From NCBI GenBank assembly GCA_965531045.1, contig CBESNZ010000001.1, positions 1 through 36,573 of the forward strand: a DNA stretch of 36,573 bases. Reading direction: 5' to 3'. This document shows, piece after piece, positions 1 through 36,573 of this stretch. Source of the DNA: an uncultured Acidimicrobiales bacterium (GTDB taxonomy: Bacteria > Actinomycetota > Acidimicrobiia > Acidimicrobiales > SHLQ01). A program made the position numbers and the translations under genes. Under the pieces are notes generated by a model that was not told the origin of the DNA, did no database searches, and saw nothing but the letters and a program-made list of their open reading frames with translations. How positions within the stretch are numbered: the stretch's first letter is position 1; the number at the start of each line of letters is the position of its first letter.

Positions 1-137
1 ATTGCGGCCACCGCTGCCGTTGGCAGCGCTATCGGGGCTATCGGGGCTATCTGGGCCATCTGGGTGGTCGGAAGGATCGGGTTGGTCGGAGCAGCACCGA
101 AGAAGGTGGTGAGCGAGGAGGTGTGGGTTGGAGCCAT
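1..137 (-). CDS. Hypothetical protein, N-terminal part only (runs off the window); divergent from lexA
   Basis: ATG at 137-135 opens a stop-free minus-strand frame to base 1 (MAPTHTSSLTTFFGAAPTNPILPTTQMAQIAPIAPIALPTAAVAA...). It is absent from the ORF track because it has no stop inside the window. It shares the SOS-box-rich intergenic region with lexA. Confidence 0.3.
   Translation of the reverse strand, partial: MAPTHTSSLTTFFGAAPTNPILPTTQMAQIAPIAPIALPTAAVAA
28..63. repeat. 9-bp tandem repeat, 4 copies (gctatcggg gctatcggg gctatctgg gccatctgg)
   Basis: Read directly. It is in frame with the partial minus-strand ORF and encodes Q/P-I/M-A tripeptide repeats. Confidence 0.8.
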
Positions 138-199
138 GGAACCATTCTCTCTAGGGGGTGTGACAGTCTCGGAAAAGGCCCGAAACCCTTGATTTCGAC

Positions 200-237
200 T
201 GACAATGCCTGACTTGGATGACAATGCTTGACTTGGA
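200..237. repeat. 19-bp tandem duplication (tgacaatgcCtgacttgga / tgacaatgcTtgacttgga), 18/19 identical
   Basis: Read directly. Each copy carries TGACTT/TTGACT-like and GACAAT-like hexamers. The second copy abuts the first SOS box. Confidence 0.85.
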
Positions 238-247
238 ACACGTGTTC
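236..247. promoter_or_regulatory. SOS (Cheo-type) box GAAC-acgt-GTTC, lexA upstream box 1
   Basis: tgGAACacgtGTTCgg matches the Gram-positive/actinobacterial LexA operator core GAAC-N4-GTTC. A degenerate extra copy, GAACatgtGTgC, lies at 251-262. Confidence 0.7.
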
Positions 248-264
248 GGGGAACATGTGTGCGA

Positions 265-278
265 CGAACACTCGTTCG
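265..278. promoter_or_regulatory. SOS box CGAAC-actc-GTTCG, lexA upstream box 2
   Basis: aCGAACactcGTTCGa is 11/12 to TCGAAC-N4-GTTCGA. A TAnnnT hexamer (TACAGT, 282-287) follows immediately. Confidence 0.8.
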
Positions 279-292
279 AGATACAGTCAACA

Positions 293-306
293 CGAACACC
301 TGTTCG
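293..306. promoter_or_regulatory. SOS box CGAAC-acct-GTTCG, lexA upstream box 3
   Basis: aCGAACacctGTTCGc lies 30 nt upstream of the lexA ATG. Confidence 0.8.
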
Positions 307-335
307 CCCGCAACCCCCTTTACGGAGAAAATCTC

Positions 336-965
336 ATGGCCGAAGCCCCGACCGAACGCCAACAACAGATTCTCGAGTTCATCGACTCGCAGATGCGCGA
401 TCGGGGGTTCCCTCCCTCGGTCCGCGAGATCGGCGAGGCCGTCGGGCTCACCTCGCCGTCCACCGTGCACTCCCACCTGTCGACGCTCACCAAGCTGGGC
501 TACCTGCGCCGCGACCCCGACAAGCCACGGGCGATCGAGGTGCATTGGGATCGTGCGTCGGGCGCCGTTGTCGATCGTCGTCCGGTGCGCCACGTACCGC
601 TCGTCGGCGACGTTGCGGCCGGCACCGACGTGCTCGCGCAGGAAAACATCGAAGAGACGATGCCGCTCCCGGCCGACCTCACCGGCGATGGCGACTTGTT
701 CATGTTGCGCGTCCGAGGCGATTCCATGATCGAGGCCGGCATCTTCGACGGTGACTTCATCGTGGCTCGCTCACAGCCCTACGCCGAAAACGGCGACATC
801 GTCGTCGCAGGCATTCCGGGCGAGGAAGCCACGGTCAAGACGTACCGCAAGGAAAAGCACGAGATCGTGCTCGTCCCCCACAATCCCGCGCTCTCACCCA
901 TGCATTTCAGCCCCGACGACGTCACAATCTTCGGCCGAGTTGTCACGGTGCTGCGAAAGCTCTAA
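336..965 (+). CDS. lexA: LexA repressor (SOS transcriptional repressor, S24 autopeptidase)
   Basis: MAEAPTERQQQILEFIDSQMRDRGFPPSVREIGEAVGLTSPSTVHSHL... is a typical LexA winged-helix N-terminus. The C-terminal S24 domain shows GDSM...VKT.RK motifs. I chose the start at 336 (M37 of the 228-965 ORF) because the upstream part overlaps the SOS boxes. Confidence 0.95.
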   Translation: MAEAPTERQQQILEFIDSQMRDRGFPPSVREIGEAVGLTSPSTVHSHLSTLTKLGYLRRDPDKPRAIEVHWDRASGAVVDRRPVRHVPLVGDVAAGTDVLAQENIEETMPLPADLTGDGDLFMLRVRGDSMIEAGIFDGDFIVARSQPYAENGDIVVAGIPGEEATVKTYRKEKHEIVLVPHNPALSPMHFSPDDVTIFGRVVTVLRKL

Positions 966-1002
966 AACTGCGTCCGCTCTTGTAGGGGCTTTCAAGAAAA
1001 CA

Positions 1003-1043
1003 GAGGCGCCGCAGCGAAGTGCTGCGGCGCCTTTGTCGTTCTG
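1003..1043. terminator. Bidirectional intrinsic terminator between lexA and the convergent lipoprotein gene
   Basis: Perfect 12-bp stem AGGCGCCGCAGC / GCTGCGGCGCCT (1003-1014 / 1020-1031) with loop GAAGT. It is followed by TTGTCGTTCTGTT and preceded by an A-rich run, which gives a U-tract on the other strand. Confidence 0.8.
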
Positions 1044-1053
1044 TTGCCGATCC

Positions 1054-2013
1054 CTACTCGGCCGCGCAGTGCACTTCAGCGGTCATGGTCGCGAACTCGC
1101 CGGTGAAGGAAGCGTCACCGACGGGCGTCTGCACCTCGAACCCATCGTCGTGGATCGTGGCGATCGGGGTCGCACCGTCGGGGCCCGACGCCACCGGCCT
1201 CCAGCCGATCATGTTTGCCCCGTCCAATTCCACGACGGCGCCGGTCACGTAACTCGGGTCCGAGCGGGTGTCGATGATCAACGAGTGGAAGTCGCTCGTG
1301 AAGCTGGCCACCGTGCCCTCGATCTCGCACGACCCGGTCGATTCGTACACCTCGTCGCCAACCACCGCACGGAAGGTCCCCGTCCCGACAATGGCGTTCG
1401 CCTCGATCATGGCCTGCTGCGCTTCGTCGGAGTTCGTGTCATAGAGGTCGAGGCCGTACCGAGCGGTGCCGTTGCCTTGGTCCCTGATCTCCATGATGAC
1501 CAGCTCACCGTTGGCGTTGCGAGCCTCGAACCGGCCCTCCTCAACCGAATCCTCGAGGATCTCGAAGCCCGCCGCGGTCACCATCGAGCGTTGCGCGTCG
1601 GTGATCGCCGCCACGTCGGCGCCGTCGATGACGCCGAACACGATCGACTCGCCGTACGTCGGGTCGGTGGTGGCGGCCTGAATGTTGAGGCCGTCCGGCA
1701 GCTGCACCCAGTCCGCCAGCCAGGACGGCCGATCGAGGTCGTCGCCCATGGCGCCGATGCCGCCGTCGATCTCGAACTCGGCGCTGTTGTTCTCCACATC
1801 GATGTCGACGCCTTCGGCACCGAGTCCGTCGAGAATGCCCTCCGCCGCGTTCTCCGCCGCCCGGTTGCCGGCGTCTTCTGCGGATCCACCGCAGGCACTC
1901 AGGCCGAGCACGGCGGCCAGACCCAGCGTGGCCACGGTTCGCGCGGCACCGATTGTTCGAGCGGTGCCACGGCTTCGCGCGGTCCGGGGTCGGCATGTCG
2001 TCGTGTTCGCCAT
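1054..2013 (-). CDS. Hypothetical secreted lipoprotein
   Basis: N-terminus MANTTTCRPRTARSRGTARTIGAARTVATLGLAAVLGLSAC has Arg-rich, hydrophobic and lipobox (L-S-A-C) regions. I recognise no family. The start could instead be 2037 or 2058. Confidence 0.7.
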   Translation of the reverse strand: MANTTTCRPRTARSRGTARTIGAARTVATLGLAAVLGLSACGGSAEDAGNRAAENAAEGILDGLGAEGVDIDVENNSAEFEIDGGIGAMGDDLDRPSWLADWVQLPDGLNIQAATTDPTYGESIVFGVIDGADVAAITDAQRSMVTAAGFEILEDSVEEGRFEARNANGELVIMEIRDQGNGTARYGLDLYDTNSDEAQQAMIEANAIVGTGTFRAVVGDEVYESTGSCEIEGTVASFTSDFHSLIIDTRSDPSYVTGAVVELDGANMIGWRPVASGPDGATPIATIHDDGFEVQTPVGDASFTGEFATMTAEVHCAAE

Positions 2014-2130
2014 CGTTGTTCGCCCTCGTTCGATCATGACACCAACGTAAGGCGACACCGATTTCTGCGCAGCAAGCCCGGCGACGGCGCTTCTGTCAAG
2101 CAGATGACACGCCGACGGGCGGCGCGATCA

Positions 2131-3201
2131 TCACAGCGGGGTGGTGAGCAGGTCGAGCAGTGCGGCGTGGGAAGCTTCGAGTGTCCATCGTTCGAGGTAC
2201 TCGCCCTGGGTGTGGGCAATCGTTGCGTCGCCCGGACCGAGGTTGATGGCCGGTACGCCACGCTCGCTGAAAAACGCCACGTCGGTCCAGCCGAGCTTGG
2301 CCCGCACCTCGAGGTTGTTGCGCGCGATCATTCCGGCGATCGTCGGATGGTCGAGCCCCGGGCGAGCGGCCGGGGACAGGTCGACGACCTCGAACGAGTC
2401 GCCGTCCTCGAGGAACGGGTCGAGGATCTGGCGCACATGGGCCACGGCGTCGTCGGTGGAACGATCGGGGGCGAACCGATGGTTGATGGTCAACTCGACC
2501 TCGTCGGGGACCACATTGCCGGCCACTCCCCCGTCGACGAACACCGCCTGCAATCCCTCGTGATACGTGCAGCCATCCACGGTGGGCCGGCGGGGCTCGT
2601 ACGCGTCGATGACGGTCAACAGCGCCCCGAGTCGGTGGATCGCGTTTCGTCCCATCCAGGCTCGTGCGGTGTGCGCTCGGGCCCCGGTCAGCGTGACGAT
2701 GCAGCGCATCGTGCCTTGGCACCCGGCTTCGACGGCGCCGGACGTGGGTTCGCCGAGGATGGCGACATCGCCGACCAACAGCTCGGGCGCCTCGGCGAAC
2801 AGCTCGCGCAGGCCGTTGTGTTCGACCGCCACTTCTTCGCGGGCATAGATGACGTAGGTGACATCGTGCACCGGCTCGGCCACGGTGCGGGCGAGCTCGA
2901 GCATCACCGCCAGGCCGCCCTTCATGTCGGTCGATCCCAGCCCCCACAGCGTGTCGCCGTCGATTCGGGCGGTGGCGTTGTCGTTGACCGGCACCGTGTC
3001 GCTGTGACCGCCGAGTATCACCCGATACGGGCGGCCGAGTTGGGTGCGCGCCACCACGTTGTCGCCGACGCGGTGTACGTCGAGACCGTCGATCTTGCGG
3101 AACTCGGTTGCAAACCAGGTCGCCAGTTCAGCCTCTTCGAAGCTGACCGAAGGCATGTCGACCAGCGCAGCGGTAAGGGCGAGGAGATCGGTGTCGGTCA
3201 C
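2131..3201 (-). CDS. dapE: Succinyl-diaminopimelate desuccinylase (M20 metallopeptidase)
   Basis: MTDTDLLALTAALVDMPSVSFEE...ILGGHSDTVP...GLGSTDMKGG are M20/DapE hallmarks. GTG start lies 9 nt after the dapD stop. Confidence 0.85.
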   Translation of the reverse strand: MTDTDLLALTAALVDMPSVSFEEAELATWFATEFRKIDGLDVHRVGDNVVARTQLGRPYRVILGGHSDTVPVNDNATARIDGDTLWGLGSTDMKGGLAVMLELARTVAEPVHDVTYVIYAREEVAVEHNGLRELFAEAPELLVGDVAILGEPTSGAVEAGCQGTMRCIVTLTGARAHTARAWMGRNAIHRLGALLTVIDAYEPRRPTVDGCTYHEGLQAVFVDGGVAGNVVPDEVELTINHRFAPDRSTDDAVAHVRQILDPFLEDGDSFEVVDLSPAARPGLDHPTIAGMIARNNLEVRAKLGWTDVAFFSERGVPAINLGPGDATIAHTQGEYLERWTLEASHAALLDLLTTPL

Positions 3202-3210
3202 ACAAAAAGC

Positions 3211-4032
3211 CTAGAGCGCGACGCCGTGGGTGCGCAGCACGTCGTTGAGCGCACCTTTGTCGTGACGCTCGCCGGGGGTGAGGTGCTTGATCACCAACGC
3301 ACACGGGAGCCCGAACGTGCCGCCGCCAAGGTCCTTCGGTCGTGTCGCCATGATGCACACGGTCCATGGCGGCACGTGGCCACGGCTCAGCTCTTCGCCG
3401 GTCTCGGCGTCGATCACCGGGATCGAACCGTTGAGGATGAGACCCGAACCGATGACGGCCCCCTCCCCCACCCGAGCGCCTTCGGTGATCATCGCCCGGC
3501 TGCCGATGAACACCTCGTCCTCGATCATCACCGGGCTGGCGACCGCTGGTTCGAGCACGCCCCCGATGCCAACCCCGCCCGCAACGTGCACGTTCTTGCC
3601 GATCTGGGCGCACGAGCCGATCGTGGCCCACGTATCGACCATCGAGTTCTCGCCGACATGGGCGCCGATGTTGATGTAGCTCGGCATCATCACCACGCCG
3701 GGCGCCTGATACGAGCCCCAACGCGCCGATGCGCCAGGAACCACACGGACGCCGCGGGCTTGATAGTTGGTCTTCAACGGGATCTTGTCGGCGTACTCGA
3801 ACGGTCCAAGCTCGATCGTGGTCATCTTCGAGAGCTTGAACGTGAGCAGGATGGCGAACTTCAGCCACTGGTGCACGACGACCTCATCATCCACGATCTC
3901 AGCCACGCGGGCTTGGCCATTGTCGAGCAACTCAATCGCCGCCCAGACGACATTGGTCACCTCGGTGTCGTCGGGATCGAGGGAGTCTCGTCGCTCCCAC
4001 AGTGTTTCGATCTGTGCCTGCAGTTCAGCCAT
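3211..4032 (-). CDS. dapD: 2,3,4,5-tetrahydropyridine-2,6-dicarboxylate N-succinyltransferase
   Basis: 273 aa, collinear with the E. coli-type DapD as I recall it (HQWLK..ILL.F...MPSYINIGA.V.EG.MVDTWATIGSCAQIGKNVH..GGVGIGGVLEP). The ATG at 4032 overlaps the dapC stop (TGATG). The long 5' extension of the 3211-4659 ORF overlaps dapC and is rejected. Confidence 0.92.
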   Translation of the reverse strand: MAELQAQIETLWERRDSLDPDDTEVTNVVWAAIELLDNGQARVAEIVDDEVVVHQWLKFAILLTFKLSKMTTIELGPFEYADKIPLKTNYQARGVRVVPGASARWGSYQAPGVVMMPSYINIGAHVGENSMVDTWATIGSCAQIGKNVHVAGGVGIGGVLEPAVASPVMIEDEVFIGSRAMITEGARVGEGAVIGSGLILNGSIPVIDAETGEELSRGHVPPWTVCIMATRPKDLGGGTFGLPCALVIKHLTPGERHDKGALNDVLRTHGVAL

Positions 4033-5159
4033 CAGGACGAAACCCGACGGAGCGCGATCCGCAGCTGCTCGACGGGTTGCACTGCCGCGACTCGGACGTG
4101 TCCCGAACCGGCTTCGCCGTAGAACTCGCCAGGGCTCACCACGATGCCGGCCGTCTCGGCCAACCGGTGCGCCAATGCCCACGCGTCGCCTTCGGGAGCA
4201 GCCACCCACAGGTAGAAGCCACCCTTGGGCAGCTCGCACGGGATTCCCAGCCGGGAGAAGATCTCGGCGCCGACCTCGAGGCGTTCGCGGTAGTGCTCGC
4301 GGATTCCGTCGACATGGGCGTCGTCGTCGAACGCCACGACGGCTGCGGCCTGCACCGGCCCGGGAACCATCATGCCGGCGTGCTTTCGGACCTCTTGCAG
4401 GTAGTGCACCAGTTCGGTGTCGCCGGCATAGAACCCGGCACGGCCACCGGCGAAGTTCGACCGTTTCGACAGCGAGTGGACGGCGACCACGCCATCGGTG
4501 CCGTGCTCGAGAATCGATCGGCCGGGGCCGGACCACGTGAATTCGATGTAGCACTCGTCGCTGAACACCGGCACGCCGTTGGCACGTCCCCATGCGGCAA
4601 CCGCCTCGAGATCGTCCAACGCGCCGGCGGGATTCGCCGGGCTGTTGACCCACAGGCACAGCGCGCGAGCGGCATCACTCGGGTCGATGGCCGACAGGTC
4701 GAGCCGCCACTGATCGTCGACGGGCACCGCGACCGCGCGGCAACTGCCGAGCGTCGCGCCCATGGCGTAGCTCGGGTAGCTGACCGCTGGATACAGGATC
4801 GTGTCGCGGTCCGGGGTACGGAGCCGCAAGAAGTTGGGGAGCCCGGCGACGAACTCCTTCGACCCGACCGTCGCACCGAGCTGTGTCCCTGGGTCGACCC
4901 CCACGCCGAATCGTCGGTCCAACCAGCGGGCGCCGGCAGTGCGAAATGCCTCGCTACCGATCGATGGCGGGTAGCCACGCTCGAGATTCGACGTGGACAA
5001 CGCTTCGACGACGGCCGTCGGTGGAGGGTCGAACGGCGCGCCGATCGACAGATCGATCGCGACGCCGTGCGAGGCCGCGGCCACCGCCTTCACCTCGTTG
5101 AGACGGTCGTACGGATACGGCGGCGGAACCAAGCCCTTGGACACACTGCCTTGGGTCAT
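4032..5159 (-). CDS. dapC: Succinyldiaminopimelate aminotransferase (class I PLP aminotransferase, actinobacterial DapC type)
   Basis: PYPYDRLNEVKAVAAASHGVAIDLSIGAPFDPPP...YPPSIGSEAFR...SLSKRSNFAGGRAGF has the aminotransferase fold and the SxSK Lys motif. It is translationally coupled to dapD. Confidence 0.8.
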   Translation of the reverse strand: MTQGSVSKGLVPPPYPYDRLNEVKAVAAASHGVAIDLSIGAPFDPPPTAVVEALSTSNLERGYPPSIGSEAFRTAGARWLDRRFGVGVDPGTQLGATVGSKEFVAGLPNFLRLRTPDRDTILYPAVSYPSYAMGATLGSCRAVAVPVDDQWRLDLSAIDPSDAARALCLWVNSPANPAGALDDLEAVAAWGRANGVPVFSDECYIEFTWSGPGRSILEHGTDGVVAVHSLSKRSNFAGGRAGFYAGDTELVHYLQEVRKHAGMMVPGPVQAAAVVAFDDDAHVDGIREHYRERLEVGAEIFSRLGIPCELPKGGFYLWVAAPEGDAWALAHRLAETAGIVVSPGEFYGEAGSGHVRVAAVQPVEQLRIALRRVSS

Positions 5160-5211
5160 CGAACGGCCAACAAATCGGTACGCATTGCGTCACCCTACCG
5201 GCGGGTGCAAC

Positions 5212-5694
5212 CTAGATTTCGAGGGGGCAGCTGAGGTGGGGATCGAGCACCTGGGTGAGGCGGCCGAGGCCGAGGAAGCTGGCCATCAGCACCGACAGGT
5301 CGAGGATCTCGTCGTCGGCCCATTCGGCCCGCAGCCGAGACCAGAAGTCATCGTCCATCGCCAAGTGGTTCTGCCCGAACAGGTCGGCGTATTCGATAGC
5401 GACCCGCTCGCGATCGCTGAACCGCTCGGAGGTCTGCCAGTCGGCCACCTCGGCATAGTCATCCTCGGATAGTCCTTGCTCCGCCAACTGCGAAGCGCGT
5501 GTACCGAGTCAAATGGGACAGTCGTTGATCTGAGCGATGCGCATTCGCACGAGTTCACGTTCGCGAATCGCCACCTTGGAGTGCTCGTACGCCTTCATGG
5601 AGAACGTCGCGGCGGCCATGCCCATGTCGGGGTTGACCCCCCACAAACGCATGAGCTCCTCGCCGTCACCATCGGGAACATCGATTCGTGCCAT
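5212..5694 (-). CDS. Carboxymuconolactone decarboxylase / AhpD-like family protein with an in-frame TGA (5511-5509) at the second position of the CxxC motif; candidate selenoprotein (alternative: pseudogene)
   Basis: The two track ORFs (5509-5694 and 5212-5487) are in the same frame, separated only by TGA plus 7 sense codons. The joined product reads ...RERELVRMRIAQINDCPI[TGA]LGTRASQLAEQGLSEDDYAEVADWQTSERFSDRERVAIEYADLF.... This is collinear with the CMD-family pattern (..RV.Q.NGC.YC......A...G...E....L.DW..S..F...ERAAL.....). The 98 codons after the TGA keep coding character. Confidence 0.65.
5464..5508 (-). promoter_or_regulatory. Candidate bacterial SECIS-like stem-loop immediately 3' of the in-frame UGA
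   Basis: RNA: UGA-CUCGG-UACACGC-GCUUCGC-AGUUG-GCGGAGC-AAGGACUAU-CCGAG. The upper stem is 7 bp (one G-U pair) with apical loop AGUUG, and the lower stem is 5 bp starting right after the UGA. The apical loop begins 19 nt after the UGA. Codons in this stretch are unusually A/T-ending (ACA, GCT, TTG, CAA, GGA, CTA) for this genome. Confidence 0.5.
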
Positions 5695-5736
5695 GGCGCC
5701 AACCGTAGACGCACCACGCCGATGCCGAAAGCCTTG

Positions 5737-8079
5737 TCAGGCGTCGACCAGTTCACGCTCGGGTTCGGCGGTGGGCGGACCCGGCTCGTCAGCCTCGACT
5801 GCGTGCCCTTCGACGTCGATCTTGGGCAGGATGCGGTCGAGCCATGCCGGCAGCCACCAGTTTCGGGCGCCGAGCAGTTCCATCGTCGCGGGAACCAACA
5901 ACATGCGCACGAGCGTGGCATCGAGGAACACCGCGCTGGCGAGACCGAAGCCGAACAACTTGATGATGCGATCGTCCTCGAACATGAAGCTGCCGAAGAC
6001 GACGACCATGATCGCGGCCGCCGCGGTGATGACCTGCGCGGTCGCGGCGAGTCCATTGGCCACCGATTCGACCGGGTCGCCGGTCTTGTCGAAATCCTCC
6101 TTGATGCGGGAGAGAAGGAAGACCTCGTAGTCCATCGACAGGCCGAACACGATGGCGAACAACATCATGGGGATGAAGGGCTCGATCGGCGCGCCGCCGG
6201 CCAAACCGAAGATGCTGGCTCCCCAACCCCACTGGAAGATGGCGACCGCCAACCCGTAGGCGGCCGAGATCGACAGCATGTTCATGATGACGGCCTTCAC
6301 CGGCACCAGGAGCGATCGGAACACCGCCATCAACAAGAAGAACGACAGCGCCAGGACCACGCCGAAGAACACCAACAGACGGGCCGACAAGTATTCGGTG
6401 AAGTCGATCGAGGCGGCCGTCGAGCCGGTGACGAACGGCGTCACGTCGGTTCCGGCAACGGCGGCCGGTATGACGTCGTCGCGCAACACGGTGACCAGGT
6501 CTTGGGTCGATTCGTCCTGCGGGCCGCCGGTCGGCACGACCTGGATGATGGCCGCAGTCGGGCTCGTGAGATCGTTCGGCAGCGGTGGGCTGACTTCGGC
6601 GACGAGATCCAATTGACCAATGGTGGCGGACAGGGCGTTGAGGGTTGCGAGATCCTGCGGGCCGGAGATTTCGGTGGCCAGGATCAGCGGTCCGTTGAAA
6701 CCGGGGCCGAAGCCTTCGGCGAGCATGTCGTACGCCCGTCGGGTGGTGGTTTCCTCGCTGAAGTTACCTTCGTCGGAGAAGCCGAGTCGCAAGGACAACA
6801 CCGGGATCGAGAGCACGAGCAGGATCGTCGTGCCGATCGCAGCTGCGGCCAGAGGCCGACGCTGGATGACGCGACTCCAGCGGTACCAGAGGGTCTGGTC
6901 GAGCGGCTTTTGTTTGCGACTGGGCACCTCGGCCTTCAGGCCCGGCACGGCGAAGCCCAAGCTAACGACGGCTACCGCGGCGATGGCGAGACCGGCGGCG
7001 ATTCGCGGATCGAGGTTGAGGCCGATGGTCAGCAAGGCGCCGGCGGTGAGCGCCGATGCCACGAGACCCTTGACCCGGGTGCGTTCGATGCGTTCGCCGG
7101 CGAAGCCGAGGAACGCCGGCAGCAACGTGATCGAGGCCAGCATCGTGACCAGGACCGTGCTGGCCGCGGCGATTCCCAGACCCGACACGAACGGCAGGCC
7201 CATAACCAACATGCCCAGAAGCGACACCACCACGGTGAGGCCGGCGAAGATGACCGCGCGGCCCGACGTGTCAAGAGCAACGGTCGTGGCCTGCTCGGAG
7301 TCGAGCCCAACGTGGAGCCCTTCGCGGTAGCGGGTCACGATGAACAGCGCGTAGTCGATACCAACGCCGAGACCGATCATCGCACCGAGCACCGTCGCGA
7401 AACTCGGCATCGACATGAACGAGGACAACAGCGTGATGATGCCGGTCCCCACGCCGACACCCATGACGGCGACACCGATCGGCAGGCCCATGGCCAGAAC
7501 CGATCCGAACGCCAGAATCAGCACGACGATGGCGAACGCCAGGCCGATCAGCTCGGATTCAGGCGGGTGGAACTCGGCGAGAATCGCGCCGCCGACCTCG
7601 ACGGTCAGGCCATCGATCTGCGGTGCCCGCTCCAAGATTTCCGTGCCCATTGGACCCGTGATCTCCTGGTCGACGTCGCGATCGACGTTGATCGTGGCGA
7701 AGGCGAGCTGACCGGCCAGTTCGCCGTCGGTTGCGATCTGCCGGGCACCCAGCGGGGCGTAGGGACTGATGGTGGAGAGTCCCTCCATCGTGTCGATCGC
7801 TTCGAACAACTCGGTCATGGCCGCTTTGATCTCGGGATCGTCAACGCCTTGTTCAGCCTGGAAGACGACGGTTCCGGTGTAGCCGCTGCCAAAGTCGGGA
7901 AACTGCTCTTTGATGATGTCGAACCCGGTACTGCTGTCCGACTCGGGGCTCGAGGGATTGCCCTCAAAGGTGCCGTTCGCTGCCCGCGCCACGAGCATCA
8001 CGGTGATGAGGCTGAGCACCCACAGGCCGACCGCCCACCAGCGGCGCTGAAAAGACCATCGTCCAAGTTTTACGAGCAC
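5737..8079 (-). CDS. MMPL family (RND superfamily) membrane transporter
   Basis: 780 aa with two 6-TM bundles and soluble loops. The N-terminus (MLVKLGRWSFQRRWWAVGLWVLSLI) and C-terminus (ELLGARNWWLPAWLDRILPKIDVEG) are typical MMPL signatures. Confidence 0.9.
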   Translation of the reverse strand: MLVKLGRWSFQRRWWAVGLWVLSLITVMLVARAANGTFEGNPSSPESDSSTGFDIIKEQFPDFGSGYTGTVVFQAEQGVDDPEIKAAMTELFEAIDTMEGLSTISPYAPLGARQIATDGELAGQLAFATINVDRDVDQEITGPMGTEILERAPQIDGLTVEVGGAILAEFHPPESELIGLAFAIVVLILAFGSVLAMGLPIGVAVMGVGVGTGIITLLSSFMSMPSFATVLGAMIGLGVGIDYALFIVTRYREGLHVGLDSEQATTVALDTSGRAVIFAGLTVVVSLLGMLVMGLPFVSGLGIAAASTVLVTMLASITLLPAFLGFAGERIERTRVKGLVASALTAGALLTIGLNLDPRIAAGLAIAAVAVVSLGFAVPGLKAEVPSRKQKPLDQTLWYRWSRVIQRRPLAAAAIGTTILLVLSIPVLSLRLGFSDEGNFSEETTTRRAYDMLAEGFGPGFNGPLILATEISGPQDLATLNALSATIGQLDLVAEVSPPLPNDLTSPTAAIIQVVPTGGPQDESTQDLVTVLRDDVIPAAVAGTDVTPFVTGSTAASIDFTEYLSARLLVFFGVVLALSFFLLMAVFRSLLVPVKAVIMNMLSISAAYGLAVAIFQWGWGASIFGLAGGAPIEPFIPMMLFAIVFGLSMDYEVFLLSRIKEDFDKTGDPVESVANGLAATAQVITAAAAIMVVVFGSFMFEDDRIIKLFGFGLASAVFLDATLVRMLLVPATMELLGARNWWLPAWLDRILPKIDVEGHAVEADEPGPPTAEPERELVDA

Positions 8080-8100
8080 GGGAGCCTCCGGGGCATTGAT

Positions 8101-8132
8101 GTCCGTGAATACGGACCGATATCCGTGAATAC
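8101..8132. promoter_or_regulatory. Putative operator upstream of the MMPL gene: palindrome GTCCGT-gaat-ACGGAC plus an 11-bp direct repeat TCCGTGAATAC x2 (period 20 bp)
   Basis: Read directly. The repeat copies are at 8102-8112 and 8122-8132 and the palindrome at 8101-8116. The motif lies 22-53 nt upstream of the MMPL start (8079). Confidence 0.45.
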
Positions 8133-8215
8133 AGGCTACGAATCGGCCAAAGGACTACCCCGCTGAGGGCGATGCGCCATCGGTCACACGGCGAACCGCG
8201 TACCGCCGGCGAGTT

Positions 8216-9667
8216 TCAGACCGAAGCGGGCTCTTGGCCGACGATCCAGTCTTTGAGTCGGGAGGCGGAATCGTCCTCGAGGCGGGCACGGAATCGCATG
8301 CCGGCGTCCTCGGCGGTCTCGACCAGAACTTGCCCCTCGCGATGCACCTGCGCAATGACATCGCCCCGTTCGAACGGAACGAACAGTTCGGTGACCACGG
8401 TCATCGAACGAAGCCGGTCGCCGATGGCGGCGAGCAGGTCGTCGACGCCTTCCCCGGTCTGGGCCGACACGGCGACGGACCCTTCTCGACGCGCGGCGCG
8501 GGCGGCAACATCGGGGCTCTGGTCGAGCTTGTTGAAGACCACCAACTCGGGCACGTCGCCGGCGCCGATCTCGATGAGGACGTCGCGTACCGCGGCCATG
8601 TCGCCGTCGGGATCGGGACCCGACCCATCGACGATGTGGACCAAGAGGTCGGCATCGATCACCACGTCGAGGGTCGACCGGAAGGCCTCGACCAATTGGT
8701 GGGGAAGTTTGCGAACGAACCCAACCGTGTCGGTGACGAAGACCTTCTCGCCGCCGGGCAGTTGCAGCTGACGAGTGGTGGCATCGAGCGTGGCGAACAA
8801 ACGATCCTCGACCAGGACACCCGCATCGGTGAAGCGGTTGAGCACCGTCGACTTTCCGGCGTTGGTATAGCCGACCAACGCCACCGAGCGATTTGCCGTC
8901 CGGCGTCGTTGTTTGGATTGCGTCGAGCGGTTCTTCTTGACCTTGCGCAGTTGCTCCTCGAGCTTGTGCATTCGCCGCACCAATCGCCGACGGTCCACCT
9001 CGAGTTGGGTCTCGCCGGGACCGCGGGTGCCGATGCCGCCGCCTTGCTGGCTGAGCTTCTTGCCCATGCCCCGCAAGCGCGGCAAACGATACTTCAGCTG
9101 CGCCAGTTCGACCTGCGCCTTGCCCTCGGGACTACTGGCATTCTGGGCAAAGATGTCGAGGATGACCGCCGTGCGGTCGAGGGCTGTGCGTTTGAGGATC
9201 TTTTCGAGATTGAACTGTTGGGCGGGGCTGAGCTCGTTGTCGAACACGACCGTGTCGCAGTCGAGCTCCTCGCTGATGTACTTGACCTCCTCGACCTTCC
9301 CCTTGCCGATGAAGGTGGCGGGGTCCGGACGTTGACGCCGTTGATCGATTCGGGCAACCGGATCGGCGCCGGCGGTATCGACCAGCAGCGCAAGTTCGTC
9401 GAGCCCTGCCTCGGTGTCCGCGTCGGTTTCGCCGTCGAGCGTCACGCCGACGAGAACGATGCGCTCACGGAATGACCGCTCGATGAGGCCGCCGGATTCG
9501 CCGCCGAAATCACCGAACGCGCCGCGGTGGCTCTCGCCCGGCGCAGTCTGGTCGCCGGCGGCCAGATCGTCGTCGGGCTCATCCTCGTCGGGGGCCATGT
9601 CGACAGCCGCAACGGGGAGCTCGGCTTCGTCGATCTCGTGTTCTGGGCGATCGTCTTCGTTACCCAC
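8216..9667 (-). CDS. hflX: GTPase HflX
   Basis: HflX N-domain (FIGKGK.EE...; GTRGPGETQLE.DRR) and G-domain (VALVGYTNAGKST..N; DTVGF; NK.D). The GTG start overlaps the dapF stop by 8 nt. The exact start is uncertain because the N-terminal tail is acidic and low-complexity. Confidence 0.9.
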   Translation of the reverse strand: MGNEDDRPEHEIDEAELPVAAVDMAPDEDEPDDDLAAGDQTAPGESHRGAFGDFGGESGGLIERSFRERIVLVGVTLDGETDADTEAGLDELALLVDTAGADPVARIDQRRQRPDPATFIGKGKVEEVKYISEELDCDTVVFDNELSPAQQFNLEKILKRTALDRTAVILDIFAQNASSPEGKAQVELAQLKYRLPRLRGMGKKLSQQGGGIGTRGPGETQLEVDRRRLVRRMHKLEEQLRKVKKNRSTQSKQRRRTANRSVALVGYTNAGKSTVLNRFTDAGVLVEDRLFATLDATTRQLQLPGGEKVFVTDTVGFVRKLPHQLVEAFRSTLDVVIDADLLVHIVDGSGPDPDGDMAAVRDVLIEIGAGDVPELVVFNKLDQSPDVAARAARREGSVAVSAQTGEGVDDLLAAIGDRLRSMTVVTELFVPFERGDVIAQVHREGQVLVETAEDAGMRFRARLEDDSASRLKDWIVGQEPASV

Positions 9668-10511
9668 AGGGCACCGTGACCTTTCCGACGTATGTCGTGG
9701 ACCCGGTGAGGACCACCGCGTTACCTTCGAGGGTCACCGTGGCCGCTCCCCCGGGCATGTGGACCTCGACGCGGTCGCCCACGAGTCCTTGCGAGCGGGC
9801 TGCGAACGCGACGACCGAAGCACCGCTGCCGCACGCCTGGGTGATACCGGCGCCACGCTCCCACACTCGCATCGTGATGGTGTCGGGACCACTGACGGCG
9901 ATGACGTGCACGTTGATACCGCCCAGCACCTTCTCGACCGCGGTCCCGAAGGAGGGCAGGTCGACGGCTTCGGGGTCGGCCACCACAAACACGATGTGGG
10001 GGTTTCCCACGTCGCCGGTGAACCATCGGGCGTTGGCGTCCGCCGGCAAAACACCACCGGCCTCGGCCACCTGTTGCAGGAAATCCGCGGGAACGTCGAC
10101 GCCGGGACGAACCTCGCCCATCTCGACACTGGCGACCCCTTTAACCCGGTCGTCGAGCCGAACGTCGACCAGCCGCTCACCGGCCAACGTGTGGGCCGCG
10201 ATGGCGAGCCGATCGACTCCCTGGGCCATGGCGATCGCCTGGCCGAAGCACCGCAATCCGTTGCCCGACACCTCGGCGGCCGAGCCGTCGCTGTTGAACA
10301 GGCGAAACTCCCAGGATTGTGGCTGGGTGGTGTCGTTCAGCGGAGTGGCAAAGATCAGTCCGTCGGCACCGACGCCGGTCTGACGGTCACACATCGATAA
10401 CGCCAACGCCGCGGCCCTGCCGTCGGGCCACACATCAGGAGATGTTGGTCCGAGCGCGACCAAGAAGTCGTTGCCGAGTCCGTGGTGTTTGGTGAGCGAA
10501 AGCTCGGTCAT
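9660..10511 (-). CDS. dapF: Diaminopimelate epimerase
   Basis: MTELSLTKHHGLGNDFLV... (GNDF motif), catalytic Cys contexts (SGNGLRC, ACGSGA). The start at 10511 is chosen over the 10931 ORF start because that extension lacks homology-like sequence. Confidence 0.9.
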   Translation of the reverse strand: MTELSLTKHHGLGNDFLVALGPTSPDVWPDGRAAALALSMCDRQTGVGADGLIFATPLNDTTQPQSWEFRLFNSDGSAAEVSGNGLRCFGQAIAMAQGVDRLAIAAHTLAGERLVDVRLDDRVKGVASVEMGEVRPGVDVPADFLQQVAEAGGVLPADANARWFTGDVGNPHIVFVVADPEAVDLPSFGTAVEKVLGGINVHVIAVSGPDTITMRVWERGAGITQACGSGASVVAFAARSQGLVGDRVEVHMPGGAATVTLEGNAVVLTGSTTYVGKVTVPCG

Positions 10512-10599
10512 GTGATGCTTCCAACCGGCAGGGTGGCGTAAGTGTTCCGCAGCTGCAGCCGGCTGGCCATCGAATTTGTCGACGGCGACGAGGTTGCTC

Positions 10600-11421
10600 T
10601 CAACCCTGGGAGATTCCGGTGATGAGCTCGAGCATCGTGGTGCCGCAGATTTCTTGGGTCGCGCTGTTCGGATCGAGCTCGGCGGACTCGCCGAAGTCGC
10701 CGAGCTCCTCGGCCAAACATGCCGCCAACTCTTCGTCGACGCCGAACATCTGTTGGAACACCGCCGCCTGGGCCTCGGTATCGGACAAACCTTCCAACGA
10801 ACCAATGTCGAGTCCCGGAATCGTGACATCGACGCTGTCGTCGACCTCCAACCCACAAACCTGCTCGAGGTATTGGGTGACTCGATCACCTGCGGCGTCG
10901 GCCTCGGTGGTGTCGATGTCGTCCATCGCATCGGCGAATTCGGGGCTGAGCACGTTCCCGTCCGCGGATCGGATCACATCGGCGAATTGTTCGGTCATCA
11001 CCCGAATCGTGTCGACATCGTCACGGATTTCGTTGGGCGCACTTCTGACCATGTCGGCGAGCGCGGCAGCACTGTCGTCGAAGAACTTGGGATCGTTGAA
11101 GTCGAGACTGCTCGCCGGACGGGATTCGTCATAGGCGATGGCCTGCCGGCAAAAATCGCTGTTGCTGTCCCCGCCGAAGTTGACCGAATCCGCATCGTCG
11201 GACGAGTCATCATCCCCGGAAGCATCGTCCCCGGAGGCATCGTCGCCACCTGCGGTCCCGTCGTCTCCGGTGCTGTCGCCGGCTGAAGCATCGGTACCGG
11301 CTGTCGCCGCGTCCAGGTCGTCAGACGAGCACGCAGCAGCCAAGAACCCGAGCGCCGCCAGCACGGCGAGAAGTCGAAGAACCGTGTGTCGTGCATCTGT
11401 GGGTTGTCCCGCTTTTTTCAT
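10600..11421 (-). CDS. Hypothetical acidic lipoprotein
   Basis: MKKAGQPTDARHTVLRLLAVLAALGFLAAAC has a lipobox A-A-A-C. It is followed by a D/S/G-rich linker (GDDASGDDASGDDDSSDD), encoded partly by a 15-bp tandem repeat at 11214-11243. GGAGGA RBS. The ATG overlaps the miaA stop (ATGA). Confidence 0.7.
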   Translation of the reverse strand: MKKAGQPTDARHTVLRLLAVLAALGFLAAACSSDDLDAATAGTDASAGDSTGDDGTAGGDDASGDDASGDDDSSDDADSVNFGGDSNSDFCRQAIAYDESRPASSLDFNDPKFFDDSAAALADMVRSAPNEIRDDVDTIRVMTEQFADVIRSADGNVLSPEFADAMDDIDTTEADAAGDRVTQYLEQVCGLEVDDSVDVTIPGLDIGSLEGLSDTEAQAAVFQQMFGVDEELAACLAEELGDFGESAELDPNSATQEICGTTMLELITGISQG

Positions 11422-12323
11422 TCCTCCACCGTACCGCTCAGGCGTTGCAGCTCCAGCGCGCCCGCCTCGGCATCGCCGGATGTCTCGATCCAACGGATGC
11501 GGGGGTCGCGGCGAAACCACCGCTCCTGACGGCGAGCGAACCGACGGGTCCGGAACACCGCTTTCTGCAGCGCATCCTCGACCGTCGCGTCGCCACGAAC
11601 AACTGCGAGAAGCTCCTTGTACCCGAGCGCCTGGGACGCCGTGACGCCCAATCGATCCGGTCCGGCGAGCGCCGTGACTTCTGAGAGAAACCCCGCCGCC
11701 ATCTGCTGTTCGTACCGCTGCGCGATTCGAGCATTGAGCAGTTCGCGATCCATACGCAGACCGAAGAGCGCGATTTCGGTGTCGGGGAACGCCGTCATGC
11801 CGGGGCCGAACGACGAGAACGGCCGACCGGAGCCAAGACACACCTCGAGCGCCCGCACGATCCGCCTGCGGTTTGTGGGCTCCATCTTCTCGGCCGCCGA
11901 CGGATCGAACTCAGACAGCTGTCGATACATATCGGACGTTTCTCGACCGGCCTCGAGCTGGGCCCGGATCTCGGGATAGCGATCGGGCAGCTCGAGCCGG
12001 TCGACCAACACCTGAAAGTACAGCCCGGTTCCGCCGACCAACAGCGCCCGCTTGCCCCGCACTGCGATGTCGGCCATGACGGCGTCGTAGGCCTCACGAA
12101 ACTCGGCGAGCGAGAAATCCTGGTCCGGGTCGACGAGATCGATCAGGTGGTGCCGAACCTGGCCCTGTTCCTCTGCGGTTGGCTTCGCCGTCCCGATATC
12201 CATCCCTCGATACACCTGCATCGAATCGATGCTTACCAGCTCGACGTCTCCCTCGAGCTCGGCGTACCGGAGTGCAATCGCGGACTTCCCCGACGCAGTC
12301 GGGCCGACCAGTGCCAGGTGCAC
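11418..12323 (-). CDS. miaA: tRNA dimethylallyltransferase
   Basis: LVGPTASGKSAIAL (P-loop), SIDSMQVYRGMDIGTAKPT. The GTG start overlaps the miaB stop by 1 nt (TAGTG). Confidence 0.93.
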   Translation of the reverse strand: MHLALVGPTASGKSAIALRYAELEGDVELVSIDSMQVYRGMDIGTAKPTAEEQGQVRHHLIDLVDPDQDFSLAEFREAYDAVMADIAVRGKRALLVGGTGLYFQVLVDRLELPDRYPEIRAQLEAGRETSDMYRQLSEFDPSAAEKMEPTNRRRIVRALEVCLGSGRPFSSFGPGMTAFPDTEIALFGLRMDRELLNARIAQRYEQQMAAGFLSEVTALAGPDRLGVTASQALGYKELLAVVRGDATVEDALQKAVFRTRRFARRQERWFRRDPRIRWIETSGDAEAGALELQRLSGTVEE

Positions 12324-13786
12324 TAGATCGAGGCGACAGGGATATGGGTCTTGTGACGGGGCGATGCAGTGACCTCGATGAGCTCGCCCATCAGATAGTG
12401 CGTCTTGGCGTCGATGACGGTGACCGTTGCCACCGATCCGGCCTTGATCGGCGCCGTTGACGTGAAGTGCACCAGCTTGTTCTGACGGGTCCGTCCGCTC
12501 ATCACGGCCTTGTCGCGTTTGCTCGGGCCCTCGACCACCACCTCTTCGGTGCGGCCGACCCGGGCGCGGTGCCGGCCCAGGGCCGAGCGCTCGGTGACGG
12601 CCCGAAGTCGCTCATAACGAGCGTTCGTCACCGCGGGATCGACAAAGTGGTCGACCAATTCGGCAGCCTCGGTTCCGCCGCGGGGCGAGTACTCGAACGT
12701 GTAGGCCGAGTCGTAGTTCGCTTCGGCCACCACCTCGAGCGTGGCCTCGAAGTCGGCGTCGGTCTCGCCTGGAAAGCCGACGATGATGTCGGTGCTGACG
12801 GCAAGGTCGTCGATGCCGGCGCGTGCGGCGGCGAGCTTCTCGAGGTACCGCTCGGCGGTATACCCCCGGTGCATGGCAGCCAGAACGGTGTCGCTTCCCG
12901 ACTGCAACGGCAGATGCAGGTGTTCGCACACCTCCGGCGTTTCGGCCATCGCGGCGATGGTCTCGGGCCGCAGATCCTTGGGATGTGGGCTCGTATAGCG
13001 AACCCGTTCGATCCCTTCGACTGCACCGACCAGACGAAGCAGGTCGGAGAACAGCGGCCGAGGTTTGCGTTTCCCCTCGGCAACCCATAGCTCGCCGGCC
13101 TCGTAGGCATCGGCCGGTGTCGCATCGATCGACCGCAGCCGGAGGGTGAGGTCGCGGCCATAGGAGTTGACGTTCTGGCCCAGCAACGTCACTTCGCTGA
13201 CGCCGGACGCGGCGAGGCGTTCGGCTTCGGCCAGCAATTCGCCGAACGGACGGCTGATCTCGGGGCCGCGCACGGAAGGGACAATGCAGAAGGCGCAGCT
13301 GTTGTCGCAGCCGATCTGGATCGTCATCCACGCGGCGTACGGCACCTCGCGCTTGGCCGGCAGCGCCGAAGGGAACGACGCCAGGTCGTCGCGAGCGGTC
13401 TCCTCGAGGATCTCCATGACAGGGCCATTGGCCCTGGCGTCGGCGAGCAACTCGGTCGCCCGATGCACATTGTGGGTACCGAACACCACGTCGACGTGAC
13501 CGGCGCGCTCCTGAATCAGATCGCGGTCCTTCTGGGCCAGGCAGCCGCCGACCATGATCTTCAGCTCGGGGTTCTTGTCCTTGAGTTGCTTCATCATGCC
13601 GAGCGTGCCGTACAGCTTGTTGTCGGCGTTCTCGCGAATGCAGCAGGTGTTCAGGACGATCACGTCGGCGTCGCCCTGCCCGTCGGCGGGCACCATGCCG
13701 TCGGCTTCGAGAAGCCCGGCAATGCGTTCGGAATCGTGTTCGTTCATCTGACACCCGTGGGTGTGGATGAGATAGCGCTCGGTCAC
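12323..13786 (-). CDS. miaB: tRNA-2-methylthio-N6-dimethylallyladenosine synthase (radical SAM methylthiotransferase)
   Basis: YLIHTHGCQMNEHDSE (UPF0004 domain), CDNSCAFCIVP (radical SAM CxxxCxxC), C-terminal TRAM domain. GTG at 13786 is chosen because the ORF extension to 13918 would overlap the upstream gene, which ends at 13815. Confidence 0.9.
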   Translation of the reverse strand: MTERYLIHTHGCQMNEHDSERIAGLLEADGMVPADGQGDADVIVLNTCCIRENADNKLYGTLGMMKQLKDKNPELKIMVGGCLAQKDRDLIQERAGHVDVVFGTHNVHRATELLADARANGPVMEILEETARDDLASFPSALPAKREVPYAAWMTIQIGCDNSCAFCIVPSVRGPEISRPFGELLAEAERLAASGVSEVTLLGQNVNSYGRDLTLRLRSIDATPADAYEAGELWVAEGKRKPRPLFSDLLRLVGAVEGIERVRYTSPHPKDLRPETIAAMAETPEVCEHLHLPLQSGSDTVLAAMHRGYTAERYLEKLAAARAGIDDLAVSTDIIVGFPGETDADFEATLEVVAEANYDSAYTFEYSPRGGTEAAELVDHFVDPAVTNARYERLRAVTERSALGRHRARVGRTEEVVVEGPSKRDKAVMSGRTRQNKLVHFTSTAPIKAGSVATVTVIDAKTHYLMGELIEVTASPRHKTHIPVASI

Positions 13787-13814
13787 ACCGCTCAGGGTAT
13801 TGCGTTCCCTGCGA

Positions 13815-14912
13815 CTACGGGTCCACAAAGGTTGCGTACCCGCTGGCGTTGTCGATCGTTTGCTGGTCACCCGAAGCAAGGTCGACGAAGATCGGAGACT
13901 GGCTCGGGTACGACTCATCTTCGAGCGACCGCGAGATCAAGGCCGTCGTGCCATCGAAATCGAGGAAGAACGGTGTGGCGTCCGGGGTGTCGAGCTCGAC
14001 CTCGGCCAGGACCGCCCCGGTGAGTGACTCCCGCTGCACGACAAACCACGGATCGGTGGAGATCTCCCCGGCGGCGCCGATCCAATCGGGCCCCGAGAGG
14101 TAGGCGTACGTCTCCCCGTCAGGGCTCTGCACCGCCTGAATCACCAGCGGAGGATTGTTGTAGTCGATGCCGTCGGTTGGACTCGGCCGCTCGAGGAGCG
14201 CACCGCCCCCGTACCCGCGCCAGAACACCGTCTCAGTGAGGTCCGAGTAGTAACTCCCGAGCAGGTCGGGACCGAAGGAGAATCGATTGGGAGTTGATTC
14301 GGCGGCCCAGCCCAGGCCCGATTCGGCGGCCGGCGATCCGTCGAAGAACCCCAGCCACAGGGGGCCATCTTCCTCCGTCCCTTCGAAACCCGGCGACGTA
14401 TCGATGAAGGCGAACCTCGGCTCACCGTCGATGCGTCCGGCCTCGAGCAGGAACGGTTTGGGGAACTCGGCCAATTCCACCGGCGCCGAGTCGGACGACA
14501 GGTCGAGGGTGGCGATGCGGAGGGTCGAACCGTCGGCGAGCGGGGCTTCGATCTGCACGACCAATTGGTCACCGACCTGCCACGCCGGTCCGACCCGTTC
14601 GCCCTCGGCACCAAGCCGATCGACGACATCGACTCCGTCGCGATGCAAACGGGTGACGTCGAGACCGCTGCTCAGCAGAATCTGGGCCCCGTCGGCCGCA
14701 GCCGGGTACTGCACTTCAACGGGATTGGCCTGGCTCGATTCGGCGGGCGCCGAGGTCGTGGCCGCGCTCGCCGCCAGCGTGGGCTCGACTGTGGGAACCA
14801 CCCGGCCAGACGTCGTCGGAGCCGACGGGGGCGTCGTTCTGACCTCACGTGCGGATGAGGAACAGGCCCCACCCAGCACGAGGAGCACTCCCGCTATGAC
14901 AACCCTTCGCAT
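13815..14912 (-). CDS. Hypothetical lipoprotein
   Basis: MRRVVIAGVLLVLGGAC (lipobox L-G-G-A-C) followed by a Pro/Thr/Ser/Ala linker. I recognise no family. Confidence 0.65.
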   Translation of the reverse strand: MRRVVIAGVLLVLGGACSSSAREVRTTPPSAPTTSGRVVPTVEPTLAASAATTSAPAESSQANPVEVQYPAAADGAQILLSSGLDVTRLHRDGVDVVDRLGAEGERVGPAWQVGDQLVVQIEAPLADGSTLRIATLDLSSDSAPVELAEFPKPFLLEAGRIDGEPRFAFIDTSPGFEGTEEDGPLWLGFFDGSPAAESGLGWAAESTPNRFSFGPDLLGSYYSDLTETVFWRGYGGGALLERPSPTDGIDYNNPPLVIQAVQSPDGETYAYLSGPDWIGAAGEISTDPWFVVQRESLTGAVLAEVELDTPDATPFFLDFDGTTALISRSLEDESYPSQSPIFVDLASGDQQTIDNASGYATFVDP

Positions 14913-15035
14913 CGCCCGACCTTAGGTCGCCGAGTCTCGCCGCGACCCTCACGAGATTCCGGCAGCGCGCCGGCCCCCGTTTCGGGCACACTGAGCACCA
15001 AGCTGCAGGGCACATCGCGCCCAAAACAGGAATGG

Positions 15036-15434
15036 ATGGCAATTGCCATGAGTATCGGCGACGAGAAGTACGTCAGTTTCACCACGTTTCGCAAGAACGG
15101 CGACGCCAAGGCCGCAGCGGTGTGGATTGCCGACCTTGGCGACGGGACGCTTGGATTCACCACGGACGCCGATTCCTGGAAGGCGAAACGGCTTGCGAAC
15201 GACAATCGCATTCAGATGCAACCGTGCAACTCGCGCGGCAAGGTCGCTGCTGGCGACATCGTGGTGGACGGCACCGCCGTGGTGGTCGACAGCGGCGCCG
15301 ATTTTGACCGGGTCGATGCGGCCATTGGCAAGAAATACGGCTACCAGCGCACGTTGCTTCAGATCACCAACAAGCTGCGAAGCCTCATCGGCAAGGGGCA
15401 CGACACCGCCGTCGTCGTTGTGACGCCAAGCTAG
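15036..15434 (+). CDS. PPOX-class (pyridoxamine 5'-phosphate oxidase-like, probable F420/FMN-binding) small split-barrel protein
   Basis: KYVSFTTFRKNGDAKAAAVWIADLGDGTLGFTTDADSWKAKRLANDNRIQMQPCNSRGK resembles the actinobacterial PPOX-class F420-dependent enzyme family. The start could be 15048. Confidence 0.65.
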   Translation: MAIAMSIGDEKYVSFTTFRKNGDAKAAAVWIADLGDGTLGFTTDADSWKAKRLANDNRIQMQPCNSRGKVAAGDIVVDGTAVVVDSGADFDRVDAAIGKKYGYQRTLLQITNKLRSLIGKGHDTAVVVVTPS

Positions 15435-15477
15435 CGACGTACAAGGCGCGCAACACGGAGAAGCGAGGCCGAAACGA

Positions 15478-15508
15478 CGAATGCGCTGCCCAAGGGGCAG
15501 CGCATTCG
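15478..15508. terminator. Bidirectional hairpin terminator between the PPOX-like gene and recA
   Basis: 14-bp perfect stem CGAATGCGCTGCCC / GGGCAGCGCATTCG with loop AAG. There is no strong U-tract, which is common in high-GC actinobacteria. Confidence 0.7.
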
Positions 15509-15553
15509 CTCTTCATCGTCCTGGCACCTCGGCCCGAGCCGCAATAACGATGG

Positions 15554-16627
<1,074 letters not shown>

Positions 16628-16687
16628 TGTGGATGCTCCAGTGTGTTCGTTGTTCGGGGTTGGGTAATGCTTTGGTTACTGGGACGC

Positions 16688-16709
16688 ACACTACGGATGA
16701 GGTACGACA
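16688..16709 (-). promoter_or_regulatory. Proximal recA promoter resembling the actinobacterial RecA-NDp (LexA-independent, PafBC-associated) motif TGTCR-N3-N8-TAnnnT
   Basis: The minus strand reads cTGTCGtac-ctcatccg-TAGTGT. TGTCG is at 16709-16705, followed by 3+8 nt, and TAGTGT is at 16693-16688. A second TGTCGTA copy lies 27 nt upstream. Confidence 0.45.
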
Positions 16710-16732
16710 GTCTCGCCTGGGCGAATTACGAC

Positions 16733-16762
16733 AGCGTAATTGCGAACAGGCGTTCGATGCAA
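16733..16762 (-). promoter_or_regulatory. Distal recA promoter with the SOS box in its spacer: TTGCAT-N18-TACGCT, box CGAAC-gcct-GTTCG (16743-16756)
   Basis: The minus strand reads TTGCATcgaacgcctgttcgcaatTACGCT. The LexA operator (11/12 to TCGAAC-N4-GTTCGA) fills the -35/-10 spacer. Confidence 0.65.
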
Positions 16763-16810
16763 GCCTTTCCGAGAGATACCATAGTTTTCTTGGGTTCTCG
16801 GCCCCTCGAT

Positions 16811-16824
16811 CGAACGGGCGTTCG
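16811..16824. promoter_or_regulatory. Second SOS box in the recA / small-membrane-protein divergent region: tCGAAC-gggc-GTTCGt
   Basis: Read directly; 11/12 to TCGAAC-N4-GTTCGA. It lies 184 nt upstream of recA and 125 nt upstream of the plus-strand gene starting at 16949. Confidence 0.65.
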
Positions 16825-16948
16825 TGCTGGTCCGGCAAATCGATGGGGTATGCGTCGCCCGCGCGCGGCGAACCCGTAAGCTGTGATTTCTGCGGGCGGA
16901 GCCGCGACCGAACGAACCAGGTTTTCCTGGGTTCGTTAGGAGGCATCC

Positions 16949-17161
16949 GTGCCCAGAACTTGGATCTACTTTCTGCTCATTCTCTTCGTGGCGTATCTGA
17001 TCAGCCTCGATCCAACCGAAGCAGGCCAGACCGCCAACACCTTCTTCGGGTGGCTGGGCGACCTGGGCGGCAGCGCGCTCCAGTTCGTCGACTCGCTGGT
17101 GGAGGGTTCCGACCCCCAGCCGACGCCGCCGCAGCAACCCGCTGCCGTCGTCACGCAGTAG
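16949..17161 (+). CDS. Small membrane protein (70 aa), hypothetical
   Basis: AGGAGG (16938-16943) lies 5 nt before a GTG start. N-terminal TM segment WIYFLLILFVAYLISL and a Pro/Gln-rich tail. Its stop lies 11 nt before the next gene's ATG. Confidence 0.6.
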   Translation: MPRTWIYFLLILFVAYLISLDPTEAGQTANTFFGWLGDLGGSALQFVDSLVEGSDPQPTPPQQPAAVVTQ

Positions 17162-17172
17162 GAGCCGTAGGT

Positions 17173-17847
17173 ATGGCCACCGCAACGCATCATGCCCCGA
17201 GGAGATCGGCAACGATCGCACTGCTGCGTCCCCTCACCGATGCCGACGTACTCGTGCCCGGCGAGGTCTACTACTACAAGCATCGAGCCCATTGGGCTTC
17301 GCTCGGGCTGATGGCCATCGAGACCTTGTCGATCCTCTTCGTCGGAGGCCTGGTACTCACCGGCGCCGGCTTGAGTTCGAACCTCGGCTTCTTGTCGCTG
17401 CTGATCATCGCGGGCGTCACGCTGCACCGCATGCTCAGGGCCCACGCCTGGCGATGGACCGAATACGTCGGCCTCGGCCTGGCCGTCGTCACCGCCTTCT
17501 CGGCCCGACTCAGCCCACCCGGGATCGCGCTGCTCGTGATGGGCTGGGCGTTCACCCGTTTCGCCTTCGCGTTCTTGCGCTGGTCGAACTACTGCGTCCG
17601 CTACATCACCAATCGACGCATCATCGAGGTGAACGGCCTGTTCGGCTCACGGGTGTCGTCGATGCCGATCACCCGTCTGACCGACATCACCCTCGATCGA
17701 TCGATCGGCGGCGAAATCCTCGAGTACGGCACGCTCATCGTCGAGACCGCCGGCCAGGACCAAGCCCTCGGCACCATCGATTTCCTGCTCGAACCGGAAC
17801 GCTTCCACGAGCTCTCGGTGCGTCTCGCCACCAAAGCGGTGAAATAG
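17173..17847 (+). CDS. Membrane protein with C-terminal bacterial PH (bPH_2/YdbT-like) domain
   Basis: Several TM segments followed by YITNRRIIEVNGLFGSRVSSMPITRLTDITLDRSIGGEILEYGTLIVETAGQ, a typical bPH_2 motif. The ATG is preceded by AGGAG. Confidence 0.75.
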   Translation: MATATHHAPRRSATIALLRPLTDADVLVPGEVYYYKHRAHWASLGLMAIETLSILFVGGLVLTGAGLSSNLGFLSLLIIAGVTLHRMLRAHAWRWTEYVGLGLAVVTAFSARLSPPGIALLVMGWAFTRFAFAFLRWSNYCVRYITNRRIIEVNGLFGSRVSSMPITRLTDITLDRSIGGEILEYGTLIVETAGQDQALGTIDFLLEPERFHELSVRLATKAVK

Positions 17848-17852
17848 CGGCG

Positions 17853-18857
17853 TCACACCCGCTGGGTGCGCTCGACTTGTGCGTTGAGCAAGGCCACGCC
17901 GGTTTCCGGGTCGTCGACGGTCACGACGAACACCTTGCCGTCGTTGAGGTCGAGTCGAATTCCCGGCCCGGCCCGGTGCACGACCGCGGCCCGACGCATC
18001 ACCTTGAGACTGCCCCGATAGCCCCAGCCACCCCATTGCATCGGTCGGACGTCGATGACCGACGCGGTTTCGATGAGGTCGACCGCCACGAGCGTGTTCG
18101 GCCAGGGAAGTCGGCCGTACTTCACCCGCAGACCGTTGCGATCGACCCGGACGTGGAGCGTCGCGAGCGCAACCAGCGGTACCGACGACACGAGCAGCGC
18201 GATACCGACCCACGGCGTCGTGGTCAGCAACAAGACGACGCCGAGCACCGATGCAGCGGCGCCGAGCAGGTGCAGCGGCGTACTGTGCACCGTGGTGGTC
18301 CACACGGCCTGCTCACCATCGGCCAGGCCCATGACGGGCGCGAGGCCATCGCCGTCGGCGTCCTCCTCGAGCACGGGCAATCGCGACCCGAACCACGCTC
18401 CCGCAACGCCGGCGGCCAGCGAACCGGCCACGACGACCAGGAGACTCCACCCGATGTTGGGAGCGTCGGTCCAGTCGTCGATACCTCGTTGCGAAATCGA
18501 TGTCGAGGCAAGAATGCCACCGCCCATCGCGGCGATGAACAGACCGAGGAAGCCGACGGTCGCTCCGACCCCACCAGGCAGCCGACCACCGCGCAGCGCC
18601 AAGCCGATGCTGAGCGCGAGGCCGATGCTCACCATGACGCCGGTGACGGTGAGGAAGGTGCCGACCGACATCGAGTCGTCGGGACGCCCGGCCGCATCGA
18701 AGTGGCTGGCGACGCGGTCGGGGAGCCTCGATCGGAGCAGCAGGAACGGAACGTAGGTCGCTGCGAGGACCACTCCTGGCAACCCGATGGCCAACCAGAA
18801 CCTGGCGGCTGCCGCGCGTCGGGCCGCAGCCTCTGGGGTGCGTGAGTGGTTGTTCAT
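17853..18857 (-). CDS. DUF1648-like membrane protein with C-terminal PH-like domain
   Basis: RLPDRVASHFDAAGRPDDSMS (DUF1648 signature), 5-6 TM segments, C-terminal soluble beta-rich domain. 4-nt overlap (ATGA) with the upstream GntR gene. Confidence 0.7.
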   Translation of the reverse strand: MNNHSRTPEAAARRAAAARFWLAIGLPGVVLAATYVPFLLLRSRLPDRVASHFDAAGRPDDSMSVGTFLTVTGVMVSIGLALSIGLALRGGRLPGGVGATVGFLGLFIAAMGGGILASTSISQRGIDDWTDAPNIGWSLLVVVAGSLAAGVAGAWFGSRLPVLEEDADGDGLAPVMGLADGEQAVWTTTVHSTPLHLLGAAASVLGVVLLLTTTPWVGIALLVSSVPLVALATLHVRVDRNGLRVKYGRLPWPNTLVAVDLIETASVIDVRPMQWGGWGYRGSLKVMRRAAVVHRAGPGIRLDLNDGKVFVVTVDDPETGVALLNAQVERTQRV

Positions 18858-19201
18858 AGCTGCGCCTCCACGGTGCGACGAATTTCTTGATCGGTCAGGC
18901 CGGCCTGACGGGCCTCGGCCACGAGTTCTCTCGCCCGGGCGACGAACTCCGCCTGTCGGGGGGCCTGGCCGGTGACGATCGTGCCCCTCCCCCGCCGCAC
19001 CTCGAGGAGGCCCTCGTCGCGCAGCGTCTTGAACGCCCGAAGCAGGGTGTGCACGTTGACGCCCAGGCTGTCGGCCAGGTCACGGGCCGGTGCCAGCTTC
19101 TGGCCCGGAACGAGGTCGCCCTCGGCAATCGCGTGTCGCAGTTGACCGGCGAGTTGATCGTGAATCGACTGCGACGACGAGGTGTCGACCTTGAGAAGCA
19201 T
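18854..19201 (-). CDS. GntR family transcriptional regulator, short YtrA-like subfamily
   Basis: SIHDQLAGQLRHAIAEGDLVPGQKLAPARDLADSLGVNVHTLLRAFKTLRDEGLLEVRRGRGTIV is a GntR winged HTH. At 115 aa it has only a short C-terminal helical extension. Confidence 0.9.
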   Translation of the reverse strand: MLLKVDTSSSQSIHDQLAGQLRHAIAEGDLVPGQKLAPARDLADSLGVNVHTLLRAFKTLRDEGLLEVRRGRGTIVTGQAPRQAEFVARARELVAEARQAGLTDQEIRRTVEAQL

Positions 19202-19235
19202 AGTTCTATTGTAACTAGAACTATATTGGAATCAA
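19200..19235 (-). promoter_or_regulatory. Promoter plus palindromic operator of the GntR gene; leaderless architecture
   Basis: The minus strand reads TTGATT(19235-19230)-16 nt-TACAAT(19213-19208)-agaact-ATG(19201). The inverted repeat ATAGTTCTA-ttgtaac-TAGAACTAT (19200-19224) spans the spacer, the -10 and the start codon. The whole 30-bp intergenic gap is AT-rich in a high-GC genome. Confidence 0.7.
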
Positions 19236-20029
19236 CCCAGCGGCTTCATGAACGACCAGAGGTGTCCGGCCAGGTCGGTTGCGCTGTACTCACGGTAGCC
19301 ATAGGGCTGATCGACGGGCTCATAGGCGACGTTGGCTCCTTGCTCGACGGCGAAGCGGTGATGGGCGTCCACGTCTTCCACCATCACCGCCATCGTTGCG
19401 CTGGCACCGCCCAGATTGGCGGGTGACTTCAGGTTGAATTCGGGCGACTCGAGGTGCAGCCAAAACTCGCCATCGCCAGCGTGAATCTCACCGTGTACAG
19501 CATTGCCATCGGGGTCCTTCGTCAGTTCACCCGGACTGAAACCGAACACCCGGATGAGGTAGTCGTAGGCCGCTTCGATGTCGTCATACACGAGGATCGC
19601 GATGCGGCGGGTGAGTGCGGTTTCCAACATGGTCATGTCCTCCAGGACATTCAGGAGGTCACGGGTTGTGTCCTCACGGGTTTCCAACGTTCCCACCAAC
19701 GACCCGAGCCGGCTGCGTAGGCGGCTCTCGGCGGCGAGCCGTTCGTCGACGACGCGGAGATGTTCGATCATGAGCGACCGCAGATCGGCCTGTCCCTCAG
19801 CGAGGGTCTCCCGAATCGACTCGAGCGGCAGTCCGAGCTGGCGCAACAGCGAGATCTTGTACAGCCGTTCGACCGCGTCCGGGCCGTACAGACGATGTCC
19901 GGCGTCGGTCCGCGCGGTCGGGGCGATGAGCCCGATCTCCTCGTAGTGCAAGGTGCGGATGGTCATACCGGTCGCGGTGGCGATGTCGCCGATCTTTCGG
20001 GCGTTCGGTCCGGGCTCGCTCGACGTCAT
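19232..20029 (-). CDS. MerR family transcriptional regulator fused to a C-terminal glyoxalase/VOC domain
   Basis: KIGDIATATGMTIRTLHYEEIGLIAPTARTDAGHRLYGPDAVERLYKISLLRQLG is a MerR HTH with a coiled coil. The C-terminal half (RIAILVYDDIEAAYDYLIRVFGF...HGEIHAGDGEFWLH...YREYSATDLAGHLWSF) looks like a VOC/glyoxalase fold. Confidence 0.8.
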   Translation of the reverse strand: MTSSEPGPNARKIGDIATATGMTIRTLHYEEIGLIAPTARTDAGHRLYGPDAVERLYKISLLRQLGLPLESIRETLAEGQADLRSLMIEHLRVVDERLAAESRLRSRLGSLVGTLETREDTTRDLLNVLEDMTMLETALTRRIAILVYDDIEAAYDYLIRVFGFSPGELTKDPDGNAVHGEIHAGDGEFWLHLESPEFNLKSPANLGGASATMAVMVEDVDAHHRFAVEQGANVAYEPVDQPYGYREYSATDLAGHLWSFMKPLG

Positions 20030-20155
20030 ACAAGCAAGGTACGACCTCACGTCACGTCAGTTGCAAGCACTTCTTCGTCATCGACGCTCGGGGAACTCGT
20101 CGACCGACAAAAGCGTTCCTAGAGTATGAGAAACCCCTTCGCCAAGGAGCGACGA

Positions 20156-20566
20156 ATGACGACCTCCGAATACACCGACGCCGAGCTGCGTGAGCGCCTC
20201 ACCACCGAGCAGTATCAAGTAACACAACACGCCGGAACCGAACGAGCCTTCACCGGCGAGTACTGGGACTGCCACGACGATGGCGTGTACCGCTGCGTGG
20301 TGTGTGACGAAGAGCTGTTCTCCAGCGACACCAAATTCGAGTCCGGCAGCGGCTGGCCCAGCTTCTTCGCAGCGATGGCCGACGACAAGGTACGGGTCGA
20401 GTCCGACGCCAGCATGGGCATGGTCCGCACCGAAGCACTCTGCGCCAAGTGCGGCGCCCACCTCGGCCACGTCTTCCCCGACGGACCCGCACCCACCGGC
20501 GACCGGTTCTGTATGAACTCGGCCTCGCTACGCCTCGATCGCGACGACGCGAGCGAAGAAGAGTAA
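20156..20566 (+). CDS. msrB: Peptide-methionine (R)-S-oxide reductase
   Basis: YRCVVCDEELFSSDTKFESGSGWPSFF...CAKCGAHLGHVF.DGP.PTG.RFCMNS shows both CxxC zinc motifs and the catalytic Cys. AAGGAG lies 6 nt before the ATG at 20156. Confidence 0.93.
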   Translation: MTTSEYTDAELRERLTTEQYQVTQHAGTERAFTGEYWDCHDDGVYRCVVCDEELFSSDTKFESGSGWPSFFAAMADDKVRVESDASMGMVRTEALCAKCGAHLGHVFPDGPAPTGDRFCMNSASLRLDRDDASEEE

Positions 20567-20583
20567 CGAACCCGTCGGCTCGA

Positions 20584-21828
20584 TCAGCGCGCGGCCAGAC
20601 GGCGACGCAGCTGGTCGAGCACAGTGATGGTGGTGAACTGGCGTATCCGGGGACGGTCGAACGGGAAGTAGAGCTCGCTCGACTCGACCTCACCCTCCAC
20701 CACCGTGGCCAGGAACACGGTGCCGACGCGCTTGCCTTCCTGCTCATCGGGACCGGCGACGCCGGTGACGGCCAGACCGCAGTCGGCGCCGAGCTTGTGG
20801 CACGCACCCAGCGCCATCGCCACCGCCGCTGCTTCGCTGACGACCGGGCCCTCGGGCACACCGAGCAGATCGAACTTCACGTCGCTGGCATACGACACGA
20901 TCCCGCCTTTGAATGCGGCGCTCGCCCCGGGCACATCGACAATGCGGCTGGCGATGAGGCCACCCGTCAGCGACTCGGCGACGGCCAGGGTCAGTCCGTG
21001 CTTCTTGAGGAGATCGAGGACGACCGACTCCATCGTGTCGTCGTCGGTACCGAACACGATCGGTCCGATGATGTCGCGCACCCGCACTTCTTCGTCGGCG
21101 ATGATCGCGTCGACTTCCGCCTCGGTGTCGGCCTTCGCGGTGATCCGGATCTTCAGGCCTTCGATGCCACTTGCCAAAAACGCGATGGTCGCCGAACCGG
21201 TCGCGTCGAGACGTTCGATCTCGGGGCCGAGCGTCTCCGCCAAGCCGCTTTCCGACGTCCCCCAGGTCCGCAGCACCCGCGAACGGATGACGGACAGGTC
21301 TCCGGCGCGCTTTCGGAGGTCGGGCAACACCGTGCCCTCGATCATCTGCATCATCTCCCACGGCACGCCAGGCACCGCATAGATCACCTTGTCGCCGTGC
21401 TCTCCCACCGGACACAACAGCCCCGGAGCAGTGCCCGGTTGTTCCTTGATCGGCAGGGCTCCGACCGGGAGCATCGCCTGTCGCATGTTGTTCTCGGGCA
21501 TGTCACGACCGCGGCCGCCGAACATCGCCCGGATCTTCTCGGCGATCGCGTCGTCGAGAACCAACTCGACCCCCATCACGTCCGCAATCACCTCGCGAGT
21601 GAGGTCGTCCTGCGTCGGGCCCAGACCACCGCACACGATGACGGCGTCACTGCGCTCGAGCGCCTGACGAAGGCACAGTGCGATTCGGTCGGGGTTGTCG
21701 CCCACCTTGGTTTGAAAGAACGAATCGATGCCGACCGTGGCGAGCTGCTCGCCGATCCACGACGAGTTCGTATCGACGATCTGCCCCAACAGCAGCTCGG
21801 TTCCGACGGCGATTACTTCACAGCGCAT
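20584..21828 (-). CDS. cinA: CinA family competence/damage-inducible protein (MoCF-binding domain plus nicotinamide-nucleotide amidase domain)
   Basis: MRCEVIAVGTELLLGQIVDTNSSWIGEQLA...VIVCGGLGPTQDDLTRE; C-terminal ...ESLTGGLIASRI...GG.V.Y....K...LGV. The start at 21828 is chosen within the longer ORF. Confidence 0.9.
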   Translation of the reverse strand: MRCEVIAVGTELLLGQIVDTNSSWIGEQLATVGIDSFFQTKVGDNPDRIALCLRQALERSDAVIVCGGLGPTQDDLTREVIADVMGVELVLDDAIAEKIRAMFGGRGRDMPENNMRQAMLPVGALPIKEQPGTAPGLLCPVGEHGDKVIYAVPGVPWEMMQMIEGTVLPDLRKRAGDLSVIRSRVLRTWGTSESGLAETLGPEIERLDATGSATIAFLASGIEGLKIRITAKADTEAEVDAIIADEEVRVRDIIGPIVFGTDDDTMESVVLDLLKKHGLTLAVAESLTGGLIASRIVDVPGASAAFKGGIVSYASDVKFDLLGVPEGPVVSEAAAVAMALGACHKLGADCGLAVTGVAGPDEQEGKRVGTVFLATVVEGEVESSELYFPFDRPRIRQFTTITVLDQLRRRLAAR

Positions 21829-21856
21829 GACGCGCAGCGTAGTCAACCGGAGCAGC

Positions 21857-22438
21857 TCAGGCGGGGCGCTGTCCTGCGGCCTGCGAGGCCAAGGCGTCGC
21901 TGACGTACAGCGCTCCCGTGTAGACCGTGAGGACGACCGCGACCCACAGCGTGCCCTGGACGAGCCAGCGGAGGTCGACGACGCCGGGGGTGACGGCCAC
22001 CAACAGCGCGATGCCTTGGATGAAGGTCTTCCACTTTGCCGAACGTCGGGCGGGTATCGAGACCCCACGGCCCGCCCAATACGAACGCCACAGGCTGATC
22101 CCCACCTCGCGAACCGCGATGATCGCCACGGGGATCCAGTGATAGTTGTCGACGATCACGAAGCAGGCCATCGAACCGAGCACGACCACCTTGTCGGCCA
22201 GCGGATCGAGGAACGCCCCCGCCCTGGTGCCACCTGACCTGGCGGCGAGCACACCATCGAGCTTGTCGGTGACGCCCATGATGAACCCGAGCATCGCGGC
22301 GGGCCAGGTGGCACCCAAGGTGTCGTCGGCCTGCAGGACGAGCCAGAACAGCACGGGGGACGCGGCGATGCGGGTGAGCGTGATCATGTTGGCGGCGTTG
22401 GTGACGAACGCCGACGTGTGATGGAGCACGGCGTTCAC
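21857..22438 (-). CDS. pgsA: CDP-diacylglycerol--glycerol-3-phosphate 3-phosphatidyltransferase
   Basis: CDP-alcohol phosphatidyltransferase motif DKLDGVLAAR...GAFLDPLADK; multi-TM. Confidence 0.88.
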   Translation of the reverse strand: MNAVLHHTSAFVTNAANMITLTRIAASPVLFWLVLQADDTLGATWPAAMLGFIMGVTDKLDGVLAARSGGTRAGAFLDPLADKVVVLGSMACFVIVDNYHWIPVAIIAVREVGISLWRSYWAGRGVSIPARRSAKWKTFIQGIALLVAVTPGVVDLRWLVQGTLWVAVVLTVYTGALYVSDALASQAAGQRPA

Positions 22439-22451
22439 GAGCGTCGGCCCG

Positions 22452-23753
22452 TCACGACGTGGCTCCGGGGCTCACCTCGGCGGTGAGGTCGGGTCCCAGC
22501 GCATCGACGACGGTCACGTCGACGAACGAACCCACGACAAGGTCGTCGGGGACCACGATGACGCCGTCGATCTCGGGCGCCTCTCGGTGACTGCGGGCAA
22601 TGCCTGGTTCGTCCACGAGAACTCTGACCTCACGACCGATCATTTCGTCACGTTTTGTTGCCGTGATCTGATCCTGGAGTTCGGTGAGCTCGGCGTGACG
22701 CTCCTGCATCAGTTCGGGGGCAACCACGCCGTCGAGGTCGTAGGCATAGGTGCCCTCCTCGGCGGAGTACGTGAAGAACCCGCACCAGTCGAGCTGCGCC
22801 TCTTGCACGAAGTCGAGCAGCGCGTCTTGATCGGCCTCGGTCTCGCCGGGATAGCCGACGATGAAGTTCGACCGGAACGCGGCCTCGGGTTGCCGAGCCC
22901 GAATATCGGCGATGCGGTCGAGGAACTTCGCGCCGTTTCCCCACCGCTTCATGCGTCGCATCAGTTGCGGCGAGACGTGTTGGAGCGAGAGATCGAAATA
23001 CGGCACCTGCGTGGCGCAGATCGCGTCGACGAGGCGGTCGTTGAGCTCGGACGGATACAGGTACAGGAGGCGCACCCAATCGACTCGTTCGCCAACCGCT
23101 TCGAACAGCGGAACAAGCGCCTTCTCGCCGACACCTTGGTCACGGCCGTACGAGGCGAGGTCTTGGGCGACGAGCACGATCTCTTTCGCCTGGAGCTGAT
23201 CGACCTCTTCGAGGAGGGACTCGATCGAACGTGAACGTTGCGGGCCACGGAAGCTCGGGATGGCGCAAAACCCACACGCTCGGTCGCAGCCCTCGGCGAT
23301 TTTGACGTAGGCCCACGGCCGCTCGGAAGCAGGGCGAGGCAAGTTCAGCAGATCAAACGACGGGAGTGGCTTGCCCGACCCGCGTGGTTTGCGCCCGAGT
23401 GTGACCGCAACCCCGAAGCCGGCAACGAGGTCGACCTCGGGCATCGCCTCGGCCACCGCGTCGCCTTCTCGCTCGGCGAGGCAGCCGGTGACCACCAACT
23501 CGGCGTCGGCGCGTTTGTGTTCGGCGTACGCAAGGATCGTGTCGACCGATTCGGCGCGTGCTTCCTCGACGAAGGCGCACGTGTTGACCACCACCAAGTC
23601 GGCCACATTCGCGCTGTCGGCCGGGGTGAGACCATCGGCGACCATCTTGCCGACCAGCTTGTCGGAGTCGACCTGATTCTTTGGGCATCCAAGCGTCTCG
23701 ACCCAAAACGTGCGGCGTTCACCGGCGGTCGTGTTCGTGGCGCCCTTGGACAT
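22452..23753 (-). CDS. rimO: Ribosomal protein S12 methylthiotransferase (radical SAM)
   Basis: FWVETLGCPKNQVDSD (UPF0004), CDRACGFCAIP (radical SAM), C-terminal TRAM. The rimO-pgsA-cinA order is the usual actinobacterial one. Confidence 0.88.
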   Translation of the reverse strand: MSKGATNTTAGERRTFWVETLGCPKNQVDSDKLVGKMVADGLTPADSANVADLVVVNTCAFVEEARAESVDTILAYAEHKRADAELVVTGCLAEREGDAVAEAMPEVDLVAGFGVAVTLGRKPRGSGKPLPSFDLLNLPRPASERPWAYVKIAEGCDRACGFCAIPSFRGPQRSRSIESLLEEVDQLQAKEIVLVAQDLASYGRDQGVGEKALVPLFEAVGERVDWVRLLYLYPSELNDRLVDAICATQVPYFDLSLQHVSPQLMRRMKRWGNGAKFLDRIADIRARQPEAAFRSNFIVGYPGETEADQDALLDFVQEAQLDWCGFFTYSAEEGTYAYDLDGVVAPELMQERHAELTELQDQITATKRDEMIGREVRVLVDEPGIARSHREAPEIDGVIVVPDDLVVGSFVDVTVVDALGPDLTAEVSPGATS

Positions 23754-23758
23754 TCCGA

Positions 23759-23792
23759 CCAGGGTACCGGAGCGACCCAGGGTACCGGAGCG
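23759..23792. repeat. Tandem direct repeat CCAGGGTACCGGAGCG x2 (period 18 bp) immediately upstream of rimO
   Basis: Read directly; copies at 23759-23774 and 23777-23792. It lies in the 54-bp gap between the PD40 lipoprotein stop and the rimO start. Confidence 0.85.
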
Positions 23793-23807
23793 GTGTTGAG
23801 CCAGCCG

Positions 23808-25304
23808 TTAGGACGTCACGACAATGCAGGCGGTACATTCGCTGCCGCCGAAGTACCGCCATCGGAACCGAGAGGCATAGAGCGGGTAGCCGCCCGGTGC
23901 AACGTTGGCGGGGGCCGTCACGGTCGCCGTGGCGTGCTGTTCGTCCACGCGGACGACGTTGTCCACGGTGAAACCGGCTCGAGCGTAGAAGTTGAGCAGA
24001 TCGTCGCTGCTGGCACCGAAGTGGTCGCCGGTGATCGACAGCTGTGCAGTACCACCAGCCACAAGGGGTACATCGGTGGTGACCGCAGTGATCTCGAGAG
24101 CATGGGTGAAGCTGGCGTCGTGTGAGTCGACTCCCGGACCGTCAAAGGTGGCACTGATCACCTGCCCGTCAGCGCTCAGGGCGAACTCCGTTGCGGCGGA
24201 GTGGCCGGCCGGCGGGCTGGCCACAATCTCCGGGAGCGAAATGCCGTCGAGTTCGACCGCCACGATCGCTCCAAGGAAGTCGAACTGCTCCGACGTGAAG
24301 ACCACCCCTTGCGTGCCGTCAGCGGTGAGTTGCGGCTGGTGATCTACGAGGCCGAGGATCTCGACGCTCCAGAGCTGGAGTCCGCCGACGTTCATGAGCG
24401 TTTGCCCAGATCGGTCGAGAAAGTCCGGTTCGTTCGTCGCATACGGAATGCACCCAAAGGGCTTGCAGTAGAGCCACGTGCCCCGCCGTACCAGCGCGAA
24501 CCGGTCACCGTCACGGTCGATGTCGTTCAGCCAACCACCGGGATTGGTGAAGAAGTGCGTGGTCACCCCCGCCTCGTGGAAATAAAAACTCCCGGCCGGC
24601 CCGCCCAAACTCGGGGCGTTGCTTCGGAACGCAACCACCTGACCGTCCCCGGAGATGTGAGCGTCGGAGCTCGCGGCGTCGGCCTGCACGCCATTGGGTC
24701 CGACGCTGATGCGCTGAAACGGCGGAGATTGCGACATCGTCCGAACAAAAATGTCGACGACGCCGTTCGTATCGCCCGCTACCGTGATCGAGCTGGCCGA
24801 TTCGAACGCGATGCGATCGCCGTCGTCAGAAATGCTCGGGGATCGGCTGTGTCCGTTGCTGTAGCTCACGCCGGCCACCAGGCCCGTGTCCATGTCGGTG
24901 CGGTAGATGTCGTCAACGCCGTTGGTCTCGCCGCCCGGCAACAGGTTGGTGGCGGCCGTCTCGAATGCGACGTAGCGGCCGTCGGCCGAAATCGCCGGGT
25001 TCACGCTGTTTCCGTTGCCACCCGCGCACGGCTCGGTGCATCCCGCCGACCGGCTGACGAGCTCGGTGACACCGCTCTGCGTGTTGCGCCGCCAGATCTG
25101 GGACACGCCGTTTGGATTGTTCCCGAGATTCGATGCCGTCGACGAAAAGACCGCATACTTTCCGTCCGCGGAAAGGTCCCAACCCGTCGTCGTTGCGTTC
25201 GCCGGCGCACCGGCCGAATCGACGTCGAGGCGCAACAAATTCACGCACCCGGAGGCGGTCAAGGCGAAGATCGACAGCACACTCAGCAACAATCTGGTCC
25301 GCAT
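23808..25304 (-). CDS. Secreted lipoprotein with PD40/TolB-like beta-propeller repeats and a C-terminal Ig-like domain
   Basis: MRTRLLLSVLSIFALTASGC (lipobox). Repeated motifs SADGRYVAFETAATNLLPGGETNGVDDIY, SDDGDRIAFESASSITVAGDTNGVVDIFV and SGDGQVVAFRSNAPSL are typical PD40 repeats. Confidence 0.8.
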   Translation of the reverse strand: MRTRLLLSVLSIFALTASGCVNLLRLDVDSAGAPANATTTGWDLSADGKYAVFSSTASNLGNNPNGVSQIWRRNTQSGVTELVSRSAGCTEPCAGGNGNSVNPAISADGRYVAFETAATNLLPGGETNGVDDIYRTDMDTGLVAGVSYSNGHSRSPSISDDGDRIAFESASSITVAGDTNGVVDIFVRTMSQSPPFQRISVGPNGVQADAASSDAHISGDGQVVAFRSNAPSLGGPAGSFYFHEAGVTTHFFTNPGGWLNDIDRDGDRFALVRRGTWLYCKPFGCIPYATNEPDFLDRSGQTLMNVGGLQLWSVEILGLVDHQPQLTADGTQGVVFTSEQFDFLGAIVAVELDGISLPEIVASPPAGHSAATEFALSADGQVISATFDGPGVDSHDASFTHALEITAVTTDVPLVAGGTAQLSITGDHFGASSDDLLNFYARAGFTVDNVVRVDEQHATATVTAPANVAPGGYPLYASRFRWRYFGGSECTACIVVTS

Positions 25305-25386
25305 CGAGAACCCCCTGATATATCCCACGACCACGAGCTGCTTCAGCCTTGTCGCTACAACGATGCATTGCAACTACGGTGCGCCC

Positions 25387-25995
25387 ATGTCCACCGATCC
25401 TGGCACCGAGGTGAGTCGGCGGGCCGCACCGAATCGTCGCACGATCATTCGGACGGCGATCCTGCTCTTTCTGCTCGCCGGTGCGGGTCAACTCTTGCTC
25501 GAGGCCGCACTTCCCGCATATCCAGAACCCGTGCAGGGCGGCCTGGCCGGATTCCTCATCGACAACAACGGAGCCATCGTCGATTTCGAGGTCGCCGGCA
25601 TCGATGGCGCCGAAGCAATGGTGCAGGCCTTCGGCGACCGTAAGTGGCTGATGGGGGCAAGCCTGGTCGTCGATGTGGCCTTCCTGTATGCGTATGCAGC
25701 CCTGCTGTTCTTCTTCATCGGCGGTCTCGCCGATCGGCTGTCTCGCCTTGGCGTCGCGTTCGCGCCGCTGCTGAAAAAGGTCGCACTCCTCCCATTGGCA
25801 GCCTCGGCGTGCGACGGCATCGAGAATCTGTTCCTGGCCTGGGTCGTGCACGCCGAACGATCACGGGCGGCCGACATCGCTTCGGTGTTCGCCCAGATCA
25901 AGTTCGTGCTACTGGGCTTCGCATTGTTGTGCGCGGCGATCGGCTCGGTGTGGCTCTTCGTTGCGACGAAGCGAAAGCAGCCAAGCGCCTCATGA
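25387..25995 (+). CDS. Hypothetical integral membrane protein
   Basis: 202 aa with four hydrophobic segments. The ATG at 25387 is chosen because the upstream part of the 25015-25995 ORF is antisense to the PD40 gene. Confidence 0.6.
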   Translation: MSTDPGTEVSRRAAPNRRTIIRTAILLFLLAGAGQLLLEAALPAYPEPVQGGLAGFLIDNNGAIVDFEVAGIDGAEAMVQAFGDRKWLMGASLVVDVAFLYAYAALLFFFIGGLADRLSRLGVAFAPLLKKVALLPLAASACDGIENLFLAWVVHAERSRAADIASVFAQIKFVLLGFALLCAAIGSVWLFVATKRKQPSAS

Positions 25996-26011
25996 AAAGG
26001 CCGCTATTCGG

Positions 26012-27418
26012 TCACTGAACCACCCGAGCGGCGACGTCGATGACGTACCCGTCGGCATCCTTGATCGTGACGAGGACCCAGTCGACCGCAGCCTCCGGGA
26101 ACCGGTCAACTTCGCCAGTCGGCACCCGAAGCTCAATCGCCTCGCCGGCTCTCGGGTCAGCCTCCAGCTCCCAGACATCGTCGCCCTTCTTGAATCGAAC
26201 CGACGCGATGCGAGCTCCGGAGGGCACGCCATCCACGAGGCGCAACATCGGAGCGATACTGGCCCTTTCGACCTCGATGGCGGTCAGGCCGGCGATCTCT
26301 GTCACGCCGACTGCACCGGCTCGTTCCTCGACCGCAACCGATACGACCATTGCCGGTTGGCCAGCGTATGAGTCGACCGTCACCTCGAAGGTCCCAGTCG
26401 CAATACCGGTGCGCCCACCGATCCCGCATTCGAGGCCGGTGACCGGTACACCCATTAGTGCAGTCGCGACGTCGACGGGTGGGGTCCCGACGGGCAGCGA
26501 GAACAGAAAGCCGTCACGGGCGAGGTTCTGGTCGGACGCCGGACCCCCCAGGTACAAGGTTCCTGGCGGACCTTGTTCTTCAATCCCTGCGGGACAGGGA
26601 TTGCTGATCGCTGGATCGGATTCGAAGGCCGTGCCCTGTTCTGGTGGCGACGCACTCCCATCAGGCGTTGGTTGCGAAGCGCCGGTCGCGAGCAATCCGG
26701 TTGACACCACCGACCCTGCGTCCACGGCGAACCGGGCAGAGCCGATCGTGATCGGGTCGTCGTGCCATTCGATCGGTGCCGAAACGGTTGAACCGTCGTC
26801 CAGGGTGATTTGTGCCGAGGCGGCCTTCGCATAGTCCGCACCGACAGCGACGATGGCAACCGTCTGCGACGGCGACACGGCGACCGCGATTGGATCGGTT
26901 CCCGGTGATGGCTCGGTGCCGCATGCCTCCTCCACCGGCGTCCGCCAGCAGAATTGCGTCGGACCGTTGTTCGGGCCGTTCCACCCGATCTCGACGTCGG
27001 CGGTCAGTCGATAGGAGTAGGACGGCTCGTTCCCGAGTGCCGTCACCGGCGAACCCGGATCGTCTACGGGCGGGAGTGTGAGCTCGGGGGCGATGATGGG
27101 GCTCTCGGGCGGGGCGAGCGGCGACTGGTCGGTGGTGACGCCTCCGCCGGAGCGACTGGCAGCAAACGCTCCGACCACGGCCACCAGCAGCACGACTGCG
27201 GCCGCGTAGGCCAGCCGGCTGTCTCGCCAGGAGTTTCTGTTCGAGGCGGCACCGCCGGTGGTGGTGGGAATGACATCGATCATGATTGGCTCCTCGGGGT
27301 TTGTTGTAGGGCTGGTTGGTGTTTGGAGGGCGGTGTGCAGGTCTGCGAGCACGTCGTCGACGGAGCGATGCTCACCTCGGTTGGCGAGTTGGCGCAGTTG
27401 TTCGGCCAGGTCGTTCAT
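26012..27418 (-). CDS. Putative anti-sigma factor: single-pass membrane protein with a large extracytoplasmic domain
   Basis: 4-nt overlap (ATGA) with the ECF sigma gene. It has a short cytoplasmic N-terminus of about 75 aa, one TM segment (LAYAAAVVLLVAVVGAFAA) and an external domain of about 370 aa. No HxxxCxxC zinc motif is visible. Confidence 0.6.
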   Translation of the reverse strand: MNDLAEQLRQLANRGEHRSVDDVLADLHTALQTPTSPTTNPEEPIMIDVIPTTTGGAASNRNSWRDSRLAYAAAVVLLVAVVGAFAASRSGGGVTTDQSPLAPPESPIIAPELTLPPVDDPGSPVTALGNEPSYSYRLTADVEIGWNGPNNGPTQFCWRTPVEEACGTEPSPGTDPIAVAVSPSQTVAIVAVGADYAKAASAQITLDDGSTVSAPIEWHDDPITIGSARFAVDAGSVVSTGLLATGASQPTPDGSASPPEQGTAFESDPAISNPCPAGIEEQGPPGTLYLGGPASDQNLARDGFLFSLPVGTPPVDVATALMGVPVTGLECGIGGRTGIATGTFEVTVDSYAGQPAMVVSVAVEERAGAVGVTEIAGLTAIEVERASIAPMLRLVDGVPSGARIASVRFKKGDDVWELEADPRAGEAIELRVPTGEVDRFPEAAVDWVLVTIKDADGYVIDVAARVVQ

Positions 27419-27954
27419 GACGTCTCTCCCTCGGTCCGCGCCCGAAGCACCTGTCGTGCTCGCGACGCCACGGTGCGGCTGTGGGCTTCGGTGATGCCGA
27501 GCATCGCGGCGATCTCGGCGTGGCTCGCGTTCTCGACTTCGGCGAGGTAGAGGACGGCCCGTGATTGGGCGGGCAGGTCGTAGAGATCGGCGAGATCCGA
27601 CGGGTAGGTGTCTTCCGCATTGACCGATGCGCCGCCCGAAACGCGCTGCAGTCTTCGATCTTGACGGATGTCCGACCGCCTCTCATTCGAGGCGATATTG
27701 ACGATCGCCCGACGCACGTAGGCCTCGGGAAACTCGAGGTCGACCAGGCGTCGGCTCCGCAGCGTTCGCAGCAGTGCCTCCTGCACCAAGTCGTCGGGCT
27801 CGGAGGACCACGATCCAGCAATGGCGGCGAAGCGCCGCAACGATGGGTAGATGCGCCGAATCAGTTCGTCTGTCGATCGGTCGATGCCGTCGCTGTTGGT
27901 GCTGCTGCTGTTGTTGTTGAACGGGTCGCCGCGCCTGTCGGTCGCCTCGTTCAT
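27415..27954 (-). CDS. ECF-type RNA polymerase sigma-70 family factor
   Basis: Region 2 (DDLVQEALLRTL....L.....EAYVRRAIVN) and region 4 (LPAQSRAVLYLAEVENASHAEIAAMLGITEAHSRTVASRARQVL). Confidence 0.88.
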   Translation of the reverse strand: MNEATDRRGDPFNNNSSSTNSDGIDRSTDELIRRIYPSLRRFAAIAGSWSSEPDDLVQEALLRTLRSRRLVDLEFPEAYVRRAIVNIASNERRSDIRQDRRLQRVSGGASVNAEDTYPSDLADLYDLPAQSRAVLYLAEVENASHAEIAAMLGITEAHSRTVASRARQVLRARTEGETS

Positions 27955-28032
27955 CTCAACGCACTCATGTTGCCCTCATGCCCTTCTCAACCCCGCCCGG
28001 CGGCAGAACGCAACAGCTCCCCCAAAGAAACG

Positions 28033-29145
28033 TCACGCGGCTCGGGCCGTTGCGACCCGCACCCGGAACACGGCGGCGGCGGCACTCAGCATGAGGCCAG
28101 CTCCGACGATCCCCAGTGCGGCGTTGCCGACCCCATCGAGCAGGAAGCCACCCAGCAGTGGACCTCCGACGCGGCCAACGGCCATCATCGCTTGGGCGTC
28201 GCCGGCGCGCTCCTCGGGAAAGGCGGAAGCGTCGGCCAACACGTTGAACACCTCGGGGATGGCCATCCAATAGGCGAAACCCCACAACATCATCGAACCG
28301 AAGAACACCACCTCATTGAACGACGTGGCCAACAGGAATGCCGCAGCGGCGGTCACGATCATCCATGCGCTCGGGATGCCCCGACGGCGCGTCCAGCCGG
28401 CGGCGGGAATCGAGACGATCGCGTTGAGGCTGTAGGCGATCGATGCGATCGCCGCCGACAGCCCGAGCTCGCGACCGGCGATGACGACACCGAACGTGAA
28501 GACCGACGATCCGCCGAGTGAGAACAGCGTGAGCGCGCCCAGAACCGTCCTCGCTGCCGACGTTGCCCGGTGCCGTTCACCGCGGGCCCGCCGCTCGGGG
28601 GTCGGTATGGAGTCGCTGAAGAACATTGCGCCGAGCGGCAGCACCGCCAGCGTGACAAACAGGCCGGCGGCGCCGCGCCACTCGGCCACCATCGCAATCA
28701 GTGGCGTGGCCACAACACCGATCAGTGGGCCGACGACTGCCGTGTGGCTCATGACCTTCGCGTCGGCGAACGCACGCGACCAGGCAAACCAGGTGATGAC
28801 CCCGATCGACACACCGCTCAACGCCCGAAACGCCAGCAGCACCGAAAGCGGCGGCAAGAGCGCCGACCCGAGATTCACGGCGATCGCCAGTGCGAGCGCT
28901 CCTACCAACACCGAACGCGTCGGTCGAAGCCAGCGACCAGAGCCCCACGAACCGAACGCGAACCCGCTGAGCTGGGTAACGCCGACAAACGCCGCGATCC
29001 GGACCCGAACGTCGTACGCATCAGCGATTTCGGGAATCAGAAACGGCGTCGAAAGCAGAACGACCGACGCAAAAGCCAGAGCCAGCAACACGCCCAGCGA
29101 TCGGCGCGAATCGAAAGCGGCGGACAGCCGAACGGGGATCTGCAT
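28033..29145 (-). CDS. MFS transporter
   Basis: 370 aa with about 12 TM segments and an MFS-like loop (GSGRWLRPTR) after TM2. Confidence 0.75.
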   Translation of the reverse strand: MQIPVRLSAAFDSRRSLGVLLALAFASVVLLSTPFLIPEIADAYDVRVRIAAFVGVTQLSGFAFGSWGSGRWLRPTRSVLVGALALAIAVNLGSALLPPLSVLLAFRALSGVSIGVITWFAWSRAFADAKVMSHTAVVGPLIGVVATPLIAMVAEWRGAAGLFVTLAVLPLGAMFFSDSIPTPERRARGERHRATSAARTVLGALTLFSLGGSSVFTFGVVIAGRELGLSAAIASIAYSLNAIVSIPAAGWTRRRGIPSAWMIVTAAAAFLLATSFNEVVFFGSMMLWGFAYWMAIPEVFNVLADASAFPEERAGDAQAMMAVGRVGGPLLGGFLLDGVGNAALGIVGAGLMLSAAAAVFRVRVATARAA

Positions 29146-29206
29146 GAATCGCCGACTCTACTGACAGGAGACGAGCGGCGGTCGGGACCTGGCCTAGTGT
29201 TCCGGG

Positions 29207-30652
29207 ATGGCATTCGATGACGAACTTGCAAATCTCGATGGCGTTGCGCAGGGCGAGCTGGTGGCCTCCCGTCAGGTGACGGCCGCCGAACTCGTCGACG
29301 CGGCGATCGCCCGGGCGGAACGCATCAACCCCGAGATCAATGCGATCATCCGGCCGGGATTCGATGCCGCCCGTCAGCGGGCGACGGGGCCGCTGCCGGA
29401 AGGACCGTTGTCGGGCGTGCCCACGCTGTTCAAGGACCTCGGACTCATGGTCGCCGGCGAGCCACAGTACGAGGGCGTCGCCCCACTCAAGGACGCCGGA
29501 TGGGTCTCGCCTGCCACCAGTGACATGGCGCAGAAGTTCCTCGACGCCGGCATGGTCAGCATCGGCCGTACGAACACGCCCGAGCTCGGCCTCGTACCGA
29601 CCACCGAACCGGTGTCGTACGGCGCAACCCGAAACCCGTGGGATACGTCGCGCACCCCGGGCGGGTCGTCGGGAGGCTCCGCAGCCGCCGTCGCAGCCGG
29701 CATCGTGCCAATCGCGCACGCCAACGACGGCGGCGGGTCGATCCGCATCCCCGCCTCTTGTTGTGGTCTGGTCGGCCTGAAGCCGAGCCGCGGGCGAACC
29801 CCTCTCGGTCCGGCGCTCGATCCCATGGTCAGTGGCCTGCCCATCAACCTTGCCGTCACGCGCACCGTTCGCGACACGGCCGCGGTGCTCGACGCGACGA
29901 TGGGCGCGTCGATCGGCACGTCGGTGCACGCCCCGGCACCCGAGCGGCCCTTCGCCGACGAGGTCGGCCGCGACCCCGGAAAGCTCCGTATCGCCGTCAT
30001 GATGACCGACACCCGATCACACATCACGCCGAACCCCGAGGTCACAGCCGCAGTCGAACGCACCGTTGCCCAACTCGCCGCACTCGGCCATGACGTCGTC
30101 GAAGAAATGCCTCCCGGGCTCGACGTCGACGCGCTCGAAGCCGAGTTCACCACGCTCTGGTCCGCGTCGGCCTACGCACAGATCGCCGTTTGGAGCATGA
30201 CGCTCGGCCGCGACATCTCCGGCGAGATCGAGTCGCTCACCGCAGCGCTCGCCGAGATGGGTTCCACCGTCACCGCCCTCGACACCATGGCGGCCCAATC
30301 GGCCATCTGGCAACTCTCGAAGTCGATCGGCGAGTGGCACGCGGGCGGGATCGACCTGTTTCTCTCCCCCACCCTCGGCTTGCCGCCGGTCGAACTGGGC
30401 TGGATCGACACCAACAGCGACGACCCGCTCGGCTCGTTCGCCAACGCCGGCCAATTCGCGGCATTCACGCCGGTGCAGAACGCCACCGGCCAGCCGGCCA
30501 TCTCGTTGCCGCTGCAGACGACCGAAAACGACCTGCCGATCGGCATGCACTTTGCAGCGGCGTACGGCGACGAGGCAACGCTGTTGCGCCTCGCCGGACA
30601 ACTCGAATCGGCCCATCCGTGGATCGACCGAACCCCTGGCGTGCACGCGTAG
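29207..30652 (+). CDS. Amidase signature (AS) family amidase
   Basis: GGSSGGSAAAVAAGIVPIAHANDGGGSIRIPASCCGLVGLKPSRGR is the canonical AS Gly/Ser-rich motif with the Ser-cisSer-Lys triad context. Confidence 0.92.
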   Translation: MAFDDELANLDGVAQGELVASRQVTAAELVDAAIARAERINPEINAIIRPGFDAARQRATGPLPEGPLSGVPTLFKDLGLMVAGEPQYEGVAPLKDAGWVSPATSDMAQKFLDAGMVSIGRTNTPELGLVPTTEPVSYGATRNPWDTSRTPGGSSGGSAAAVAAGIVPIAHANDGGGSIRIPASCCGLVGLKPSRGRTPLGPALDPMVSGLPINLAVTRTVRDTAAVLDATMGASIGTSVHAPAPERPFADEVGRDPGKLRIAVMMTDTRSHITPNPEVTAAVERTVAQLAALGHDVVEEMPPGLDVDALEAEFTTLWSASAYAQIAVWSMTLGRDISGEIESLTAALAEMGSTVTALDTMAAQSAIWQLSKSIGEWHAGGIDLFLSPTLGLPPVELGWIDTNSDDPLGSFANAGQFAAFTPVQNATGQPAISLPLQTTENDLPIGMHFAAAYGDEATLLRLAGQLESAHPWIDRTPGVHA

Positions 30653-30672
30653 AGCCCCACTTCGGCGGGTCG

Positions 30673-30918
30673 TCAGAACTCGCCGGTGAAGCCGCCCTTT
30701 TGCGCGCGCCGATACGCGGCGAACCACTGGAGCGCGGCGATCACCACATAGGCCGCCACCAGCAGAATGGCGTACGTCCAGTTTCCGGTAGCAAGCGTGG
30801 CCACGAGGGCGACGATGACCGCGCCGACGAGCCCGAACAGCAAGATGCGCGTGAACATCTTGAGGTCGGCATGGGAATTCATTCCCGGGTCGAGGAAGGG
30901 GTCGTTTTCCGGATCCAC
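30673..30918 (-). CDS. Small two-TM membrane protein, hypothetical
   Basis: 81 aa with two hydrophobic helices (ILLFGLVGAVIVALVATLA and AILLVAAYVVIAALQWFAAY). Confidence 0.5.
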   Translation of the reverse strand: MDPENDPFLDPGMNSHADLKMFTRILLFGLVGAVIVALVATLATGNWTYAILLVAAYVVIAALQWFAAYRRAQKGGFTGEF

Positions 30919-30972
30919 GACGTCACGCTACCGGTCAGGCGGCGAACACGGGAACGACGTAAGGTCAAATCG

Positions 30973-32919
30973 ATGCCAATCGACAGCCCACTCGCACCGT
31001 TCGTCGACGCCCGGGCAAAGCGCGCCGTGTTCAGCGTCTCCCATCCCCAGCCGCGCACCCGGGAGCCGGTCGAGTCGCTGCTCGCCGGAGCGTCGGAGGT
31101 CGACATCACCCCTCCGCCGGGGATGCCGAAGGCCGGCCACTCGTCAAACGCCCGCGACGGAGAGGGATTTCGATCGCGGCTCTTCAGCCGGGTCGTACAC
31201 CTGCGCCACGGAACCCAATCGATCGCGCTGGTGCAATCCGACCTCCTGACGGGGTCGAGCATCCTGCAACACCTCGTCGCCGACGCCGTCTCCGAACGCA
31301 CGGACATCGACATCTCCGGGCTGCTCTTCGCCGTCAATCACACCCATGCAGCGCCGGGGCAGTTCCACGACTGCGATTTCTACAACAAATTCTCGTCGAA
31401 CCGCGGCGGCTTCGACCCGGCCTGGACGCACTTCTTGGTCGAGCGCATCTCGTCGGCGGTCATCGATGCTCACGACAACCGTCGGCCGGCTACCGCGGCC
31501 ATGGGGTTCTCCGAGGTCCGGGGGTTGGCCAAGAACCGATCGATGGCGCCGTATCGCAACAACTCGACCGTCACCGGTGCGGTCGACCCGAAACAATGCG
31601 TCGACCCGCGTTTGCACGTCCTGCGGGTCGACGGAGCCGACGGCCGACCGATCAGCGCCAGCGTCATCTACGGCATTCACGGCACGTCGGTTTCGTCGAA
31701 AACGCCCGACTACAACGCGGATCTCTGGGCGCACACGGTCGCCACGCTTCGAGCGGGCATCGCGGCCGAAACCGGCGTCCAAACCGTCGTTGCGGGTATC
31801 CAAGGCACGCATGCCGACACCACCCCCGCGATGGGTCCCGACGGGCACGCCCACGCCGAGGCTCAGCGCATCGGCTCGGCGTTGGGCGACGCAGCCCTCG
31901 ACCGGTGGCGTGCCCTGGAAGCCGACCTGTCGGTATCGCTGCCGCTGGGTGTCGCGTTGCGCGAGGTCGACCTCGCGACACCGAGCCGCAGCGGCATTCG
32001 TCTCGCCGCTCGCCCGGCGGTCGGGGCTGCACTCTTGGCGGGGGCGATCGAGAACTCGACGCCCGTCGTCGCTTCGCTCCCCGGTATCAAGCCCGGGCAC
32101 CCTCGCACGACCCCCAGGGGCGACCACGGCCACAAACGCACCGTCGGGGGCCGTCTGCAACGACTGACGTTGCCTCCCAACCTCTTTCCTCGACACGCGC
32201 CACTGCACGTGCTGCGTATCGGAACGACCGCGATCGTCGCCACGCCGTTCGAGACCACAACCGAAAGCGGGCGGCGAATGGCCGATGCCGTGCTCGGCGA
32301 GCTTGCCGATTCGGGGGTCGACACGATCGCCGTCACGTCCATCGCCAACAGCTACTTCGGCTACGTCACCACCCCGGAGGAGTACGCGCTCCAGTACTAC
32401 GAGGGCGGCCACACCCTGTTCGGCCCGAACACGCTCCCGTATCTCACCGACGAACTCGTCGGTCTGGCGGCCGAGGTCGCCGAGGGTGGAGCAACGCAGG
32501 ATGTCGCGTCCCCGCGCACATTCGACCTGAAGATCAAGCGCTTCCTCGCTCGCCCGAACGGCATTCGGCCGCGCCGGATCGTCGCCGAGCCGACCTGGGT
32601 CGACGCCGCCGACCCCGGACCTTGTTGGGAGGTGCAGTGGAGCGACTCGTCGCCCGGCGCTCTGTCGTGGCACGAACCGTTGGTGGCGGTGCAGGAAGAG
32701 ATCGGCGACGGGTGGGAAACCATCGTCACCGATTCGTCCCCCATGCTCGAGGTGCTGCTCCGGTCTTCCAGAGGCGGACGGTTCGTCTATCGGGCGAGGT
32801 GGTTCTCCGAGCCGCCCAATGGCGCCTATCGCTTCACCGTGCTGCCGTCGGCCGACAACGAGGCCCTCGCCTCGGATACGTTCGCCGTACTGAACGTCGA
32901 GCCAATGGCGAGTCTCTAG
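30973..32919 (+). CDS. Neutral/alkaline non-lysosomal ceramidase family protein
   Basis: DITPPPGMPKAGHSSN...LFAVNHTHAAPG...YGIHGTS resembles the N-terminal catalytic domain of bacterial neutral ceramidases. The ATG at 30973 is chosen because the upstream ORF part overlaps the amidase and small membrane genes. No clear signal peptide. Confidence 0.7.
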   Translation: MPIDSPLAPFVDARAKRAVFSVSHPQPRTREPVESLLAGASEVDITPPPGMPKAGHSSNARDGEGFRSRLFSRVVHLRHGTQSIALVQSDLLTGSSILQHLVADAVSERTDIDISGLLFAVNHTHAAPGQFHDCDFYNKFSSNRGGFDPAWTHFLVERISSAVIDAHDNRRPATAAMGFSEVRGLAKNRSMAPYRNNSTVTGAVDPKQCVDPRLHVLRVDGADGRPISASVIYGIHGTSVSSKTPDYNADLWAHTVATLRAGIAAETGVQTVVAGIQGTHADTTPAMGPDGHAHAEAQRIGSALGDAALDRWRALEADLSVSLPLGVALREVDLATPSRSGIRLAARPAVGAALLAGAIENSTPVVASLPGIKPGHPRTTPRGDHGHKRTVGGRLQRLTLPPNLFPRHAPLHVLRIGTTAIVATPFETTTESGRRMADAVLGELADSGVDTIAVTSIANSYFGYVTTPEEYALQYYEGGHTLFGPNTLPYLTDELVGLAAEVAEGGATQDVASPRTFDLKIKRFLARPNGIRPRRIVAEPTWVDAADPGPCWEVQWSDSSPGALSWHEPLVAVQEEIGDGWETIVTDSSPMLEVLLRSSRGGRFVYRARWFSEPPNGAYRFTVLPSADNEALASDTFAVLNVEPMASL

Positions 32920-33902
32920 GTGGAATAGACCGCTACAGGATCGGCAGAGGCGGCCGAGTCGGTCTCATCTGGCTGGGTGCCGGCCAGCAGCACGATCGAC
33001 AGCACCCAGATCAGCAGCAAGATGATGGCCTCGTGGGCCTGAATCCGGTCGCCGGTGAGCAGAAATGCGATGGCGAGGACCGCCACCAGGATCATGATGA
33101 TCGCGCCCGTGCTCGTGAGCTTGTCATCGCCAATCGCTCCCGGGCCGATCAGGCCGATCACGGCACCGACGCCGAACGAATTGAAAATATTCGAACCCAA
33201 CAGGTTGCCCACCACGAGGTCGGTCTCGCCTTTGCGAGCGGCCGCAACCGCGGTCACGAGCTCGGGCAACGACGTTCCGACAGCGACGAGCGTGAACCCG
33301 ACAAACCCTCCCGTGAGGCTCAGTTCGTCGGCGATGCCAATGGCACCCCACACCAGCGCCTGAGCACCGAGAACGGTGAATGCAAGGCCGACGACGGTAC
33401 GGACGACCTCGACCTTGGTCGAGAACTCGCCGTGGTGGTCGGACACGTCCGGCGGCTCGTTACGGCTGCTGATGATGGTCCACCCGATGGCCAGCACGAG
33501 GCCGATCGCCAGCGCACCACCCTCGGTACGGGTGATGTCGCCCTGCACCACCCAGGCGAACGCCAGCACCGCCACAACCGACATGGGGGCTTCCCGCCGG
33601 CGAGCCGGGCCGCTCATACCAATGGACGCGAGGAGCGCCGCTGCGGCCAGAACCAAGCTGAGATTGGCAACATTCGACCCGATCACATTGCCGACGCCCA
33701 ACCCGCGATCGCCCTGGCCCGCCGCGATACCGCTCACGAGCATTTCTGGCGCGCTGGTGCCGAACCCGACGATGACGGCCCCGACGACGAACGGCGACAC
33801 GTTCATGGCGGTCGCCAGGTGTACGGCGCCTTCGACGAACTCGTCGGCTGCCTTGATGAGGAAGCCGAGCCCGATGGCGACGGCGATGAGAAACCAGATC
33901 AC
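32916..33902 (-). CDS. Ca2+/cation antiporter (CaCA / YrbG-type sodium:calcium exchanger)
   Basis: Two alpha-repeat motifs: GFGTSAPEMLVS...GNVIGSNVANL and AVGTSLPELVTA...GNLLGSNIFN. Confidence 0.9.
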   Translation of the reverse strand: MIWFLIAVAIGLGFLIKAADEFVEGAVHLATAMNVSPFVVGAVIVGFGTSAPEMLVSGIAAGQGDRGLGVGNVIGSNVANLSLVLAAAALLASIGMSGPARRREAPMSVVAVLAFAWVVQGDITRTEGGALAIGLVLAIGWTIISSRNEPPDVSDHHGEFSTKVEVVRTVVGLAFTVLGAQALVWGAIGIADELSLTGGFVGFTLVAVGTSLPELVTAVAAARKGETDLVVGNLLGSNIFNSFGVGAVIGLIGPGAIGDDKLTSTGAIIMILVAVLAIAFLLTGDRIQAHEAIILLLIWVLSIVLLAGTQPDETDSAASADPVAVYST

Positions 33903-33983
33903 GGGCTGAGGCTAGGGGTTCGACGCAGCGAGCACGACGACCCGGCTGCAAAGCCCTGCGGGGGCGGCGGGTACGGTAGCGAG

Positions 33984-35954
33984 ATGGATCAGGACTTCGG
34001 CCAACCCCGCGATCGAGATCGCCCCTGGGTCATGCGCACCTACTCGGGCCATTCCACGGCCACCGAGTCGAATGCGCTCTATCAAACCAATCTGGCGAAG
34101 GGGCAGACCGGGCTGTCGATCGCATTCGACCTGCCCACCCAGACCGGTTACGACCCCGACAGCCCGCTGGCGGCGGGAGAGGTTGGCAAGGTCGGCGTTC
34201 CGGTGGCCCACCTCGGGCACATGCGCCAACTGCTCGATGGCATTCCGGTCGACGAGATGAACACCTCGATGACCATCAACGCGACCGCTCCCTGGCTACT
34301 GGCGCTCTACGTCGCCCACGCCGCCGAGCACGATGTGGCGGCCGACGCCCTCCGCGGGACCACCCAGAACGACCTGATCAAGGAGTACCTGTCGCGCGGC
34401 ACCTACATCTTCCCGCCGACCGCGAGCCGTCGACTCACCGTCGACATGGTGGCCTACTGCGCCGTCAACGTTCCCAAGTGGAACCCGATGAACGTGTGCT
34501 CGTATCACCTCCAAGAAGCCGGAGCGACACCGGTGCAGGAGATCGCCTACGCCTTGGCAACGGCCATCGGCGTGCTCGACGCCGTGCGCGATTCCGGTCA
34601 GGTCGACGACGAGGCCTTCCCCCGCGTCGTTGGCTCGATCTCGTTCTTCTGCAACGCCGGCATCCGCTTCATCGAAGAGATCTGCAAGATGCGGGCCTTC
34701 ACCCAGATGTGGGATCAGATCTGTCTCGATCGGTATGGCGTCCAAGATCCCAAGGCGCGCCGCTTTCGCTACGGCGTGCAGGTGAATTCACTCGGCCTCA
34801 CCGAGGCGCAGCCCGAGAACAACGTGCAGCGCATTGTGCTCGAAGCGCTCGGCGTCACGATGTCGAAGCGGGCCCGCACCCGGTCGTTGCAGCTCCCGGC
34901 CTGGAACGAGGCGCTCGGCCTGCCCCGTCCGTGGGATCAGCAGTGGTCGCTGCGGATGCAGCAGGTGCTGGCGATGGAAACCGACCTCCTGGAGTACGAG
35001 GACATCTTCGATGGCAGCCACGTAGTCGAAGGACGCACGGCCGAACTCGTCGCTGCGGCCCAGGCCGAACTCGACGACGTGCTCGACCAGGGCGGTGCGT
35101 TCGAGGCCATCGGCGAGCTCAAACGCCGACTCGTCCAATCACACACCGCCCGCATGCGACGCATCGAGAGCGGCGACCTCACCGTGGTCGGCCAGAACGC
35201 CTTCACCGAAACCGCGCCCTCTCCGCTGGGCGGCGCCGAATCGATCATGCGGGTCGACCCGGGGGTGCAAGCCGCACTCGTCGCCGATGTTTCCGCTTGG
35301 CGCTCCGCTCGCGACACCGCGGCGGTCGACGCTGCGGTCAGGGAACTCATCCGGGTTGCCGGCACCGACGAGAACCTGATGCCCGCCACCATCGAGCTGG
35401 CCAAAGCCGGCGGCACCACCGGTGAGTGGGCCGACGCGCTGCGCGGGGTGTTTGGCGAGTTCCGGGCCCCCACCGGCGTCGGCGGTGCCCCGGCGGTCAC
35501 CACTGCCGCATCGCTACGGGCCGTGGCGGAGCGATCGAAGGCACTCGTCGACGGACCGCCGCGCATCCTCGTTGCGAAGCCTGGACTCGACGGCCATTCC
35601 AACGGCGCCGAGCAGATCGCCGTGGCTGCGCGCGACGCGGGCATGGAGGTCATCTACCAAGGCATTCGGTCGACGCCCGAGTCGATCGCGGGAGTGGCGC
35701 GCGATGAAGATCCCGACCTCATCGGCCTGTCGATCCTGTCCGGCAGCCATCTCGAGCTCGTACCTGCCGTGCTCGAGGCGTTGCGCGCGGTGGATGTCGA
35801 CGTCCCCGTGGTGGTCGGCGGCATCATCCCCGCAGAAGACCGTCAACCGCTGCAGGACGCAGGCGTGGCGGCGGTGTACACGCCCTCCGACTACGAGCTC
35901 GCCCGACTCATGGACGAACTCGTCACCCTGGTCGAGACACACCGCGCCAAGTAG
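33984..35954 (+). CDS. Methylmalonyl-CoA mutase family acyl-CoA mutase with fused C-terminal B12-binding domain (MeaA / ethylmalonyl-CoA-mutase-like)
   Basis: RPWVMRTYSGHSTATESNALYQTNLAKGQTGLSIAFDLPTQTGYDPD is the mutase TIM-barrel signature of the MeaA/Icm-like type. C-terminal ILVAKPGLDGHSNGAEQIAVAARDAGMEVIY...GLSILSGSH carries the DxHxxG...SxL...GG cobalamin motif. The ATG is at 33984. Confidence 0.85.
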   Translation: MDQDFGQPRDRDRPWVMRTYSGHSTATESNALYQTNLAKGQTGLSIAFDLPTQTGYDPDSPLAAGEVGKVGVPVAHLGHMRQLLDGIPVDEMNTSMTINATAPWLLALYVAHAAEHDVAADALRGTTQNDLIKEYLSRGTYIFPPTASRRLTVDMVAYCAVNVPKWNPMNVCSYHLQEAGATPVQEIAYALATAIGVLDAVRDSGQVDDEAFPRVVGSISFFCNAGIRFIEEICKMRAFTQMWDQICLDRYGVQDPKARRFRYGVQVNSLGLTEAQPENNVQRIVLEALGVTMSKRARTRSLQLPAWNEALGLPRPWDQQWSLRMQQVLAMETDLLEYEDIFDGSHVVEGRTAELVAAAQAELDDVLDQGGAFEAIGELKRRLVQSHTARMRRIESGDLTVVGQNAFTETAPSPLGGAESIMRVDPGVQAALVADVSAWRSARDTAAVDAAVRELIRVAGTDENLMPATIELAKAGGTTGEWADALRGVFGEFRAPTGVGGAPAVTTAASLRAVAERSKALVDGPPRILVAKPGLDGHSNGAEQIAVAARDAGMEVIYQGIRSTPESIAGVARDEDPDLIGLSILSGSHLELVPAVLEALRAVDVDVPVVVGGIIPAEDRQPLQDAGVAAVYTPSDYELARLMDELVTLVETHRAK

Positions 35955-35997
35955 CAAGCAAGCGTTCCGCCTGATGGCGAGTCGCCCTCAGCCGTGC

Positions 35998-36113
35998 GCC
36001 AGCAAGCAAAGGCCCCGGCTGCCCAAGCCTGACGACCTGCCGTCCATAAGCCGCCAGCACGCGAAGGCCTCGGCTGCCCGAACTCGGCTACCTGCCGTCC
36101 GCAAGGCGCCAGA
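35998..36113. repeat. Intergenic 55-bp tandem repeat, about 2.1 copies (roughly 78% identity)
   Basis: Unit A 35998-36052 is gccagcaagcaaaggccccggctgcccaagcctgacgacctgccgtccataagcc. Unit B 36053-36107 is gccagcacgcgaaggcctcggctgcccgaactcggctacctgccgtccgcaaggc. A third copy starts (gccaga...). AGCAAGC-like words recur at 35953, 36001 and 36125, and degenerately (AGCACGC) at 36056. Confidence 0.8.
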
Positions 36114-36259
36114 ACCAGGTGATTAGCAAGCGACTGAAGGATGAAGGAGCGGGCGCCGCCGCGGCGTATCAGCAGAGCAGCCCGAGGTTCGGCGGAAACA
36201 CACCGCTTGCTCCGCCCGTCGGTTGGCCGCCGAACCGAAGCTGCGATTGCGTTACCAAT

Positions 36260-36573
36260 CTATCCCCAGCCGTTGGCCTTCAGCTGCTCGAGTTCTTCGG
36301 GGCGCACCAGTACGGCGCGGGCCTTCGAGCCTTCGCTCGGTCCGACGACGCCGCTTTCCTCCATGATGTCCATCAAGCGGCCGGCCCGGGCAAAGCCGAC
36401 GCGCAGCTTGCGCTGCAGCATCGAGGTGGAGCCCAGCTGACTTTGCACCACGAGCTCGACCGCCTGCATGAACAGCTCGTCGCCGTTTTCGCCACTTCCG
36501 GGATTGGTCGGCGGATCGTCGGTGATCGACAGACCGGCAGCAGCGGAAAGCGAGTCGGTGTCGGAGTTGTCGA
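36260..36573 (-). CDS. ftsK: DNA translocase FtsK, C-terminal gamma (winged-helix) domain; gene continues beyond the window
   Basis: ...[59 protein letters not shown] is the conserved FtsK gamma domain. The frame stays open to the window end. Confidence 0.92.

Follow-up and report, generated by a model that had tools for sequence, protein, structure and literature searches.

AhpD-like proteins with a CxxU motif, i.e., with selenocysteine (Sec) in the redox centre, have been described as selenoproteins since 2005. The Sargasso Sea survey reported 27 sequences of an AhpD-like protein and 4 of a carboxymuconolactone decarboxylase (CMD) domain-containing protein of this type (PMC1088965), and the GOS survey reported 299 sequences of AhpD-like 1 (COG2128) and 70 of AhpD-like 2 (pfam02627), also with CxxU (PMC2398784). 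A 2026 review enters AhpD-like selenoproteins under TIGR01926, PF02627, NF041047 and NF041238 (PMC13188914). These sources bear out the preliminary description of the locus presented here, which had mentioned such proteins from bacterial and marine surveys, and the long record of the CxxU class makes the gene less novel than had first been supposed.

Among canonical members of the fold, the proton relay of PA0269 has its counterparts in Glu118, Cys130 and Cys133 of Mycobacterium tuberculosis AhpD, and a histidine (His55 of PA0269, His137 of M. tuberculosis AhpD) has been called invariant and essential (PMC3141380). Within the class Acidimicrobiia, use of Sec has been reported for the Actinomarinales: each of the 84 complete Actinomarina genomes contained selA, selC, selD and a divergent selB, and Actinomarina belongs to another order of the class (preprint 10.64898/2026.04.03.716425). 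This preprint was the only connection found in the literature between selenoproteins and Acidimicrobiia, which are not mentioned by Peng et al. 2016.

The window (the whole stretch of DNA analysed, 36,573 nt) is essentially an entire 36.6-kb metagenome contig from an uncultured member of the Acidimicrobiales. Its minus strand very probably encodes, at 5694..5212, one AhpD-like protein of 160 residues in which the UGA at codon 62 is recoded to selenocysteine (U62). The 483 nt span 161 codons from ATG to TAG (160 residues plus the stop), and the TGA at 5511-5509 is the only internal stop. Completeness of the gene was indicated by its single frame, its Pfam PF02627 match, the architecture of the orthologues and the pN/pS values on both sides of the TGA. 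As the preliminary description had stated, two small ORFs lie here in one frame, and both coordinates and ORF list agree with this: a 61-aa ORF (5694..5509) and a 91-aa ORF starting at TTG (5487..5212), both on the minus strand, are separated by the TGA and seven sense codons (LGTRASQ). The local sequence reads RERE47LVRMRIAQIND-C59-P-I-[TGA62]-LGT-R66. With Cys put at codon 62, residues 23-104 of the joined product matched PF02627 (CMD) with E = 5.7e-11 and a score of 42.7 bits, above the cut-off of 23, in agreement with the proposed 160-residue CMD/AhpD-like read-through product. The split into two fragments that had been expected of standard gene callers was likewise encountered in public records as 61-aa and 91-aa pieces. 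The window's own record holds 47-aa and 78-aa fragments from another gene caller, and the gene was fragmented (61 + 91 aa, or 47 + 78 aa) in every assembly examined. The TTG miscalled as the start of the 91-aa ORF (5485..5487, minus strand) lies in the apical loop of a candidate hairpin (see below), and four 91-aa database fragments (P0003, P0016, P0024 and P0117) all start at it.

The TGA fell on the second Cys column of the CxxC motif. Full-length homologues of about 160 aa were found by the hundreds in the protein database, at 56% identity or less, and all displayed C-x-x-C at this place. In a 55-sequence alignment, C59 (TGT codon at 5518..5520, minus strand) and the Cys at position 62 were invariant in 54 of the 54 full-length homologues, so that the placement of the TGA at the second redox residue, claimed from the letters alone, was confirmed by an invariant Cys column. 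TGA was found at the identical column in 15 further assemblies, whose proteins were 28-87% identical to that of the window: ten Acidimicrobiales or Acidimicrobiia metagenome-assembled genomes (MAGs; 54-86%), one Myxococcota, one Acidobacteriota and three metagenome contigs. All 16 Sec forms (the window, L003, L004, L005, L007-L011, L014-L019 and L075; alignment A5 comprises the 15 without L075) thus carry TGA there, and because 15 independent assemblies share it, the match of the column is far beyond chance.

The nearest database relatives were four clusters of 91-aa fragments (71-87% identity), and their contigs were all split in the same manner, as 61 aa, TGA and 98 codons. Scanning species-representative genomes with the protein gave 71 loci, nearly all from Acidimicrobiia/Acidimicrobiales MAGs and the closest 86% identical; 56 of them were Cys forms. 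Cys stood at column 62 in L012, L013, L020 onward, L058, L062 and L064, and TGA in L007-L011 (Acidimicrobiales, 71-86% identical), L014-L018 (Acidimicrobiia, 54% identical, local sequence QINQCPI*LGWR), L019 (Myxococcota MAG JAYZFK01, 10001-10510, 48% identical) and L075 (Pyrinomonadaceae MAG, 9314-9754, 28% identical). Orthologues with TGA at the same column, proposed at the outset as something to look for, are therefore at hand. The case named against Sec, i.e., close relatives with TGC or TGT and signs of decay in this strain, is not what was found, since the relatives keep the TGA and degenerative changes are absent. In a neighbour-joining tree without bootstrap, Sec and Cys forms were interleaved in one half of the family, a pattern that fits the Sec/Cys interconversions known among bacterial selenoproteins (PMC1794560).

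The window protein shares with the CxxU selenoproteins of the metagenome surveys the PF02627 superfamily, Sec at the second Cys and abundant Cys homologues, as well as, 3' of the UGA, a hairpin of bacterial type that has a G in its apical loop. It differs from them in scoring below every NCBIfam cut-off and in belonging to a subfamily centred on Acidimicrobiia. The best of the AhpD-related models, NF053654, gave 58.6 bits against a curated cut-off of 310; TIGR01926 scored 30.3 (cut-off 81.8), NF041047 16.8 (cut-off 110) and NF041238 13.2 (cut-off 175), and TIGR04169 likewise scored under its curated cut-off. Since every NCBIfam protein or selenoprotein model stayed below cut-off, the protein was assigned to a separate subfamily found mainly in Acidimicrobiia, and the most fitting description is that of a new member, at subfamily level, of an established selenoprotein class.

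The fold was modelled on a Cys homologue of equal length, P0004, standing in for the window protein, to which it is 51% identical over a full-length MAFFT alignment and 55% identical by BLASTP. The AlphaFold2 (AF2) model of P0004 (pLDDT 92.2) had PA0269 and Atu0492 as its top PDB matches, with TM scores of 0.79-0.87, and through this model the window protein is predicted to adopt the all-alpha AhpD-like fold, with residue 62 in the initial turn of the short helix 60-64. Bmp8, a thiol-dependent debrominase, was also among the fold-search matches. By sequence, the closest solved relatives were again the single-domain AhpD-like proteins PA0269 (PDB 2o4d, 2ijc and 7xw1) and Atu0492 (2gmy), with E values around 1e-8 and 20-26% identity.

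Active-site residues were only partly those of canonical AhpD. The proton-relay residues Glu36, Cys48 and Cys51 of PA0269 align with E47, C59 and U62, and the Glu-x11-Cys-x-x-Cys arrangement is present as E47-x11-C59-P-I-U62, with Sec for the second Cys; U62 thereby takes the place of PA0269 Cys51 and of M. tuberculosis AhpD Cys133. The canonical His was not found: PA0269 His55 is replaced by Arg66 (codon at 5497-5499, minus strand), at +4 from the second Cys, here and in all 54 homologues. Another invariant His, H110 (codon at 5365-5367, minus strand), is located elsewhere in the protein. The invariant Arg gives the subfamily its signature, E47-x11-C59-x-x-U/C62-x3-R66. Because Arg66 stands for the canonical His, the protein should be kept apart from canonical AhpD, and peroxidase-type chemistry is not assured.

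A candidate SECIS hairpin was found directly downstream of the TGA, at 5496..5478 (minus strand), i.e., 16-34 nt from the U of the UGA. It consists of a 7-bp stem and a 5-nt AGUUG loop (GCUUCGC-AGUUG-GCGGAGC), with the loop G and U at +24 and +25, and was found in the same register in 14 Acidimicrobiia sequences, the window included, and in the Myxococcota sequence. In L017, the hairpin was kept through a one-nucleotide register shift, with the loop AGUU, and in L075 it was a different one, its loop likewise containing GU. The AGUUG loop and the stem core of the Myxococcota locus L019 were identical to those of the Acidimicrobiia forms, a likeness that suggests either horizontal transfer of gene and SECIS together or a binning error.

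Covariation was assessed over 15 sequences, 13 of them distinct. Pairing was kept in 91% of the cells, and four of the seven pairs had changed on both sides. The covariation score was 0.372 vs 0.145 in shuffles, none of 500 shuffles reached 0.372, and controls in which the partner was slid by 1-3 columns gave 0.119 or less. Compensatory changes included U-A to G-C in L019, G-C to U-A in L010, and a change from U-G to G-C that was coupled to an amino-acid change (Ser/Glu to Ala/Gln); as the hairpin lies within coding sequence, part of its conservation reflects constraint on the protein. Minimum free energy of the 33 nt following the codon did not differ between Sec (n = 9) and Cys forms (n = 55; Mann-Whitney p = 0.21), and the folding z-score of the window sequence was -0.15. 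Folding energy is not discriminating in such GC-rich genes, so that it is position and covariation, and not stability, that argue for the hairpin. Bacterial SECIS elements are poorly represented in Rfam, and it was thus expected that a scan of 5200-5700 with E values up to 10 would return no match other than a spurious IRES.

Judged from sequence, the candidate hairpin fits a bacterial SECIS. Like the E. coli fdhF SECIS, it is located within coding sequence just 3' of the UGA and carries GU in its apical loop, at +24/+25, to be compared with G23/U24 in the fdhF loop. It differs from the fdhF element in being shorter (7-bp stem, 5-nt loop) and in showing no bulged U, and its role in SelB binding is predicted.

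Genes for Sec insertion were searched for in the window and in related loci. Annotation and Pfam displayed no selA, selB or selD among the window ORFs, the window contained no tRNA, and ARAGORN detected no tRNA-Sec in the window and 60 related loci. In the same ARAGORN results, loci from two Acidimicrobiaceae MAGs with the Cys form displayed a tRNA with the four-base anticodon gacg (L040:9133-9219, plus strand) and a tRNA-Ser with anticodon ACT (L043:19503-19583, minus strand). When about 1.28 Mb of mostly related loci were searched by tblastn with E. coli SelA, SelB and SelD, only a CysN GTPase in L076 was recovered. It is these negative searches that leave some doubt about the Sec reading.

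A second gene with TGA at a Cys position was found on L001 (the same contig as L009), which derives from the Acidimicrobiales, is 87 kb long and also bears an AhpD-like orthologue of 76% identity. This SelL-related, Prx-like gene (L001:7355-7915, plus strand, TGA at 7493-7495; also in L002 and L009) is located 2 kb upstream of the AhpD-like orthologue and matched NF040769 with 138.5 bits (cut-off 120). Its TGA falls on the first Cys of CxxC, giving UxxC (FHRHLH-U-LPC, with FHRHLACLPC in Cys forms), and the same TGA column was found in L081 (named Acidimicrobiales, TGA at 1068) and L083 (TGA at 9971), at 56-58% identity. About 110 of the best 120 database relatives were N-terminally truncated, at 125-135 aa, which suggests that the UxxC family is widely mis-annotated. 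The gene gives indirect support for Sec use in the lineage. The window also encodes a methionine sulfoxide reductase MsrB (20123-20563, plus strand), identified by its Pfam SelR domain (E = 2.8e-50) and located at a distance of 15 kb from the AhpD-like gene; its ORF is uninterrupted, i.e., it is a Cys form and not a selenoprotein.

An otherwise intact gene broken by one stop, which gene callers render as two ORFs, could also be a CxxC AhpD-like gene killed by a change of TGC or TGT to TGA. The probability of such a nonsense pseudogene is next to negligible: the TGA is retained in 15 further assemblies, the most distant of them at 28% protein identity, these orthologues differ at many synonymous sites in their DNA and are not one sequence assembled several times, and a covarying hairpin follows the stop. 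Selection also speaks against decay. Over seven full-length clade-A sequences, pN/pS was 0.278 for codons 1-61, 0.331 for codons 63-69 (from the TGA to the supposed TTG start) and 0.281 for codons 70-160, and the clade-A sequences were without frameshifts or further stops; the claim that coding character persists downstream of the TGA is upheld by a ratio of 0.28 on both sides. The same seven intervening codons weigh against two polypeptides of 61 and 91 aa, the latter started at TTG 5487, that would assemble into one AhpD-like fold. Although the TTG is kept in most orthologues and is used by gene callers, L011 has TTA, a non-start codon, at this place, no GGAGG-like Shine-Dalgarno sequence was seen by inspection before the TTG, and purifying selection acts on the codons between the two ORFs, where substitutions in the codons for Thr, Arg and the first Ala were all synonymous. 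A split gene would also lose the invariant second redox residue together with R66, and the presence of the TTG is explained by its being part of the AGUUG loop. Two separate polypeptides are thus extremely unlikely, and the pN/pS values together with the TTA of L011 exclude both a decaying pseudogene and a second ORF started at TTG.

It is very unlikely, too, that the UGA is translated as something other than Sec, either through reassignment in the lineage (e.g., to Trp or Gly) or through near-cognate read-through (Cys, Trp) independent of a SECIS, a reading in whose favour the negative searches for Sec machinery speak. TGA ends the MMPL gene directly upstream on the same contig (5739-5737), and the AhpD-like orthologues of L001, L003 and L005 themselves end in TGA; since TGA ends ordinary genes on the same contigs, UGA is not reassigned. 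Read-through TGA is confined to the redox Cys column, where a SECIS-type hairpin accompanies it, and the window and twelve Sec-form loci displayed no other convincing case in a scan whose GC3 filter also missed the SelL-related gene, spotted by eye through its truncated Pfam annotation. Taken together, the conserved TGA, the selection, the covarying hairpin and the use of TGA as an ordinary stop led to the rejection of pseudogene, split gene and reassignment, and the candidate selenoprotein of the preliminary description is supported by the Cys column, the conserved TGA, the selection and the covarying hairpin.

Selenocysteine insertion at UGA62 would proceed by a mechanism that is not new, in a class already known. 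The mRNA hairpin 16-34 nt after the U of the UGA would bind SelB carrying Sec-tRNA(Sec), which SelB would bring to the ribosome at UGA62. The product would be a thiol/selenol oxidoreductase whose redox centre, C59-x-x-U62, lies where a helix begins. If U62 works like its counterparts in AhpD-like proteins, it may attack, as a nucleophile, a peroxide or an oxidised partner protein; C59, its presumed resolving partner, would convert the resulting intermediate into a selenenylsulfide, to be re-reduced by a cellular thiol system. We infer SelB-dependent insertion and the presence of sel genes in the organism, as well as the substrate and the redox partner.

No obvious redox partner gene adjoined the AhpD-like gene within the window. 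The locus consists of the co-directional genes miaB, miaA, dapF, hflX, MMPL, AhpD-like, dapC, dapD and dapE, followed by lexA on the opposite strand. Other window ORFs identified with Pfam were recA, a MerR-glyoxalase, msrB, cinA, a radical-SAM MiaB/RimO-like gene and an ECF sigma factor, together with MFS, amidase, Na/Ca exchanger and ftsK genes. The order hflX, AhpD-like, dapC, dapE was partly conserved between the window (2131-9733), L004 (1368-3881) and L008 (6036-8745); L004 and L008 are without MMPL, which in the window is located between hflX and the AhpD-like gene. In L007 and L009, the AhpD-like gene was found in unrelated contexts.

With class and mechanism known, novelty is modest and lies in the lineage, the subfamily and the change from His to Arg. 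A broader reading, put forward tentatively and at somewhat less than even probability, is that these genes represent a hitherto unrecognised subfamily of selenoenzymes with the AhpD fold, centred on Acidimicrobiia (E-x11-C-x-x-U-x3-R), with a chemistry perhaps unlike the peroxide reduction of AhpD, whose gene and SECIS have moved together between phyla (Myxococcota, possibly Acidobacteriota). The chemistry may differ because Arg replaces the catalytic His, and thiol-dependent dehalogenases, e.g., Bmp8, share the AhpD fold. If this reading is true, then together with the widespread truncated UxxC genes related to SelL it would mean that Sec decoding is common in the Acidimicrobiales, of which full-text literature searches found no report.

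The locus exemplifies a recurring annotation error in public data, by which a selenoprotein gene is stored as fragments, and the truncated relatives of the SelL-related protein show it on a yet larger scale. The Sec and Cys homologues form a clean set with a short, covarying SECIS, usable to train or test selenoprotein finders in high-GC genomes. The Acidimicrobiales are an abundant and poorly cultivated order of the Actinomycetota, and the gene adds to the evidence that they use selenocysteine in redox defence.
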